Shown here one piece after another: positions 1-64,000 of a DNA stretch of 64,000 nucleotides. The notes below the pieces were generated by a model that saw only the letters and a program-made list of their open reading frames with translations, searched no databases and was not told the origin of the DNA. Both the position numbers and the translations under genes were made by a program. Each line of letters starts with the position of its first letter. Within the stretch, counting starts at the first letter, position 1. The DNA comes from Candidatus Woesebacteria bacterium (GTDB lineage: Bacteria; Patescibacteriota; Microgenomatia; UBA1400; PJMF01), in NCBI GenBank assembly GCA_050123235.1, contig JASFHL010000002.1, positions 79,326-143,325 on the forward strand. The letters are read 5' to 3'.

Positions 1-381
1 AAAAAATTTTCTCAGGCCAAAGTTTTTCAGTTCAAACTTAGCAGAATTCTATTTACTTGGCTTGATTCTTTAAATCCCCAAAAAAAACAGAAAAAAAAGC
101 AGCTGGAATTATTACAACAGACTACGCAATATGACGACGAATGGATTTGTTTTTCTATGCTTATTCGCCAAATTAGATTAATGATTCAGGCTAAAGAGGG
201 AGCTAAGATTAAAGGAGCGCCTTTTATGATTACCAAACTTAAAAAACAAGCTCAAGCTTTTTCCTTGACTAAGCTCATTCAGATTCATAAACAATTATTA
301 AAAATTGATTTAGCTCATAAAAGTTCAAACAATTATTTAGACTTAGCTCAAGATTTAAACATACTAACATTGAATTTATGA
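1..381 (+). CDS. C-terminal fragment of a gene running in from the left edge; weakly resembles the DNA polymerase III delta subunit (HolA) C-terminus
   Basis: Frame 1 is open from nt 1 to the stop at 379-381. The helical, K/Q/L-rich tail (…IRQIRLMIQAKEGAKIKG…) is reminiscent of the HolA C-terminal domain. Judged by eye only. Confidence 0.3.
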   Translation, partial: KKFSQAKVFQFKLSRILFTWLDSLNPQKKQKKKQLELLQQTTQYDDEWICFSMLIRQIRLMIQAKEGAKIKGAPFMITKLKKQAQAFSLTKLIQIHKQLLKIDLAHKSSNNYLDLAQDLNILTLNL

Positions 382-429
382 TAAAGTTGGATTAGTCTAA
401 GCTTAAAACAAGTATCTCTTATTCTTTAA

Positions 430-457
430 TTGTCTTCGTATGAAAAAGTATGATAAT
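430..457 (+). promoter_or_regulatory. Candidate sigma70-like promoter for the phosphohexomutase gene
   Basis: -35 TTGTCT (430-435), a 16-nt spacer, then -10 GATAAT (452-457), about 115 nt upstream of the 570 start. Confidence 0.25.
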
Positions 458-484
458 ATCATTTTTGACACTAAATTGTGATAA

Positions 485-504
485 TAGTTAATTTAAATTA
501 ACTA
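485..504. promoter_or_regulatory. Perfect 20-bp palindrome TAGTTAATTTAAATTAACTA, a possible operator or 5' hairpin
   Basis: Exact reverse-complement symmetry read directly. It lies between the candidate promoter and the 570 start codon. Confidence 0.3.
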
Positions 505-569
505 TTTACCAAACAGAAACTAAAAAAAGCTGGAATTATTAAATTCTTAGAAAAATAAAGAAAGGTCTT

Positions 570-1991
570 ATGTATAAAATAGTCCCAAAAATGAATCCTC
601 ACATTTTTCGCGGTTATGATTTGCGTGGCGTGGCTGATGTAGATTTAAGTGAAGACGTTTACTATACTCTAGGACGAGCTTATGCTACTTTTCTCCATCA
701 AAGAAGAATCAAAGAAGCAACTGTAGGCAGGGACAATCGACTCACTGGCCCGGCATACTCCAAAGCTTTTATCAAAGGCCTTAATGATGGAGGAATTGAT
801 ACTGTTGATATTGGCCTTAGTCTCAGTCAAATCACTTATTATTCCTCTTATGAATTCAAAACTAAAGGTAGTGCCATCATCACTGCTTCTCACAATCCTA
901 AAGAATACAATGGTCTCAAACTGGGAGTGGGCTACTCAGACACTATGATTACTGAAGAAATTCAGTATTTGCGAGAATTGGTTGAAAAGGGTAAATTTTG
1001 CAAAGGCAAAGGTAAAAACAGAAAACAAGATATTTTTCCAGCTTATAAAGCTGATATCTTGAAACATTTTGATCTTAAAAAGAAATGGAAAATAGTAGTA
1101 GATGGTTGTAACACCAACGCCGGTAAATTCTATCCTCCAATTTTCAGAGAAGCTGGTGGCACAGTCTTTAAACAAAATTGTGAACTAGATGGTAACTTTC
1201 CGCTAGGTGTACCAGATCCTACGGAGATAGAAGTTTTAGAAAGATTGGCAGAGGGTGTTAAAAAGCATAAAGCTGACATTGGTTTTGCCTATGACAGTGA
1301 CGGAGACAGAATGGCTGTGGTTGATGAAAAGGGGCAAGTTTTGTGGATGGATACCATTGTGGCCTTATTTGCTAAAGACATCTTAGATTTCATGCCTGGT
1401 AGCCCAATTGTTTATAACACCCTTTGTTCTAGACAGGTGACGGAAGCTATCGAAGACGGAGGTGGTGAAGCTGTGATGTGGATGACCGGACATTCGTTTA
1501 TTAAAGCTAAAGTTAAAGAAGTTAGATCTCCTTTTGGAGGAGAACTTTCTGGTCATATTTTCTTTATGGATAATTTTTATGGGCATGATGACGGAGCTTA
1601 TGCTAGTTTGAGGTTACTGCAATATCTAGAAAGAAAAAAGATGACTCTTAGTCAAGCTGTTAATCAACTTAGTCATTACGTAAGTAGCCCAGAAATTAAA
1701 CTTGGCTTAGCTGATGCAATCAAATTTAAATTCATTGATAGCAAAATCAGAGCTGAATTTAAAAAACAATGGCCAAATGCTAAATTTGTAGATATCGATG
1801 GCATCAGAATGGATACTAGAAATGAGATGGCTATTGTTAGAGCATCACAAAATGGGCCATATATCACTGTTAAGTTTGAAGGAAAAACTCAGGCCCAATA
1901 TGATAAAGTTAAAAAAATACTCAAAACTATTTTGAGTAAATATAAAGAAGTTGATTGGTCTACAGGTGTTAACACCCATTCCCTAGATTAA
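570..1991 (+). CDS. Phosphoglucomutase/phosphomannomutase (alpha-D-phosphohexomutase family)
   Basis: Active-site serine loop TASHNP, a metal-binding DGDGDR-like motif (DSDGDR) and a GGELSGH sugar-binding loop. The true start may be M at 591 (MNPHIFRGYDLRG). Confidence 0.85.
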   Translation: MYKIVPKMNPHIFRGYDLRGVADVDLSEDVYYTLGRAYATFLHQRRIKEATVGRDNRLTGPAYSKAFIKGLNDGGIDTVDIGLSLSQITYYSSYEFKTKGSAIITASHNPKEYNGLKLGVGYSDTMITEEIQYLRELVEKGKFCKGKGKNRKQDIFPAYKADILKHFDLKKKWKIVVDGCNTNAGKFYPPIFREAGGTVFKQNCELDGNFPLGVPDPTEIEVLERLAEGVKKHKADIGFAYDSDGDRMAVVDEKGQVLWMDTIVALFAKDILDFMPGSPIVYNTLCSRQVTEAIEDGGGEAVMWMTGHSFIKAKVKEVRSPFGGELSGHIFFMDNFYGHDDGAYASLRLLQYLERKKMTLSQAVNQLSHYVSSPEIKLGLADAIKFKFIDSKIRAEFKKQWPNAKFVDIDGIRMDTRNEMAIVRASQNGPYITVKFEGKTQAQYDKVKKILKTILSKYKEVDWSTGVNTHSLD

Positions 1992-1994
1992 ATC

Positions 1995-2510
1995 ATGCAT
2001 AAATTTTATACTCAAAATTACAAATTCTGCCCCAGATGCAAGAATAAGTTAGTGAAGGAGGAAGGGGCACTACGTTGTTATCAATGTGGTTTTGTGGTCT
2101 ATAGTAATCCAGCTGCAGCGGTAGTAGTTATTGTTATTCAAGATAAAAAAATCTTGCTGGCTAAAAGAGCAATTGAACCTCTAAAAGACTACTGGGATAA
2201 TCCTGGTGGTTTTGTTGATTTTAGTGAAAACATAGAAGATACAGTTATTAGGGAAGTCAAAGAGGAGACTAATCTCACTGTAGCAATTGAAAAATATTTA
2301 AGCTCTGAGCCAGATCAATATGGCCCAGAGGGCGCTCCTGTGATAAATTTATTTTATTATGCAAAAATTTTATCAGGTGAAATGAAAGCATTAGATGATG
2401 TGGCAGAACTAAAATGGTTTTCATTAGATGAAACTCCAAAAAAGCTAGCTTTTAAGAATACCAAGCGTTCTATTCAATTTGCAAAAAAAATAATCAATGA
2501 AAAAAAGTAA
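1995..2510 (+). CDS. NUDIX hydrolase with an N-terminal zinc ribbon
   Basis: CPRC…CYQCG zinc ribbon, then a Nudix box GGFVDFSENIEDTVIREVKEETNL (GX5EX7REUXEEXGU pattern). Confidence 0.8.
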   Translation: MHKFYTQNYKFCPRCKNKLVKEEGALRCYQCGFVVYSNPAAAVVVIVIQDKKILLAKRAIEPLKDYWDNPGGFVDFSENIEDTVIREVKEETNLTVAIEKYLSSEPDQYGPEGAPVINLFYYAKILSGEMKALDDVAELKWFSLDETPKKLAFKNTKRSIQFAKKIINEKK

Positions 2511-3273
2511 ATATTTGGAAACTGCTATCAAAGCTGCCAAGGAAGCGGAGAAAATCATTCTTAAATACTATAAAAAGAAAAATAGGATTTCACTAAAAAA
2601 GGATTTATCTCCTGTCAGCATTGCCGATCAAAAAGCTGAAGAAGCAATTATCAAGACAATTAGAGCAGTCTTTCCTGAGCATAATATCTTGGGAGAAGAG
2701 GGAGGCGATAGAAAAAAACAATCTGAATTTACTTGGATTATTGACCCGATTGATGGAACTAAAAGTTACTTGCGTCACATTCCACTTTTTGCAACAGAAA
2801 TTGCTTTGATGAAGAGTGAAGAAATCATCGTTGGAGTATCTAATGCTCCTGCTTTGAAAGAATTCCTTTATGCAGAAAAAGGGAAAGGAGCTTTTTGTAA
2901 TGATAAAAAAATTTTAGTTTCTAATATTGATAAATTATTTGAAGCGTATTTTAGTTTTGGCGGCTTAAAATATTTTAAAAGGGCTGACTTAATCTCTCAA
3001 CTTGTATCGTTATCTAAGAGCAATCGTGGCTTTAGAGGCATTGGTGAATTTTGGAGTTATCATCTATTAGCACAAGGTAAAATAGATGTGATGATTGAAG
3101 CCTGTGGCACTAAGATATGGGATTTTGCTGCTCTGACTCTTATTGTTAAGGAAGCTGGTGGTAAAGTAACAGATATCAATGGCAATGATATTAATATTAA
3201 AACCGACTCTATTATCGCTACTAATGGTAAATTACATCAAAAAATAGTTGATCGTTTCAAAAAAATAAACTAA
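2497..3273 (+). CDS. Inositol monophosphatase family protein (SuhB/IMPase-like)
   Basis: WIIDPIDGTKSY motif (DPIDGT) together with an EEGG metal-binding motif. Confidence 0.8.
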   Translation: MKKSKYLETAIKAAKEAEKIILKYYKKKNRISLKKDLSPVSIADQKAEEAIIKTIRAVFPEHNILGEEGGDRKKQSEFTWIIDPIDGTKSYLRHIPLFATEIALMKSEEIIVGVSNAPALKEFLYAEKGKGAFCNDKKILVSNIDKLFEAYFSFGGLKYFKRADLISQLVSLSKSNRGFRGIGEFWSYHLLAQGKIDVMIEACGTKIWDFAALTLIVKEAGGKVTDINGNDINIKTDSIIATNGKLHQKIVDRFKKIN

Positions 3274-3280
3274 GAACAAA

Positions 3281-4423
3281 ATGATTCCAAAAATAACAAC
3301 TAAATTAGATAGAATACTTAATATGAAAAAACAAAGCAGTAAAAAAATCAATAAATCTATTCTTGATAGTCGTCAGGCAATCGCTAAGATCGACAAATCA
3401 AATGTCTTAGGTTCAGTTGAAGCTTTAGCTGATCAAATAAAACATATCTGGGAAATCGCTGATCAGAGTTTAAGCTTTAAAAGTAAAAACGAAATAGAAA
3501 ATGTAGTAGTGACTGGCATGGGTGGCTCTGCACTAGGGCCAGATGTAGTTAAGTATCTTTTTAAGGAAAAATTAGATCTTCCCTTTGAAGTAGTCAATAG
3601 TTATACCCTTCCTAATTATGTCAATCAACACAGTTTGGTCATCCTTTCGAGCTATTCAGGCACTACTGAAGAGGTCTTAGCTTGTAGCAAAGAAGTAGAG
3701 AAAAAAAATGCCCAAGTCATGGTCATTACTGCTGGTGGTGAATTAAAAAAAATAGCTGAAAAAAAAAGTTATCCCTTATTATTGATCGATCCTAAATACA
3801 ACCCTTGTGGAGAACCAAGAATGGCTATCGGCTATGCTATTTTTGGAATGATTGCTCTTCTTAGTAAAGCAGGCATTATCCAAATCTCAGAAGATGAGAC
3901 CAAAGAAGTGATTACCACTATTATTAGTGTCATAGAAAAATGCAAAGTAGAAGTTGAAGCTGAAAAAAACCAAGCTAAAACTTTGGCTTTTGCCCTTTAT
4001 GATAAAAGACCTATTTTTGTAGCAAGTGAATTTCTTACAGGAGCTGCGCATGTTGCTGCCAATCAATCCAACGAAAATGCCAAAGCTTTTGCTGACTACA
4101 AAATTATTCCTGAAATTAACCACCATCTCATGGAAGGTCTACACTTCCCTAAAAGTAATACCTACAGCCATTTATTTATTTTTTTCAATTCATCACTTTA
4201 TAATCCTAGAAACCAAAAAAGAATGAAACTAACTCAAAGGGTAGTAGAAAAAAATCAGATAGAAACTTTAAGTATCAAACTTGAAAGTGAGAGCAAAATT
4301 ACCCAAGTTTTTGAATTAATCACTCTCACAGCCTACAGTATCTTTTATTTATCCATGCTCGAAAACGTCAACCCGGATGCTATTCCTTATGTAGATTGGT
4401 TTAAAGCTCAGATGAAAAAATAA
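3281..4423 (+). CDS. Bifunctional phosphoglucose/phosphomannose isomerase (SIS domain)
   Basis: SIS-domain glycine loop VVVTGMGGSALG and a second SIS-like segment, in the length range of archaeal/bacterial PGI/PMI proteins. It sits in a sugar-phosphate gene cluster. Confidence 0.65.
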   Translation: MIPKITTKLDRILNMKKQSSKKINKSILDSRQAIAKIDKSNVLGSVEALADQIKHIWEIADQSLSFKSKNEIENVVVTGMGGSALGPDVVKYLFKEKLDLPFEVVNSYTLPNYVNQHSLVILSSYSGTTEEVLACSKEVEKKNAQVMVITAGGELKKIAEKKSYPLLLIDPKYNPCGEPRMAIGYAIFGMIALLSKAGIIQISEDETKEVITTIISVIEKCKVEVEAEKNQAKTLAFALYDKRPIFVASEFLTGAAHVAANQSNENAKAFADYKIIPEINHHLMEGLHFPKSNTYSHLFIFFNSSLYNPRNQKRMKLTQRVVEKNQIETLSIKLESESKITQVFELITLTAYSIFYLSMLENVNPDAIPYVDWFKAQMKK

Positions 4424-4465
4424 ATTGATTGCATTCAACTTCAAGATACGCTAACATGAATAGTA

Positions 4466-6676
4466 GTGCAAATTCCCACTATTATCAAAGTCCAGGATTT
4501 TCATAGTTATCCCCAGTCTGCCATTGGGCAACTAGCTTTAGTCAAACAAAAACTAAATAAAAACCAAATTCCTTTAGCCCCTACTTTCTGTATTCCCATT
4601 AATACTCTTGAAAAAATAGCAAAGTATAATCAGTTGCCAGCAAAAATTCTTGATTTGCAAACTAGAATCAAAATAGATGATCAAGCTATGCTTGATCGTT
4701 TACTAAAAAAAGTAAAAACTTTAATCACTTATCAAAAATTACCAAAAAGAATTAGTCTACAACTACTGAAATTTCATGACCTAGAAATAAAGAACAACTT
4801 TTTAAACATTTATCCTAGTTATATTAAGCAAGAAATAAATCGTGAAAAATTAGTTCATAAAAACATTATTGGCGAGAGCAATATGCTTGACTCAATTCTC
4901 AATCTTTGGGCTGAATCTCTTACTCAAAAAGATTTGGAAAAAAATAACATTTTTCCTGCAGCTATCATTTTAGAAATTAAATTCCAAGCAAAGGTAGCTG
5001 GCTTAGCTTATACTCTCAATCCACAAAATGCTAATAAAAGGCAGATTTTGATTAAATCAATTTGGGGTAATTTTCATCATTCTATCTTAGAAAATGAAGG
5101 TGACAGTTTTGTCTTGGACCAAAATAATTGGGAAATTATTTACAAAAATATCAAACAACAATTTTTTTATACAGAGCGAATTAGTGATAGACTTGAAGAA
5201 AAAAAATTAAAAAAAGAAAAGCAAAAAATAAGTTCTTTAACAGATGTTGAAGCTATTAATTTAGCTCAAATAGTACAAAAAATTAAACGACTCAATCTCA
5301 AACATCTAGTTATTAGCTGGTATAAAGCCAATCACAAATATTACATCTCAGATGTTCATTCCTATCAGCTGCAAACAAAGATTGAAGACTATTTACAATT
5401 GCCCATTGCTTTGGGCAAAACTATCAACCACGGTTTGATTATCGGCCAAGCTAAGTTTATAGACAAAGCATCAGCACTCAATGATATCAAAACTGACGAT
5501 ATTATTATCTTAGAAAAACTTGATCACAGCTTTCTAAACCAGTTAAGCAAGACAGCTGCCATAATTTGTGAAACAGGCATCAGCACACCTAGTATCTTGC
5601 AAGCTATTAAACAAGCTCAAATACCTTGCCTAACTCAAGTTAAATCAGCTAGAAAAAAAATCAGCAATGGCATGAAAATTCTACTTGATGCTAACCATGG
5701 CAAAGTTTTTCCTCACAAATATCCTTTCAAAGAGGAAAAGCAACAGCAACAACCTTTACTTAATGAATTTTCTAAACAAACAAATCTTAAACTCTATTTA
5801 TCAGCGTCGGTAACTGAATTAGATAAGCTAGATCAGTTGGCTGATGGAATTGGCTTATTAAAAAGTGAAAGCTTGTTTCTTCAAACAGGGGAGCATCCTC
5901 TACATTTAATTAGAAAATGTAGAGAAGATCAAATTAAAAAAACTTTTATTAATCAAATCAAAACTCTGGCTACTAAAATAACTCAAAGGGATTATCCTGT
6001 AATTTATCGTATCCAAACTTTAAACAGCCAAGAATTAAATTCTCTCAAACATGCTGATAATTTTGAAGTAAAAGAAGATAATCCTCACTTAGGTCTGAGA
6101 GGTAGTATCAAAACTGTTCATAATTTTGAAATTTTTGATTTTGAACTTGATCTAATTAGAGAGGCTCAAAAAATCTTACCCCAAATTAAAATTATGCTTG
6201 CTTTTGTTAGAACAGCTGCTGAATTGCAGTTAATTTTAAAGCACGTGCAGCATTCTTCAAAAGATAAGTATAGACAAATCCCAATTTGTCTGGAAATTGA
6301 TACCATTGAAAATATTTTAAATCTCAAATACTATTTACGGCAAAAATTAGCTGCTATTTCTATCAACGTGGAAGAGATAAACGCTTTAATTTATGGCATT
6401 GATCCCTGTAATCATGAAATTAAAAAATTTTATCCAATTGATATCCCCTTACTAGAAACACTCTTGCTTGAAATCGCTCAAGCTAAAAAAGAAGTCTTAG
6501 AAATGACTGATCAGCGAATTCCTGAAATTTATTTACATTTACCAGAAGCAAATGCCGAATTGATCGATATTGCTAGTAAACTAAATTTCACTGCTATCAC
6601 TATCGAGAGCAAGTTTTCAAGTTCAGCAAAAAAGTGTATTATTGAAATAGAGGAATTTACTAAAAAAAATAGTTGA
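4466..6676 (+). CDS. PEP-utilizing enzyme family protein (PEP synthase / pyruvate phosphate dikinase-like, divergent)
   Basis: C-terminal TIM-barrel signature NPHLGLRGS (compare NPxLGxRGxR of PEPS/PPDK/EI). The central segment IILEKLDHSFLNQLSKTAAIICETGISTPSILQAIKQAQIPCL aligns to the mobile phospho-His domain (…TExGGRTSHAAIxARExGIPxVVG). It lies between PGI and enolase. Confidence 0.55.
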   Translation: MQIPTIIKVQDFHSYPQSAIGQLALVKQKLNKNQIPLAPTFCIPINTLEKIAKYNQLPAKILDLQTRIKIDDQAMLDRLLKKVKTLITYQKLPKRISLQLLKFHDLEIKNNFLNIYPSYIKQEINREKLVHKNIIGESNMLDSILNLWAESLTQKDLEKNNIFPAAIILEIKFQAKVAGLAYTLNPQNANKRQILIKSIWGNFHHSILENEGDSFVLDQNNWEIIYKNIKQQFFYTERISDRLEEKKLKKEKQKISSLTDVEAINLAQIVQKIKRLNLKHLVISWYKANHKYYISDVHSYQLQTKIEDYLQLPIALGKTINHGLIIGQAKFIDKASALNDIKTDDIIILEKLDHSFLNQLSKTAAIICETGISTPSILQAIKQAQIPCLTQVKSARKKISNGMKILLDANHGKVFPHKYPFKEEKQQQQPLLNEFSKQTNLKLYLSASVTELDKLDQLADGIGLLKSESLFLQTGEHPLHLIRKCREDQIKKTFINQIKTLATKITQRDYPVIYRIQTLNSQELNSLKHADNFEVKEDNPHLGLRGSIKTVHNFEIFDFELDLIREAQKILPQIKIMLAFVRTAAELQLILKHVQHSSKDKYRQIPICLEIDTIENILNLKYYLRQKLAAISINVEEINALIYGIDPCNHEIKKFYPIDIPLLETLLLEIAQAKKEVLEMTDQRIPEIYLHLPEANAELIDIASKLNFTAITIESKFSSSAKKCIIEIEEFTKKNS

Positions 6677-6742
6677 TAATCTTAATCACTGTTGATTAAG
6701 GAGATTTTGTCTTCTAACAAGTTTAAAAAAAGAAAGTTAATT

Positions 6743-8047
6743 ATGTCTAAAATTCAAACTATTCAAGCCAGAGAGATTATGGATTCGAGAGGTCTCCCTA
6801 CTGTTGAAGTAAGTTTGTGGTTGGAAAATGGGCAATCAGTTACTACTAGTGTGCCAAGTGGTACATCAAAAGGGAAAGATGAAGCCCTAGAATTAAGAGA
6901 TGAAGATCCAGAAAGAATGTTTGGGCAAGGTGTGCTTAAAGCTGTAGAAAATGTAAATAAGGTTCTAGGTCCAAAAATAATTGGTATGGATCCTACTCAA
7001 CAGTTAGAAATTGACCAATTAATGATTAATCTTGACGGTAGTAAAAATAAAAATCAACTAGGAGCAAATGCTATTTTAGCTGTTTCTCAAGCTGTATTAA
7101 AAGCTGGAGCCTTGGCTAGTAATTTACCAGTCTACAGCTATGTACAACAAAAATATCAACTCACAACTGAGCTAGCTATTCCTAATTGTATCTACAGTGT
7201 GGTTAATGGAGGTGAGCATGGAGCTGATAATCTTGATATTCAAGAATTCCAAGTCATAGTTGCCAGTAATTATGATTTCCCAACAGCTTTAGGCATAGTT
7301 GCTACTTTTCAAAAAAAACTAGAAGAAGTGCTAATTATTAAAGGAGCAATTCATTCAGTTGGTCTGTTAGGAGGCTTTACCCCTAATCTTTACAATAACA
7401 CTGACGTATTCGAAATATTAATCGAGACAAGCAAAACTACTGCTTATAAATTCGCCCAAGACATTTTTTTTGGAATTGACGCTTCGGCTTCATCATTCTT
7501 CAGCCACAATAAATATACTTTAAAGGATAAACCTCAACCATATTCTGCTGCTGAATTACTAGAATATTATAAAAATATCAGAAACACTTACAAAGTAATT
7601 TATATTGAAGATCCATTCCAAGAGGATGACAAACAGAGTTGGCAAAATATTACTAATGAAATGGGTGAAACCACCAAAATTGCCGGTGATAGTTTTTTGG
7701 TCACTAATAAAGAAAAAATTGATCAAGCAATCAAAGATAAAAGTTGCAATACCTTAGTAGCCAAACCAAACCAAATTGGTAGCATTAGTGAAACAATAGA
7801 TGTGATCAGTATAGCTAAACAAGCAGGTTGGCAAGTAGCAATATCCCATCGCAGTGGTGAGACTACTGATGATTTAATCGCAGATCTAGCAGTTGGAGTA
7901 GGAGCTGATTTTAGTAAATTTGGACCAATTAACAGAGGAGAAAGAACAGTCAAATATAACCGCTTATTAAAAATTTATCAAGATATTGCTCCTCAAAAAC
8001 AGCCCAATCAAAGTGACTCCCTTCAAAATAATAATGCTCAAACATAA
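6743..8047 (+). CDS. eno: Enolase (phosphopyruvate hydratase)
   Basis: Canonical N-terminus MSKIQTIQAREIMDSRGLPTVEV and active-site region SHRSGETTDDLIADLAV. The track ORF starts at 6692, but the conserved enolase start is M at 6743. Confidence 0.9.
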   Translation: MSKIQTIQAREIMDSRGLPTVEVSLWLENGQSVTTSVPSGTSKGKDEALELRDEDPERMFGQGVLKAVENVNKVLGPKIIGMDPTQQLEIDQLMINLDGSKNKNQLGANAILAVSQAVLKAGALASNLPVYSYVQQKYQLTTELAIPNCIYSVVNGGEHGADNLDIQEFQVIVASNYDFPTALGIVATFQKKLEEVLIIKGAIHSVGLLGGFTPNLYNNTDVFEILIETSKTTAYKFAQDIFFGIDASASSFFSHNKYTLKDKPQPYSAAELLEYYKNIRNTYKVIYIEDPFQEDDKQSWQNITNEMGETTKIAGDSFLVTNKEKIDQAIKDKSCNTLVAKPNQIGSISETIDVISIAKQAGWQVAISHRSGETTDDLIADLAVGVGADFSKFGPINRGERTVKYNRLLKIYQDIAPQKQPNQSDSLQNNNAQT

Positions 8048-8084
8048 AAATAAACTTAATACTAGTTAATCATTTTTTTAGCTT

Positions 8085-10010
8085 ATGTTAAAAGGCCTGC
8101 TCTCAAAAATTCTTCCGTTTCTAAGTCCAAAACAAAGCACTGCTCCTGATACTGTTGGACAAACACAAGAAGTTGCTAGGCAAACTCCGGTACAAGAGCC
8201 AGTAACTGCTCCGGCTCCTCCTCCTACCCCACAAATTGATACTAGTACCATTACTGTCCCACAAAATTATCAGACTCAATCATCAAGCAATCAAAGCACA
8301 CTGACCGTTGATTCTAAGCTTCAAGCAAAATTTAGCTCGCAACCATTTAATGAAACTGTCTCCAGACAACCCTATCAAGGTCCTAAACCAATGGTGGTAT
8401 TAGTTCTAGATGGTTGGGGAATTGGACCCGACTATGCTGGTAATGCCATCACCTTAGCCAAAACTCCAAACCTTGATAATTTTTGGATTTCTTTTCCGCA
8501 CACTCAACTTACTGCTAGTGGGCAAGCAGTTGGCTTACCTGAAGGAGAAGATGGAAATACTGAAACTGGCCATCTTAATATTGGCGCTGGCACCATTGTC
8601 TATCAAGAATTACCTAGAATTAATAATTCCATCAGACAAGGAGATTTTAACAAAAACCAAGCTTTTCATAATGCTTTTAATCATGTTAGGCAACATAATT
8701 CCAATCTTCATTTATTTGGCCTAATTGGCACTGGCAATGTTCATGCTAATATAGAACATCTTTTTGCTTTACTTGAACTTTGTCGAAAAGAAAATATCAC
8801 TAATGTCTATATCCATACCTTTACTGATGGTAGAGATTCTCCTCCCACCGATGGCATCAGTTATTTAAAACAAATTCAAAATAAGTGTAATAAATTGGGG
8901 ATTGGGAAAATTGCCACTATTATGGGGAGATTTTATGCTATGGATAGAGATAAAAAATGGGATCGTATTGAAAAAGCATATGATGCTATGGTAGTTGGTA
9001 CCAAAAATCAATTCTATGATCCAATAGAGGTATTACAAAAAAGTTATGATCAAAATGTTACTGATGAATTTATAGAACCTGCCAATATTCTTAATGAGGA
9101 TGGTTCATTGAGATTAGTAAAAGATAATGATGCTGTGATCTTTTTTAATTATCGAGTTGACAGACCGCGTGAGTTGACTAGAGCCTTTGTCATGCAAGAT
9201 TTTGAAGAAGGTGTCAAAAAGGAAGACTATGATCCTTTTTATGAAAAGTACCATAAAACAAGCTTGCAGGAGACAGAACACAAAGTAAGTTTAAAAACTT
9301 TTCAAAGAAAAAAGATCATTAATAACTTATTTTTTGTCACTATGACTACTTATGAAAATATTTTACCTTGCGATGTGGCTTTTGCGATGCAGGATATTCC
9401 TCATCATATAGGTAAAACTCTTTCTAACCATGGAATTAGACAGTTGCGAATAACTGAAACTGAAAAAGAAAAATTTGTTACTTCTTTTTTAAATGGCAAA
9501 ATAAAACAAGCTCATCCAGGAGAAGATTGGATAATTTATCCTTCAAAAGGAGTAAAATCCTATGATTCAGTGCCAGAAATGTCTGCCTTTGAAATAAGCA
9601 ATGAGATCATCAGACAAATGCAAACTAACACTTATGACATTATTATTGCCAATATTTGTAATGGTGACATGGTTGGTCATACTGGCAACCTAGAGGCAGC
9701 AATAAAAGCTTGCCAGATTGTAGACCAAGCGGTATCAAATATAGCTAAGGCTGTTCTAGCTAAAAACGGCTTATTAATTATTACTGCTGACCACGGTAAT
9801 GTAGAAGAAATGATTAATTTAGAAACTGGAGCAGTTGATACTAAGCATTCTACCTTCCCTGTGCCTTTTATTGTCATGGCTAATCAACTTAAAAATAATC
9901 CCCAGATGTTGCCAACTGGGATTTTAGCTGATATTTCACCAACTGTTTTAGGTCTCATGAATATCTCTAAACCTGAAGGTATGACTGGACGTAGTTTATA
10001 TAAATTTTAA
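8085..10010 (+). CDS. gpmI: 2,3-bisphosphoglycerate-independent phosphoglycerate mutase, with a roughly 100-aa Pro/Thr/Gln-rich N-terminal extension
   Basis: The iPGM core begins KPMVVLVLDGWGIG (8384 onward) and contains the TADHGN motif. The upstream 100 codons are low-complexity (PAPPPTPQIDTSTITVPQNYQTQSSSNQ). Confidence 0.8.
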   Translation: MLKGLLSKILPFLSPKQSTAPDTVGQTQEVARQTPVQEPVTAPAPPPTPQIDTSTITVPQNYQTQSSSNQSTLTVDSKLQAKFSSQPFNETVSRQPYQGPKPMVVLVLDGWGIGPDYAGNAITLAKTPNLDNFWISFPHTQLTASGQAVGLPEGEDGNTETGHLNIGAGTIVYQELPRINNSIRQGDFNKNQAFHNAFNHVRQHNSNLHLFGLIGTGNVHANIEHLFALLELCRKENITNVYIHTFTDGRDSPPTDGISYLKQIQNKCNKLGIGKIATIMGRFYAMDRDKKWDRIEKAYDAMVVGTKNQFYDPIEVLQKSYDQNVTDEFIEPANILNEDGSLRLVKDNDAVIFFNYRVDRPRELTRAFVMQDFEEGVKKEDYDPFYEKYHKTSLQETEHKVSLKTFQRKKIINNLFFVTMTTYENILPCDVAFAMQDIPHHIGKTLSNHGIRQLRITETEKEKFVTSFLNGKIKQAHPGEDWIIYPSKGVKSYDSVPEMSAFEISNEIIRQMQTNTYDIIIANICNGDMVGHTGNLEAAIKACQIVDQAVSNIAKAVLAKNGLLIITADHGNVEEMINLETGAVDTKHSTFPVPFIVMANQLKNNPQMLPTGILADISPTVLGLMNISKPEGMTGRSLYKF

Positions 10011-10050
10011 TTCCTCTTTTTTTCGGTTTTTTTTAAAATTGCCATATTTC

Positions 10051-10065
10051 TTATCAGTTTGATAA
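10051..10065. promoter_or_regulatory. Inverted repeat TTATCA-N3-TGATAA upstream of lexA, a candidate LexA operator
   Basis: Perfect 6-3-6 palindrome about 90 nt upstream of the lexA start. LexA autoregulation is well established, but this box matches no known LexA consensus. Confidence 0.25.
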
Positions 10066-10153
10066 TTAAAAATCCACTTGTCAATTCGCTATAGGTTCGG
10101 ATAAGCTAAATTTAATTTGGGATATCTTTGCCCAAATAAAAAACAAAGGACAT

Positions 10154-10774
10154 ATGGCAATTACTTTATATAAACGTCAGCGACAAATTTTGGATTTTAT
10201 TGCTCAATATATCCAAAAGCATGGTTATTCTCCAACTTTGAAAGAAATTGCTAAATGCATTGGTGTCTCATCTCTAGCGACTGTTCATGAGCATTTACAA
10301 GCATTAGAAAGAAAAAAAGTTATTAAACGACAAAGTGGCACAGTTAGAGGAATTGAATTAATTGATAGAACCTTTCTTAAACTAACAGAAAGTGTTGACC
10401 TGCCACTTTTAGGTTATATTGCTGCTGGTTCACCAATTGAACCTCACAGCGACCCTAATGCTACTTTTAAAGTTTCCCCTGAAATGATCAGCGGCAAAAG
10501 ACGGGCTTATACCCTCCAAGTTAAAGGCAAATCAATGATTGAGGATCATATCGATGATGGCGACTATGTAGTAATAGAAGAAACTCAAGATATTAATAAT
10601 GGGGATATTGTCGTGGCCCTTTTAGATAATGGCCTAGCTACTTTAAAACGTTTTTATAAAGAAGTAACTAGAATTAGATTAGAGCCAGCTAATTCTTCAA
10701 TGAGTCCAATTTATGCTACTAATGTTCAAATTCAAGGTAGAGTGGTAGGTTTAATCAGAAAATTTAAATATTAA
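10154..10774 (+). CDS. lexA: LexA repressor (wHTH plus S24 peptidase)
   Basis: N-terminal HTH, an Ala-Gly cleavage site in IAAGSPIEP, and a Ser/Lys dyad in VKGKSMIEDHIDDGDYVVIEE … LKR. Confidence 0.85.
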   Translation: MAITLYKRQRQILDFIAQYIQKHGYSPTLKEIAKCIGVSSLATVHEHLQALERKKVIKRQSGTVRGIELIDRTFLKLTESVDLPLLGYIAAGSPIEPHSDPNATFKVSPEMISGKRRAYTLQVKGKSMIEDHIDDGDYVVIEETQDINNGDIVVALLDNGLATLKRFYKEVTRIRLEPANSSMSPIYATNVQIQGRVVGLIRKFKY

Positions 10775-10825
10775 TATTTGTTCATTGTAATTATTGCGAA
10801 ACGAAGATTCGAGTTGCAGTTTTAA

Positions 10826-10853
10826 CATTTACTATAAATAAAAATAGTAAATG
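10826..10853. terminator. AT-rich perfect 10-bp hairpin between convergent genes, a possible bidirectional terminator
   Basis: CATTTACTAT-aaataaaa-ATAGTAAATG, lying between the lexA stop and the stop of the minus-strand 10859 gene. Confidence 0.35.
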
Positions 10854-10858
10854 TAAAC

Positions 10859-11410
10859 TTAATTACTTTTAAATTTTTTTTCAGAATAATTCAAACTCCA
10901 ATTCACAAAACATCTCAATACATAAAGATAGTCAGACAAACGATTAGCTATTTTTAGAATTAAAGGTCTAATAGTCTCTTTTTTCGACAAAGCTATCAGA
11001 CTCCGTTCAAAGCGTCTAGCTACTGTCCGAGCTATATCTAAAAAAACTGCTAATTCAGTTCCTCCAGGAAGTAAGAATCGCTGATGCCAATTCTCTTTCA
11101 TTCTTTTTTGCAAATCCTCTGAGTTCTTTTCTAACTTATTTAAAACAGTAATACTTAGTTTGGCTTTTGGAGATTGGGCTAGTTCAGCACCTAAAACAAA
11201 AAATTCTTTTTGAAGATAAATTAAAAATTTTTGTTCTTCTTTAAAATTAGACCCCAGCTTAGTCAACAATAGACCTAACCATGAATTTAGCTCATCCAAA
11301 TTACCAATTACTTCAAAAATTAAATCATCTTTAGCTCTCCTCTCACCATTGGCTAAAGCAGATTTACCATCATCACCACCTTTTGTAGAAATATTAATCA
11401 TATTTATCAT
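10859..11410 (-). CDS. PduO-type ATP:cob(I)alamin adenosyltransferase family protein
   Basis: N-terminus TKGGDDGKSALANGERRAKDDLIFEVIGNLDELNSWLG matches the PduO/MMAB family signature (TGDxGxTSL…RxxKDD…GxxDELN). Confidence 0.7.
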   Translation of the reverse strand: MINMINISTKGGDDGKSALANGERRAKDDLIFEVIGNLDELNSWLGLLLTKLGSNFKEEQKFLIYLQKEFFVLGAELAQSPKAKLSITVLNKLEKNSEDLQKRMKENWHQRFLLPGGTELAVFLDIARTVARRFERSLIALSKKETIRPLILKIANRLSDYLYVLRCFVNWSLNYSEKKFKSN

Positions 11411-11476
11411 TGTTTTTATCCTAACATAAAAATTAACACTTTCATTTCGATAAAATTACGGTTAAAATGAATACCC

Positions 11477-13171
11477 ATGAGCATTCATGGACTATTGACT
11501 AATAAGAAAAAAAATAAAACCAAATTTATTTTTGTATCAGGCGGAGTTTTAAGTGGTTTAGGAAAAGGTATTACTGCTGCCTCGTTAGGGGTACTGCTCA
11601 AAGAACAAGGCTATTCTGTTACCAACCTCAAGTGTGAAAATTATCTTAATATTGATTCAGGTAATATAAACCCTGTGGAACATGGTGATGTCTTTCTCTG
11701 CGAAGATGGTCTAGAAGCTGATTTGGATCTTGGTTCTTATGAAAGATTTCTTTCTCAAGAAGTAGGTTATAAAAATTTCACTACCATGGGACAGATTTAT
11801 TCCACTGTTATTCAGAAAACCAAAGACCTTCAATTCAACGGGATAACAGTTGATGCTATTCCCTATGTACCAGAAGAAGCAATCAGACGAATCTATCAAG
11901 CTGCTGAGGGGTTTGATATTATTCTGGTCGAATTAGGTGGCACCGCTGGGGAATATCAAAATGTTATTTATTATGAAGCTTATAGAATCATGAAGATGAA
12001 AAATCCTGAAGATGTAATTCATATTCATGTTACTTATTTCCCAACTCCAGCGAATATCAATGAATTAAAATCCAAACCGACTCAATTATCTGTCAAAACC
12101 CTAAACTCTATGGGTATTCAACCAGACTTTATTGTGGGCAGAGCTAGATTGCCAATTGATGACAAACGCAAAGAAAAAGTAGCTTACCATTGCAACTTAA
12201 AAAAAGAAAATGTAATCTCAAATCCTGATTGTGAGAGTATTTATCAAATTCCGCTTACTTTTCATGAGCAAGAATTTGATATCAAAGTCTTAAATCTTTT
12301 GGGCTTGAAATCTAAAAAAACCAAACTCACATCTTGGAGAAAACTAATTGAAAGAATTTTTGCTAAAAAACAAGAAAAAATTAAGATCGCTATTATTGCT
12401 AAATACATTGCTACTGGTGATTATGAACTTAAAGATTCCTATACTTCCTTAATCGAAGCACTGCAGCATGCTGCTTGGCAAAATAGATTAGATTTAGAAT
12501 TGTTATTTGTCAAAGCAGAAGGATTAGAAAAAAAACGAAAATCAGAAATCAAAAAACTCAAAGATGCCCAAGGGGTAATTGTACCAATTGGTTGGGGAGA
12601 GAGAGGTGTAGAAGGAAAAATTAATGCCATTCAATATGCTAGGGAAAATAAAATTCCTTATTTAGGCCTTTGTTATGGTATGCAATTGGCTGCTATTGAA
12701 TTCGCTCGCCATGTAGTGAAGCTCAAGGGTGCTCATACTACTGAAGTCAACCCTGCTGCCGATCACCCGATTATTCACCAAATTCCATTTGAAGCTAAAT
12801 ATCAAACAATCAAAGGTCAAGGTGCTAGTATGAGACTAGGTGCTTATGACTGTGTTTTGAAAACAAATAGTTTAGCTTATTATATTTATAAAAGCCATCA
12901 GGCTTTTAAAAACCCAAAAGAAAATTTAATTTCCGAACGTCACCGCCATCGCTTTGAATTTAACAATGCCTATAGAAATCAACTTGAATCAGCTGGGTTT
13001 ATTATCTCTGGAACTAGCCCTGATGATTTTTTTGTAGAAATGATTGAACTGCCAAAAAAACTACATCCTTTCTTTTTGGCTACTCAGGCTCATCCAGAAT
13101 ACAAATCAAGACCATTAAAACCTCATCCTATTTTTATTGAGTATCTCAAAGCAGTGGCAAAACACAAGTAA
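11477..13171 (+). CDS. pyrG: CTP synthase
   Basis: N-terminal synthase domain (FVSGGVLSGLGKGI) and glutaminase-domain Cys motif GLCYGMQLAAIEFAR. Typical length of about 560 aa. Confidence 0.9.
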   Translation: MSIHGLLTNKKKNKTKFIFVSGGVLSGLGKGITAASLGVLLKEQGYSVTNLKCENYLNIDSGNINPVEHGDVFLCEDGLEADLDLGSYERFLSQEVGYKNFTTMGQIYSTVIQKTKDLQFNGITVDAIPYVPEEAIRRIYQAAEGFDIILVELGGTAGEYQNVIYYEAYRIMKMKNPEDVIHIHVTYFPTPANINELKSKPTQLSVKTLNSMGIQPDFIVGRARLPIDDKRKEKVAYHCNLKKENVISNPDCESIYQIPLTFHEQEFDIKVLNLLGLKSKKTKLTSWRKLIERIFAKKQEKIKIAIIAKYIATGDYELKDSYTSLIEALQHAAWQNRLDLELLFVKAEGLEKKRKSEIKKLKDAQGVIVPIGWGERGVEGKINAIQYARENKIPYLGLCYGMQLAAIEFARHVVKLKGAHTTEVNPAADHPIIHQIPFEAKYQTIKGQGASMRLGAYDCVLKTNSLAYYIYKSHQAFKNPKENLISERHRHRFEFNNAYRNQLESAGFIISGTSPDDFFVEMIELPKKLHPFFLATQAHPEYKSRPLKPHPIFIEYLKAVAKHK

Positions 13172-13216
13172 GCTTGCATTCTTGCCTGATTATCAGTAAA
13201 ATAACACTTTGCTAAT

Positions 13217-13570
13217 ATGTCTCAATATTTCACTTACCACCAGCAAACCATCAGTAGTGGTGATACTGTCAAAATTCATCAAGAAATCACTGAAGGCAAG
13301 AAAAAAAGAATCCAAGTGTTTGAAGGGATAGTAATTGCTATTAAAAACAGAGGCAGAGGCCAGTCAATCACTGTTAGAAAAATTGGGGCCAATGGTATTG
13401 GAGTAGAAAAAATCTTTCCAGTCTTTTTGCCATCAATCAAAAAAATTGAACTCAAACGCAAAGGAAAAGTCAGAAGAGCTAAACTATACTACCTACGTGA
13501 CAAAATCGGTAAAGCAGCAACTAAAATTAAAGAAAAAAGTACTTTCTCCAAAGCAAGTCTCGCAACATAA
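13217..13570 (+). CDS. rplS: 50S ribosomal protein L19
   Basis: Size of 117 aa and a conserved L19 core ([27 protein letters not shown]…GVEKIFPV). Confidence 0.85.
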
Positions 13571-13913
13571 TTTTAAAACTGGACAAAAAGGTGAAGATAG
13601 AGCCACTATCTTCCTGAAAAGAAAAGGCTATGAGATACTAGCTAAGAATATCAGAGCAAAAACAAAAGAAGTTGACATTATAGCTTTGGATAAAAAAACT
13701 GATGAGCTAGTATTTATTGAAGTCAAGACAAGAAAAACAAGTTTTTATGGCCATCCTAGCTTGGCAGTAAAAAAACATAAATTGCAAAACATGCAACTAG
13801 TGGCTAGAGCTTTTTTACAAAAACAAAACTTAAAAAAAGACTACAGGTTTGATATCATATCAATATTGCCTGGAAAAATTGAGCACTTTGAAAATATAAC
13901 TTGGAATTATTAG
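13497..13913 (+). CDS. YraN family (UPF0102) endonuclease-like protein; N-terminus overlaps rplS in another frame
   Basis: [50 protein letters not shown] matches the YraN core. There is no in-frame ATG after the rplS stop. Candidate starts are GTG at 13497 or TTG at 13446, both inside rplS. Confidence 0.55.
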
Positions 13914-13921
13914 CTTTAAAA

Positions 13922-13996
13922 GGCCCCATCGTCTATCGGCTAGGACATTGGGTTTTCATCCCAAAAAGCGGGGTTCGATTCCCCGTGGGGTCACCA
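13922..13996 (+). tRNA. tRNA-Glu (anticodon TTC)
   Basis: Cloverleaf folded by hand: acceptor GGCCCCA/TGGGGTC, T-arm CGGGGTTCGATTCCCCG, anticodon loop TT-TTC-AT, CCA encoded. Confidence 0.8.
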
Positions 13997-14080
13997 AAAA
14001 AAAACAAAAATCTTAAAATCATATAAAAAAATCAGTAATCCTAATTTAGGATCTATCAACTTTAATGCTATTATGAAGAC

Positions 14081-14557
14081 ATGAGCTTAAAAAGAGCTAA
14101 ACTGCTCATTTTTTCTATTTTCATCTCTCACCTGGCTGGAATCATTGGCTCATTGGCTACCAGTTCCTCTGTTTCTACTTGGTACCCTAAACTAAACAAG
14201 CCTCTATTTAATCCTCCTAATTGGGTTTTTGCTCCAGTTTGGTTAACTCTTTATACCTTAATGGGAACTTCTCTTTACTTAATTTGGGTCAAGGGATTTA
14301 AAAAGAAAAAAATTGAATTAACTGTTCAAGTTTTTTTTATTCATTTATTTTTTAACTCACTCTGGTCTGTAGTGTTTTTTGGGTTTCAAAATTTAGCTTT
14401 AGCATTTCTAATAATTATTATTCTATGGTTGATGATTGCCTACTTAATTAGGCTATTCTGGCAAATCAATAAAAAAGCAGCATATCTTCTTTTACCATAT
14501 ATTTTATGGGTTAGTTTTGCAGCTTTATTAAATTATTCTATTTGGCAATTGAATTAA
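14081..14557 (+). CDS. TspO/MBR (tryptophan-rich sensory protein) family membrane protein
   Basis: WYPKLNKPLFNPPNWVFAPVWLTLYTLMG signature, five predicted TM helices, Trp-rich. Confidence 0.8.
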   Translation: MSLKRAKLLIFSIFISHLAGIIGSLATSSSVSTWYPKLNKPLFNPPNWVFAPVWLTLYTLMGTSLYLIWVKGFKKKKIELTVQVFFIHLFFNSLWSVVFFGFQNLALAFLIIIILWLMIAYLIRLFWQINKKAAYLLLPYILWVSFAALLNYSIWQLN

Positions 14558-14589
14558 AGTAGGTATAAAAATCATCCAATTATGAAATC

Positions 14590-15558
14590 TTAAATCCCAG
14601 CATATCTCTCTAATAATTTAATTGACGGTAGACTGTTATGCGAAATTTTATACGCAGCTGCAGCATTAGCAAATTTAACTGCTTGGTGAACTGATTTTTT
14701 CATTTCTAAAGCTTTAATAAAAGCTGCATTAAAACAATCACCAGCTCCAACAGTATTGACAGTTTTTACCTTTAATCCAGGGACAAGAAACTCTTCTTTG
14801 GAAACTTTTGCTCTAGCTCCTTTTTCAGCTCGCTTTACGACCAAAATCTGATTTTTATTAGGCTTATATTTGTCCCACGCCTTTTTAAAATCCCCTGCAC
14901 CCCAAATTAAAGAAAACTCGGTTTCACTAGGAAGATATATTTCTGAATTTTTAACTATTTTACGTAATTTACTGATTTCTTGCTGTGAAGCATTATTGGT
15001 GACACGGCCGTGATCTAAGACTACTTTTACATTATTATCATGAGCAAGGTCTAATAACTTTTCATAAAAGGGAATTAACTGTTTAAGTTTAAAAAAACCA
15101 GACAAATAAAGATACTTCACTTTTGGAATATTTTTCTTTAGCAAAGTCAAAATATCTGAAGCTTTTAGATTTTGATTTGCTGAACCAACTACTGTCATCA
15201 GTGTTTTGCCAGCGTTATTAACATAATTGATGCCAAGGTTTGTAGATACAGTCTTTTCTTCAATCAGAGCAGGAAAAATACCTTCTACTTTAAATAACTG
15301 TTTTAATATGTCCCCTGGAATATCTTGTCCTATTTTGCCAACAAAAATAGGATATAAGTTGAGTTTTGCTGTAATTTTAGCAATGATAACAGCAGAACCT
15401 CCCAATGCAATTTCATATTCTTTACCAACTGTTTCTGTTTCAGCTTTTAAAGCATCCGTGAAAGGAAAGTCTAAAGAATTAATATCAAGATAAAGCGAAC
15501 CCAATGAGAGTAGAGTGTATTGTGATGGTTTTTTCTTTGACATAGGAACTTTAATCAC
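14590..15558 (-). CDS. PfkB-family carbohydrate kinase
   Basis: C-terminal PfkB signature GAGDCFNAAFI and an N-terminal GG dipeptide region. Confidence 0.75.
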   Translation of the reverse strand: MIKVPMSKKKPSQYTLLSLGSLYLDINSLDFPFTDALKAETETVGKEYEIALGGSAVIIAKITAKLNLYPIFVGKIGQDIPGDILKQLFKVEGIFPALIEEKTVSTNLGINYVNNAGKTLMTVVGSANQNLKASDILTLLKKNIPKVKYLYLSGFFKLKQLIPFYEKLLDLAHDNNVKVVLDHGRVTNNASQQEISKLRKIVKNSEIYLPSETEFSLIWGAGDFKKAWDKYKPNKNQILVVKRAEKGARAKVSKEEFLVPGLKVKTVNTVGAGDCFNAAFIKALEMKKSVHQAVKFANAAAAYKISHNSLPSIKLLERYAGI

Positions 15559-15708
15559 TAAATAAATCTTAAGATAATTGTATTATATTTAAATAAATTT
15601 AGCTTTTCTATTTCAAAACATAACATCATCCAAAAAATTCTTGACAGTGTTCTGATTGCAGTTTTATACTGTTTCCAAGATCTAATAAATATTAATAAAA
15701 GGAGCTAT

Positions 15709-16125
15709 ATGTCACTCATAAAACTTAATCCAGTACTCAGCTCTCTGAATAGATGGCCTGATTTTTGGGATGAAGATTTCCCTTCTTTAAATACATCAGC
15801 TTCAAATAATCTAGATGTTTATGAAACTAATGATGAAGTAATTGTTAAGGCTAATGTAGCTGGCGTACCATCAGATAAGATTGATGTTACTTATGAAAAA
15901 GGTGTTTTATGGATCAAAGCTGAGAAAGTAGAAGAAACTGATGATAAAGATAAAAAACATTATAGTAAATCATCATGGAATTATTCTTATAGAGTCGCAG
16001 TACCAGGTGTACTAAATCACAATATAGAACCAGAAGCAGAAGTTGACAATGGAGTCATCACAGTTACTTTCAAAAAGGCTGCAGAGGCTAAACCAAAAAA
16101 ACTTTCTGTTAAGTCAAAGAAATAG
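15709..16125 (+). CDS. Hsp20/alpha-crystallin family small heat-shock protein
   Basis: Alpha-crystallin domain pattern (VDVYETNDEVIVKANVAGVPSDKIDVTYEKGVLWIKAEK …VTFKK). Confidence 0.85.
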   Translation: MSLIKLNPVLSSLNRWPDFWDEDFPSLNTSASNNLDVYETNDEVIVKANVAGVPSDKIDVTYEKGVLWIKAEKVEETDDKDKKHYSKSSWNYSYRVAVPGVLNHNIEPEAEVDNGVITVTFKKAAEAKPKKLSVKSKK

Positions 16126-16178
16126 TAAATTATCCCAGATATACTTATTTCTATACTTAGCAAAGTATTAAATGACTG

Positions 16179-16646
16179 CTATTTATCACAGTCGCATTTA
16201 TTAATCGCCAGTTTCATCAGTAATGCTTGTGCCAAATCAAAAACAAGAGCTAAAACAACTACTACCTTCCACGAGCTAATTCCCATTCCCAATTGCTCTG
16301 CAAATCTTGCTACTAGCCAAAGAGCGCCTGCATTAATAAAGAAGTGAAGCACTGACCAATGGAGACAAGTTAACTTTATCTTTAATTGCTCAGATATAAA
16401 TTCAATGACAGGAGTAGCAGCGACTACAATCAAAGTAAAAGTGATCATACTATTAACTAAAGCAGCTATGGGTGAAAAAACATGAGTTCCTAGAATCACA
16501 GCTTCCTTAAACCACATACTTGCGACATAAATAATCACACTATGTACTAGCAGAAACAAACCAAACATCACGGTCAATTGCTTGGCTGTTAAGTTACAAG
16601 TACAGACTGCTGCTTTTATTTTCTTGCCTTTTTTCTTTTTGGGCAT
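16179..16646 (-). CDS. Hypothetical small membrane protein (about 4 TM)
   Basis: Hydrophobic segments only; no motif recognised. Confidence 0.35.
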   Translation of the reverse strand: MPKKKKGKKIKAAVCTCNLTAKQLTVMFGLFLLVHSVIIYVASMWFKEAVILGTHVFSPIAALVNSMITFTLIVVAATPVIEFISEQLKIKLTCLHWSVLHFFINAGALWLVARFAEQLGMGISSWKVVVVLALVFDLAQALLMKLAINKCDCDK

Positions 16647-16830
16647 TGTGTCCTTTCTCTAAAAAACTCTTATATCAGATATCTTACTCATACTTGCTTA
16701 AAAAAATCAATCTATATTAAAAAAGTCTAAACTAAAAAATGACCTCTTGATCTGAAAAATTCATAACTTAGTTCTGATAGCTTTTTAAAAAAATGTTAAG
16801 ATAGTAAAAATATATTAAAAGGAACTCAAT

Positions 16831-17409
16831 ATGTCTCTTACCAACTCGACCATGCTTCCACTTGGCACTAAAGCCATTGATTTTTCATTACCAGCTACTA
16901 CTGGCCGAGTTTCGCTGACAGATTTTAAAGATAATAAGGTCTTGACTATCGCCTTTATTTGCAATCATTGTCCTTATGTCAAACACATTCTCAACGGATT
17001 CATTAGTCTTGCCAGAGAATATCAAAGTAAAGGAGTAGCTTTTGTGGCAATTAATTCCAATGATGCCAAAGCTTACCCAGAAGATAGTTTTGAAAAAATG
17101 CAAGAAATAGCTAAAAAGATTGGTTTTCCATTTCCATACCTTTATGATGAACTGCAAGAAGTGGCAAAAAAATACAAGGCAGCTTGTACTCCAGATTTTT
17201 ATATTTTTGACCAAGACAGAAAACTAGTTTATAGAGGGCAAATGGACAATAGTAGACCTGGTAATACCGAAGCAGTCACTGGATCAGACCTGCGTACAGC
17301 CCTAGATGCTGTTTTAGCTGACAAAAAAGTTAATCCAGAACAAAAACCTAGCTCTGGCTGTAACATTAAGTGGAAAGTAGAGAATGCTCCTGACTATTTT
17401 AAGCCTTAA
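16831..17409 (+). CDS. Thioredoxin-fold protein (redoxin-like, CxxC motif CNHC)
   Basis: FICNHCPYVKH CxxC motif in a thioredoxin-like context, about 190 aa. Confidence 0.55.
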   Translation: MSLTNSTMLPLGTKAIDFSLPATTGRVSLTDFKDNKVLTIAFICNHCPYVKHILNGFISLAREYQSKGVAFVAINSNDAKAYPEDSFEKMQEIAKKIGFPFPYLYDELQEVAKKYKAACTPDFYIFDQDRKLVYRGQMDNSRPGNTEAVTGSDLRTALDAVLADKKVNPEQKPSSGCNIKWKVENAPDYFKP

Positions 17410-17438
17410 TTGATAAACTTTTTATAAAATAAACTAAT

Positions 17439-17750
17439 TTAAAAGGGCAATTCACCAGCATCTTCCAAATCTTCTAGATCATTAACTTCTTCCAAATCAG
17501 TATCATCTTCTAAGGCAGAATATTTATCCTTTATTTCTTCAATTTCATTCTTCATATTCTTGAGTTTGCCTTTCAAAAATTTAGCCAGTTCCAATCCTCG
17601 TTTGAACTTAAGCATACTTGTTTCTAGATCAACTTTACCTTCTTCAAATTCTGCCACTATTGCTTCTAATTCTGCAAAAGCTTTATTCATATCCAATTGT
17701 TTACGCTGTTTTTTTTTCATAAAATTCCTTTGATTATTAATTTTTATCAA
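17439..17750 (-). CDS. xseB: Exodeoxyribonuclease VII small subunit
   Basis: FAELEAIVAEFEEGKVDLETSMLKFKRGLELAKFLKGKL matches the XseB helical-hairpin consensus. It lies directly downstream of xseA. Confidence 0.75.
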   Translation of the reverse strand: MIKINNQRNFMKKKQRKQLDMNKAFAELEAIVAEFEEGKVDLETSMLKFKRGLELAKFLKGKLKNMKNEIEEIKDKYSALEDDTDLEEVNDLEDLEDAGELPF

Positions 17751-18996
17751 TTTTTTTTATTTGAGAAACAAAAACTCCATCTACCAAATAGGTTGAAAGC
17801 ATAGTTTCTTTTTTCAAATCAGTCACAGAGCGGACTAACTGTCCCTTTTCATCTTTACTAAAACTAAAACCTCTTTTTAAAACTTTTCTATAATCTAAAT
17901 TACTTAATAGTCTCTCTAGATTATCTAATTCCTGTATCTTTTCTTTGAGTAATCCTCTTGCCAAAGTAAGTAACTTATCCGTTTTGCTTTTCAAAGCTTG
18001 TTTGTTTAAACCTAATTTCTTTTCTCTTATAAATAAAGCCTGCCTTAATTTTCTCAGCAAGCTAAAAAATCTACTCAACTGTTTTTCAAAAAAATTAATC
18101 AATATCCTAACCTGATAATCAATCACTTCTCCTGCCTCTCTTAATAAAATTTCAAGACTGCTTTCTAGTTTCAAAACAAGATGCCTCAGCTCAGCTGCAA
18201 TTGCCTGTCTGCTAACCACCAGCAATTCCGCTGCATTAGAAGGCGTGGAGGCTCTGACATCTGCCACCAGATCTGTTAAAGCAATATCTTCTTCATGACC
18301 AATCCCACTGATAACTGGGATTTTACTGGCAAAGACTGCCCTGGCTACTGCTTCATCATTAAAACTGAGCAAATCTTCTAAAGATCCACCTCCTCGAGTT
18401 AAAACTATGGCATCTAAATTTAACTTCTTTTGCTGAGAATTAAGATATTTAAAGGCTAACAAGAGTGACTTAACACTGTTCTTTCCTTGCACATTAACCG
18501 GATAAAAATAAATTTTCAGACCACCCATTCTGGCTGATAAAATTTTAACAAAATCACTATAAGCCATAGAACCCTTGGCAGTAATTAAGCCTATCTTTTG
18601 TGGAAACTTAATTATTGTTCTTTTTCTAGCTGCATCAAATAAACCTTCTGCCATCAATTTGGTTTTGAGTTTCTCATAGGCTAATTTCAAAGCTCCTTCT
18701 CCAGCAGGAATAATTTGCTTGGCATTAAGACTAAAACGACTGCTTTTCTGATGTAAATTGGGTCGTCCATAAACATGAACTTTCATGCCTTCTTCTAGAG
18801 CATTCAAAGTAGAAATCTCATAAACTGGAGCAAAAACATTAAGACTGGCCCTGTCATCTTTAATAGTAATAAATAACCATTTACCTTGATTGATTTTTAA
18901 TTCACTAATCTCACCTTCCACCACTACCTCACCCAATGCTTTGAGGTGAGTATCGATCATGTGATTAAATTGTTGAACCTGCAAAATTTTTTCCAT
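17737..18996 (-). CDS. xseA: Exodeoxyribonuclease VII large subunit
   Basis: N-terminal OB-fold, size and pairing with xseB. The track ORF extends to 19071, but the likely start is MEKILQVQQ at 18996. Confidence 0.75.
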   Translation of the reverse strand: MEKILQVQQFNHMIDTHLKALGEVVVEGEISELKINQGKWLFITIKDDRASLNVFAPVYEISTLNALEEGMKVHVYGRPNLHQKSSRFSLNAKQIIPAGEGALKLAYEKLKTKLMAEGLFDAARKRTIIKFPQKIGLITAKGSMAYSDFVKILSARMGGLKIYFYPVNVQGKNSVKSLLLAFKYLNSQQKKLNLDAIVLTRGGGSLEDLLSFNDEAVARAVFASKIPVISGIGHEEDIALTDLVADVRASTPSNAAELLVVSRQAIAAELRHLVLKLESSLEILLREAGEVIDYQVRILINFFEKQLSRFFSLLRKLRQALFIREKKLGLNKQALKSKTDKLLTLARGLLKEKIQELDNLERLLSNLDYRKVLKRGFSFSKDEKGQLVRSVTDLKKETMLSTYLVDGVFVSQIKKIDKN

Positions 18997-19109
18997 GATA
19001 ATTGAAATTATAAACAATTCCTTAAAGCAAACTGCATTATAAGGCAACCCTTTATATCTTGGAAAGCTCAAGTTATAATGCTAATAAATTTTTTAAATTA
19101 TTGAATCTT

Positions 19110-19183
19110 GGCGCGGTACCAGAGTGGCCTAATGGCGAGGTCTGCAAAACCTTCGTTCGCGGGTTCGAATCCCGCCCGCGTCT
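19110..19183 (+). tRNA. tRNA-Cys (anticodon GCA)
   Basis: Acceptor GGCGCGG/CCGCGTC, 3-bp D-stem CCA/TGG, anticodon stem GAGGT/ACCTT with loop CT-GCA-AA, T-arm GCGGGTTCGAATCCCGC. No CCA encoded. The track ORF 19059..19247 across it is spurious. Confidence 0.8.
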
Positions 19184-19303
19184 CAATTTGAAAACATTCT
19201 CAACTACCTCTCTTCATCTTTTTCCTAAAAGCCATAGTTTCATCTAATGAAAATTTCATATACAATATTTTAATAATTAATAGTTACTTCAATTAAAGTA
19301 GTC

Positions 19304-20221
19304 ATGAACAAAATTAAAATTTTCTTTTACGCTTTTATTAACTCTTTTAAACCTAGCTATTATAAAGATGTGATTAAGGCGAAATTTTCTTTTTCGCTCA
19401 AATACTTTGCCTTTCTTCACTTATTACTTTCATTGGTTTTGGCTTTCTCTGTACTAATACCACTTTCAAAACTAGATGCAAAAGATATTGCCAATAAACT
19501 GAGCACTATTTATCCAGAAGAATTAGAGATCACTGTAGGAGGAGATGGCCTTTCTATCAACCAAGAGCTTCCCTATGTGGTTGATCTACCTTCTAGTCTT
19601 TTTGATCAAGATTCAGCACTTGCTGAGGAATTTCCGTCTAGTTTCCATATAGCAACTTTTGATTCTGATGAAAACATTAAAGGCATTAGTGATGTTCTTC
19701 AAAGAAACTCTATGCTGGTTATCACTGAATCCACTGTTTATGCTTTAAAAGATGCTAAAACCCATGAACTAAGAGTGATGCAGATTGAACCTCGCAGAGA
19801 AACTATTCGCTTTAGCAAAGATGAAGTAGATCTATTTAAAAATCAAATTTTAAAATCTTCTATTATTAAATTTAAACTCTATATCCCGTTAATCATCTTA
19901 GTTATTTTTATCCTTGTCTTTTCATTGATGACTATTGGTAGAATGATTACTATATTCTTCTTTGCTATAGTTGCTCATTTCCTAGCACAGCTTTTCTTTA
20001 AAGCTAAACAACTCTCTTACAAAAAGACTTTCCAACTGATGTTGCACTCTAGTACACTAGTCATTATAGCCCAAGAAGCTTTGAAAAAATTAAATTTAAG
20101 CTACTTAAATGGCTGGAATTATTTTTTCATCCTTTTAACCTGGACAATTTATTTATTCACTCAATTACAAGACGCCACTGCTACTAAAAAAGCAAGTACT
20201 AACAAAAAAAATAAAAAATAA
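19304..20221 (+). CDS. Hypothetical membrane protein
   Basis: N-terminal TM helix, an acidic soluble domain, then a C-terminal TM bundle. No motif recognised. Confidence 0.35.
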   Translation: MNKIKIFFYAFINSFKPSYYKDVIKAKFSFSLKYFAFLHLLLSLVLAFSVLIPLSKLDAKDIANKLSTIYPEELEITVGGDGLSINQELPYVVDLPSSLFDQDSALAEEFPSSFHIATFDSDENIKGISDVLQRNSMLVITESTVYALKDAKTHELRVMQIEPRRETIRFSKDEVDLFKNQILKSSIIKFKLYIPLIILVIFILVFSLMTIGRMITIFFFAIVAHFLAQLFFKAKQLSYKKTFQLMLHSSTLVIIAQEALKKLNLSYLNGWNYFFILLTWTIYLFTQLQDATATKKASTNKKNKK

Positions 20222-20246
20222 TTATTATTTATAGTATAATCAACTT

Positions 20247-22106
20247 ATGCTAGGTTTAGCCACGATTGCTTTAATGGCTTATTTTATTCTTACTCGTATT
20301 ACTAATAAAAATAACGGAGAAGAACCTGTTCAAAGAATTGTTTTTCCAAAATGGTTTATGTGGAGTTTGGGCTTAGTGATTGTTGCTTTTAATATTTTTA
20401 TTTATGAAACAAGTTCTATTGGTATTGGTCCAGGTTTATTTAATCTTTTTTTAACTATAGCAATCTTGCTGACATTTCCACAAAATAAAAAAAGTCTTCT
20501 TGTTTATTCTCTAGCTGCTTTAAACATTTTCACAGGATTAGGAATCGCCTTTAGAGCTAATGGTTTTGTCCAATCAGTCAATGGTTTTGCCACTAGTTTA
20601 CTTATCATTGCTTTGCTGCTAATCCGCAGCTGGGATCAAATTAAATGGAAAGGACTCTGGTTAGCTAGACATGCTTTATCATTGATTCCCAACAGTTTGA
20701 ATCAATTAAGAAGATTATTTCTTCAATCTCCAGGTAGAGATAAGAAACGCTCTTTAGTTGCTTCGCTCATAAAAACTACAGCTTTAACTTTAGTAATAGT
20801 TATTTTCTTTGCCAATATTCTTTCAAATGCTGATCCTGTTTTTAAACAAATTATTGATAAATTTATGGATGAAATTGTGGGAAGAGCATTAGCTTCATTA
20901 ATTGTTGCTGTTATTTTCAGTGTTTTCTTTACCCTCCAAATCAAAACAGAAGAAAAAAATTATCGCCTCAAAGTATTGGCTTTTCATGATGTACTTATCC
21001 CGACTGCGGCTCTGATCACCCTACTAGCTGTTTTTATTTTTGTCCAGCTTAGATATCTGTTTGGATCACATCATGATTTGACTCAATTTAATCTGACTTA
21101 CTCAGAATATGTTAGAAAAGGATTTACTGAACTGCTCATAGCTTGTTTTTTTGGCAGTCTTGTTTCCTATTTAGTAATTCTAAAGTCAAGAATCTTTGAA
21201 AAAGCATCCCAGATCAAACAACTGCAATTAACTAATATTGTTCTACTAGTTGAATTATTTTTCTTATTAGTTTCGGCCTTTAAGCGAGACATTATGTATG
21301 TGGAAGTTTATGGCCTTACTAGAGTTAGAATTATTGGCGGAATATTTTTAGTTTGGCTTGCTGTTTTATTACTTTTGCTTGCAGGGCTTACTATCTATAG
21401 ACAAATGAAGGAAAAACATTTGTTCAGCGGAATTTATCTAGCTAGCATTCTGGTTGTACTTAGCTTAAATTTAATCAATATTGATAAAATTGTTGCTTCC
21501 TATCAACCTTTAGATACTTTTAAAGATAAAGACTACTTTTACATTAATAATCTCTCTGAAGACGCGATTGATGGCTGGGAAGAATCAATTGAATCATCGG
21601 AAAAAATTGTTTTAGAATTGCTTGATAGAATTGACTTAACAGAAGTAGAAAAAAAACGCCTAGCAATAGCTAAACTATCTTTGATCTCTATTAAAGAAAA
21701 CCGCAAAAAATTAGATCAGAAATATTTAGCAACTGAACAGCTAATTGATGAATATTTTAGTGATTATGGGAAAATTGCAAAGTATCTTGAACAAAAGAGA
21801 AAGTGGCAGGCATTTAATCTAAGTGAATTCCAAGCTTTTAAGCGAATGCAAGATAAGCAAGATCTCTTTTACAAAAAAGTTGATAGACTTATAGCGGAGA
21901 TCGAGAGTTATCAAGAAATTTATGAAATTGATTTATATGAACAAGAAAATTGGCGCTTAAGAGAATTTGAACATCCTTTTGTTTTTATCCATCTGGACTA
22001 TTATCCAAGAAGATTAAAAACTGACAAATATCCTAAAAACTATAAAACACCAGAATCACAAACCTTACCGTCTACTCCCTCAGTCACACCTCGCGCTACT
22101 AGATAA
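20247..22106 (+). CDS. Hypothetical polytopic membrane protein with a C-terminal cytoplasmic coiled-coil region
   Basis: More than 10 predicted TM helices followed by a charged helical tail. No catalytic motif recognised. Confidence 0.35.
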   Translation: MLGLATIALMAYFILTRITNKNNGEEPVQRIVFPKWFMWSLGLVIVAFNIFIYETSSIGIGPGLFNLFLTIAILLTFPQNKKSLLVYSLAALNIFTGLGIAFRANGFVQSVNGFATSLLIIALLLIRSWDQIKWKGLWLARHALSLIPNSLNQLRRLFLQSPGRDKKRSLVASLIKTTALTLVIVIFFANILSNADPVFKQIIDKFMDEIVGRALASLIVAVIFSVFFTLQIKTEEKNYRLKVLAFHDVLIPTAALITLLAVFIFVQLRYLFGSHHDLTQFNLTYSEYVRKGFTELLIACFFGSLVSYLVILKSRIFEKASQIKQLQLTNIVLLVELFFLLVSAFKRDIMYVEVYGLTRVRIIGGIFLVWLAVLLLLLAGLTIYRQMKEKHLFSGIYLASILVVLSLNLINIDKIVASYQPLDTFKDKDYFYINNLSEDAIDGWEESIESSEKIVLELLDRIDLTEVEKKRLAIAKLSLISIKENRKKLDQKYLATEQLIDEYFSDYGKIAKYLEQKRKWQAFNLSEFQAFKRMQDKQDLFYKKVDRLIAEIESYQEIYEIDLYEQENWRLREFEHPFVFIHLDYYPRRLKTDKYPKNYKTPESQTLPSTPSVTPRATR

Positions 22107-22183
22107 AATTTTCTTTCACGAGCTAAATTCAATTTCTCTTACAAATATATTACAATATCCTGACTAATCAATAATTTTTATCA

Positions 22184-23344
22184 ATGTCTAAAAAAATGAA
22201 AAGCTACTATATTCACACCCTTGGCTGTCAGGCTAATAAAAGTGATTCTGAAAGGATAGCCTCTGATTATCATGCTAGAGGCTATAAAGAAGCTAAATCA
22301 TGGAAAAACTGTGAGCAATTAGTGATCAATACCTGTGCAGTCAGACTTAGAGCAGAGCATCGAGTCTATGGCTTTTTGGAAAATGTAAAAAAACATTTTG
22401 ATAAAACAGGCAAAAAACGACCAAAAATTATTCTCACCGGTTGTATGCTTCATCACGGAGAAGAAAAAATTAAGGAAAAACTTAAAATTATTGATGAAGT
22501 CTTACCTATCACAGAAGTCAGTTTTAACCGGCCGGCTCTCAGAAAAGATAAAAAACACGCCTTCATACCTATTTCAACTGGCTGCAACTCCTTTTGTAGT
22601 TATTGTATCGTGCCTTACTCTAGGGGGCGTGAGAAATCAAGGTCCATGGCAGAAATTCTAAAAGAAGTAAGAATGCTAATTAAACAAGGTTATAGTGAAA
22701 TTACTTTAATTGGTCAAAGTGTCAATTCTTGGGGTTTAGAAAAAGTAGGAGTTTCATACAGAAAAATGTTGATGAATAAAAAGTTAACAAGAGAGGATTT
22801 ACCTTCCAACCAATCACAATATCTAAAAGCCAATGGTCTTCCTCCATTTGTTAAACTATTACAGTCAATCTCTAAATTTTCAGAAATTAAAATTATTAGA
22901 TTTTTATCTGCCAATCCATGGGATTTTCATGACGAATTAATTGAAGAAATTGCCCATAATCCCAAAATTGACCGCTACATTCATCTACCTATCCAGTCAG
23001 GGAGTAATACTGTACTTCACCGCATGAATCGAGGTTATACAAGAGAAGATTATCTTGAATTAGTTAATAAATTAAAAAAAGCTGATCCAGATATTGTCTT
23101 GGGAACAGATATTATTGTCGGCTTTCCTGGAGAAACAGAGCAAGAATTTCAGGAAACAGTGGAACTTGCTCAAAGAATTGATTGGAAACTAGCTTTTGTA
23201 GCTATTTATTCTCCTAGACCTAAAACAGCCAGCTGGCGTTTGTATGAAAACAATGTTCCTTATAAAGTTAAAAGGAAGCGCTGGCAGATCTTAGAAGATA
23301 TGATTAATAAAAAAAATCTTAAAAAAAGACCCAAAGTAGTCTAA
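22184..23344 (+). CDS. miaB: Radical SAM methylthiotransferase, MiaB/RimO family
   Basis: MTTase N-domain (YIHTLGCQANKSDSE), radical SAM CNSFCSYC (CxxxCxxC) and a C-terminal TRAM-like region. Adjacent to miaA. Confidence 0.75.
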   Translation: MSKKMKSYYIHTLGCQANKSDSERIASDYHARGYKEAKSWKNCEQLVINTCAVRLRAEHRVYGFLENVKKHFDKTGKKRPKIILTGCMLHHGEEKIKEKLKIIDEVLPITEVSFNRPALRKDKKHAFIPISTGCNSFCSYCIVPYSRGREKSRSMAEILKEVRMLIKQGYSEITLIGQSVNSWGLEKVGVSYRKMLMNKKLTREDLPSNQSQYLKANGLPPFVKLLQSISKFSEIKIIRFLSANPWDFHDELIEEIAHNPKIDRYIHLPIQSGSNTVLHRMNRGYTREDYLELVNKLKKADPDIVLGTDIIVGFPGETEQEFQETVELAQRIDWKLAFVAIYSPRPKTASWRLYENNVPYKVKRKRWQILEDMINKKNLKKRPKVV

Positions 23345-23355
23345 TAATCTCAATT

Positions 23356-24342
23356 ATGAAACAACTTATCTCAATCATTGGCCCAACTGCTACTGGAAAG
23401 ACTTCTCTTGCCTTGGCAATTGCAAAACAACTACTAAAAAATAAAGAATACGAAGGTATAGAGCTTATTTCTGCAGATTCTAGGCAAGTTTATCAAGGCT
23501 TGAGTATTATTACTGGGGCTGATGTACCAGCTAATTTCCAAGAAACAAAAGCAAAAGCTGATTATCCATATTTCCAGCATAATTCAAAAAAAATTAATCT
23601 TCATGGCGTGGCTGTTATTAAGCCCAATCAAGAATGGTCAGTTGCCCATTTCAAAAAACTAGCTTTACAAATCATTCAAGAAGCTTGGCAAAAACAGCAT
23701 TTAGCAATAGTGGTAGGGGGTACAGGCCTTTATCATCAACATCTCTTTAGTAAAAGCAATTATTTTGGTATTCCAGCAAATAAAGAACTTAGAAATAAAG
23801 CAGAAAAAATGAAACTTCCTGAACTACAAGAATGGTTAAAAAAAATTAATCAAGAAAAGTTCAATCAATTGAATCGATCAGATAAAAACAATCCTCGTCG
23901 ATTAATTAGAAGAATAGAGATTGAACTCTTTGTCAAAAATTCTCAAGCAAAAATTAAAGCTAAAGACAAATTTAAGCCTGACAGTCAGTTGCTAATTGGA
24001 CTTCAAAATAAATTAGCAAATATCAAAGAAAAAATTAAACAAAGAGTCAAACAACGTTGGCAAAGTGGCGCTAAAAAGGAAGTAAAAGCCATCATCAGAA
24101 AATATCCTAATGAGAAACTGCCGGCCCTGTCAGCTACTGGTGTTAAAGAGATCAGTCAATTTCTAAGGAATGAAATTACGGAAAAAGAATGCCTTAATCT
24201 CTGGACCTTAAGAGAATACCAGTATGCCAAAAGACAAATTACCTGGTGGAAGAAAAGACCTGGGATAAATTGGCTAGATTTAAGTCAAAAAAATTTTAAA
24301 AAAAATGCATTCCAGCTAGTGTCTGACTATCTAGAACAGTGA
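23356..24342 (+). CDS. miaA: tRNA dimethylallyltransferase
   Basis: P-loop IIGPTATGKTSLAL and a DSRQVY motif, both typical of MiaA. Confidence 0.85.
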   Translation: MKQLISIIGPTATGKTSLALAIAKQLLKNKEYEGIELISADSRQVYQGLSIITGADVPANFQETKAKADYPYFQHNSKKINLHGVAVIKPNQEWSVAHFKKLALQIIQEAWQKQHLAIVVGGTGLYHQHLFSKSNYFGIPANKELRNKAEKMKLPELQEWLKKINQEKFNQLNRSDKNNPRRLIRRIEIELFVKNSQAKIKAKDKFKPDSQLLIGLQNKLANIKEKIKQRVKQRWQSGAKKEVKAIIRKYPNEKLPALSATGVKEISQFLRNEITEKECLNLWTLREYQYAKRQITWWKKRPGINWLDLSQKNFKKNAFQLVSDYLEQ

Positions 24343-24390
24343 ACAACTATAATCGTAGACGAAAGTTCAAGAAAGCTTTATACTTAGTCT

Positions 24391-25413
24391 ATGTTTAACT
24401 TTTTTCACCACAAAAAAAAGCAAGTGGAAATTTCCCCTTCAATAGTTGTCTTTTCTGCCTTTTTTTTACTCTTTCTATATTTTCTATATTACATTAGTTC
24501 AATCATTACGCTTTTATTTTTATCATTCATCATTATGATTGCTCTCAACGGAGCAGTAGCAAAAATTGAAAAACGCTTTAAAATTAATAGATTATTCAGT
24601 GTCATTTTTATTTATATTTTGGTGGTGCTAGTGAGCGTTACTATTTTTGCCTATTTGGTACCACCATTGGCTAAACAAGTCTACTTATTGCTACAAAGCA
24701 TTGATTTACCAGTAATAGATCATCTCAATAGCGTTGATAATTTGACTGAATTGAGTGAGCTGGCAGGAAAATATAGTAATTCTGTTAACACTATTTTTTC
24801 CTTTATCACTTCTACTTTTGCTAGTATCTTTACTTTCTTTACCTTGATAGTAATGTCTTTCTACTTAATTCTAGATAGACCAAAACTACACCTTAAACTT
24901 TATTGGTTTACCAAAGATAAAAAGAAAATTAAAATTGCCCAGGATTTTCTAGATTCAATTGAAAGTCAGCTCGGTGGTTGGGTCAGAGGACAGATCATTC
25001 TCATGACTATTATTGGCTTGGCTACCTTTCTGGGTCTGACTGTACTAAAAGTGCCATTTGCTTTGCCACTTGCTCTTTTGGCAGGGTTGTTGGAAATTTT
25101 ACCAAATCTAGGACCCACTATCGCTGCTGTGCCAGCAGTAGCTCTGGCTTTTATTAATCTTGGCCCTGCACGGGGACTAGCAACACTAATTTTCTATATT
25201 ATAGTTCAACAAGTAGAAAACAATTTTATAGTTCCAAAGATTATGAAGGAAAATGCTGATGTCAATCCTTTAGTGGCTATTACTTGTATCTTAATTGGTT
25301 TTAAAATTTATTCTGTAGTTGGGGCATTATTGGCAATTCCTGTTTATATTATTCTTAGAACTCTTTATTCCTTCTGGGCAAAATATAAAAAAAATATAGA
25401 AGCACCTTGGTGA
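24391..25413 (+). CDS. AI-2E family transporter (UPF0118/PerM-like)
   Basis: Eight predicted TM helices and the conserved LGGWVRGQ segment. Confidence 0.75.
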   Translation: MFNFFHHKKKQVEISPSIVVFSAFFLLFLYFLYYISSIITLLFLSFIIMIALNGAVAKIEKRFKINRLFSVIFIYILVVLVSVTIFAYLVPPLAKQVYLLLQSIDLPVIDHLNSVDNLTELSELAGKYSNSVNTIFSFITSTFASIFTFFTLIVMSFYLILDRPKLHLKLYWFTKDKKKIKIAQDFLDSIESQLGGWVRGQIILMTIIGLATFLGLTVLKVPFALPLALLAGLLEILPNLGPTIAAVPAVALAFINLGPARGLATLIFYIIVQQVENNFIVPKIMKENADVNPLVAITCILIGFKIYSVVGALLAIPVYIILRTLYSFWAKYKKNIEAPW

Positions 25414-25438
25414 GTAGATTTTTCGCAAAATAAAAAAT

Positions 25439-25507
25439 GAGCGGGTAACGATAAACTGCTCGAACCTAAGACCTCTTATCGAGCCTAGTTTGGAACTCCA
25501 GTTTCGT
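25439..25507. repeat. Truncated copy (C) of a conserved non-coding repeat family
   Basis: The 28-nt core GAGCGGGTAACGATAAACTGCTCGAACC is identical to the core in copy B (28536-28563). Following similarity is weaker (…CTAGTTTGGAACTCCAGTTTCG). On the minus strand the core is followed by ATTTTTTATTTTG. Confidence 0.6.
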
Positions 25508-25554
25508 AATTTGAAAGATCATCTTGGCATTTTCAGCTTTTCTCAAATATCTAG

Positions 25555-26451
25555 CTAGAAAGAAACATCATTCAAATCAGAACTAATATTTTGAGCAGAT
25601 ACTTTTAAAGCGTTATTTTGAGGAGCTAGTTTAACTACTTCGTCAATAAATTGCGTTTTTTCAGTAGAATTGACGACATAAAGCGGGTTGCCATCAACTG
25701 TGGATGATTGTGATCCGTATTTTTTTACAAGATCTACAAACTGCTGGTCTTTTAAAATATCAAGATTCATAACTCGCACTATTGTTCCAGAGGATGCATC
25801 CCTTTTTTCTCCGATTAAGTCTATCCACACACCCAACGAGCTTATTCCATATGGACCTGGTTCTCTTACATTCAACCAATAGCTTTGACCATTGATCATA
25901 ACCGTTTTATAGTTACTTAAGGATTGGAAATTATCTCCCATCCCCATATATTTTGAGTTTTGGTGGAAGAAATACACATTTCTGATGTCGCCTGAAAATT
26001 CAGGATTTTCAACTCTGATGGACATATTGGCATAATTTTCGTCGGGAACAAAACAGTTTATTGAATTTTGAACACCGTAGGCAGTTTTTATTGATTGATC
26101 TAAAGTGAACGGTAGTTTGTTTAGACTGATCTTACTATTTAGGCAAAATTGAGAAAGGGCTTCAGATAGGTTAATTTTATTTGTTGTTTCTGTAGAGGCA
26201 GATGATGGGATTATAATTTCATCATTTCTCTCACTTATTGGAGTAGGAGTTGTCTGTTCTATTGACTTTAACGGTTGAGATTTATTACCAATGTAATATC
26301 CACTCAAGCCGAAGACTACAGCAGTAACCAAAAAAGTAATCAGTAATGGGAATAATATGTTATTCTTGTTTGTTGAAAAATTTTCAGCTTGGACAACTGG
26401 CCGATTAACTATAGTATTTTCGGGTGGATTTGCTTGACTTTTATCTTCCAT
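25555..26451 (-). CDS. Hypothetical membrane-anchored protein (N-terminal TM, extracytoplasmic domain)
   Basis: A single N-terminal hydrophobic helix, then an S/T/N-rich linker. No motif recognised. Confidence 0.4.
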   Translation of the reverse strand: MEDKSQANPPENTIVNRPVVQAENFSTNKNNILFPLLITFLVTAVVFGLSGYYIGNKSQPLKSIEQTTPTPISERNDEIIIPSSASTETTNKINLSEALSQFCLNSKISLNKLPFTLDQSIKTAYGVQNSINCFVPDENYANMSIRVENPEFSGDIRNVYFFHQNSKYMGMGDNFQSLSNYKTVMINGQSYWLNVREPGPYGISSLGVWIDLIGEKRDASSGTIVRVMNLDILKDQQFVDLVKKYGSQSSTVDGNPLYVVNSTEKTQFIDEVVKLAPQNNALKVSAQNISSDLNDVSF

Positions 26452-26496
26452 ATTTTAATTATGGCTTAACTAAAGATAAATAACAAGAACATTTGC

Positions 26497-26722
26497 GGTT
26501 CGATTCCCATCACCGGTATTGCAACTTTCCAGACTAAACGAATTTTTGTAAAAGATGAGGCTCAAACTCGAGGAAATGCGAACTACTTGGGGAAAATTGA
26601 AGCCACAACAAAACTGCTCCCGTATGGAGCGGGTATGAGCGGGTAACGGTACTTTGCTCGAACCTATTTGGCCTGGACGACTATATCAAACCCGATCTAG
26701 TTTTGCAGTTACAAGCTCTTAA
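26497..26722. repeat. Copy A of the roughly 220-nt conserved non-coding repeat
   Basis: Collinear with copy B over about 220 nt (start GGTTCGATTCCCATCACCGGTATT … end CCCGATCTAGTTTTGCAGTT), with a 10-nt internal tandem duplication (GAGCGGGTAT-GAGCGGGTAA). It lies immediately 3' of the minus-strand gene 26737..27288. Confidence 0.7.
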
Positions 26723-26736
26723 GGGTCACTTAAATA

Positions 26737-27288
26737 TTAAGAGTTTTTCTCAAATAATTTAAACATTTGTGATTCTTTATCGTATGAACGAGCAGTTTCA
26801 AAAGCCTCCTCTAGAGATTTTTTGTTTTGAGCCAACTCATATGCGATATGAGTACCAAATAAATACGCTGAATTCCCGAAAGGCGCTCCAGAGGGTGCAA
26901 TATATTTTTTCACACCTGCATCTAGAAATGAGTTTGCTAGCTCTTTGTTTCCGGTCTCACACCCCAAGCTAACAATATTTTTATCTTTCAGATTTGCATA
27001 TTCCTTCACATCTTCTGCAGATAATGGTTTTTCTCCTGGGCATGTATATATGCCTTCTTTTTCATCACCATGGCATGCAATAAAAATTAAGTCTTCAGTT
27101 TTAATATTACCTTTGAGTATTTCTAGCAACTGTTTTCTGGATCCAATAAAGTGAATGTTTACATTGAACCAAAACCTTTCAAAAGCAAGTCTTAAGGCTT
27201 GAGCTTCAAGATCTGAATTTTCTAAAACAATTAGCGAAACTGGCAATTGTGATACTAACGGTGCTTCATGGTATTTATGTTCAGACAT
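26737..27288 (-). CDS. Small caspase-like protein, clan-CD peptidase-like His/Cys dyad (paralog 1)
   Basis: Beta-strand then HG (DLIFIACHGDEKEG), and about 35 aa later a second strand then Cys (NIVSLGCETGN). This is the pattern of caspase/CHAT p20 domains. It is a paralog of 28663..29298. Confidence 0.4.
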   Translation of the reverse strand: MSEHKYHEAPLVSQLPVSLIVLENSDLEAQALRLAFERFWFNVNIHFIGSRKQLLEILKGNIKTEDLIFIACHGDEKEGIYTCPGEKPLSAEDVKEYANLKDKNIVSLGCETGNKELANSFLDAGVKKYIAPSGAPFGNSAYLFGTHIAYELAQNKKSLEEAFETARSYDKESQMFKLFEKNS

Positions 27289-27477
27289 ATCAAGTTAATT
27301 ATAGAAGAATTGGCTACGCTTTGGTATAGTCAGCTTACCGAATGATCTCTATGGTGAAGGTGCCTTACTTTTAGGGAACGATTGTTGGTGCTGGTGCACC
27401 AGTGATCCATCTTAGCTACAGGGATCGCTAGTCACTAATCAAGATGGAGAAATTTATTTTGCTCAAAATAACATTTT

Positions 27478-28359
27478 ATGTCACAAGGAAAGATTTTTGA
27501 ACAAATTGTCAGTTTGATCGAACACAGTTTAAAAAGTGACGAGAATGTCACAGTAAAGCACGATGTCAAACTAGTTGATTCATTAGGAATAGAAAGACAA
27601 ATTGATGTTTATATAACAGCTTTTATAAATGAGCATGAAATCACTGTCGCCATTGAGTGTAAGGATCACAACAGTAAAGTAAAAATTACTGAAATAGATG
27701 CATTTGATAGTAAAACTCGGAAACTTGCGGTGGATAAGCGAATATTTGTTTCTAAAAATGGTTATCAGTCAGGAGCAATCAAAACTGCAAAAAAAACAGG
27801 AATAGAATTGTGCACCCTTTCAAATCTTTCAAAAGAAGTACTAAAATCTTGGTTGCAAATACCAGGACTTCAAATGATAAATCAAATATATGATTTTAAA
27901 CACTCAAGATTTAATTTAGCTAAAGAAACGACAGTCAAAAAATTACCACCAAATTATGATATTGAGTCAAATCTATACTTGGCTGACAAGAAAAAACAAA
28001 TATCTACATCAGAGGTTAGACAGAACCTTATTAATCAGCTCTCAAAGCAACATCCTGACTTTTTTGAACCCAATAAGACCAAAAAAGTAGTTTTCAATTT
28101 CCCCAAGGAACCATATTACTTAAAAATTAATAATTTATTTGAACGAATAGATAATATTGAATCAATTATTTTTTTTAGATCGGAAATAACAAATCACCCG
28201 ATTTCTTATATACAACAATATTCACAGATTAATGGAAAAAATATTGCGAAGGCAGCGTCAATCGAGTTTCCTGCGTTATCTCAAGAATTTATCTTGAGCT
28301 TTGTTAGGTCAGAAAGTGACAACCTTACAAGGGTAGTTATTGCACCCAAAAAGAAATAG
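27478..28359 (+). CDS. Protein with an N-terminal Mrr-type restriction endonuclease (PD-(D/E)xK) domain and a C-terminal region of unknown function
   Basis: LVDSLGIERQIDVYI…ITVAIECKDHNSKVKITEIDAF…IFVSKNGYQSGAIKTAKKTGIELCTL fits the Mrr_cat pattern (D…ExK, followed by the conserved A…A…gI.L segment). The C-terminal roughly 170 aa have no recognisable motif. Confidence 0.55.
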   Translation: MSQGKIFEQIVSLIEHSLKSDENVTVKHDVKLVDSLGIERQIDVYITAFINEHEITVAIECKDHNSKVKITEIDAFDSKTRKLAVDKRIFVSKNGYQSGAIKTAKKTGIELCTLSNLSKEVLKSWLQIPGLQMINQIYDFKHSRFNLAKETTVKKLPPNYDIESNLYLADKKKQISTSEVRQNLINQLSKQHPDFFEPNKTKKVVFNFPKEPYYLKINNLFERIDNIESIIFFRSEITNHPISYIQQYSQINGKNIAKAASIEFPALSQEFILSFVRSESDNLTRVVIAPKKK

Positions 28360-28404
28360 ATTTATGGGATACTTTGTTTTATTATTGAACTGGCTCCGAC
28401 GGAG

Positions 28405-28622
28405 GAGTTCGATTCTCGTCACCGGTATTATACCTTTCCAGGCTAACGTAATTTTTGTGAATTTTGAGGCTCGAACTCGGGGAAAGATGGATTACTTTGG
28501 GAAATTTTAGGCCACGACAAAACTACTCCCGTATGGAGCGGGTAACGATAAACTGCTCGAACCCATTTGGCCTGGATGACTATATCAAACCCGATCTGGT
28601 CTTGCAGTTGAATCTTCTTAAA
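28405..28622. repeat. Copy B of the roughly 220-nt conserved non-coding repeat
   Basis: Collinear with copy A. It contains the core GAGCGGGTAACGATAAACTGCTCGAACC (28536-28563) and internal complementary segments (GAGTTCGA / TCGAACTC). It lies immediately 3' of the minus-strand gene 28663..29298. Confidence 0.7.
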
Positions 28623-28662
28623 GAGCGAATGGGTATTAGATCCCTTGTTAATACTTAACCTT

Positions 28663-29298
28663 CTAATTATTAAGTCTTTTGTCTGTTGGTTCTATAAGTA
28701 CTCTTTCGGCTTGATTTAGGACACCAGAAATTCCCTGTACATAATATATTGGACAACCAATCTCGTCGACTATCCACTGTGGAATATTATAAGTACCCAC
28801 CCCTTCTGAGTTAGCACTACAAGCATCAAACGCTATTAATGTATATTTATTTTTGCCTGTTAAATCCTTGATTGGACCTCTCAAAAAATCTTCAACATCA
28901 ACAATTTTTTCACCAAATCCTTTAGTAGAAATAATCCATCGACCCTGTTTTTCTGCACCATGTCCATGAATAAGAAGTATGTTTGGAGATTCTGCAGATA
29001 ATATATCAATCAACCTGTTTTGTACAGAATCATAACTATCTCTTTTAATGCCAAAAATTCTTGTCAAAGAAATTAGAGGTTTAAATCTCGCATCTTTGAA
29101 CTCATGTTTTTCACCAAAAACTGTAACTTCTTCTACTGTATGTTGCCAATCAAGTATGACGCTATCGACACGAGCATCTCTTTCAAACTCAGGAGTAAAT
29201 TGAAAACCTGACTCTGTTAACACGAAAGGCCCTTTGTTAAATACTATTCGTGCCTTATCACCCTGCTGAAGAACATAATCAGTATAATTTTCAGGCAT
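28663..29298 (-). CDS. Small caspase-like protein, clan-CD peptidase-like His/Cys dyad (paralog 2)
   Basis: NILLIHGHGAEKQG (HG motif) and KYTLIAFDACSANSEG (Cys motif), with the same spacing and pattern as 26737..27288, plus an extra N-terminal extension of about 80 aa. Confidence 0.4.
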   Translation of the reverse strand: MPENYTDYVLQQGDKARIVFNKGPFVLTESGFQFTPEFERDARVDSVILDWQHTVEEVTVFGEKHEFKDARFKPLISLTRIFGIKRDSYDSVQNRLIDILSAESPNILLIHGHGAEKQGRWIISTKGFGEKIVDVEDFLRGPIKDLTGKNKYTLIAFDACSANSEGVGTYNIPQWIVDEIGCPIYYVQGISGVLNQAERVLIEPTDKRLNN

Positions 29299-29349
29299 AT
29301 TTCATGATATTACTTAATGTAATTTTCTGTTTATTTCTGCCACTTTTTG

Positions 29350-29422
29350 AGCGAGAGACGGGATTCGAACCCGCGACCTTCTCCTTGGCAAGGAGACATT
29401 CTAGCCACTGAACTACTCTCGC
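29350..29422 (-). tRNA. tRNA-Gly (anticodon GCC)
   Basis: Reverse complement folds: acceptor GCGAGAG, anticodon stem CTCCT/AGGAG with loop TT-GCC-AA, T-arm GCGGGTTCGAATCCCGT. Confidence 0.8.
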
Positions 29423-29499
29423 TTTTCTTAATCAAAACTTAGCTAAAATTTCTAGCACCAGTCTTTCAATTTTTAATCTCCAACTTTTAACTCATTCTG

Positions 29500-29572
29500 T
29501 GCCAAGCTGAGGAATCGAACCTCAATCTCATGTTTTTCAGACACGCGCCGTGACCAACTTGGCTAGCTTGGC
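29500..29572 (-). tRNA. tRNA-Phe (anticodon GAA)
   Basis: Reverse complement: acceptor GCCAAGC, anticodon loop CT-GAA-AA, T-arm TGAGGTTCGATTCCTCA. Confidence 0.8.
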
Positions 29573-29639
29573 TAATTTTATCTTATCTTAAAAACAACCT
29601 CCCTATCCTAGCCTTATTCTAAAAATTTTTCAAGCCTAG

Positions 29640-29713
29640 TGGGCAATGTAGGATTCGAACCTACGACCTCTTCGATGTAAGCGAAGCACTCTAACCAGCT
29701 GAGCTAATTGCCC
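29640..29713 (-). tRNA. tRNA-Val (anticodon TAC)
   Basis: Reverse complement: GGGCAATTAGCTCAGCTGGTTAGAGTG…, anticodon loop CT-TAC-AT, T-arm GTAGGTTCGAATCCTAC. Confidence 0.8.
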
Positions 29714-30022
29714 TTTATTAACAACGATATTATAACCTCAATCATTGAATAAGTCTTGAGGTAATTAAATTTATTGACCTCTCATTTAAAAACATATATA
29801 CTACATATTAAGATATAAAAGTATTGCTTTATAAAAAAACCTAAAATTAATAAAGCAATCAAAAATAATGAGGCATCATCTTAATTTGCTCCATAAAAAA
29901 AAAATTCATCAGTTCAGCACTGGCAGATATTTTTTTCCTCTCAATCTTTCCTTTATAAAGCAAATTATCAATCACTCTCTCCCTACAGTTTGCTGGCGGG
30001 ATGAGCTAATTAAAGGAAATAT

Positions 30023-31351
30023 ATGATCACAGTCACTCCAGAAAAACCGCTATCAGCTAGCAACGTGGAGGGTGATCCTGCTACCGAAAGACAACTTTCA
30101 GCTCCTCCCCAACTTCGACCTAGAGAAATTGCTTATCAGGAACCCGGTGAGCCTTTGTCAGGAGAAAGATTGGAAGAATTAAGAGAAATTTTAGCTCTAG
30201 ATCATCAGCCTACTTTAGAAGCCTTAGCTTCTCATCTTTTTCAGAGTGACTTGGATCGAGCTCAAGAGTATTTGGCAGAATTAGCAATTGTAATGAATTT
30301 CCCAACAACGAAACTTTTTGTTCGTGATGCTAATACTGTTTTCCAAGATAAAGAAACTCTTGATTTAAAATTGAGCTTACTTGGCATAAATCCTCACACT
30401 TTTGGGGATCTTATGAGGATCAGAAATAACGATCCACAAGCAAATATAAGTAGAGCCACTTTGCTGAAAGAAGTTAATGACAGCAGCTTTACCGTAGCAA
30501 AAAGACTAGCTGAAGTTTGGACTGAAGTAAACTCAAGAGGCTACAAAGGTTACGTTGATTTATTAAATCAAATGGGTTGCACTCAAGAAAGAATAGCTGA
30601 TGCTGAAATTTTATTGGCTAATCTAGTAAACAGATTTTTACCAGGATTAACTGATGTACTTGATATCCATGATCCTCAATATAATCATAATCCAAATTTA
30701 GCATTGCCAGAATTACGACTGGCTGCAGCAAGTTCTAAAGAACTAGAAGAACTTTTTGGTCTAGATACTATCCCTTCTGCAGAATCAGATCTATTAGCTC
30801 CAGGTACGGCTACAGCTATGTTTTTTGCTAGAATTAATGAGCAAGAAAAATTAGAAAAAAAAGTGACCATTCTTCATGGCAAAGGTGATCCAAGAACAAA
30901 ACATGAAGTAGGACACGTATTAACTGATTATGCTTTAACTGATGCTGGTTTGCCTTTCTCATTAATGACTGATATGGAATTAACTGAAGCTGCCAGTAGA
31001 TTCAGCGAAAGAATGGATATCAGAGAAACTATTTTTAATCTTGCTACTTTAGTGGCAAGTTATAGATTAGCTAAAGACATAGATACATTGATGAGAATAC
31101 CACAACTAGATTTAGATAAAAAGATTTTTGTTTTGCAAGACGATATAACAGAAGCAGCGGACCAAGAATTAGATTGTGGCATTAAAGCGGCACCAGGAGC
31201 TGCTCATCTTTGGATGGGCCCTTTTGCAGTACCATATTGGATGGGTACTGCCAGCGCTGTTTCTATGAGGCTAGCTTTAAGTGAAGAAGAAAATCCTAAA
31301 ACTCAGATAGAAGCGATTGCCATGGTTTTGCAACAATATGGAGTTCTCTAG
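30023..31351 (+). CDS. Hypothetical protein with G+C and codon usage atypical for the window (possibly acquired)
   Basis: A 442-aa ORF rich in L/E/A/D. G+C is visibly higher than in flanking genes (frequent CTG, GCC, CGA, GAG codons). No motif recognised. Confidence 0.5.
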   Translation: MITVTPEKPLSASNVEGDPATERQLSAPPQLRPREIAYQEPGEPLSGERLEELREILALDHQPTLEALASHLFQSDLDRAQEYLAELAIVMNFPTTKLFVRDANTVFQDKETLDLKLSLLGINPHTFGDLMRIRNNDPQANISRATLLKEVNDSSFTVAKRLAEVWTEVNSRGYKGYVDLLNQMGCTQERIADAEILLANLVNRFLPGLTDVLDIHDPQYNHNPNLALPELRLAAASSKELEELFGLDTIPSAESDLLAPGTATAMFFARINEQEKLEKKVTILHGKGDPRTKHEVGHVLTDYALTDAGLPFSLMTDMELTEAASRFSERMDIRETIFNLATLVASYRLAKDIDTLMRIPQLDLDKKIFVLQDDITEAADQELDCGIKAAPGAAHLWMGPFAVPYWMGTASAVSMRLALSEEENPKTQIEAIAMVLQQYGVL

Positions 31352-31645
31352 AATTTTTATTTAAGAATTTTAGGGAAGGCTTAGTCTGAAAATAAGCTGA
31401 TAAATCACATATCAAATATGCCCTTGACTGTAAAAATGAAATACTTCATAGTAACTACAGCTTTTTTAAAAATATTTGAGCACCAAGATTAGAAAATTAA
31501 TGCAAAAACTAATTTTTTTTTTGCCAACACTAAGCTTTCTCTCCGATTCTAAATACCGCTATCAAATTTGCAATTCCCCAAAAATAGAAACTCATAAAAA
31601 AATTGAATTATTGGAATTTCTATTAAATAAAAATAAAAGTAAAAA

Positions 31646-31669
31646 ACTCCCAAATGGGAGTTTTTTTTT
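31646..31669 (+). terminator. Rho-independent terminator-like hairpin plus T9 run
   Basis: ACTCCCA-aa-TGGGAGT followed by TTTTTTTTT. It ends about 17 nt before the argG start codon. Confidence 0.6.
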
Positions 31670-31686
31670 GTAGGCAAAGGTCATTT

Positions 31687-32886
31687 ATGTCCAAAAAACA
31701 ACAGAATAAAAAACTAATTTTAGCTTTTTCAGGTGGACTGGATACATCTTTTTCAATTCCTTATCTAAAAGATCAAGGTTACCAAGTTATCACAGTCACT
31801 CTTGATTCAGGAGGTTTTTCTAAAAAGGAATTAATAGCCATTAAAAAGAAATCAAGAAAATTAGGTGCCAGCAAGCATTACCAGGTTGATATCAAAAAAG
31901 AACTTTACGAAGAAGTTATCTCCTGGATTATCAAAAGCAATGGTCTTTATGAAGGTTCTTACCCTAACATGTGTGCTGACCGCTATCTGATTGCCAAAAA
32001 ATGTATTGAAATCGCCAAAAAAGAAAATGCAAAATATGTAGCCCACGGTTCAACTGCCATGGGCAATGATCAAGTGCGTTTTGATTTAGCTTTAATGGCA
32101 TTAGGGCCAAATATCAAAATTGTGGAACCAATCAAAGAAATCGGTGGAGATAGAAAAGTAGAACTTAATTTTTTAAAAGACAGAGGTTTTGATGTCAGTT
32201 GGAAGCACCAACAATATTCCATCAATGAAAATATCATGGGTTTAACTTACTCTGGATCAACTATTGACCAAAGTAAAGAAGCAGATAGTAAGATTTTTAA
32301 ACTTGTTACTGCCAAAGAGATAAAGAAAAGTAAGTATTTGAGCGTTAGTTTCAAAGCTGGAGAACTAGTAAAAGTCAACAATAAAGCTATGTCTGGCTCA
32401 GAAGCGATTGCCTACTTAAATAAAGTAGTCGGACAACATGGTTTTGGCAAAATGTACTATACCGGTGACTGTATTATTGGCATTAAAGGCAGGATAGCCA
32501 TTGAAGCTCCTGCACTTTATTTTTTAATCATCGCCCATCGCGCTCTAGAGCAACAGGTTTTAACCAAAACTCAAATTGATTTCGGAGTCCCAGTTTCACA
32601 GCGCCTTACGGAAATGATTTACAATGGTAAATTTTATGATCCGCTGGTGACTGATCTAAAAACTTTTCTTGACTCGCAACAAAAAAACGTGACTGGGACT
32701 GTCAAAATGAAGCTGGAATATGGACAAGCTTTGCCAGTTGAAATCAAAACTTCCAATTCATTAATTGATCATAAAACAGCCACTTATGCTCAAAGCTGTA
32801 GCTGGACAAGAGAAGATGCTGATGGTTTTATCAAACTTTATGGTTTACAGTCTAATCTGGCACATAGAATATCAACAAAAAAATGA
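31687..32886 (+). CDS. argG: Argininosuccinate synthase
   Basis: N-type ATP pyrophosphatase P-loop AFSGGLDTS, size about 400 aa. Start taken as MSKKQQ at 31687; the track ORF start at 31654 lies inside the terminator. Confidence 0.85.
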   Translation: MSKKQQNKKLILAFSGGLDTSFSIPYLKDQGYQVITVTLDSGGFSKKELIAIKKKSRKLGASKHYQVDIKKELYEEVISWIIKSNGLYEGSYPNMCADRYLIAKKCIEIAKKENAKYVAHGSTAMGNDQVRFDLALMALGPNIKIVEPIKEIGGDRKVELNFLKDRGFDVSWKHQQYSINENIMGLTYSGSTIDQSKEADSKIFKLVTAKEIKKSKYLSVSFKAGELVKVNNKAMSGSEAIAYLNKVVGQHGFGKMYYTGDCIIGIKGRIAIEAPALYFLIIAHRALEQQVLTKTQIDFGVPVSQRLTEMIYNGKFYDPLVTDLKTFLDSQQKNVTGTVKMKLEYGQALPVEIKTSNSLIDHKTATYAQSCSWTREDADGFIKLYGLQSNLAHRISTKK

Positions 32887-33521
32887 AAAAAAACAAAGCC
32901 AAATACCATTTATCGCATTATCAATTTTTTGATGCCAATGTTTTACATTCAATTCCTAATACTTTAAAAACTATTATTGCCAAACAAATGGTTAATCTTT
33001 TAAAAGAACATCAAGAAACTATGCTTCAACCCAGCATGACCGAATTGATTGAAAATCTAAACACAGGCCAAGTGGTCATATCTTGGGATACTGAAAATAA
33101 TGCTGTTGCTGGTTTCGGAAGAGCTAGTCTTTGGCCAGGAAAAAATAAAAAAAAGCAAAAAGTCTATGAATTTGGTAGTTGGCTAGTGCAGAAAGAATAT
33201 CAAGGCCAAGGAATTGGCAGAAAAGTCCTTTATTTGATGATTGATTATTTAAAACGCGAAAATAAAAAATTACAAATTATCGCGGTCTGTTCTGAAAGCA
33301 ATCCTCGCCCTGTCCAAGTTTTACAGCTAGCTGGTGCTCAACTCACTAGTCAACCAAGTAATGTTAAAGTTTTACTTGGAGAAGGTGAGGCAAAAGTAGT
33401 CTTTCTGGACTTAACAAATATTGATGCTAAGTCTGTAGCTGATTTACCAAAAAAAATGATTGAGAAGTTCCAAAAACAGCTTTACTCACCAACTTATGGA
33501 AATGGTTGTGTACATCTTTAA
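32883..33521 (+). CDS. GNAT family N-acetyltransferase
   Basis: Acetyl-CoA binding motif QGQGIGRKVL (Q/RxxGxG/A), in a GNAT-fold-sized protein. Confidence 0.65.
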   Translation: MKKNKAKYHLSHYQFFDANVLHSIPNTLKTIIAKQMVNLLKEHQETMLQPSMTELIENLNTGQVVISWDTENNAVAGFGRASLWPGKNKKKQKVYEFGSWLVQKEYQGQGIGRKVLYLMIDYLKRENKKLQIIAVCSESNPRPVQVLQLAGAQLTSQPSNVKVLLGEGEAKVVFLDLTNIDAKSVADLPKKMIEKFQKQLYSPTYGNGCVHL

Positions 33522-34969
33522 ATATGCTGAAGCAAAACCAAAACTTACTAATTGAAAATTGTGAATTAATTTATACAGTCAATCAACAAAGAGATGTTCT
33601 AGAAAAAACTGACATTTATCTTGAAGATAATTTAATTAAAAAAATTGGCAAAAATTTAAGACAAAACATAAAAAATAAAATTAACGAGACTATTGATGCC
33701 TCTGAGATGATTGCGTTGCCTGGTTTTATTAATACCCATCATCATCTTTTTCAGACACTTTTTAGAGGCATTGATCTATTAAAAAAACGACCGATTGTGG
33801 AATGGATACAAACACTTTCGGCTTTAGTTGAATTTATGGATGAAGAGGCAATTGATATCGCAGTTAAAATTGGAATTGCTGAATTACTTTTGTCTGGTTG
33901 TACTACTACTAGTGATCATTTATATGTTTTTCCACACGGGAGAGAAAGCTTATTTGATGCTGAAGTAAAAGCAGCAGAAAAAATGGCAATTCGCTTTCAT
34001 CCTATTCGCGGCAATTTATCAGTCAATGAACAAGGGGAGAGTCTTTTTCCTGACTATGTTTTAGAAACTGAAGATCAGGTTCTCAGTCGATCAAAAGCGG
34101 CTATTGAAAAATATCATGATGATTCAAAACTTTCTATGTGTAGACTCGGTTTAGGACCTTGTGGTATTTACTCAGCTTCCAAAAATCTATTTGAAAAAAT
34201 CGGCCAGTTAGCAAAAAAACACCAGCTTAACTTACATACTCATCTTTTAGAAACAGCTGATGAACATCAATTAAGCAAACAGTTATTTAAAATGGATCTC
34301 TTTGATTTTTTATCATCAACTAATTTCTTAGGAAAACATGCTTGGCATGCTCATGCTGTTTATGCCACAAAAAATGATGTCAAAACCTTAGCTAAAATAA
34401 AAACTGGCATCTCTTACACCCCTTGGTGCACTACTGCCAAAAAACAAGTTACTCCAGTTATACAAATGCTTAAACACGGCGTGCCTGTTAGCATCGGCAC
34501 TGATGGATCTGCTGGCAATGATGCCTCAAATTTAATGGTGGAGGCAAGATTGGCGGGTAGATTGCAAGGTATGAATCAAGAAGTTAAAACAGTTTCCTAT
34601 CTGCGAGCTACAGAAATATTAGAATTACTCACCATTGGCGGGGCACGTTGTTTAGGGCGAGAAGATGTTTTGGGATCGATTGAAAAAAATAAGGTTGCAG
34701 ACTTAGTACTTATTAATATTAAAGATAAATTAGAATGTAGTGGCTGTGATAATCCTTTGGAAGCTATTTTTCATACAGCTCTAAATCGCGTTGATTACTC
34801 AATAATTAACGGAAAAATAATTGTCAAACAAGGCCAATTAAACAACTCTAAACTAGATTTAAAAAAAATGATCAAAATTCATAACGCTATTGCTAAAAAA
34901 GTAAGACAAAAGGCAGAAAAAAAATTAAATAAAAATCTCAGGCTAAAATGGCAAAAAGCATTTATTTAA
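33506..34969 (+). CDS. Amidohydrolase family protein (nucleoside/nucleobase deaminase-like, similar to MTA/SAH deaminase or guanine deaminase)
   Basis: Metal-binding GFINTHHHL (HxH), a mid-protein HLLET motif and a distal D. About 490 aa. The substrate is not inferable from sequence. Confidence 0.65.
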   Translation: MCTSLNMLKQNQNLLIENCELIYTVNQQRDVLEKTDIYLEDNLIKKIGKNLRQNIKNKINETIDASEMIALPGFINTHHHLFQTLFRGIDLLKKRPIVEWIQTLSALVEFMDEEAIDIAVKIGIAELLLSGCTTTSDHLYVFPHGRESLFDAEVKAAEKMAIRFHPIRGNLSVNEQGESLFPDYVLETEDQVLSRSKAAIEKYHDDSKLSMCRLGLGPCGIYSASKNLFEKIGQLAKKHQLNLHTHLLETADEHQLSKQLFKMDLFDFLSSTNFLGKHAWHAHAVYATKNDVKTLAKIKTGISYTPWCTTAKKQVTPVIQMLKHGVPVSIGTDGSAGNDASNLMVEARLAGRLQGMNQEVKTVSYLRATEILELLTIGGARCLGREDVLGSIEKNKVADLVLINIKDKLECSGCDNPLEAIFHTALNRVDYSIINGKIIVKQGQLNNSKLDLKKMIKIHNAIAKKVRQKAEKKLNKNLRLKWQKAFI

Positions 34970-34990
34970 AAATTAGTTAAAGGAGCAATA

Positions 34991-36232
34991 ATGACCTCAA
35001 TAAAAGAAAAAAAAGCTAAAAAGAGAGTTAGACAATATATTGACCAGAACATCGTTAAAAAAGTGTATTCTAACAAAGCTGTGGATAAAGTAGCTTGGGT
35101 CGTCGGCTCCACACCTCCTCCTTTAACTATAGAAATGGAAAGATTGAGATATAAAGCTCCACATCACCCTTCTCTTAAGGAAATTTTTAAAGCTAGAACT
35201 CGCTTAGCCGCAGAAATGTATTTAACCAGAACCTGTGCTCTCAATTGTCTAGGCTGCTCAGTGCCTACTTACATTCGTTGGGGTAAAGAAGAAAAAAGAA
35301 CTTGTCAAGAATGGCAGAAATTAATCATTGAGCTAAAAGAAAGGGGATTGAAAGCAGTTAAATTTATTGGTGGTGAGGTTGGTTTTATTCCATGGCTACC
35401 AGATGTAGTCAAAACTGCTTTAAATCATGATCTAGTAGCAACTGTCTTTACTGATGGGATCCCATTTCTCAGAAAGCCTGAAAGACTAGAAAGACTATAC
35501 GAACTCAGTGACGGCAAAGTTATTCTTTATACCAGCCTTGATTTTTTACCACCAAGAAAAAAACTAACATCAAAAGCTGCGCTTAATCCCGAAACTTCTA
35601 GAGCATATAAAGCTCAGGAAGCATTAAAATTCATTGATCAAGCAATTGATTTTGGTTTTCCAGTGGTTGCGCATATGATGGTTTTTGCTGGAAACTATAA
35701 TTTAATAGAAAAAATTTATCAAAAGGTGACACAGCATGGAGCTAAATTTTCTATTGGCACTATGCAAGTGGACTGCCATCTTTATCAAGGTAGAAATCCA
35801 AAAAACTATGCTCAAGCTTTGACTAAAAAACATCGAAGCAAAATTAAACAACAGATGCTCAAACTACTAAAAATTGAAGATAAAAATGTGAAAGCAGGTC
35901 GGCGAACATTTGTTAATTCTAGAGCTCATTTAGCTAGCTTGCATACAGAAGGCATTAATCCTAAAGTTGATTGCAATAATCGCTTGGGGCCACCAGCAGT
36001 TTTTGCGGTGATGCCTAATCATGATCTCAGACATTGCCCAGTGATCCAAACTTTAGATCAGGTGAAACAATGTCAAGGTTGTTCTTACGCAGTCTTCAGA
36101 GATTCAGACCCTGAAAGAGCTAAATTTTTAAAAGAGAAAGGAATATATAAACCAAAAAAGGGAGTAGTTGATTTTCCATCTTTAATTTATCCAACTGAAG
36201 AAAATAATCAACTAGAAAAATTGTATGAATAA
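34991..36232 (+). CDS. Radical SAM domain protein with an additional C-terminal Cys cluster
   Basis: CALNCLGC matches CxxxCxxC. C-terminal cysteines (CNNRLG…HCPV…CQGCSY) suggest an auxiliary Fe-S (SPASM/twitch-like) region. Confidence 0.55.
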   Translation: MTSIKEKKAKKRVRQYIDQNIVKKVYSNKAVDKVAWVVGSTPPPLTIEMERLRYKAPHHPSLKEIFKARTRLAAEMYLTRTCALNCLGCSVPTYIRWGKEEKRTCQEWQKLIIELKERGLKAVKFIGGEVGFIPWLPDVVKTALNHDLVATVFTDGIPFLRKPERLERLYELSDGKVILYTSLDFLPPRKKLTSKAALNPETSRAYKAQEALKFIDQAIDFGFPVVAHMMVFAGNYNLIEKIYQKVTQHGAKFSIGTMQVDCHLYQGRNPKNYAQALTKKHRSKIKQQMLKLLKIEDKNVKAGRRTFVNSRAHLASLHTEGINPKVDCNNRLGPPAVFAVMPNHDLRHCPVIQTLDQVKQCQGCSYAVFRDSDPERAKFLKEKGIYKPKKGVVDFPSLIYPTEENNQLEKLYE

Positions 36233-37115
36233 AAATTTAAAACAAATATTAAACCAAGCTATTGACATTCATGTTCATGTTGGAGATAGATCTTATGATG
36301 ATGGAGGTCTTAAAAGACAATATACAGTTAGCGATCTAAATAAGGCAACTAAATCTTTCCTTGTTGCAAAAGCACATTTTCTTCCATTTGTGAAAGAAGA
36401 AAATAAAGTACTAGGTTCTGTTACTCTTAATTTTGGAATGAAAGCAGAGCAAGTCTTAGAGGCAAGTAAACATGTGTCACATCGGTTGACCGTTTGGATG
36501 CCAACTTTAAATGCTAAAGCCCATCAGGAAGCTGTTAAAAATGATCCTTTTTGGAAAAAACTTTTTGCTGGACTAAAACTAGGAGAACCAATTTCTGTTT
36601 TAAATGAATTAAGAGAATTGTCTCAAGAAACTTTAAAAGTACTAGAAACTATCAAAAAATTAGATGCAATCCTTGCTACCGGCCATTTATCACAACAGGA
36701 AGTGAAAATTTTAGTCAAAGAAGCAATTCAATCAAGAATTTCTGATATTGTTTTAACTCATGTTAGTTCCAGACATAATAAGTTATCAATTGATCAGCAA
36801 CAAAAATTAATTGCCTTAGGCAAAAAAAAACAAACTAGAGTTTGGAGTGAACACTGTGCTATTACTTGGATTGACGGTAAAGAAGGTGCTTACGATATAA
36901 AAAGAGATTTTGTTGAGCTAATTAAAAAAATCGGACCGAAGCATTGTATTATTTCGTCAGATACCGGCCGTTACATTGGAGATGCTAAAAAACCAAGTTT
37001 ACCAAATGAATGTTTAGAATTATTTTGCCAGCTATTATTAAATAACGGTATTAGTTTGGAAGATTTATCAATGATGTTAATTCAAAATCCTAAAACTTTG
37101 TTTAAACTAACATAA
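36225..37115 (+). CDS. Hypothetical metal-dependent hydrolase (TIM-barrel amidohydrolase-2-like)
   Basis: N-terminal DIHVHVGD (HxH) motif typical of TIM-barrel metallohydrolases. Overlaps the radical SAM gene by 8 nt, suggesting they form an operon. Confidence 0.4.
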   Translation: MNKNLKQILNQAIDIHVHVGDRSYDDGGLKRQYTVSDLNKATKSFLVAKAHFLPFVKEENKVLGSVTLNFGMKAEQVLEASKHVSHRLTVWMPTLNAKAHQEAVKNDPFWKKLFAGLKLGEPISVLNELRELSQETLKVLETIKKLDAILATGHLSQQEVKILVKEAIQSRISDIVLTHVSSRHNKLSIDQQQKLIALGKKKQTRVWSEHCAITWIDGKEGAYDIKRDFVELIKKIGPKHCIISSDTGRYIGDAKKPSLPNECLELFCQLLLNNGISLEDLSMMLIQNPKTLFKLT

Positions 37116-37166
37116 CTAATCACGCTTTGTATTAATATTAACAATTTAAATTAAAAGGAAAAAAAT

Positions 37167-37712
37167 ATGATAAAAAAAACTTATCAGGTTAATATTGCCG
37201 GCCTCAAACGAAAACTACCTTTATTTCAGGTCGCCCCTGATTTGAAAATTGCTCTTTTCAATATCTTAGGTGACACAGAAGTAGTACTACATGCTGCTAA
37301 AGCCCTAGCCAAAAAAATTCCCAAAGAAGTAGACGTTTTAGTTACTCCTGAAGTTAAAAGTGTGCCACTGGCTTTTGAACTCTCAATGTTGCTCAATAAA
37401 CCATATATAGTGACTCGCAAAATTAGAAAACCATATATGACCGGTTCAATCAAAGCTGATGTAACTTCCATTACTACTGGCAAACTCCAGACTTTATGGT
37501 TAGACGGGAGAGATATTAAAAAAGTTGCTCAAAAAAAAGTAGCTCTAGTTGACGATGTGATCAGTACTGGTAGCACACTTAAAGGTCTGCGTGACTTGAT
37601 GAAAAAAGCCAAAGCAAAAATAGTAGCAGAAGTTGCTGTTTTCACAGAAGGAGATAAAGATCAATGGAAAGATGTTATTTCACTGGGACACCTACCTCTA
37701 TTTAAAAAATAG
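37167..37712 (+). CDS. Phosphoribosyltransferase (adenine/purine PRTase-like, type I)
   Basis: PRPP-binding motif VALVDDVISTGSTL and a size of about 180 aa. Confidence 0.7.
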   Translation: MIKKTYQVNIAGLKRKLPLFQVAPDLKIALFNILGDTEVVLHAAKALAKKIPKEVDVLVTPEVKSVPLAFELSMLLNKPYIVTRKIRKPYMTGSIKADVTSITTGKLQTLWLDGRDIKKVAQKKVALVDDVISTGSTLKGLRDLMKKAKAKIVAEVAVFTEGDKDQWKDVISLGHLPLFKK

Positions 37713-37801
37713 ATAGTTTTAAAAAGTTATATTCTTAAAATTTGGGCCAAATATTATTTTTAAACAAAGATACAATTAATTAACAATTAAAGAAAGAAAA
37801 T

Positions 37802-38611
37802 ATGTATTCAATTTCAACATATGCTGATATCGGAGTGATTGGTGGTTCTGGTTTTTACTCGTTGCTTGATAAAGCAAAATCAATCAGCATTGATACTCCT
37901 TATGGCCCGGCAAGCGATCAGTTTAGTATTGGCAAAATTGCTGACAAAACAGTAGCTTTCCTACCACGCCACGGCTTTGATCATCGTTTTCCACCTCATA
38001 AAATACCATACAAAGCAAACCTTTTTGCCTTTAAACAACTAGGAGTGAAATTTATTATTTCTCCTTGTGCTTCTGGCAGTTTAAAAAATGAAATCAAACC
38101 AGGTGACTTTGTGATTTGTGATCAATTTGTTGACCGTACTAAGGGTAGAGAAGATACTTTTTATCACGGACCAAAAGTAGCACACATTGCTCTTGATGAA
38201 CCATACTGCCCATATCTAAGACAAATCGCTAGTACAGCAGCTAAAAAATTAAAATATCCTATCCATGACCAAGGGACCGTAGTAGTGATCAATGGTCCTC
38301 GTTTTTCTAGCCGTGCTGAAAGTGAATGGTTTAGTAATCAAGGTTTTGCTGTCATTAATATGACTCAATATCCTGAAGTAGTTTTAGCTAGGGAATTGGA
38401 GATTTGTTTTGTCAATATCTCGCTCATCACTGATTACGATGTGGGAATAAAAAATAATCCAGATGTCAAAGCTGTTAGTACAGATGAAGTAATTAAAATT
38501 TTCAAAAAAAATAATCAAAAAATCAGAAACATGCTTGTCGAAATTATTAAAAATATTAACATTAAAAATGACTGCTCTTGCCAGCACGCACTGGAACATG
38601 CAGTCATCTAA
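37802..38611 (+). CDS. Purine nucleoside / 5'-methylthioadenosine phosphorylase (PNP family 2)
   Basis: IGVIGGSG, LPRHG, a phosphate-binding region and the overall MTAP/PNP pattern. Confidence 0.75.
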   Translation: MYSISTYADIGVIGGSGFYSLLDKAKSISIDTPYGPASDQFSIGKIADKTVAFLPRHGFDHRFPPHKIPYKANLFAFKQLGVKFIISPCASGSLKNEIKPGDFVICDQFVDRTKGREDTFYHGPKVAHIALDEPYCPYLRQIASTAAKKLKYPIHDQGTVVVINGPRFSSRAESEWFSNQGFAVINMTQYPEVVLARELEICFVNISLITDYDVGIKNNPDVKAVSTDEVIKIFKKNNQKIRNMLVEIIKNINIKNDCSCQHALEHAVI

Positions 38612-38625
38612 AGAGAGGGAAATTT

Positions 38626-39261
38626 ATGAAAAAGAAAAATGTTCATATTATTGATCATCCTTTTGTGATCGATTCTTTATCTCACTTACGAAATAAAGAT
38701 ACCAAAATTAAAAAATTTCGTCATCATTCTGATAAAATTTGCCAACTTTTATTTGCAGAAGCCATAAGAGGTCTAGATTTTAAAAAACAAAAGATTAAAA
38801 CACCACTCACAGTTACCACTGTCAAAAAATTAAAAGACGAAGTGATTATTGTCCCGATTCTACGTTCTGGCATTGCTATGTTATTTGGAGCCATGCACCT
38901 GTTGCCAAAATCAAAAGTGGGTTTTGTGGGTTTAGAAAGAGATGAACAAACAGCCATTGCTTATGAGTACTATTGGAAAATTCCTGCTGTGAGCAAAAAC
39001 TCAGTCATCATTATCACCGACCCCATGCTAGCTACTGGAGGTTCTATCCTGCATGTATTAAAAAAAATTTCTAGAGAAACAAAAGCAAAAGCCATCAGAA
39101 TTGTGAGTGTAGTTTGTGCTCCTGAAGGTATTAAAGCCATTCATAAAGAATTTCCTAAAATAGAAATCTTTACTGCAGCTGTAGACTCTCACCTAAATGA
39201 TATCAAGTTTATTGTACCAGGTTTAGGTGATTATGGTGACCGTTATTTTGGAACTGAATAA
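38626..39261 (+). CDS. upp: Uracil phosphoribosyltransferase
   Basis: DPMLATGGS PRPP motif and a typical UPRTase N-terminus (MKKKNVHIIDHPFV). Start at 38626 is preceded by an AGAGAGGGA RBS. Confidence 0.85.
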   Translation: MKKKNVHIIDHPFVIDSLSHLRNKDTKIKKFRHHSDKICQLLFAEAIRGLDFKKQKIKTPLTVTTVKKLKDEVIIVPILRSGIAMLFGAMHLLPKSKVGFVGLERDEQTAIAYEYYWKIPAVSKNSVIIITDPMLATGGSILHVLKKISRETKAKAIRIVSVVCAPEGIKAIHKEFPKIEIFTAAVDSHLNDIKFIVPGLGDYGDRYFGTE

Positions 39262-39364
39262 AGAATTAAAAAATTATTGGCTTTTTCAAGAAAATAAGAG
39301 TAAAATATAATCTTCATTAAGATCGCTATTATTTTTCCGTATTTTGCGAATCAAGATCAAAATT

Positions 39365-41191
39365 ATGCAAATCAGAAATATTGCTATTATTGCTCATGTT
39401 GACCACGGTAAAACCACCCTGATCGATGGTATGCTCAAGCAAACTGATACTTTCAGAATAAATCAGGCTGAAATGAGCCAGCATGCTATTTTAGACCAAA
39501 ATGATCTAGAAAAAGAAAAAGGCATCACTATTTTGGCAAAAAACACCGCTGTTTTTTATAAAGACTATAAAATCAATATCATTGATACTCCAGGCCATGC
39601 TGATTTTAGTGGAGAAGTAGAACGAGTCATTAACATGGCTGATGGAGCTTTACTAATAGTTGATGCTGCTGAAGGTCCTTTACCTCAAACCAAATTTGTT
39701 TTACAAAAAGCTATTGAACAAAATCTTAAAATAATAGTAATCATTAATAAAATTGATAGAAAAGATGCTCAGCCAGAACAAGCTCTTAAAAAAACAGAAG
39801 AATTGTTTTTAAACTTAGCAGACAACGATCAACAACTAATTTTTCCAGTCCTCTATGCTGCTGGTAGAGCTGGTAAGATTTGGCATAAACTACCAACTAA
39901 TATTGAAGAAGCAGCGGACCTAAGTCCTCTTTTTGAAGAAATTATCAAAACAATTCCCGAATCTCAGGCTGACGCGAATAAACCTTTTAAAATGTTAGTC
40001 TCCAACCTTGACTTTGATGATTATAAAGGCACATATGCAATTGGCAAAGTTTCACAAGGAATAATAAAAACAGGTCAAAACATTGTTCTCATGGATGAGA
40101 ATAAAATATTATCTCAACAAAAAATTCAGCATATTTTTACTAGTAGAGGATTATCTAGAGAAGAAATTGAAACTTGCCAAAGTGGAGACATCATTGCCAT
40201 TACCGGCATCAAAGATATTCGGATTGGCCAAACTATTGTGGATCCGATTGATCCTACTGGCTACCCTCGTATCCAAATTGGTGAAGCCACCATTAAAATC
40301 CAAATTTCTGCCAATAGCTCTCCTTTAGCTGGTAGAGAAGGGGACTTTGTCACTGCCAGACAATTAAAAGATCGATTAAAAAAAGAACAAAAGACTAACA
40401 TTGGCTTAAAAATTGAATCTCAGCAAAATGGCAAAGGTTTTATGGTAGCTGGGAGAGGAGAGCTACATCTAGCTATTTTAGTTGAAAACATGCGTAGAGA
40501 AGGTTATGAGATGGAAGTGGCTAAACCACAGGTGATTTTAAAAGAGATTAATGGCCAAGTTTCTGAACCTATTGAAGAATTGACCATCGAAATTGATCAA
40601 AATTTCGTTGGCATTATCACAGAAGAACTAGGTAAAAGAAAAGGTGAACTAATCGAAAGTTTCACCAATGATAAAGCAATTTCTAGAATGGTCTACAGAA
40701 TCGCCAGTAAGAATTTACTAGGATTTAGAAGTAAAATTCTAACTAAAACCAGAGGAAATGGCTTATTTAGCAGTCACTTTTTAGAATATCAGGCTATCGG
40801 TCCTAAAGCTAAAAAATTAAGAAATGGTGCTCTGGTGGCTAGTCATTCAGGTAACGCTACTAGCTATGCCTTAAGAACAGCCCAAAATCGTGGACTTACT
40901 TTCATTCCAGCTGGTAGCGAAGTCTACCAAGGGATGATTATTGGTTTAAATAAACAAAGCGAAGATATAGAAATCAACGTCACTAAGGCAAAAAAATTAA
41001 CAAATTTCCGTTCTAATGCAGATATTAGCGTCCCGCTAGAACCTCCTATGATCCTTAGCTTAGAGCAGTCTTTAGATTTTATTGAAGATGATGAACTTTT
41101 GGAAGTCACTCCTAAAAATTTAAGATTAAGAAAAAAATTCTTAGATAAGGGAGATCGAGTGAAGCAAGCTAAAAAGATGGCTTTGTCCTGA
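39365..41191 (+). CDS. typA: Translational GTPase TypA/BipA
   Basis: [25 protein letters not shown] and NKIDR GTPase motifs, and a length of about 600 aa characteristic of BipA. Confidence 0.85.
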
Positions 41192-41332
41192 TTGATCAAA
41201 AACTATTGGCTTAAGAGCCTAAATAGGATAATATTCTTAATATTGCATTATACAAGTCCTAAAAAAAGGGCTTTTTTTTGTTTTCCCGATAAAAAAAATT
41301 ATCTCTGTTTGATGTTTAATGGAGGATGATTT

Positions 41333-41407
41333 GTGAGTCAGCTGGGACTCGAACCCAGGACACCCTGCTTAAGAGGCAGGTGCTCTAACCAACTGAGCTA
41401 CTGACCC
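41333..41407 (-). tRNA. tRNA-Lys (anticodon CTT)
   Basis: Reverse complement: GGGTCAGTAGCTCAGTTGGTTAGAGC…, anticodon stem CCTGC/GCAGG with loop CT-CTT-AA, T-arm CTGGGTTCGAGTCCCAG. Confidence 0.75.
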
Positions 41408-41485
41408 TAACTATTTATTATTGTTTTATTTTCAAATAATCCGGACGTCCCAATTTTAAAAACTTAATTTCCTATCCAATATATG

Positions 41486-41578
41486 TGCCCAGGAGAGGAC
41501 TTGAACCTCCACGAAATAAATTCACAGCCTCCTCAAGACTGCGCGTCTACCAGTTCCGCCACCTGGGCTAATAGATTT
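41486..41578 (-). tRNA. tRNA-Leu (anticodon GAG), long variable arm
   Basis: Reverse complement: GCCCAGGTGGCGGAACTGGTAGACGC…, anticodon loop TT-GAG-GA, long variable arm, T-arm GGAGGTTCAAGTCCTCT. Confidence 0.75.
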
Positions 41579-41638
41579 ATATATTATAAAACCAATCATC
41601 CTGAAGCTCAAATCAAGAAATCACAAAAATCAAGTCTG

Positions 41639-41723
41639 TGCCGAAGAGAGGATTTGAACCTCCACCCCGCTAAGCAGGACACGCTTCTGAGGCGTGCGCG
41701 TCTACCAATTCCGCCACTTCGGC
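41639..41723 (-). tRNA. tRNA-Leu (anticodon CAG), long variable arm
   Basis: Reverse complement: GCCGAAGTGGCGGAATTGGTAGACGC…, anticodon stem CACGC/GCGTG with loop CT-CAG-AA, T-arm GGAGGTTCAAATCCTCT. Track ORFs 41483..41878 and 41608..41814 over the tRNAs are spurious. Confidence 0.8.
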
Positions 41724-41740
41724 TGAAATTTAAGAAGTTG

Positions 41741-42460
41741 TTATTTAGTAACCAATGCTTTATAACGTGTAATTGGTCCAAATTTACGATAAAAAGCTTC
41801 CAAGATAAGTTCAACAGTTCTATTGATGGTAAAGTAATTAGTATTAATAGTCAAATCATAAGAATTAGCTGCATCTAATTTTTTTCTAAAATATTGCTTT
41901 ACAAAGTCCTTTCTTTCTTTTTCTTCCTTAGCAATCACTTTTTTTGCTTGTTGTCTAGTAAAGCCTTCAAACTCCATGGCTCTATTGACTCTCACCGCAT
42001 AAGGAGCCACTACGTTTACATGAAGGCCTCTGGCAAAAGGACAGATGAAATTAGCCCCTCTGCCCAGAATTACCACATGACCCTTATGAGCATAGGCCAA
42101 AATAATTCTCGTTAATTCTTTCAAGTAAGTAATATTATCAACATAATCAGGATTTAGAATAGAGTGAACAATATCATTAATTCTAGTCCTACTTTTCTCG
42201 TCAATTTCTCTAATAATAGCTTTACTTTTTTTAATTGAATGAGAAATATCATCAATAATTTGCTCATCAACAAAGATAAAATCTAATTTTTGAGCTAACT
42301 TTTTGGCAATAGGAGCGCCACCACTACCCGGCTCACGAGCTATGGTAATAAAGGGCTTAGTAAAGATCTCCCCATTTTCCTGATAACTCTCCAGTAATTT
42401 ATCTTTCAGCTTCATCGCAGTGATCATTTTATTGACCAAGGGATAATAGTGAATCTTCAT
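41741..42460 (-). CDS. Cytidylate kinase-like family protein (P-loop NTPase)
   Basis: ITIAREPGSGGAPIAKKLAQKLDFIFVDEQII resembles the 'cytidylate kinase-like' family N-terminus (ITIsREyGSGGreIAkkLA). Confidence 0.5.
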   Translation of the reverse strand: MKIHYYPLVNKMITAMKLKDKLLESYQENGEIFTKPFITIAREPGSGGAPIAKKLAQKLDFIFVDEQIIDDISHSIKKSKAIIREIDEKSRTRINDIVHSILNPDYVDNITYLKELTRIILAYAHKGHVVILGRGANFICPFARGLHVNVVAPYAVRVNRAMEFEGFTRQQAKKVIAKEEKERKDFVKQYFRKKLDAANSYDLTINTNYFTINRTVELILEAFYRKFGPITRYKALVTK

Positions 42461-42501
42461 ACTTTGTATTATAACGTTTTTTTTGGAAAAAGCATGATTA
42501 T

Positions 42502-42885
42502 TTAATTAAAAAATTGACTGTTTAAAGGAATCTTATCTAGAGCGTCTAAAAGGCCATTTCTTCTAAAAAAACTTTGTTTAGAAACATAAGTGACTCCCTC
42601 TTGTTGAGCTAGCCCACGGCCAGATCTTTGATCATAAGAAAAAATAAAAACTGCTAAATTTAAAGCTAAAGCAGCTTGCATATAGACCTTCCAATCTTCT
42701 CCAGTTAAAGTAGTGATAATCAATAAGCTTGCTTTAGCTTCTTCTAAGATTCTTTCCGCCTCTTCCACTTGCCCAACTTCTTCAACTTTTACAGCTTTAT
42801 AACCTTTAAAACGTAAAGCTGTAATGAGCACTTTTTCTAAATTACAATCTCCCTGTAAAATTGCAGCTCTAGGTCTTTCTTCCAT
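42502..42885 (-). CDS. Hypothetical protein
   Basis: ORF only. Faint resemblance to a receiver-like alpha/beta fold, with no conserved motif. Confidence 0.3.
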   Translation of the reverse strand: MEERPRAAILQGDCNLEKVLITALRFKGYKAVKVEEVGQVEEAERILEEAKASLLIITTLTGEDWKVYMQAALALNLAVFIFSYDQRSGRGLAQQEGVTYVSKQSFFRRNGLLDALDKIPLNSQFFN

Positions 42886-43029
42886 AAAATTAATTTCCTT
42901 TTTACATATTTATTATGTCGATATTGTCTCAACAATTATAAAATAAATTTAAAAAAAACCAAAGAATCTTTATTCCTAAACAGAATTAGCCATCACGAAA
43001 TGTTATAATTTAATGGTTCTTTAAACTCT

Positions 43030-43103
43030 GCCTCAGTAGCTCAGTGGATTAGAGCGCCGGTCTTCGGAACCGGGCGTCGGGGGTTCGAATCCCTCCTGAG
43101 GCA
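43030..43103 (+). tRNA. tRNA-Arg (anticodon TCG)
   Basis: GCCTCAGTAGCTCAGTGGATTAGAGC…, anticodon stem CCGGT/ACCGG with loop CT-TCG-GA, T-arm GGGGGTTCGAATCCCTC. Confidence 0.8.
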
Positions 43104-43131
43104 CCTTACTAATTAGCTCCTAAAATAAATT

Positions 43132-44028
43132 ATGAAAATCATTTCTGGACTATCCAACCTCAAATTAGCTCAAAAAATTGCCAACAAGCTTAATTTAAGT
43201 ATAGTAGATTGTGAAATTTCTAATTTTAAAAATGAAGAAAAAAGAATCTGGATCAAAGAAAATTTGAGAAGTGAAAATATTACCTTAGTTCAATCCTTTT
43301 CCTCTCCAGTTGATAGCCATATCATTGAAACTCTACTCATAACAGATGCGCTGGAAAGAATGGGTGCTAGGCACGTTAATCTTTTAGTTCCTTGGATGGG
43401 CTATTCCTTGCAAGACAAAGTCTTTAGAGAAGGAGAACCAATTGCTGCCAAAATGGTTGCCAACATTCTTTCAAATACTTATATTAGAAGAGTTTTCTTA
43501 TTAGATCTTCATAATAATAGTATTCCTGGATTTTTTTCAATCCCTACTCATCACTTATCAGCCATGGATATTTTTGCAGATTATATAAAAGAAAATTTTG
43601 ATTTAAAAAAAGCTATTATTGCCAGTCCTGACTTTGGCGGCTTAAAAAGAGCTAGATCTTTTGCTAACAAACTTGGATTAGATTTGATTAATATTGATAA
43701 ACACCGTGATTTAAAAACTGGAAAAGTAACAGCTGTTGGCTTACATGGAAAAACAAAAAACAAGACTGTTTTCCTTTTTGATGATGTGATTATGTCCGGT
43801 GGAACAGTAGTTGAGTCTGCTAAAATACTTAAAAAAGAAGGAGCAAAGCAAGTTCACTTTTTAGCAACACATGCTGTTTTATGTGATAATGCTATCCAAA
43901 AGATTCAAAAATCAAAAATTGATAGTGTGGTAGTCACTAATTCCATTTACCACAAAAAAATTAATGATAGAATAAAGACTCTTGATGTTTCACCTATTTT
44001 TGCTGAAGCAATTAAGCAATGGCTATAA
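43132..44028 (+). CDS. prs: Ribose-phosphate pyrophosphokinase
   Basis: DLHNNSIPGFF (compare DLHA.QIQGFF) and PRPP-binding loop FLFDDVIMSGGTV. Confidence 0.8.
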   Translation: MKIISGLSNLKLAQKIANKLNLSIVDCEISNFKNEEKRIWIKENLRSENITLVQSFSSPVDSHIIETLLITDALERMGARHVNLLVPWMGYSLQDKVFREGEPIAAKMVANILSNTYIRRVFLLDLHNNSIPGFFSIPTHHLSAMDIFADYIKENFDLKKAIIASPDFGGLKRARSFANKLGLDLINIDKHRDLKTGKVTAVGLHGKTKNKTVFLFDDVIMSGGTVVESAKILKKEGAKQVHFLATHAVLCDNAIQKIQKSKIDSVVVTNSIYHKKINDRIKTLDVSPIFAEAIKQWL

Positions 44029-44040
44029 AATCTTGATATT

Positions 44041-45276
44041 ATGAAAATGTCTCAATTGGCTTTTAGGCCTCTCAAAAATCCACCGGCTAATGCTGATACT
44101 CTTAACCATGCACTCTTAGTGCAAGCTGGTTTTGTGCGTCAACTCATGGCTGGAGTATACAGTTACACTCCTTTAGGCCTGAAAGTTCTCAATAAAATCA
44201 GGAATGTGATTAGAGAGGAAATGAATGCGATAGGTGGCCAAGAAATCCTCATGCCTTCTTTGCATCCAAGTAAAAATTGGAAACAAACCGGAGCTTGGGA
44301 TGGAGTTGATGTGCTTTTTAAAATCAAGAGCAGAACTGATAGAGATTATGCTCTTGGTCAAAGTCATGAAGAAGTAGTCACTCCTTTAGCCAAAGATATT
44401 ATTAAAAGCTACCGCGATCTTCCTTTGGCTTTATATCAAATCCATTGGAAATTTAGAGATGAACTTAGAGCTAAATCAGGTATTTTAAGAGGCAGAGAGT
44501 TTGAGATGAAAGATATGTATAGTTTTCACGAAACTCAATCGGATTTTGATAAATTTTACCAAAAAGTCAAGGATGCTTATCTTAAAGCTTATAAAAAAAT
44601 TGATCTAGTTGCCAAAGTCACTGAAGCTTCTGGAGGCAGTTTTTCCAACAAGATTTCTTATGAGTTTATGGTCTTAACTGATGCCGGCGAAGATGATATT
44701 TATTATTGTTCTAACTGTGAATTTTGTGTAAATAGTGAGATTGCCAAGAAAAAAGCAGGCGATATTTGTCCTAACTGTAAAAAAGCAAAACTAAAAGCAG
44801 CTCGCGCTTCTGAAGTAGGTAATGTCTTTGACTTGGGTCAAAAATATAGCAAAGATTTTGATTTAAGCTACACTAATCAAAAAGGTGAAAAAAAGCAACC
44901 TATCATGGGTTGCTATGGTTGGGGTACTACCAGAACCATGGGTGTGGTAGTAGAAAAATCAAATGATAAACGCGGGATTATCTGGCCTAAAGCCATTGCT
45001 CCTTTCCAGCTACATCTAATTTCGATTAAAGGGGCAGAACAAGAAGCAAAAAAACTTTATCAGCAATTGCTAGCAGAAAAAATAGAAATCATTTGGGATG
45101 ACCGTGATGAAAATCCTGGTAGTAAGTTTGCTGACGCAGATTTAATTGGTATACCAGTAAGATTAGTAGTGTCATTGAAAAATAAAAATAAGGTTGAATG
45201 GAAAGAGAGAGATAAAGAAAAAACTAAATTAATCAAGTCTAAAGAACTAATTAAAAGATTAAAAGCATCTTCATGA
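44041..45276 (+). CDS. proS: Prolyl-tRNA synthetase (short form without an insertion/editing domain)
   Basis: Class II motifs: motif 1 region LLVQAGFVRQLMAGVYSYTPLGLKVLNKIRNVIREEM, and motif 2 HWKFRDELRAKSGILRGREFEMKDMYSF. Confidence 0.75.
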   Translation: MKMSQLAFRPLKNPPANADTLNHALLVQAGFVRQLMAGVYSYTPLGLKVLNKIRNVIREEMNAIGGQEILMPSLHPSKNWKQTGAWDGVDVLFKIKSRTDRDYALGQSHEEVVTPLAKDIIKSYRDLPLALYQIHWKFRDELRAKSGILRGREFEMKDMYSFHETQSDFDKFYQKVKDAYLKAYKKIDLVAKVTEASGGSFSNKISYEFMVLTDAGEDDIYYCSNCEFCVNSEIAKKKAGDICPNCKKAKLKAARASEVGNVFDLGQKYSKDFDLSYTNQKGEKKQPIMGCYGWGTTRTMGVVVEKSNDKRGIIWPKAIAPFQLHLISIKGAEQEAKKLYQQLLAEKIEIIWDDRDENPGSKFADADLIGIPVRLVVSLKNKNKVEWKERDKEKTKLIKSKELIKRLKASS

Positions 45277-45620
45277 ATCGCGACTATAAAAATCTTGTTT
45301 TTACTAAACATGCGCTAGATCGTTTAAAAAGTCGTTCTCTAACTCAAGAGCATATTTATCAAACTATTAATTTTCCTGATCTTAGTAAGAAATCTAGACA
45401 AGCAGGTACTAAAAAATTTATAAAAAAAATAAAGGGTCGTAAAGTTCATAGTATAGCAAGTTTTTTAGATGATCAAAAAAAATGGCTGGTGATTTCTGTT
45501 TGGGTGAGAGGAGAGGAAGATAAATTGCCATTTATCTGGCAATTTATCACTTTGCCTTTTAAATTATTTATTAAAATTTTGAAATTAATTATCAAGCAGT
45601 TTTTAAAAAATAAAAAATGA
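45273..45620 (+). CDS. Hypothetical small protein
   Basis: 115 aa with a basic C-terminus. No confident motif. Confidence 0.3.
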   Translation: MNRDYKNLVFTKHALDRLKSRSLTQEHIYQTINFPDLSKKSRQAGTKKFIKKIKGRKVHSIASFLDDQKKWLVISVWVRGEEDKLPFIWQFITLPFKLFIKILKLIIKQFLKNKK

Positions 45621-45830
45621 AATTAGTTCAATTTTTTACTGCGAAAATTGCAAAAAATATCTAGTCTTATAAAAAATATTTTCTTCAATCTTATAAAAAA
45701 CTATATACCTTCTAATCAATCTTTTTTCCTTATGGGTTTTTTCTGTAAAAAAGTATATAGTACTAAATACTACCCGGTGAGGGGTCCACTACAAATTACC
45801 AGATTTCATATCTAAGAAATCCAGGGATTT

Positions 45831-46739
45831 GTGGTGGTTTTATTATTAAGATATACTATTAAAGTGCAAAAGAAAAAATTGATTGTCACTCACCATGCTC
45901 CTGATCCTGATGCTATTGCTGCTGTTTGGCTTTTAAAAAACTTTGATAGTCAGCATTATGCTGATGCTAGAGTTGCTTTTGTTAATCCTGGAGAAAAAAT
46001 TGATCTAGAAGAAGCAGAAAAATATCAAGCACAACTTCATGAGATAACTTTTGTTGATACTGGTCATGGAGAATTTGATCATCATCAACCATCCAGAGCT
46101 AAAAAAAAAATTTGTGCTTCTTCATTAGTATTTGACTATATTTGCAAATTGCATCCTGAAAGAAAAGAAGATAAAGCCCTTCAAGAATTAGTTGCATTCA
46201 TTAATGATCTAGATCATTTTGGAGAAATATATTGGCCAGAACCTACTCATACTCGTTATGTTTTCATGCTCCATGAGTTAATCAGAGGACATGAATATAC
46301 AGATCCTCATAATGATGATTCACAAATGCATTTTGGACTTAAATGCCTAGACTATGCTTATGCAGCTTTAAAAAAATCAATCAGAGCTGCTGAAGCTATT
46401 GAACAAAAAGGCATAGAATTTGACATCCAAGGTGGTAAGGCTTTGGCAATTGAAACTAGAAATGACGATGCTATTAAAAGAGCTCAAAAAATGGGTTTCT
46501 TATTAGTGATTAGTAAAGATAGTAAACAAGGTAATATCAGAATTAAAGCCAGACCAGATGCTAAATTTAATCTTGATAAACTTTATCAAGCAATCAAAAA
46601 AATTGATCATAAAGGAACTTGGTTTTACCATGGTGGCGGCAAAATGTTACTTAACGGTTCTAGGAAAAAACGTAATCATCTGGCTAGCCCATTAACCTTA
46701 GAAGAAACTATGAAATTAGTAAAGGAGCATTATGCATAA
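45831..46739 (+). CDS. Hypothetical protein, possibly a DHH-superfamily phosphoesterase-like N-terminus
   Basis: LIVTHHAPDPDAIAAVWLL resembles DHH motifs I/II (H-x-x-P-D-x-D-a-i-g-s). The start codon is uncertain; GTG at 45831 lies within a hairpin. Confidence 0.3.
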   Translation: MVVLLLRYTIKVQKKKLIVTHHAPDPDAIAAVWLLKNFDSQHYADARVAFVNPGEKIDLEEAEKYQAQLHEITFVDTGHGEFDHHQPSRAKKKICASSLVFDYICKLHPERKEDKALQELVAFINDLDHFGEIYWPEPTHTRYVFMLHELIRGHEYTDPHNDDSQMHFGLKCLDYAYAALKKSIRAAEAIEQKGIEFDIQGGKALAIETRNDDAIKRAQKMGFLLVISKDSKQGNIRIKARPDAKFNLDKLYQAIKKIDHKGTWFYHGGGKMLLNGSRKKRNHLASPLTLEETMKLVKEHYA

Positions 46740-47202
46740 AGATGATTGCGTTTTTTGTCAAATTGCTAAAGGAGAAATGCCTTGTCACAAAGTATGGGAA
46801 GATGAAAAACATCTTGCTTTTTTATCAATCTTTCCTAATACCGAAGGTTTCACCGTCATCGCCCCCAAAGAGCATTATTCTAGCTATGCTTTCGAACAGG
46901 AAAATCAAGTATTATCAGAACTAATAATTGCTACCAAGAAAACGGCTCAAGTCTTGGATAAGTTTTTCAAAGATGTAAATCGTTGTGGGATGTTTTTTGA
47001 AGGCTATGGGGTTGATCATCTTCATAGTAAACTTTTTCCAATGCATGGCACTGTAGCAATAGATGAGTGGCAAAATATAGAAAGTAAAGGGTTTGACCAA
47101 TATTTTGATCAATATCCTGGTTATCTTTGTTCAAATAATTCCAAAAGGGCGGATGATAAAAAATTGGCTAAATTAGCTAAAGCCATTAGAGATTCTTATT
47201 AA
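46732..47202 (+). CDS. HIT (histidine triad) family protein
   Basis: N-terminal CVFCQI-like segment and histidine-triad-like VDHLHSKLFP, in a HIT-sized protein. Confidence 0.55.
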   Translation: MHKDDCVFCQIAKGEMPCHKVWEDEKHLAFLSIFPNTEGFTVIAPKEHYSSYAFEQENQVLSELIIATKKTAQVLDKFFKDVNRCGMFFEGYGVDHLHSKLFPMHGTVAIDEWQNIESKGFDQYFDQYPGYLCSNNSKRADDKKLAKLAKAIRDSY

Positions 47203-47304
47203 AATCAAAGATACTCTCCCAGAAAGTTTAACTTTGAGATATAATACAGCACTATCTTTATTAGAAAACAAATTAATCAATAAATCAAAATATTTGGATA
47301 GGAG

Positions 47305-47565
47305 GTGTTCAACTTGCCAATTATTGTCAAAGCTAAAAAGAATGATTCTACTAGTGACTTGATTAAAAAATTCAAAAAAATGGTTGCAGCTAGTGACGTA
47401 GTACAAATCTGCAAAGATAGAAGATATCATCAAAAGCCTTCCAAAACTAAATCTGTGAATATAGCACAATATAAACGTTTAAGAAAAAGAATGCGTTCAC
47501 TCAAAAAAATGAAAAATACTTCAGCCTCAGTTCTAGAGAGAATGGCAGAAAGATTGAACGCTTAA
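47305..47565 (+). CDS. rpsU: 30S ribosomal protein S21
   Basis: MPIIVKAKKND…, a basic C-terminus and a size typical of S21. The real start is probably TTG at 47314, 9 nt downstream of a GGAGG RBS. Confidence 0.7.
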   Translation: MFNLPIIVKAKKNDSTSDLIKKFKKMVAASDVVQICKDRRYHQKPSKTKSVNIAQYKRLRKRMRSLKKMKNTSASVLERMAERLNA

Positions 47566-47604
47566 AAATAACTGAAACTAGATTTAGTCTCAAGCTTAGA
47601 TTAA

Positions 47605-48267
47605 TTATTTTCTAGATTTGATCCTTGCCTTAATCATGAATTCCCATTGATCACCATCACTGGTATCAAAACTAGTGGAATTGGTTAATTGATATAAATT
47701 TAATAAGTGGTTACTCAAAGATTCTTCGATTTCTTTACGTTGTTCATTTAATTCTGAGACTTCTACTCTTAAATTCGTTACCTGAGGATCAGCTTGCAAT
47801 TGACTTTTCCTAGCTTTGACCTCATGAGTATAACTATCAGCTTGCTGTTTTGCTTCCGTCAATTTGCTATCATTATCAAAAACATTTCTCAAACTTTCTC
47901 TTTTTTCTTTAAGTTCTGCTTTAATTTTCATCAATTCTTCTGCATTACGTTCAATTAAATTTTGTAAAGAAGTAAGGGTAGTAGCTAATTGATCAGATGC
48001 TGCTAATTCATCATCCTGATTATTGGCATCACTGACTTTATCATCATTAGTCGCAGAATTCTGAGAAACTTGCGACAAAGCTTCCAGAGCTAAATCATCT
48101 CCAGACTTGAGTTTTGGCTCAGTTTTTCCTTCTCCCAATTGCGCTGTTTTACTTTGGGCAAGTTTTTTTTGTTTATTAATTGCTAACTGTTTTTGTTGAT
48201 CATCTGTCATAATATTTTTCCTTTCTGTTACCTTAAAACTTATAACAAGTTCTAGAAAACACTGCAA
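47605..48267 (-). CDS. Hypothetical acidic coiled-coil protein
   Basis: Q/E/L-rich heptad-like sequence. No motif. Confidence 0.35.
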   Translation of the reverse strand: MQCFLELVISFKVTERKNIMTDDQQKQLAINKQKKLAQSKTAQLGEGKTEPKLKSGDDLALEALSQVSQNSATNDDKVSDANNQDDELAASDQLATTLTSLQNLIERNAEELMKIKAELKEKRESLRNVFDNDSKLTEAKQQADSYTHEVKARKSQLQADPQVTNLRVEVSELNEQRKEIEESLSNHLLNLYQLTNSTSFDTSDGDQWEFMIKARIKSRK

Positions 48268-48328
48268 GCCTCATAATTCTTATTTTCTAACTCTTTTGCT
48301 TTTAAAAAACTAATCGATTATACTAATG

Positions 48329-48654
48329 AGAGTGCGCAACCGGGTAATGTGCTTCAATTTGAAGAGGAAAGTCCGGACAGCAGAACGACAGGTGTCCTGC
48401 GAAAGTGGGAGACTCGCCTTAGGCGAGGACAGTAAGAGCAACAGTGACGATAGCCGTGGCGGGCTGTGAAACGACCAAGTGACTGGGTTATCCCGATTTT
48501 CGGGGTAGGCAATCCTCCCTGCTGCAACTAGCGAACTTTACCTTATTGGATTCGTTCCCTATATTTATTTGGCTTGCCAAATCTTAAGGTAATAAAGACT
48601 AGGCCTAGATAGATCATTACTTAAACAGAATCCGGCTTACGAGTTGCGCACTAT
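48329..48654 (+). ncRNA. rnpB: RNase P RNA (bacterial type, compact)
   Basis: P1 pairing AGTGCGCAAC (48331-40) with GTTGCGCACT (48643-52). P4 strand GAGGAAAGTCCGGAC. Conserved ACAGTAAGAGCAACAGTGACG and GGCAATCCTCCC segments. Confidence 0.85.
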
Positions 48655-48663
48655 TTAAATTTT

Positions 48664-49461
48664 ATGGATATTTCTCAAGCTATTTTACTAGGAATAATAC
48701 AGGGGATTACTGAATTTTTACCAATTTCTAGTTCTGGACATCTTGTCATTTTTCAACAATTATTAGGTCATGCTGAACCTCAGTTAACCTTTGATACCTT
48801 TCTACACTTAGCTACTCTATTAGCAATTATCATTTTCTTTTTTGCTGAAATTATTAAAATTAGAAAAAAAAGCCTAGTTCTATTGATAATAGCCACCATC
48901 CCTATTACAATTTTTGGTTTATTAATTAATCATTATGGTGAATTTTTATTTAGCTCAATTCCGTTAGTTGCTATTACCTTAGGTATTACTGGAATCATTA
49001 ATTTGCTCACTGATAGAAAACTGGAGAAAAGGAAACAAGAACAAAAAACTAAAACAGAAATAAAACGCTCAGATGCTTTAATTATTGGAATTTTCCAAGC
49101 ATTAGCTGTAATCCCAGGAATTTCTAGGTCTGGATCTACTTTATTTGCAAGTATTAATCAGAAACTAGATAGACAAACAGCTTTTAATTTTTCTTTCCTA
49201 CTAGCCATCCCCGCTATTTTAGGTGCTGTTATATTACAATCAATTAAACTTTATCAACAAGGATTTAATATAGCACAGCCAATTAATTTCCTTGCTGGTG
49301 GAATAGCTGCTTTTTTTAGTGGTTTATTAAGCTTAGCTTTCCTAAACTTTGTAATTAAAAAGGCACGCTTTGAATGGTTTGCTCTTTACTGTATTACTCT
49401 TTCTGTTATTACTATGTTTCTTTTTATTAATCTAAAATATTCTTGGCTATCCTGTAACTAA
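48664..49461 (+). CDS. uppP: Undecaprenyl-diphosphatase
   Basis: ILLGIIQGITEFLPISSSGHL and PGISRSG motifs of BacA/UppP. Confidence 0.85.
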   Translation: MDISQAILLGIIQGITEFLPISSSGHLVIFQQLLGHAEPQLTFDTFLHLATLLAIIIFFFAEIIKIRKKSLVLLIIATIPITIFGLLINHYGEFLFSSIPLVAITLGITGIINLLTDRKLEKRKQEQKTKTEIKRSDALIIGIFQALAVIPGISRSGSTLFASINQKLDRQTAFNFSFLLAIPAILGAVILQSIKLYQQGFNIAQPINFLAGGIAAFFSGLLSLAFLNFVIKKARFEWFALYCITLSVITMFLFINLKYSWLSCN

Positions 49462-50956
49462 TAGCTTCTGCTAATTGCTTCTCACTAATCTCTTTAACTC
49501 CATCTAAATCTGCAATTGTTTGCGCTACCTTGATAATTTTAAAATACACTCTCGCTGAAAATTTCAAACGTTCTGCAGCTATCTGTAAAAATCTAAAAGC
49601 TGCTTTTTCCATTTTGCAAACATTTCTTAAAATTTTATTGTCTAGCTCAGAGTTATTTGTTAAAGCAAATTGACTCAATCTATTAAGTTGAGCATTTCTG
49701 GCCTTAATTACTCTCTGTCTAATCTGGGTAGATGTCTCTTGTTCAGCTAAATTTTGTTCTGCTAAATCTTCGATTTTTACTGCCCTTACCCTAAAATGTA
49801 AATCAATTCTGTCTAAAATCGGACCAGATAATTTTCTTCTATAACGCTGAAGATCAAAATCATTACAAATACATAGATTCTCAGCTGAAACTGAACCACG
49901 ATAACCACAGGGGCAGGGGTTAGCAGCAGCAATTAAAGTAAAAATGGCTGGATAAGTAACAGCTCCAATTGCTCTAGAAATAATCACTTTACCTTCCTCC
50001 AAAGGTTGACGTAGAGCTTCTAAGCAAAACCTAGAAAACTCTGGAAATTCGTCTAAAAAAAGTACACCTCGGTGCGCTAAAGAAATCTCACCTGGCTTTA
50101 AAGCAGTACCACCGCCCAGCAAGGCAACATGCGAACTAGTGTGATGAGGAGAACGAAATGGTCGTTCACGGATTAAAGAGCTTTTAGCTAAACCTGCCAC
50201 TGAATAAATTTTAGTCACTTCAACAGCTTCTTGTTCAGTCAATGGTGGCAAGATTGAAACCATAGCTTTTGCTAAAAGAGTTTTGCCAGAACCTGGTGGA
50301 CCTAACATCAATAAATTATGCCCCCCTGCTGCCGCAATCTCTAAGACTCTTTTTGCTTCTAGTTGTCCTTTAATATCAGCAAAATCTATCTTAAATTTTT
50401 GACTTTGAGCAGCCTTAAAACTTTTATGTAATAATTCTGGCAAAAGAGATTTTTTCTTTGCTAAAGAAATAATTTCTTTTAAATGCTGAATGGTAAAAAT
50501 TTTAATACCAGAAATCAAAGATAATTCATCTTGATTAGCAGCAGGCAAAATTACTTTTTTAAAACCCATTTTTTTAGCAGCCAAAACTAGAGGTAAAGCT
50601 CCTTTGATAACTTTAACTGCCCCATTAAGAGATAATTCACCAAAAAAGATAGTGTCATCAGTCTTAAGCTTTATTTCTTGATAATTTTTGAGTAAAGCAA
50701 CTGCAATCGCTAATTCTAGAATACTACTAGTTTTTTTAATATCAGCTGGGGCCAAATTAACTATTGTTCGCTTAGCTCTAGTTCTCACTCCGCAATTGAG
50801 TAGAGCAGAGCTGATTCTTTCCTTAGCCTCTTCTACTGCGCGGCCAGCCAAACCAATCAGAACTAATCCTGGCACACCTCGATTACTGTCTACCTCAACT
50901 TCAACTTTGATCGGTTGCAGGCCAATTATAATGGCAGTATAAGTTCGAGAAATCAT
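49427..50956 (-). CDS. YifB/ComM family Mg-chelatase-like AAA+ ATPase
   Basis: N-terminal Lon-like domain, Walker A LMLGPPGSGKT, Walker B VLFLDEFPEF, and the conserved ComM C-terminus. Confidence 0.85.
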   Translation of the reverse strand: MISRTYTAIIIGLQPIKVEVEVDSNRGVPGLVLIGLAGRAVEEAKERISSALLNCGVRTRAKRTIVNLAPADIKKTSSILELAIAVALLKNYQEIKLKTDDTIFFGELSLNGAVKVIKGALPLVLAAKKMGFKKVILPAANQDELSLISGIKIFTIQHLKEIISLAKKKSLLPELLHKSFKAAQSQKFKIDFADIKGQLEAKRVLEIAAAGGHNLLMLGPPGSGKTLLAKAMVSILPPLTEQEAVEVTKIYSVAGLAKSSLIRERPFRSPHHTSSHVALLGGGTALKPGEISLAHRGVLFLDEFPEFSRFCLEALRQPLEEGKVIISRAIGAVTYPAIFTLIAAANPCPCGYRGSVSAENLCICNDFDLQRYRRKLSGPILDRIDLHFRVRAVKIEDLAEQNLAEQETSTQIRQRVIKARNAQLNRLSQFALTNNSELDNKILRNVCKMEKAAFRFLQIAAERLKFSARVYFKIIKVAQTIADLDGVKEISEKQLAEAISYRIAKNILD

Positions 50957-51026
50957 TGATTAAGCATCAGTTTAGACTCAAATGTTTACAAGAACTGTAA
51001 TTTGGGAGGAATTTCAAAAAATCTAA

Positions 51027-51437
51027 TTACCAAATAATCCGATAAACATACTTATCTTTATCTTGGCTATAATCTCTAATTTCAATCTGGTCAGAATTTT
51101 TATAATACTGACCTTCAAATTTAAACAAGTCACCATCTTCACCATAAAAATTACTAGAATCCTTATATAATTGGATTTTGAGTAAATCAGTTCCTCTTTT
51201 ACCCAAAAACTCAAGCTTAATCACTATGGGAGAATCAAGGCGCAGATCTTGATCAATGATTTTGTGATATTTATCATCTTGAAGATCAACAGAGTCTAGC
51301 ATTACTTTACCATTAAACTCATACATCTTAGCCCCATCAGGAACTCTCTTTACTCCAATGCGATGCCAATTAAAAAAACGTCTATTTCTAAAAACATAAA
51401 CAATGCTTGAAACTAGTGCTCGTTGACGATCTGTCAT
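51027..51437 (-). CDS. Hypothetical protein
   Basis: ORF only. Confidence 0.3.
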   Translation of the reverse strand: MTDRQRALVSSIVYVFRNRRFFNWHRIGVKRVPDGAKMYEFNGKVMLDSVDLQDDKYHKIIDQDLRLDSPIVIKLEFLGKRGTDLLKIQLYKDSSNFYGEDGDLFKFEGQYYKNSDQIEIRDYSQDKDKYVYRIIW

Positions 51438-51443
51438 AAAAAT

Positions 51444-51815
51444 TTAAGAAATATTTACTTGGTATTGTTTATCTCCAATCCTAATATAGCTACTGCTAAT
51501 ATTGATCTGGAGAGAAGTTGCTTTCCAGTAATTTGCCTGATTGCCAGAAAATTGAAGTTCTATAATCTCCTTGTTATTAATATAAAATCTGCCACTTGAA
51601 CCAGTTTTATTCCCAGTAATACGATCATCATCCAAAATTAAATCCAATCTATTATTTTCTAAAGAAAACTCACCATCAGCCCATTCATAATCACCGCCAT
51701 TACTCTGAACAACAATTCTGGCTCGAACTGCTCCTTCTGTTGATTCGGCAAACTCCTTATTAAAGCAGGCAGCGATTGCTGCTACAATCAATTCTTGGCT
51801 TAAAGCTTCACTCAT
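51444..51815 (-). CDS. Hypothetical protein
   Basis: ORF only; forms a tight tandem pair with 51027..51437. Confidence 0.3.
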   Translation of the reverse strand: MSEALSQELIVAAIAACFNKEFAESTEGAVRARIVVQSNGGDYEWADGEFSLENNRLDLILDDDRITGNKTGSSGRFYINNKEIIELQFSGNQANYWKATSLQINISSSYIRIGDKQYQVNIS

Positions 51816-51912
51816 AAAAATCCTTTATTTAATTTTTTGAAATTAACAATATTATATCATCGCCAAAGAAGAAATCTGTCAATTTAAAAAATAAAGCAAA
51901 TTGAGGACCAAC

Positions 51913-52827
51913 TCAGAACATTGCCATTTTTATAGCGCCATGGGCTGGAGAATTTTTTGGAAAAATAGGCTTAATTTGAGAATTAAAATCTTTTATCCTA
52001 GCAATTAATTGCTCTTTAATATAAGTGACTCTAGTGAGGCCACCAACTAAAACTACATCCGTAACTGTATCTTGCAAATCTAACTTTTTAATCACAGTCA
52101 CAACCATATTCATTAAGTTACTGATTGCCTGATCAAAAATCTCCTTTGCCACTAAATCATCCTGCTCAAAAGCTTGAGTACAAAGTTGGGCTAATTGAGC
52201 AATTTGTTTTTTACTCAATAAAGGCTGATAAACTTTAGATTTCAAATCAAGTATCGAATCCACTTTGAAATACTCACAAAGTAATTTTTCTAAAATTGTT
52301 TTCTTAGCCCGGCCATCATAACTCTGAGTAGCTGCCTTTAGAACTGCTAAGCCAATGCTATAAGCTGAACCTTCACCAGCCAACAAAAAATCTAAACCTC
52401 CAGTTTTAGCAATTTGACCCTTTTGATTACGGCCAAGACAATTAGAACCAGTCCCAGCAATTAAAATTATTGCATTCTCTTTTTTGCTACCACTAGCAAG
52501 CGCAATCCAGGCATCGTTAACTATAGAATAATTTTTTATGGAAAATTTCTGAAATATAGGGGTAAAAACTTTATCAGCATTATCCTTATCTTCTTGATTA
52601 TCAACTCCAGCTAAGCCAAAAACTAAATTTTCAACTGAAGCTCCATCTTGAAATTTATTAAAAGTATTATTCAAAACTGCTTCTAAATTAGCTGCAGCTT
52701 CCTCAGCAGCTATTACATCTAAATTAGTTGGACCGGAGACAAGCTCAGCCAAAACTTTACCAGCCTCATCAGCTAGCACTAATTCTGTTTTACTGGCACC
52801 ACCGTCAATTCCGATGTAATATTTCAT
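51913..52827 (-). CDS. BadF/BadG/BcrA/BcrD-type ATPase (N-acetylglucosamine kinase-like sugar kinase)
   Basis: ASKH-fold phosphate-1 motif YYIGIDGGASKTELVL and IIAGTGSNCLG. Confidence 0.65.
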   Translation of the reverse strand: MKYYIGIDGGASKTELVLADEAGKVLAELVSGPTNLDVIAAEEAAANLEAVLNNTFNKFQDGASVENLVFGLAGVDNQEDKDNADKVFTPIFQKFSIKNYSIVNDAWIALASGSKKENAIILIAGTGSNCLGRNQKGQIAKTGGLDFLLAGEGSAYSIGLAVLKAATQSYDGRAKKTILEKLLCEYFKVDSILDLKSKVYQPLLSKKQIAQLAQLCTQAFEQDDLVAKEIFDQAISNLMNMVVTVIKKLDLQDTVTDVVLVGGLTRVTYIKEQLIARIKDFNSQIKPIFPKNSPAHGAIKMAMF

Positions 52828-54784
52828 CTTTTTTAGCTAAATATTCTAAAATCAATTCAATATAAACAGCATGGCTCCAAACTAAAGGCGTAGCGGACTT
52901 AGCCTCACCAGTATATGGATCAATTTGTTCTGGCAAAATTCCAGAAGGGTACATTAGATCCACTGTCCAATTGATTACTCGTTCTACTTCTTCTAGATCA
53001 GCTTGAGTGACCTGTTTCTTTTTTAACAAACTTATTGCTGGCCACATGGTAGTAATTAGCCAAGGATTTGCTAGATCTTTATCTTTAAAATATTTATCAT
53101 TTTCATAACGAATTAAACCAGCGCGATCACCAGGATTAGTTAAACGTTTTTTAACCTCTGCATCAGTGGAAATGAACAAAGGATCATCCTGATCGAAAAC
53201 ATTAAAATACCACAGACCAAAAAGAGAACTTGAATCCACAGTATTATCATGAACTACCGCTTTACCATCCCAAACTGCTGTTCTTACAAAGGAATTCAAT
53301 TTTTTGCTATATAAATGATCAACCATTGCCTTCTTAACCTCTTTAGCTGCATCACGATATTTTCTCATATGATTTCTTTTACCTAGCAATTCACTAAAAT
53401 CAGCAGCAGCCATCAAGCCGCCATAAACTGAACAACAAGTGTAAGTCGAAATACCTATTTTTTCTTCCCACAAATCATAAGAAGGCAATGGTAAACCTGA
53501 TTCAGGATTTCGAAAACTAACTAAAAAATCAGCAATTTTCTCAATCATAGGTTTATATAGCTCTTCAATAAATTCTAAATCTTTGCTGGACTGATAATGC
53601 TGCCAGAGGGCAAATAAGACTCCTGCACTTTCATCTTCTTGAATTGGCAATTGTAAAATTTTATCTTTCAACCAATCACTTTGAGCAGTGGTTGAATGCC
53701 AGGTTGAACCCAAGCTTCTATCAGAATTAAAACGGTGATGCAAATAACCATCAGGATGCAATACATCTTTACAAAAAATAAAAAATTCTTCTGTAACTTC
53801 AGTATAACCAGCCTTATCCAAAGCAGCACAAATAAAAGCAGCATCCCGTGGCCACATATAGGTATAGTCATCCTTGCCATATTCAATCATTTGGCTATCA
53901 GCGCTGGCGATGATACTCCCTCCGTTATCAGTATGCGCCCTTAAGATAAACAGTGAAGTATCAAATAATTTTCTCTGTTTCTCGGAAAGACTTTTAATTT
54001 GAGGATTGCGTTTCATTAACCAAGCACGCCAATAGTGTTCAGTTGAATGAATCATCCCTTCTGGAGTTTTATCATAAACCATCTGATTCATTTTGTAAGC
54101 TTCTGCTAAAGATTTACCAGCACAAATCCAATAATAAACTCTTGTTTTGCATTTACCTTCACAAGAAGCGTAAAATCTCATCACACTATCGACGCTACCA
54201 TGCTCAACTGCGTTTTTCGCTAATTCTCCATCCTCTGCATCTCGATAACTACCTTCTTTGCCAGCAAACTGATAAGCTCCAACTGTATAATCATCCAGTC
54301 TCTTACCAGCTTCAGTTTGACCATTAACAAAAAAAACTCGTCTACCTTTGTAATGAACAATAGCACTATGAGTTGGATCATAGAAAGCTGTATTCCTCTT
54401 TCTATACTCACTGATCATAAAAACTTGATGGAAAAAAATTTTAATATCTGCCTTGTTTTCACTATGATTGTAAATATCTACTTGTCGTAAAAAAACATTG
54501 GTCTCATTGTAAACAATATCTTCCATCACTAAACTAATATCTAGTTTTTCATTTTTACAAACCAAATAACCAACCATTGTTTCTGGTTTATATCCCAAAG
54601 TAATTTTCCATGAACCATCATCAAGCCAAGAAAAGCGATTATTGACCATCAAGCCAATACGATGTTTATGACCGCTAACATGATTTTCCAAACCCACATA
54701 ATGATAATGCATATCACGGACAAAACCATATTTATCAAGAGTGACTAGAAAATTCCCATTACTGAGGACAAGAGCTCTGGCCAT
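52805..54784 (-). CDS. Glycoside hydrolase family 15-like (glucoamylase / glucan 1,4-alpha-glucosidase-like)
   Basis: YTYMWPRDAAF matches the GH15 (alpha/alpha)6-barrel signature (Y/F)xWxRDxA. An N-terminal beta-sandwich domain precedes it. Confidence 0.65.
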   Translation of the reverse strand: MARALVLSNGNFLVTLDKYGFVRDMHYHYVGLENHVSGHKHRIGLMVNNRFSWLDDGSWKITLGYKPETMVGYLVCKNEKLDISLVMEDIVYNETNVFLRQVDIYNHSENKADIKIFFHQVFMISEYRKRNTAFYDPTHSAIVHYKGRRVFFVNGQTEAGKRLDDYTVGAYQFAGKEGSYRDAEDGELAKNAVEHGSVDSVMRFYASCEGKCKTRVYYWICAGKSLAEAYKMNQMVYDKTPEGMIHSTEHYWRAWLMKRNPQIKSLSEKQRKLFDTSLFILRAHTDNGGSIIASADSQMIEYGKDDYTYMWPRDAAFICAALDKAGYTEVTEEFFIFCKDVLHPDGYLHHRFNSDRSLGSTWHSTTAQSDWLKDKILQLPIQEDESAGVLFALWQHYQSSKDLEFIEELYKPMIEKIADFLVSFRNPESGLPLPSYDLWEEKIGISTYTCCSVYGGLMAAADFSELLGKRNHMRKYRDAAKEVKKAMVDHLYSKKLNSFVRTAVWDGKAVVHDNTVDSSSLFGLWYFNVFDQDDPLFISTDAEVKKRLTNPGDRAGLIRYENDKYFKDKDLANPWLITTMWPAISLLKKKQVTQADLEEVERVINWTVDLMYPSGILPEQIDPYTGEAKSATPLVWSHAVYIELILEYLAKKDEILHRN

Positions 54785-54811
54785 AAAACCTTTTTATAAA
54801 ACTATTTTTCA

Positions 54812-56041
54812 TCATAACAATCTTTCCCTGAGGTCCGCAAGCACTATCGAATATTTTCTATAAGCTTCAAACGGACTTTTATAAGGATTAAAATAAGCAT
54901 GGACATCACCATCCGCCGCCCATTTAGTACACATATAATAGAAATGATCGCTGGTTTGTAACCTACGCCAGTCTTCAACTAGTTGCTCATTATTAGAATT
55001 TAAAATTTTGTCTTCCATTGAATAAAGAATTCTTAAACTATCGTATTGGAACTGGTTATCTCGCCAAGCTGTTAGATCTCGATCAATATCAGCCCAAGAA
55101 ATATAATCAGGCACATCATAAATTGCTAATTTATTGAGTTTTTTCTGACTTAATTTAAAAGAAGCTGATCGCTGTTTTACAGCATATTGCTTAAATATCT
55201 CGGAAGGCAAAACAAAATGATTCCAGCTTTTATCTAAAAATCTTTTAATTAATTCTGCAAAAAAATCAAAAATACCTGTATCCACCCACTGATGTTCACC
55301 AAAGGTCTCAAAGTCCATAAATAAATTTACTAGGGATTCTTCAGGATAAATTTGAATCCACTCTAGATAACGATCAACTGTTAGTGGATACCATAACCAA
55401 CTCCTATTACTAAAACGAAAAGCAAGATCATCAGAAAGCTTAGCATGTTTTAAAAGCAAGGGCACTTTATTAAGAGACTGACTGGCAAAAAGCTGAGTTC
55501 TAGTTCTTCCTTGTAAGTAACGATCAACTGCCTCGGTTAGAACTCCTAAAAAATCAAAATCATCTAATAAGTCAATAATTTCATTGGCATAAATTAGTTC
55601 TGTATTTCTAAAAACCTTTGTTTCAAAGTTAAAGAGTTTTTTTATTAAGTTTCTGTGTTTATCAACTTGATGAATAAATTCATCCTTGGAATATAAAAAA
55701 GCAAGAGAATGATAATAAGTCTCTGATAATAACTCCAAACGCCCTGTTTTTACTGCGTCTTTAATTAATTGAATTATTTCTTTTTCATAAAACAAAGCTT
55801 GTTCTAAAAAAACTCCACTGCAAGATAAAGCAAATTTAAAATTATCGTGCCGATGAAGTAAATCATTTAGCAGGCGTAGCATTGGTAAATATGATTTATT
55901 TGCAACTTTTTGAAAAACTAATCTATTTAAATCATTTTTCTCTGAAAAAAAATATGAACTATTATTGCCTAAATCAAAAACTTCAAAATTCTGCAAACGA
56001 TAAGGTTGATGAAGTTGAAAATACAAACAAATTTGCGGCAT
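54812..56041 (-). CDS. Glycoside hydrolase family 57 protein
   Basis: N-terminal LYFQLHQPYRL carries the GH57 HQP signature. The size of 409 aa is compatible with GH57 amylase or branching-enzyme cores. Confidence 0.65.
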   Translation of the reverse strand: MPQICLYFQLHQPYRLQNFEVFDLGNNSSYFFSEKNDLNRLVFQKVANKSYLPMLRLLNDLLHRHDNFKFALSCSGVFLEQALFYEKEIIQLIKDAVKTGRLELLSETYYHSLAFLYSKDEFIHQVDKHRNLIKKLFNFETKVFRNTELIYANEIIDLLDDFDFLGVLTEAVDRYLQGRTRTQLFASQSLNKVPLLLKHAKLSDDLAFRFSNRSWLWYPLTVDRYLEWIQIYPEESLVNLFMDFETFGEHQWVDTGIFDFFAELIKRFLDKSWNHFVLPSEIFKQYAVKQRSASFKLSQKKLNKLAIYDVPDYISWADIDRDLTAWRDNQFQYDSLRILYSMEDKILNSNNEQLVEDWRRLQTSDHFYYMCTKWAADGDVHAYFNPYKSPFEAYRKYSIVLADLRERLL

Positions 56042-56065
56042 GACTAGAATATATCCTAAACTTAG

Positions 56066-57301
56066 TTACGAAAACAATCTATTATAAACTTGCTTTACCG
56101 CCTGAGCTGATTTATCCCAAGACAAGGATTTGAGATCACGCAACTGACCTTTTACTACTTTCTCACTGAAGCCCTTACTCCTAAGTAAACGCAAGACTGT
56201 TTGGCTCATTTTATCAAGATCCCAAAAATCAATAGTCATAGCACTCTTCATTACTTCGGCTACTCCAGAGTTTTTAGAAATAATTACTGGAGTTTTATAA
56301 CTAGCTGCTTCTAAAGCTACCAAACCAAATGGCTCAGACACAGAAGGCATAATAAAAACATCGGCTCTATTTAAAAGTTTATCTTTTTGCTTATCTCTCA
56401 CAAAACCACTGAACAAAACAGAAGCAGATAAACTCTTACCCGCTGCTCTAAATAATAGTTCATGATACATATCACCACTACCAGCCAAAATAAACAGTGT
56501 ATCAGACATCTTTTCTAATACTTTTTTGGCCACTGAAATAAAGAACTCAGCTCCTTTTTGAGCTGTGAAGCGACCCATGAACACTACTACCGGCCTTTTA
56601 TGAGCAAATTGATATTTATCAAAACTAGGATTTTTTAAATTGAAGGATATGCCATTATGGACTACATCTATTTTATTGGGATTAATCTGATATTTATCAA
56701 CTAATAATCTTTTAGTGTAATAACTGACAGCAATCACCCGATCAGCTGTCATCATTCCTTCATATTCTGTATGAGCAATATAGTGACTACCATACCCATG
56801 AGGTATACGATCAAACTCCGTAGAATGGATATGAGCAACCATAGCTTTACCAGTTTTTTTCTTTAATCTAGCTGCTGCTGGAAAAGCCATCCAATCATGA
56901 GCATGAATTAAATCAAAATCATTCTTAAGCTGATTGGTATTCTGCTCAACTAACTGACTATAACGCTCTACCTTATGTTCCAATTCTGATTGAGGCAAAG
57001 CATTAAGTTCAAATAAATCCAAGGGTCTATCAAAGGATGATCGCCTTGTTCGAACTGATGTATAAGCCATGAAGGGAGCTTTGTTTTTACTATTCATAAG
57101 CTCCCATTCAGGATCAACGCAAGATAAAACATTCATATGAACTAGTGGCTTATGAAGAATATAAGGAAGAGTAAAATAAATTTGTGTATTAGTTCCGGCT
57201 AAAGATTTAGTTAAACCTTGACACGCCACACCTAGACCACCACTATTATGAGGTGGATATTCCCAACCAATCATTAGCACTTTCCCATCATGAAGTGGCA
57301 T
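56066..57301 (-). CDS. Glycosyltransferase (GT4/GT5, glycogen-synthase-like)
   Basis: N-terminal GGLGVACQGL (compare KTGGLGDV of GlgA) and C-terminal EPFGLVALEAASYKTPVI (E-x7-E GT-B motif). Located in an alpha-glucan locus. Confidence 0.65.
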   Translation of the reverse strand: MPLHDGKVLMIGWEYPPHNSGGLGVACQGLTKSLAGTNTQIYFTLPYILHKPLVHMNVLSCVDPEWELMNSKNKAPFMAYTSVRTRRSSFDRPLDLFELNALPQSELEHKVERYSQLVEQNTNQLKNDFDLIHAHDWMAFPAAARLKKKTGKAMVAHIHSTEFDRIPHGYGSHYIAHTEYEGMMTADRVIAVSYYTKRLLVDKYQINPNKIDVVHNGISFNLKNPSFDKYQFAHKRPVVVFMGRFTAQKGAEFFISVAKKVLEKMSDTLFILAGSGDMYHELLFRAAGKSLSASVLFSGFVRDKQKDKLLNRADVFIMPSVSEPFGLVALEAASYKTPVIISKNSGVAEVMKSAMTIDFWDLDKMSQTVLRLLRSKGFSEKVVKGQLRDLKSLSWDKSAQAVKQVYNRLFS

Positions 57302-57386
57302 AAATAATCTATCATATTAGTGTAGCGATTTCTCTCTATTGTTGACAAGAGGAAAAACGTTATTCTATGAGATATAATATGAGCAA

Positions 57387-58604
57387 ATGATTAAGAATAT
57401 TATTTACCGATTAAAAAGACCTTACCATTTTTTAAAAACTGCAATTTTTCGTGGTATCCCAGCTCAAATTAAATATAGATTCCCTAGTAAAAAATTAAAA
57501 GTAATCACTATTACCGGCACTGATGGTAAGACCACCTCTAGTACCTTAACCTATCATATTTTAAAAACTGCTGGTAAAAAAGTAGGCCTCATTTCAACTG
57601 TAGCTGCATACATAGGGGATAAGGAAATTGAAACTGGATTGCATGTGACTACTCCAGATCCTAGAAAACTACAACAATTAATGAGAGAAATGCTTAATCA
57701 GGGACTTGAATACTTAGTGCTTGAATTTACTTCACATGGAGCTTATCAATATCGAACTTGGGGTGTCAAACCCTTCATTGGCGGCCTTACTAACATTACT
57801 CATGAACATTTGGATTATCATCTCAACATGGAAAATTATATTGATGCTAAAGCAATGATGCTTAAAAAAGCTTCTACATTAATCCTTAACGCTGATGACA
57901 AAAATTACCTAAAGTTAAGAAAAAAGTTCAATAAAAAACAAAATATTATTAATTATTCTTTATCAGAAAAACTTCCTTCTAGCCTCACTACTGCTATTAA
58001 AAAAAGATTCCCAGAATCATATAACCAGATGAATGCTAGATTAGCTATAAAAATCGCTAAACTATTAAAAATCGAAAATAAAGATATTATTAGAGCAATC
58101 GAATCTTTTCCAGGAGTTCCCGGTAGAATGCAATTCGTAAGCAATAAGAAAGGTTTTGAAATCGTGATTGATTTTGCTCATACACCCAATGCCTTGGAAG
58201 CCGCTTTGACTGCACTCAGAAAAAAACAGAAACAAGATAAATCAAAAGGTAAACTAATTGCTGTTTACGGTTGTGCTGGACTTAGAGATGTAAAAAAACG
58301 GCCAATGATGGGTAAAATTGGTGTTGATTTAGCAGATTTAGTGATTTTTACAGCTGAGGATCCCCGTACTGAAGATGTTTGGTCAATTATTCGCCAAATG
58401 AAAGAACAACTAGAAGATGGCCATAATAAAATTATCAGCATTGCTGATAGAAAAAAAGCAATTAGTTTTGCCTTAAGAAAAATAGCAAAAAGAGGAGATT
58501 TAATAGCTATCTTTGGCAAAGGGCCGGAAAAAAGTATCTGTTATGGAAAAATAGAAAAACCCTGGAGCGATCTTAAAGTTGTGCAGGAAATACTCAATGG
58601 ATAA
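57387..58604 (+). CDS. Mur ligase family protein (MurE/MurF-like central and C-terminal domains, short)
   Basis: ATP-binding ITGTDGKTTSS, with a Mur ligase middle domain and C-domain pattern. At about 405 aa it lacks a long N-terminal domain. Confidence 0.55.
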   Translation: MIKNIIYRLKRPYHFLKTAIFRGIPAQIKYRFPSKKLKVITITGTDGKTTSSTLTYHILKTAGKKVGLISTVAAYIGDKEIETGLHVTTPDPRKLQQLMREMLNQGLEYLVLEFTSHGAYQYRTWGVKPFIGGLTNITHEHLDYHLNMENYIDAKAMMLKKASTLILNADDKNYLKLRKKFNKKQNIINYSLSEKLPSSLTTAIKKRFPESYNQMNARLAIKIAKLLKIENKDIIRAIESFPGVPGRMQFVSNKKGFEIVIDFAHTPNALEAALTALRKKQKQDKSKGKLIAVYGCAGLRDVKKRPMMGKIGVDLADLVIFTAEDPRTEDVWSIIRQMKEQLEDGHNKIISIADRKKAISFALRKIAKRGDLIAIFGKGPEKSICYGKIEKPWSDLKVVQEILNG

Positions 58605-60027
58605 AGACTTTAATTTATTAAACTATCAAAATTTCTACTTAGTTGGTGTTAAAGGTGTAGCCATGACATCCTTAGCCCAATGTTTAATTGATGCTAAAAA
58701 AAACGTTAGAGGTAGTGATTTAGCTGAAAGTTTTGTTACTCAAAAAATTTTGGATAAATTAGCAATAAAAATAGATTTAAACTTTAATCAACAGATACCT
58801 AAAAACACGGATTGTCTCATTTATACTTCTGCTCATCAAGCTCAAGCTAACCCTCAAGTCATTCAAGCTCAAAAAAAAGGCATTAAAGTTTTATCTCAAG
58901 CCGAGGCTTTGGCTAGTTTATTTAATCAAAAACAAGGTATTGCTGTCTGCGGAGTAGGAGGTAAGTCAACAGTCTCAGCCATGATCACTTGGATATTAGA
59001 AAAAAATAAACTTAATCCCTCTTTTTCTGTGGGAGTAGGTGACATTATTGGCTTAGGCAAAACTGGCCAGTGGAGCAATGACAGTAAGTTTTTCGTTGCT
59101 GAAGCAGATGAGTATGTAATTGATCCTAAAGCAAAAGAAAAAAATAAAGAGATTACTCCGCGATTTTCCTTTTTAAAACCTTTTATAACCATCTGTACCA
59201 ATTTGAAATTTGACCATCCTGATGTTTATCAAGATTTTAATCATACAAAAAAAGTATTTAGTCAATTTTTTAGACAAATAAAAAAAGGCGGAACTCTATT
59301 AGTTAATACAGATAATGAAGACTTGATTCAATTAAGTAAAAAACAGAAAGATAAAAACATTCTCAGTTTCGGAGAACACAGAAAAGCAGATTTTAGATTA
59401 ACCAATTACCACTCGAAAGAAGGCGAAACTATTGGTTTCTTTGAATTTAAAAAACAAAACTACCAAATTAAATTAAAAATCCCTGGAAAATTTAATTTAT
59501 TAAATGCTATTGCAGCCACTGCAACTTGTTATGCTTTAGGCATCGATATTAATTTAAGTCTTAAAACTTTGCAAAATTTTTCTTCCACACTAAGGCGTTT
59601 TGAATTTAAAGGAAAAAAAAATGGAGTTAAATATTATGATGACTATGCTCATCACCCTAGTGAAGTCTATCAAGCCATCAAAGCATTAAATGATTGGTAT
59701 CCAAATAAACGAAAATTGATTACCTTTCAATCACACACTTTTTCAAGGACCAAAAAACTTTTTTCAGAATTTGTAGACGCTTTCCGCGAAGCTGATGAAG
59801 TGCTGATGATTGATATCTTTGCTTCCGCCAGAGAAGCCTATGACCCAAACATTAGTAGCGATCAATTATGCCAAGCAATTATAAAAAAATATCCCAGAAT
59901 TAAAACTAAAAATCTTAAAACTATTGATAAATTAGCTAATTATTTTAAAAATGAGCTTCAAAAAGAAGATATTTGCCTAACTCTAGGGGCAGGGGATATA
60001 TATAAAGTGCATGAGATGATAAAATAG
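58597..60027 (+). CDS. murC: UDP-N-acetylmuramate--L-alanine ligase
   Basis: N-terminus FYLVGVKGVAMTSLAQCL (compare HFIGIGGxGMSxLA) and ATP site AVCGVGGKST. Start taken as MDKDF at 58597. Confidence 0.75.
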   Translation: MDKDFNLLNYQNFYLVGVKGVAMTSLAQCLIDAKKNVRGSDLAESFVTQKILDKLAIKIDLNFNQQIPKNTDCLIYTSAHQAQANPQVIQAQKKGIKVLSQAEALASLFNQKQGIAVCGVGGKSTVSAMITWILEKNKLNPSFSVGVGDIIGLGKTGQWSNDSKFFVAEADEYVIDPKAKEKNKEITPRFSFLKPFITICTNLKFDHPDVYQDFNHTKKVFSQFFRQIKKGGTLLVNTDNEDLIQLSKKQKDKNILSFGEHRKADFRLTNYHSKEGETIGFFEFKKQNYQIKLKIPGKFNLLNAIAATATCYALGIDINLSLKTLQNFSSTLRRFEFKGKKNGVKYYDDYAHHPSEVYQAIKALNDWYPNKRKLITFQSHTFSRTKKLFSEFVDAFREADEVLMIDIFASAREAYDPNISSDQLCQAIIKKYPRIKTKNLKTIDKLANYFKNELQKEDICLTLGAGDIYKVHEMIK

Positions 60028-60055
60028 TGATATAATTTCACAGCTAAAAGCATCA

Positions 60056-60139
60056 GCCTCGGTGGCGGAACTGGCAGACGCGCGAGACTTAAAATCTCGT
60101 TCTGGCAACAGAGTGTGGGTTCGATTCCCACCCGAGGCA
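60056..60139 (+). tRNA. tRNA-Leu (anticodon TAA), long variable arm
   Basis: GCCTCGGTGGCGGAACTGGCAGACGC…, anticodon stem CGAGA/TCTCG with loop CT-TAA-AA, T-arm GTGGGTTCGATTCCCAC. Confidence 0.8.
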
Positions 60140-60147
60140 CAAAAAAA

Positions 60148-60221
60148 CGGAGAGTAGCTCAGATGGCTAGAGCGCACGCTTTGGGAGCGTGAGGCCGCAG
60201 GTTCAAGTCCTGTCTCTCCGA
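60148..60221 (+). tRNA. tRNA-Pro (anticodon GGG)
   Basis: CGGAGAGTAGCTCAGATGGCTAGAGC…, anticodon stem ACGCT/AGCGT with loop TT-GGG-AG, T-arm GCAGGTTCAAGTCCTGT. Track ORFs 59958..60140 and 59983..60177 are spurious. Confidence 0.8.
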
Positions 60222-60230
60222 CTTTTTAAA

Positions 60231-60509
60231 ATGGAATACAGTCCAAAATTAGATCACCTTCCTTTTCCAATATTCCCAGTGCCTGATGTAATAAATCTAC
60301 AAACTATACATCAGCTAACAGCTTTAGTTGGCGTGCTAATCTGCTCGATTATTGGTTTATCGCTTCTTTTAAGTAGACAACAATCTGAGTCAGATAGAGC
60401 TCATACTTTGATGACACTATCAGCAGCTTTTGGTTTACTAGGAATTTATCTGCCTATATTAATTTTGCTAATTGAAGGATTGGAATTAATAGAAAAGCTA
60501 AGATCATGA
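60231..60509 (+). CDS. Hypothetical small membrane protein
   Basis: The track ORF starts inside tRNA-Pro, so the start is reassigned to ATG at 60231. Two hydrophobic helices. Confidence 0.35.
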   Translation: MEYSPKLDHLPFPIFPVPDVINLQTIHQLTALVGVLICSIIGLSLLLSRQQSESDRAHTLMTLSAAFGLLGIYLPILILLIEGLELIEKLRS

Positions 60510-60549
60510 AACATTTTTTATCAGAATATTCTCATGTTAAAATTAACTT

Positions 60550-60792
60550 ATGTCACTCAAACACATCCGCACCATCCGTCCACCAACCTCAGCCAAAACA
60601 GCTACTCCCGTTGCTAACAAAACTCAAGCCTATCAATCTCAAATCGATCAATTAAGTAAAGAAAGACAGCGATTAAAGATTGCAGAAGCTCACGCTAGCC
60701 CTGAAATCAAAAAAACTCTTTCACAAAGAGGAGAGTCTATTGAAAGAAGAATTGGAAACTTACAAGATAAAGTAAAAAATAATTTCTATTAA
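60550..60792 (+). CDS. Hypothetical small protein
   Basis: ORF only. Confidence 0.3.
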   Translation: MSLKHIRTIRPPTSAKTATPVANKTQAYQSQIDQLSKERQRLKIAEAHASPEIKKTLSQRGESIERRIGNLQDKVKNNFY

Positions 60793-60833
60793 AGACTCTT
60801 CTTTTAAATTTTTAGCAATTGAGGATACTTTAA

Positions 60834-61382
60834 TCAACGCCCAAATTTTCTATCAAGCCAGTTTTGGTATAAAGTTACATTGTGAATAAACTTAATAGTA
60901 TCAACATTGATATGCAATCTATCCAACAAAAGAAATAATAAAGGGATATACCATTCTGTACCATCTTGGATATTTAACTTATGCTTTTGTAGCTCCGTCA
61001 GAAACGTAGGCTTCAATATAGGTCTTGTCAACATAAATCTCATTAAGACGGCATCTTCATCCGTAAGGGCTAATTTGTACTTTCGGATTAATAAATCTCG
61101 ATGTGCAGACTTAGCATCAGCTGCTATACCTCCGGCCCATGGGCCTGTCAAACATAGAAAGGATCTTTCACCAGATGCTTTTTTGTGAATAGCCCCTATT
61201 TGATATCTTAACTTAAGATTACTAAAGCTAGCTACGGTAATTTCTCTTACTACAGGTCTAGTAGCAAGATCCAATTCCCATAATAAAAAATCCAGCCATC
61301 TTTCTTCTGAAAGAAGACAGGCTGGTTCAGGTAGCCGATATTTCCTTTTTTCTATCGGTGCCCAAATTACTCCTTCTTTCAT
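60834..61382 (-). CDS. Hypothetical protein
   Basis: ORF only; no motif I can name with confidence. Confidence 0.35.
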   Translation of the reverse strand: MKEGVIWAPIEKRKYRLPEPACLLSEERWLDFLLWELDLATRPVVREITVASFSNLKLRYQIGAIHKKASGERSFLCLTGPWAGGIAADAKSAHRDLLIRKYKLALTDEDAVLMRFMLTRPILKPTFLTELQKHKLNIQDGTEWYIPLLFLLLDRLHINVDTIKFIHNVTLYQNWLDRKFGR

Positions 61383-61490
61383 ATATTTTTCAATTAAATT
61401 CCTTCAGATTACAGTTTTTGTAATGTTCCTTTATTATATTCTAACTAGCAACTTTTAAACCTATAAATTAAAAAATTCTAATTATTATCT

Positions 61491-62939
61491 ATGCCTCTTC
61501 AAACTCTCCAGCATTGCTACGGCTATCAAAATTTCCGTTCTGGTCAACTAGATATTATTAATTCTATTTTAAAAAAAAATGATACTTTAGCAGTTTTACC
61601 CACTGGAGGTGGTAAATCTATTTGTTTTCAAATCCCTGGATTGATGTTAGCGGGCACTACTATAGTAATCTCACCTTTAATTTCTTTAATGAAAGATCAA
61701 GTGGATACTTTAGTCAAAAAAAATATTACGGCTACTTATATTAATAGTTCATTAAATCAAACAGAACTAGAAAAAAGATTGGAACTCATTAGTAAACAGG
61801 CATATAAATTTATTTATCTTGCTCCAGAAAGGTTAAAAAATAAAAGTTTTCTAAAAGCTTGTCAAAAAATAAAAATCCCTTTGATCGCTGTTGATGAAGC
61901 TCATTGCATTTCTATGTGGGGACATGAGTTTCGTCCTAGTTATCGAGAGATAAATCAATTTCTAAAAAAATTATCTTCCCGACCAATTATAACGACCTTT
62001 ACTGCGACGGCTACTAAAGTTGTTATTAAAGATATTATCAATATTCTTCAATTAAACAAAGTAAAACAATTTGTTAAAAGTTTTAAAAGGGATAATCTAA
62101 GAATTATAGTTAAATATTGTATTAGTCAATTTGAAAAAGATCTTTTCCTACTGCGAATTTTAAAAAAACACCAGCAGCAAGCTGGCATCATCTATACAGC
62201 TACTCGTAAAAAAGCAGAATATTTAGCTCAATTAATTAATTTTTTAAATTTTAAAGATAAACAAGAAGTCTTATATTATCATGGCGGTATGAATAGTGAA
62301 GAAAGAACTTATGTTCAGGAACAATTTCTAAATGATAAAATCAAATTAATTGTAGCCACTAATGCCTTTGGGATGGGAGTAGATAAAGCTAATATCAGAT
62401 TTATTATCCATTACCAAATCCCTGGAAACATTGAAAACTATTATCAGGAAGCAGGAAGAGCAGGCCGAGATAGAAAAGCATCTCATTGTTATTTACTTTT
62501 TCAAGCTAAAGATCTTAACATTCAGATTCAACTGATCAAAAAAAGTTATCCAGATGCAAAGCACCCAAGAAGAGCAGTGGAAATTGACAAACTTAAAGCC
62601 ATGTTGAGATTCGCTAGCATAAGACAATGTCGTCAAGAAACTATTTTAGAATATTTTACTGATAAAAAAGTTGAAAATAGATGTGCCAATTGTGATATTT
62701 GTCTTAATCAAACAATTCAAGTTTCAAAAAAAGAACTTAGCAATCAAAAAAGATTATTAGAATTAAGTCAAATTCTGGCCCAAAAAAACAAAATCCCTCA
62801 AGCTCAAGTCATGAGTAGAAAAATGATTCAATTAATTGCTCTCTTAGAACCACAAAGTAAAAATGATTTCTTAAAAATCGCTGGTATTGGCCATGGTTGG
62901 GTGGAGAAGTGGTATTCAGCTTTTAGTTCAATCTTGTGA
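61491..62939 (+). CDS. recQ: ATP-dependent DNA helicase RecQ (short form, zinc-binding/RQC region present, no HRDC)
   Basis: Motif I LAVLPTGGGKSICFQIP, motif II DEAHCISMWGHEFRP, and RecQ C-terminal Cys cluster C…C…C.NCD.C. Confidence 0.85.
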   Translation: MPLQTLQHCYGYQNFRSGQLDIINSILKKNDTLAVLPTGGGKSICFQIPGLMLAGTTIVISPLISLMKDQVDTLVKKNITATYINSSLNQTELEKRLELISKQAYKFIYLAPERLKNKSFLKACQKIKIPLIAVDEAHCISMWGHEFRPSYREINQFLKKLSSRPIITTFTATATKVVIKDIINILQLNKVKQFVKSFKRDNLRIIVKYCISQFEKDLFLLRILKKHQQQAGIIYTATRKKAEYLAQLINFLNFKDKQEVLYYHGGMNSEERTYVQEQFLNDKIKLIVATNAFGMGVDKANIRFIIHYQIPGNIENYYQEAGRAGRDRKASHCYLLFQAKDLNIQIQLIKKSYPDAKHPRRAVEIDKLKAMLRFASIRQCRQETILEYFTDKKVENRCANCDICLNQTIQVSKKELSNQKRLLELSQILAQKNKIPQAQVMSRKMIQLIALLEPQSKNDFLKIAGIGHGWVEKWYSAFSSIL

Positions 62940-63515
62940 AGTTTCATCGGCTGCTTTGATCAGTTCATTTATTTTATCAACATCGTTAAGCTCACATACT
63001 CCCCATAAACCCAACTGTTTTTCTCTAGCTTGTCTTTCTGCTTCTTTTAATTCATCTTGTTTGGCAATATCTGGCGGAAAACTACGTGCAAAAGCATAAC
63101 CTTCTTCTACTAGGAGTTTGTTTACTAAAACATCTTCTAGCCACACATATCGCAGCAAACGACCATAACGATCAGTTTCACTGACATCTTTTTCCAAAGA
63201 AACAATTTTACCTTCAACTAATTGACGATTATGTTCTGAAGCTTCTTTGCCAAAACATTCTTGTCCTACTCTTGGATCTTTAGTTTCTGGTGTATCTACA
63301 CCAATATATCTCACTTTTCTACCATCACTTAATCTAATAGTATCACCATCGATCACTTCTTCTACTAAAGCCTGCTCATAACCACGCTCATCATCTTCAC
63401 CTAAAACTTGACTTTGCATTTGAAAATTTTTCCATACTTGGATTAAAGATAAAAAAAAGACAAAAATTAAGGAAATCAGAGACAAAGTCTTTTTTACTTT
63501 ACGATAACTTATCAT
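62928..63515 (-). CDS. Thermonuclease (staphylococcal nuclease homolog) with an N-terminal signal/anchor
   Basis: SNase core EVIDGDTIRLSDGRKVRYIGVDTPE…GRLLRYVW and an N-terminal hydrophobic segment. Confidence 0.75.
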   Translation of the reverse strand: MISYRKVKKTLSLISLIFVFFLSLIQVWKNFQMQSQVLGEDDERGYEQALVEEVIDGDTIRLSDGRKVRYIGVDTPETKDPRVGQECFGKEASEHNRQLVEGKIVSLEKDVSETDRYGRLLRYVWLEDVLVNKLLVEEGYAFARSFPPDIAKQDELKEAERQAREKQLGLWGVCELNDVDKINELIKAADETSQD

Positions 63516-63618
63516 ATATCCAAACTAACGCAAATCAGCTCTTAATGTCTAGAAGCAATTAAGTTAAAAATATCTTGAAAAAATTACTTTATCTACAGCA
63601 GTTGCTGAAATTAAAAAG

Positions 63619-63984
63619 CTATAAATCACAAAGCTGATAAAGTTCGCCATCTTTGAAACCGCGTTTGCGATAGTACTCCTTGGTACCAATCGCTGAAATC
63701 ACAGCTAATTTTTTATATCCTGCTTTTCTTGCAATCTGCTTTGCTCTTACTATTAGTCGACTACCTAGACCTAAATGTTGAGCTTTACTTTTTGATTTTT
63801 TACCTAAAGATAAAGCAGGACCATAAACATGGACTTCTCGAATCATGGCAGCCCCTGCTAATTCATCAATAAAATTTGAACTATTAGGCAAACTCAAACG
63901 CAAAAAAGCTAATAATTTTTCCTGTTGAGAAGCTTTCATCTTTTTCACTGGGGCAATGAACTGTAAAAATCGTTCCTCACTCAT
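63619..63984 (-). CDS. GNAT family N-acetyltransferase
   Basis: Acetyl-CoA motif LGLGSRLIVRAKQIARKAGYKKL. Ends 16 nt before the window edge. Confidence 0.55.
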   Translation of the reverse strand: MSEERFLQFIAPVKKMKASQQEKLLAFLRLSLPNSSNFIDELAGAAMIREVHVYGPALSLGKKSKSKAQHLGLGSRLIVRAKQIARKAGYKKLAVISAIGTKEYYRKRGFKDGELYQLCDL

Positions 63985-64000
63985 ACTAGTCTTATATTTA

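Follow-up and report, generated by a model that had tools for sequence, protein, structure and literature searches.

A stand-alone Mrr_cat nuclease gene with an orphan C-terminal domain in a repeat-punctuated array of a Candidatus Woesebacteria genome

The stretch of Candidatus Woesebacteria DNA that we analysed, hereafter the window (64,000 nucleotides), contains a variable segment in which a gene for a 293-amino-acid (aa) two-domain protein lies between genes for a 183-aa and a 211-aa protein (Table 1). Conserved repeats punctuate this segment. Two long copies, each built from an E0 and an E1 element, flank a 1.9-kb unit that contains the 293-aa gene, and a shorter element, E2, lies in the spacer that precedes it. 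The second E0 begins 48 nt past the stop codon of the gene and E2 sits 38 nt upstream of it by the BLAST map, so that the gene is closely framed on both sides.

Table 1. Positions in the window of the nuclease gene, its domains and predicted catalytic codons, and the features around it
Feature	Position	Strand	Basis
Incomplete repeat copy C, consisting of E1, located 3' of the gene for a 298-aa membrane-anchored protein	25420..25554		Repeat search
Repeat copy A (E0_A 26497-26605, E1_A 26606-26736), directly 3' of the 183-aa gene	26497..26736		Repeat search, alignment, BLAST map
183-aa flanking gene; invariant H72-G73 ... G108-C109 pair, sub-threshold CHAT similarity	26737..27288	-	Profiles, ortholog contexts
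Spacer of 189 nt separating the divergent 183-aa and nuclease genes; holds E2 (27334-27427)	27289..27477		Sequence, BLAST map
Nuclease gene, complete; product of 293 aa with two domains (Mrr_cat and orphan C-terminal)	27478..28359	+	ORF list, identical database entry, full-length homologs
PD-(D/E)xK / Mrr_cat catalytic domain, aa 1-119	27478..27834	+	Pfam, model topology, Foldseek
Codon E8, acidic residue on the first helix	27499..27501	+	Alignment, invariant 22/22
Codon D43, 'D' of PD in Q-I-D-V-Y	27604..27606	+	Alignment, invariant 22/22
Codons E60-C61-K62, E-x-K motif	27655..27663	+	Alignment; 60 = E/Q, 62 = K/R family-wide
Orphan C-terminal half, aa 120-293; beta-rich and basic (pI 9.5), a single long helix	27835..28356	+	Pfam, NCBIfam, PADLOC, PHROG and PDB searches, all without a match
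Repeat copy B (E0_B 28407-28514, E1_B 28515-28662), directly 3' of the 211-aa gene	28407..28662		Repeat search, alignment, BLAST map
211-aa flanking gene; invariant G-H112-G ... D157-x-C159, no family assignment	28663..29298	-	Profiles, ortholog context
tRNA-Gly(GCC), tRNA-Phe(GAA), tRNA-Val(TAC) cluster bounding the variable segment	29349..29713	-	ARAGORN, Rfam

Our results establish that the frame at 27478-28359 is a real gene, and its product is predicted to be a stand-alone restriction-type nuclease joined to a rare and unrecognisable second domain. The list of open reading frames (ORFs) gives an ATG start and a product of 293 aa, on the plus strand and exactly at the coordinates given by an earlier sequence-only reading of the window, and holds no competing ORF of at least 60 aa on the opposite strand. 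The product is 100% identical to a protein from a Candidatus Woesebacteria MAG that NCBI names 'restriction endonuclease' (P0001). Seven homologs with 42-65% identity align with it over the full length and from a common start methionine, as expected of a real gene. In a compositional-island test its GC and GC3 were indistinguishable from host values, and the gene therefore bears no compositional trace of recent transfer.

The N-terminal ~119 aa are an Mrr_cat-type PD-(D/E)xK domain with a full predicted set of metal-binding and catalytic residues, much as the sequence-only reading had proposed. Residues 39-118 match the Pfam family PF04471 (Mrr_cat) at E=2.4e-7, with 31.3 bits where 21 is the gathering threshold, and the homologs P0026, P0027 and P0032 also exceed this threshold. 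The D…(I/V)D…E-x-K core and the downstream A/G-rich segment on which that reading relied are present in the order H-D29-V, I42-D43, E60-C61-K62 and then 'NGYQSGAIKTAKKTG' (numbering verified), and the catalytic signature is complete: helix 1 supplies E8, the beginning of strand 2 supplies D43, and strand 3 the E60-x-K62 motif. Conservation of these residues holds across the family: an alignment of 22 members from all subgroups shows no change at E8, D43 or G95; one clade has Q in place of E at position 60, and five members have R in place of K at position 62. The AlphaFold model predicts the canonical alpha-beta-beta-beta-alpha-beta core (H4-18, E25-33, E39-50, E53-62, H70-82, E87-92), and a Foldseek search with the full-length model returned PD-(D/E)xK nucleases, led by AF1548/1Y88 (E=2e-4) and followed by Can2, Bax1, AspBHI, MspJI, Cap4 and BamHI, with all matches confined to the nuclease core.

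The other half of the protein, from which the same reading had expected no recognisable match over roughly 170 aa, proved as isolated as anticipated. A sequence search with the C-terminal ~174 aa yielded 10 matches among 1.84 billion representative proteins and no detectable kin beyond this small family, the Pfam, NCBIfam, PADLOC and PHROG profiles scanned gave none, and a PDB sequence search with the whole protein returned nothing at E<=1. A model of the C-terminal domain alone, built on 8 sequences, is of moderate confidence (pLDDT 73, pTM 0.59) and has no credible Foldseek neighbour (best PDB match E=0.22, TM 0.23; TM about 0.2 in BFVD), an absence that may in part reflect the quality of the model. 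No modified-DNA reader of a recognisable kind (winged helix, SRA/PUA-like, YTH etc.) was apparent in this domain, although a very divergent one may have escaped notice given the moderate quality of the model, and SRA, winged-helix, SAVED or CARF identities found no support in Foldseek searches with either the full or the C-terminal-only model. When the Woesebacteria group was compared with the Vibrio-type group, the whole-protein profile comparison gave 99.8% whereas C-terminal-only comparisons were not significant; the C-terminal half thus appears to have changed past recognition from clade to clade, with the nuclease core conserved. We infer that the C-terminal ~174 aa are a target-recognition or trigger-sensing module. 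One further protein, P0030, carries this domain behind a PolyA_pol head and was considered as a sign of domain portability; we set it aside as a probable chimera or gene disruption. It keeps the last beta-alpha unit of Mrr_cat, and its junction falls at an 'RRD' motif shared with CCA/PcnB-type enzymes.

Relatives of the nuclease are few and their surroundings differ. The close family comprises about 8 proteins in 5.8 billion clusters, its alignment recovers 1 locus in 185,579 species-representative genomes, and every relative's locus examined (about ten) has a different neighbourhood with no recurring neighbour. P0002 (65% identity), the nearest homolog whose context is usable, has an integrase on either side and HicAB, PIN, Phd and an OLD-family ATPase-nuclease in its neighbourhood, and a Mesorhizobium plasmid carries a distant relative of full length that adjoins a TIR protein, a cluster of cyclase, ThiF/E1 and MPN genes, and a RES toxin. 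Further relatives are plasmid-borne or adjoin integrases or transposases; the L004 homolog has housekeeping neighbours on the one side that is sequenced, and the context of L002 is mixed. The sequence-only reading named two findings that would refute it. The first, homologs that occur mainly as isolated genes in housekeeping contexts, largely applies: the relatives are solitary genes, in variable regions, plasmids, and defence or mobile islands. The second, a lack of conservation at the catalytic residues, does not apply.

A DNA methyltransferase was likewise missing at each level of the survey. A Pfam scan found none among the genes within ±8 kb, no ORF of at least 150 aa in the window carries MTase motif IV or C5 motifs, and no methyltransferase annotation stands beside the relatives, plasmid-borne ones included, at the loci examined. 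The gene therefore lacks the adjacent cognate methyltransferase of Type II restriction-modification and has the solitary arrangement of Type IV, Mrr-type enzymes. PADLOC-DB v2 held no match at E<=1 for the 293-aa protein and none at E<=0.1 for P0002, P0008 or the Mesorhizobium relative, and PADLOC, NCBIfam and PHROGs scans of the nuclease and its four neighbours gave nothing meaningful.

The nuclease gene is an accessory gene and fills a single slot in a small variable array that is punctuated by repeats and adjoins the tRNA-Gly/Phe/Val cluster. A 28-nt core of the repeat, GGTTCGAGCAGTTTATCGTTACCCGCTC, is identical across genera, and E0/E1/E2 elements are found in related Microgenomates contigs with other cargo, such as a PIN-domain protein (Pfam E=9e-12), with non-nuclease cargo, and with no cargo at all. 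E2, which carries the 12-nt perfect palindrome CTGGTGCACCAG, has matches at five loci (L018, L019, L020, L021 and L022), and the cargo gene of L018 gives a sub-threshold HNH hint (E=0.042). No copy of E0, E1 or E2 was found at the loci of three nuclease homologs (L001, L002 and L004), and nuclease and repeats are thus not a fixed pair. The resemblance to integron cassettes is one of layout only. We rejected an attC-bounded integron gene cassette, as E0/E1/E2 have no long internal inverted repeat beyond a short terminator-like hairpin; no integrase ORF was seen in the segment.

We consider it probable, if by a limited measure, that the gene encodes a stand-alone, two-domain, restriction-like defence DNA endonuclease, independently acquired, without a methyltransferase and with a new specificity or sensor domain. 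We envision that the Mrr_cat domain would cut DNA and that the basic, beta-rich C-terminal half would read the target or sense a trigger. The nuclease would most likely work alone as a restriction-like defence enzyme, because neither a methyltransferase partner nor a conserved neighbour accompanies it. It may cut DNA bearing a mark or structure that the host chromosome lacks, by the Type IV or Type IIM logic of Mrr, DpnI and PvuRts1I, or it may be inactive until the C-terminal domain senses an invader. The pI of 9.5 and the divergence of the C-terminal half between clades support its reading as a specificity module. A defence-type role, as first suggested from the sequence, is plausible on the grounds of context and analogy; the nuclease identity that came with that suggestion stands, and the nuclease-protease module that also came with it is not supported. 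If our explanation is correct, the sparse known immune repertoire of Patescibacteria would gain one more small methyltransferase-less restriction-like nuclease, and its recognition or sensor domain, which has no described relative, would be of moderate interest for DNA-reader mining and for the study of defence in ultra-small symbionts.

Comparison with known systems places the 293-aa protein as a modest departure from known Mrr_cat enzymes. In Mrr itself a winged-helix DNA reader comes first and the nuclease follows at the C terminus. The protein described here resembles E. coli Mrr and the PF04471 catalytic domains of Type IV and Type II enzymes in its E...D...(E/Q)xK signature and the (S/T)GxxxxA helix that follows, and resembles E. 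coli Mrr also in its solitude, with no methyltransferase partner; however, its domain order is reversed and its second domain has no detectable relation to known readers. The PADLOC mREase_IV model does not match it and covers only 50 residues of a Vibrio-type relative. DpnI (Type IIM) and the 5hmC-dependent enzymes PvuRts1I and AbaSI have an N-terminal PD-(D/E)xK domain and a C-terminal modified-DNA reader, measure about 250-320 aa and have no methyltransferase. These three may provide the best functional analogy, though not a detected relationship: they are alike in plan, with the nuclease first and the putative recognition domain second, in size and in solitude, but their winged-helix or SRA-like reader folds are absent from the Foldseek matches of our protein. 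The best structural neighbour is the archaeal Mrr_cat-like protein AF1548 (PDB 1Y88), matched through the nuclease core (Foldseek E=2.2e-4, probability 1.00) but with low TM-scores (0.25/0.38), 17% identity and another C-terminal part. AF1548 is itself of unknown function and the match therefore adds no mechanism.

Mrr_cat domains have also been put to use in defence systems of other designs. Vibrio chromosomal integrons contain single-gene anti-phage cassettes in which Mrr_cat is fused to varied second domains (bioRxiv 10.1101/2024.07.02.601686). The Mrr_cat effectors of Avs/NLR-like STAND systems, Lamassu and integron cassettes such as 'Epona' share with the 293-aa protein an N-terminal Mrr_cat followed by a variable second domain, as well as accessory or cassette-like contexts, single-gene systems included. 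Unlike them, our protein has no STAND NTPase, SMC-like partner, transmembrane or holin segment, or PADLOC match. The nuclease domains of Cap4 (CBASS) and of Can2/Card1 (type III CRISPR) are structural neighbours that illustrate the logic of a sensor-gated nuclease, but in those proteins the sensor precedes the nuclease whereas here an uncharacterised domain follows it, SAVED and CARF domains are lacking, and no cyclase or CRISPR genes lie nearby.

A bolder proposal, which we advance tentatively and rate as doubtful, makes two claims at once. The first is that the C-terminal 174 aa adopt a fold not described before, which recognises a DNA feature specific to phages or some other infection cue, making this a rare single-gene anti-phage nuclease family of CPR bacteria. 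The second is that E0/E1/E2 mark a hitherto undescribed hot-spot for cassettes punctuated by repeats, which lies beside tRNA-Gly in Microgenomates and would swap cargo of nuclease and toxin type (Mrr_cat, PIN, possibly HNH, CHAT-like) between lineages.

The tight bracketing of the gene by E2 and E0/E1 raises the separate question of whether the nuclease serves its own cassette rather than its host. In this scenario it would promote the mobility or maintenance of the repeat-bounded unit, as a selfish nuclease of homing or addiction type, directed against empty sites or against cells that have lost the cassette. The two long repeat copies around the 1.9-kb unit fit such a role, the E2 palindrome just upstream might serve as a binding site, integrases and toxin-antitoxin genes surround the closest homolog, and equivalent slots elsewhere hold the PIN toxin-type nuclease and the gene with the HNH hint. 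We nevertheless consider a selfish nuclease unlikely: three homologs live without any of the elements, the elements themselves also accompany non-nuclease cargo or stand empty, and no antitoxin or immunity partner is conserved.

Variation at the catalytic lysine invites another reading, in which the protein is a catalytically weakened DNA-binding or scaffold protein, for example a regulator or an inactive restriction-endonuclease-like sensor. The Lys62 to Arg change in five family members may point to weaker or changed catalysis in some of the family, and Pfam reports a weak, sub-threshold match to the 'NACHT-associated inactive REase' family (E=0.14). Inactive PD-(D/E)xK derivatives, however, usually lose acidic residues; E8 and D43 are invariant family-wide, the exchange at position 62 is conservative, and the protein in the window keeps E8, D43, E60 and K62 all intact. 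We regard a weakened protein as quite improbable. Still less do we expect a housekeeping enzyme of DNA repair or recombination (resolvase-, NucS- or RecB-like). PD-(D/E)xK domains do serve in repair, the composition of the gene is host-like and one homolog has housekeeping neighbours, but the very patchy spread, the absence of conserved synteny, a best Pfam match to a restriction-enzyme rather than a repair family, and relatives on plasmids or in defence and mobile islands make a repair role very unlikely.

The two flanking genes were initially described as caspase-like, protease-like paralogs that may form a module with the nuclease as effector. The nuclease does lie between them, but the caspase likeness is only sub-threshold in one and absent from the other. 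The 183-aa protein matches CHAT (PF12770) at E=0.09 and three of nine members of its family do so (best 8e-4), all below the 24-bit gathering score, while Pfam profile searches detected no CHAT or caspase signal, Peptidase_C14 included, in the 211-aa family. The two proteins have a short HG-containing stretch in common (47 residues, E=0.002 in a two-sequence BLASTP search) and an hhalign profile-profile probability of 1.3%, and by these comparisons they are not demonstrable paralogs. Their orthologs stand alone beside housekeeping genes, such as those for TrpRS/RecR, RNA polymerase beta-prime and a tRNA-binding protein; a nuclease or second 'protease' accompanied them at none of six flank-ortholog loci, and a CHAT- or caspase-like neighbour was found at 0 of the roughly ten nuclease-relative loci. 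The arrangement thus recurs in no examined relative of any of the three genes. The nuclease is encoded on the strand opposite to both flanks, a separate conserved element that ends in a terminator-like hairpin lies 3' of each flanking gene, and the conserved repeats that lie between the three genes separate unrelated cargo elsewhere. CHAT-nuclease pairings are known from other defence systems, and physical adjacency, an invariant His-Gly ... Cys pair with caspase-like spacing in each flank family and the recurrent CHAT matches would all suit a three-gene module in which the nuclease is effector or sensor, yet this neighbourhood survey already largely refutes it and we hold it to be highly improbable. 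The 183-aa and 211-aa genes are probably separate cargo rather than partners of the nuclease. That adjacency to two genes with His/Cys motifs does not here make a nuclease-protease system is, although negative, the more useful practical result.

The repeats themselves merit a few observations. Conserved copies mark off slots whose cargo varies among Microgenomates, a hint as to how accessory genes are exchanged in these reduced genomes. The head of E0 is T-loop-like and was considered as a tRNA-derived att site; it matches only the generic T-loop of the tRNAs in the window (12-15 nt) and none of their acceptor stems, and we rejected this candidate. An Rfam scan of 25300-30100 gave the three tRNAs only, which argues against a known RNA family, and E1 sequences folded singly were no more stable than shuffled ones, apart from a terminator hairpin in L014. 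A candidate ribbon-helix-helix micro-protein in E1 has no Pfam support, and its in-frame ATG occurs in one window copy only. The variable columns of E1 are distributed 9/10/15 by codon position, a weak third-position excess.

The solitary gene at 27478-28359 encodes a member of the Mrr_cat/PD-(D/E)xK superfamily that joins a restriction-endonuclease fold, with its Mrr_cat-type active site intact, to a basic C-terminal domain peculiar to its family. The ORF is intact, no ORF of at least 60 aa overlaps it on the opposite strand, and a database protein named 'restriction endonuclease' from a Candidatus Woesebacteria MAG (P0001) is 100% identical to its product. Residues 39-118 score 31.3 bits with the Pfam profile Mrr_cat (PF04471), whose gathering score is 21 (E=2.4e-7); Mrr_cat_2, NERD and NA-iREase1 give only sub-threshold matches. 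Reading of the sequence together with a script check placed the motif residues at E8, D29, I42-D43 and E60-C61-K62, followed by NGYQSGAIKTAKKTG. In an AlphaFold model based on an eight-sequence family alignment (mean pLDDT 69), these residues lie on a canonical helix-strand-strand-strand-helix-strand core (H4-18, E25-33, E39-50, E53-62, H70-82, E87-92). The top Foldseek match of this model in the PDB is AF1548 (1Y88; E=2.2e-4), and further neighbors include R2 retrotransposon endonuclease domains, Can2, Bax1, AspBHI, MspJI, Cap4, DrdV, BamHI and FokI; the neighbors of the modeled fold are PD-(D/E)xK nucleases. E8, D43 and G95 do not vary in an alignment of 22 proteins drawn from all subgroups. 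At position 60 one clade has Q in place of E, and at position 62 five members (P0002, P0003, P0005, P0029 and P0032) have R in place of K. A QxK variant is also known from E. coli Mrr, and on this alignment the K/R alternation is the sole irregularity of the catalytic signature. The N-terminal Mrr-type D...E-x-K core proposed by the sequence-only reading is thus present, and its catalytic residues are conserved.

This standard restriction-type core is coupled to an undescribed and very rare second domain. The same earlier reading found nothing recognizable in the C-terminal ~170 aa, and our searches agree: residues 120-293 have no match in Pfam, NCBIfam, PADLOC or PHROGs, and a PDB sequence search at E<=1 was empty. 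A model of this region alone (pLDDT 73, pTM 0.59), in which a single helix accompanies a largely beta structure with long hairpins, has no credible neighbor in the PDB (best E=0.22, TM 0.23) or in BFVD (TM ~0.2, rmsd >20 A). A profile of the domain retrieved only 10 proteins at E<=0.001 from 1.84 billion cluster representatives; in most of them it lies C-terminally in a protein of ~290 aa, and four distant ones have an Mrr_cat N terminus. In P0030, a 371-aa protein of the representative library, the domain follows a PolyA_pol/CCA-type nucleotidyltransferase head and the last Mrr_cat beta-alpha unit. Since this unit is retained and the two parts join at an 'RRD' motif that both parents have, P0030 is probably a chimeric assembly product or a disrupted gene and not a genuine fusion of domains. 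The nuclease core and total length of the window protein recur in a larger set of ~280-aa proteins, among them ones from Vibrio, Photobacterium and Shewanella. Aligned as whole proteins with hhalign, the window family and this Vibrio-type set match at 99.8% over 243 columns; the C-terminal halves alone of the same two groups give no significant profile match (probability <=4%). Judged by sequence, the nuclease core is conserved and the second half diverges past recognition from clade to clade. The C-terminal half of the window protein is basic, with a pI of 9.5; that of the N-terminal half is 7.8.

No methyltransferase is found among the genes within 8 kb on either side of the nuclease gene, which encode a DUF1189 protein, a DUF4153 protein, a MiaB-type radical-SAM enzyme, MiaA, an AI-2E-family transporter, argininosuccinate synthase, a GNAT protein, an amidohydrolase and a radical-SAM protein. 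The window's 53 open frames of at least 150 aa were likewise all scanned crudely for motifs, and none has a (D/N/S)PP(Y/F/W) or PCQ+ENV signature. In a host without a protecting methyltransferase, the nuclease would either aim its cleavage at a DNA feature absent from the host, by analogy with the Type IV / IIM logic of which Mrr, DpnI and PvuRts1I are examples, or be kept inactive until an infection cue. We envision the C-terminal domain recognizing the target or gating the nuclease. With confidence slightly better than even, we predict a self-contained DNA endonuclease that acts, in a host unprotected by a methyltransferase, under the control of a target feature or a cue. Single-gene anti-phage cassettes combining Mrr_cat with a variable second domain have been experimentally validated in Vibrio integrons (10.1101/2024.07.02.601686), and Mrr_cat is an effector in STAND/Avs-type proteins (PMC9122126). 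Compared with Mrr-type Type IV enzymes, the window protein has a reversed domain order and no recognizable reader domain, and its membership in that group is not established; it is neither a component of a Type II R-M system nor a ligand-gated nuclease like Cap4 or Can2, and no PADLOC model matches it. The defense repertoire of the host lineage (CPR) is poorly known.

The nuclease family is sporadically distributed, and its relatives often occur with plasmids, integrases, toxin-antitoxin genes and known defense genes. P0002 (65% identical) has an integrase on either side, and HicAB, PIN, Phd and an OLD-family ATPase-nuclease lie nearby; P0008 has an alpha/beta-hydrolase before it and unknown genes after it; P0007, at a contig end, adjoins Era, a two-component system and Lon. 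Vibrio-type relatives have hypothetical genes around them and an integrase or transposase close by, a distant full-length relative is carried by a Mesorhizobium plasmid, and the relatives on Cupriavidus and E. coli plasmids are alone. No neighbor recurs across these loci, and none of them contains a CHAT-like gene. The Mesorhizobium locus is a dense defense island with a TIR-domain protein, a RES NAD+ phosphorylase (RES toxin) and a TPR protein around the nuclease relative; it also holds a CBASS/Pycsar-like cluster of adenylate/guanylate cyclase, ThiF/E1 and MPN/JAB genes.

The window genome (Patescibacteria, Microgenomates) has a GC content of ~34%, and local gene order is the same in other assemblies of this population. 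The 3.9 kb from the transporter gene to the tRNA cluster is punctuated by conserved non-coding elements. Long direct repeats of ~225 nt, copies A and B (78-85% identical), bracket a 1.9-kb unit in which the 183-aa and Mrr_cat genes lie. Common to the repeats is a 28-nt core, GGTTCGAGCAGTTTATCGTTACCCGCTC, which occurs three times in the window; the chance expectation is zero. We call the proximal half of the repeat E0 (~110 nt) and the distal half E1 (~100-130 nt). A further element, E2, contains a perfect 12-nt palindrome, CTGGTGCACCAG. The order is E1, 298-aa gene (-), E0-E1, 183-aa gene (-), E2, Mrr_cat gene (+), E0-E1, 211-aa gene (-) and tRNA-Gly (-); the nuclease gene starts 38 nt past the E2 block mapped at 27320-27440 and ends 48 nt ahead of E0. 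GC is 0.41-0.42 in the repeat spacers versus ~0.25 in ordinary spacers.

Features of the nuclease locus and of related contigs (L-numbers)
Feature	Position	Strand	Remark
Repeat copy C	25420-25554		partial third copy; 3' end of 298-aa minus-strand gene
Repeat copy A	26497-26736		3' end of 183-aa minus-strand gene
183-aa gene	26737-27288	-	
E2 (~90 nt)	27334-27427		spacer between 183-aa and Mrr_cat genes, upstream of nuclease gene
Nuclease gene	27478-28359	+	293 aa, ATG start
Repeat copy B	28407-28662		3' end of 211-aa minus-strand gene
211-aa gene	28663-29298	-	
E1-end hairpins	26616-26630; 28525-28539	-	GCTCC-ATACG-GGAGC
E1 open frame	25439-25554; 26637-26736; 28536-28658	+	
E0 start motif	26493-26520; 28403-28430	+	T-loop-like
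tRNA-Gly/Phe/Val cluster	29349-29713	-	
442-aa ORF	30023-31351	+	just past tRNA cluster
E2 match	L018:1048-1140		
E2 match	L019:5350-5423		
E2 match	L020:3956-4002		
E2 match	L021:2508-2545		
E2 match	L022:7835-7880		
Long E1 frame	L022:7570-7833		
Terminator-like stem	L014:6640-6690		17 bp, perfect; z=-4.1
Counterpart of window 26497-29422	L021:122-2626		
Locus of Mesorhizobium plasmid relative	L025, NZ_CP083955.1:40716-48544		97% coverage

E1 finishes, on the gene-sense strand, with a terminator-like hairpin and a T-run, so each minus-strand cargo gene seems to come with, or make use of, a terminator of its own; the stems in copies A and B are shorter than that in L014. The other strand of E1 keeps an open frame (ERVTINCSNxFGLDDYIKPDLVLQL...) with no Pfam match, whose long form of ~87 aa in L019 and L022 looks by eye like a ribbon-helix-helix protein. 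Only copy B among the window copies has an in-frame ATG, and codon-position bias is weak (variable columns 9/10/15, third-position excess); a micro-ORF and an RNA/DNA element are candidate readings. E0 begins with a tRNA T-loop-like motif, GGTTCGATTC..TCACCGGTA. An origin from a tRNA fragment or att site was unsupported, since only the generic T-loop of the window tRNAs matched (12-15 nt).

The 28-nt core occurs in six JGI metagenome contigs and is identical in Woesebacteria and Roizmanbacteria contigs, and the E0/E1 family is seen also in L014/L023 and L018-L022. In the Roizmanbacteria contig, one of these six, E1 follows the 183-aa ortholog and 35 nt of it are identical to copy C. E2 directly and contiguously follows E1 in L019, L021 and L022; in the window and L018 a gene is lodged between them, which suggests that E1/E2 is a junction for cargo insertion. 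In L018 the gene in this slot is a 260-aa ORF whose sole family hint, to HNH_5, is below threshold (E=0.042). L021 has the tRNA-Gly ortholog and a window-like adjoining E0-E1 copy without the 211-aa gene. The cargo between its two repeat copies differs from that of the window and comprises three genes (252 aa, 173 aa and a PIN-domain protein, Pfam E=9e-12). This layout is in keeping with a cassette-like hot-spot next to tRNA-Gly in Microgenomates. The bracketing elements could point to a selfish nuclease that serves the cassette's own mobility or maintenance, a reading we regard as unlikely; the nuclease homolog loci L001, L002 and L004 have none of E0, E1 or E2, so nuclease and repeats are no fixed pair.

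Less likely again is a catalytically weakened binding protein, for which the K-to-R substitution at position 62 might speak, and against which stand the invariant E8 and D43. We give slightly less credence still to a housekeeping nuclease: P0007 does adjoin Era and Lon, and the family's occurrence is patchy. Least probable is the nuclease-protease module that the sequence-only reading built on two caspase-like paralogs beside the nuclease gene: no neighbor recurs in the relatives' loci described above and none of those loci has a CHAT-like gene, the nuclease is on the strand opposite to both flanks, and flank orthologs stand singly beside TrpRS/RecR, RNA polymerase beta-prime and ribosomal proteins, a hydrolase and tRNA-binding protein, or TspO/cupin. 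Nor do the flanks look like paralogs: all they have in common is one stretch of 47 residues surrounding an 'HG' motif (E=0.002, two-sequence search), and the profile-profile probability is 1.3%. The two flank families are tiny and confined to Microgenomates, and in each a His-Gly ... Cys pair that would fit a caspase-like dyad is invariant. CHAT similarity stays below threshold in the 183-aa family (3/9 members, best 8e-4) and recurs there, also in a 221-aa Streptomyces relative; for the 211-aa family there is neither a CHAT match nor an assignable domain. The conserved elements between the genes indicate that the 183-aa, nuclease and 211-aa genes are separate slots of a variable array, not an operon, and this repeat-punctuated architecture explains the 'sandwich' position of the nuclease gene.

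The 442-aa ORF past the tRNA cluster, without family assignment, has the highest GC among local genes (0.378) and an 'HEVGH' motif that recalls zinc metalloproteases; L020 has a 574-aa ORF with 'HEFGH' near its E-elements.
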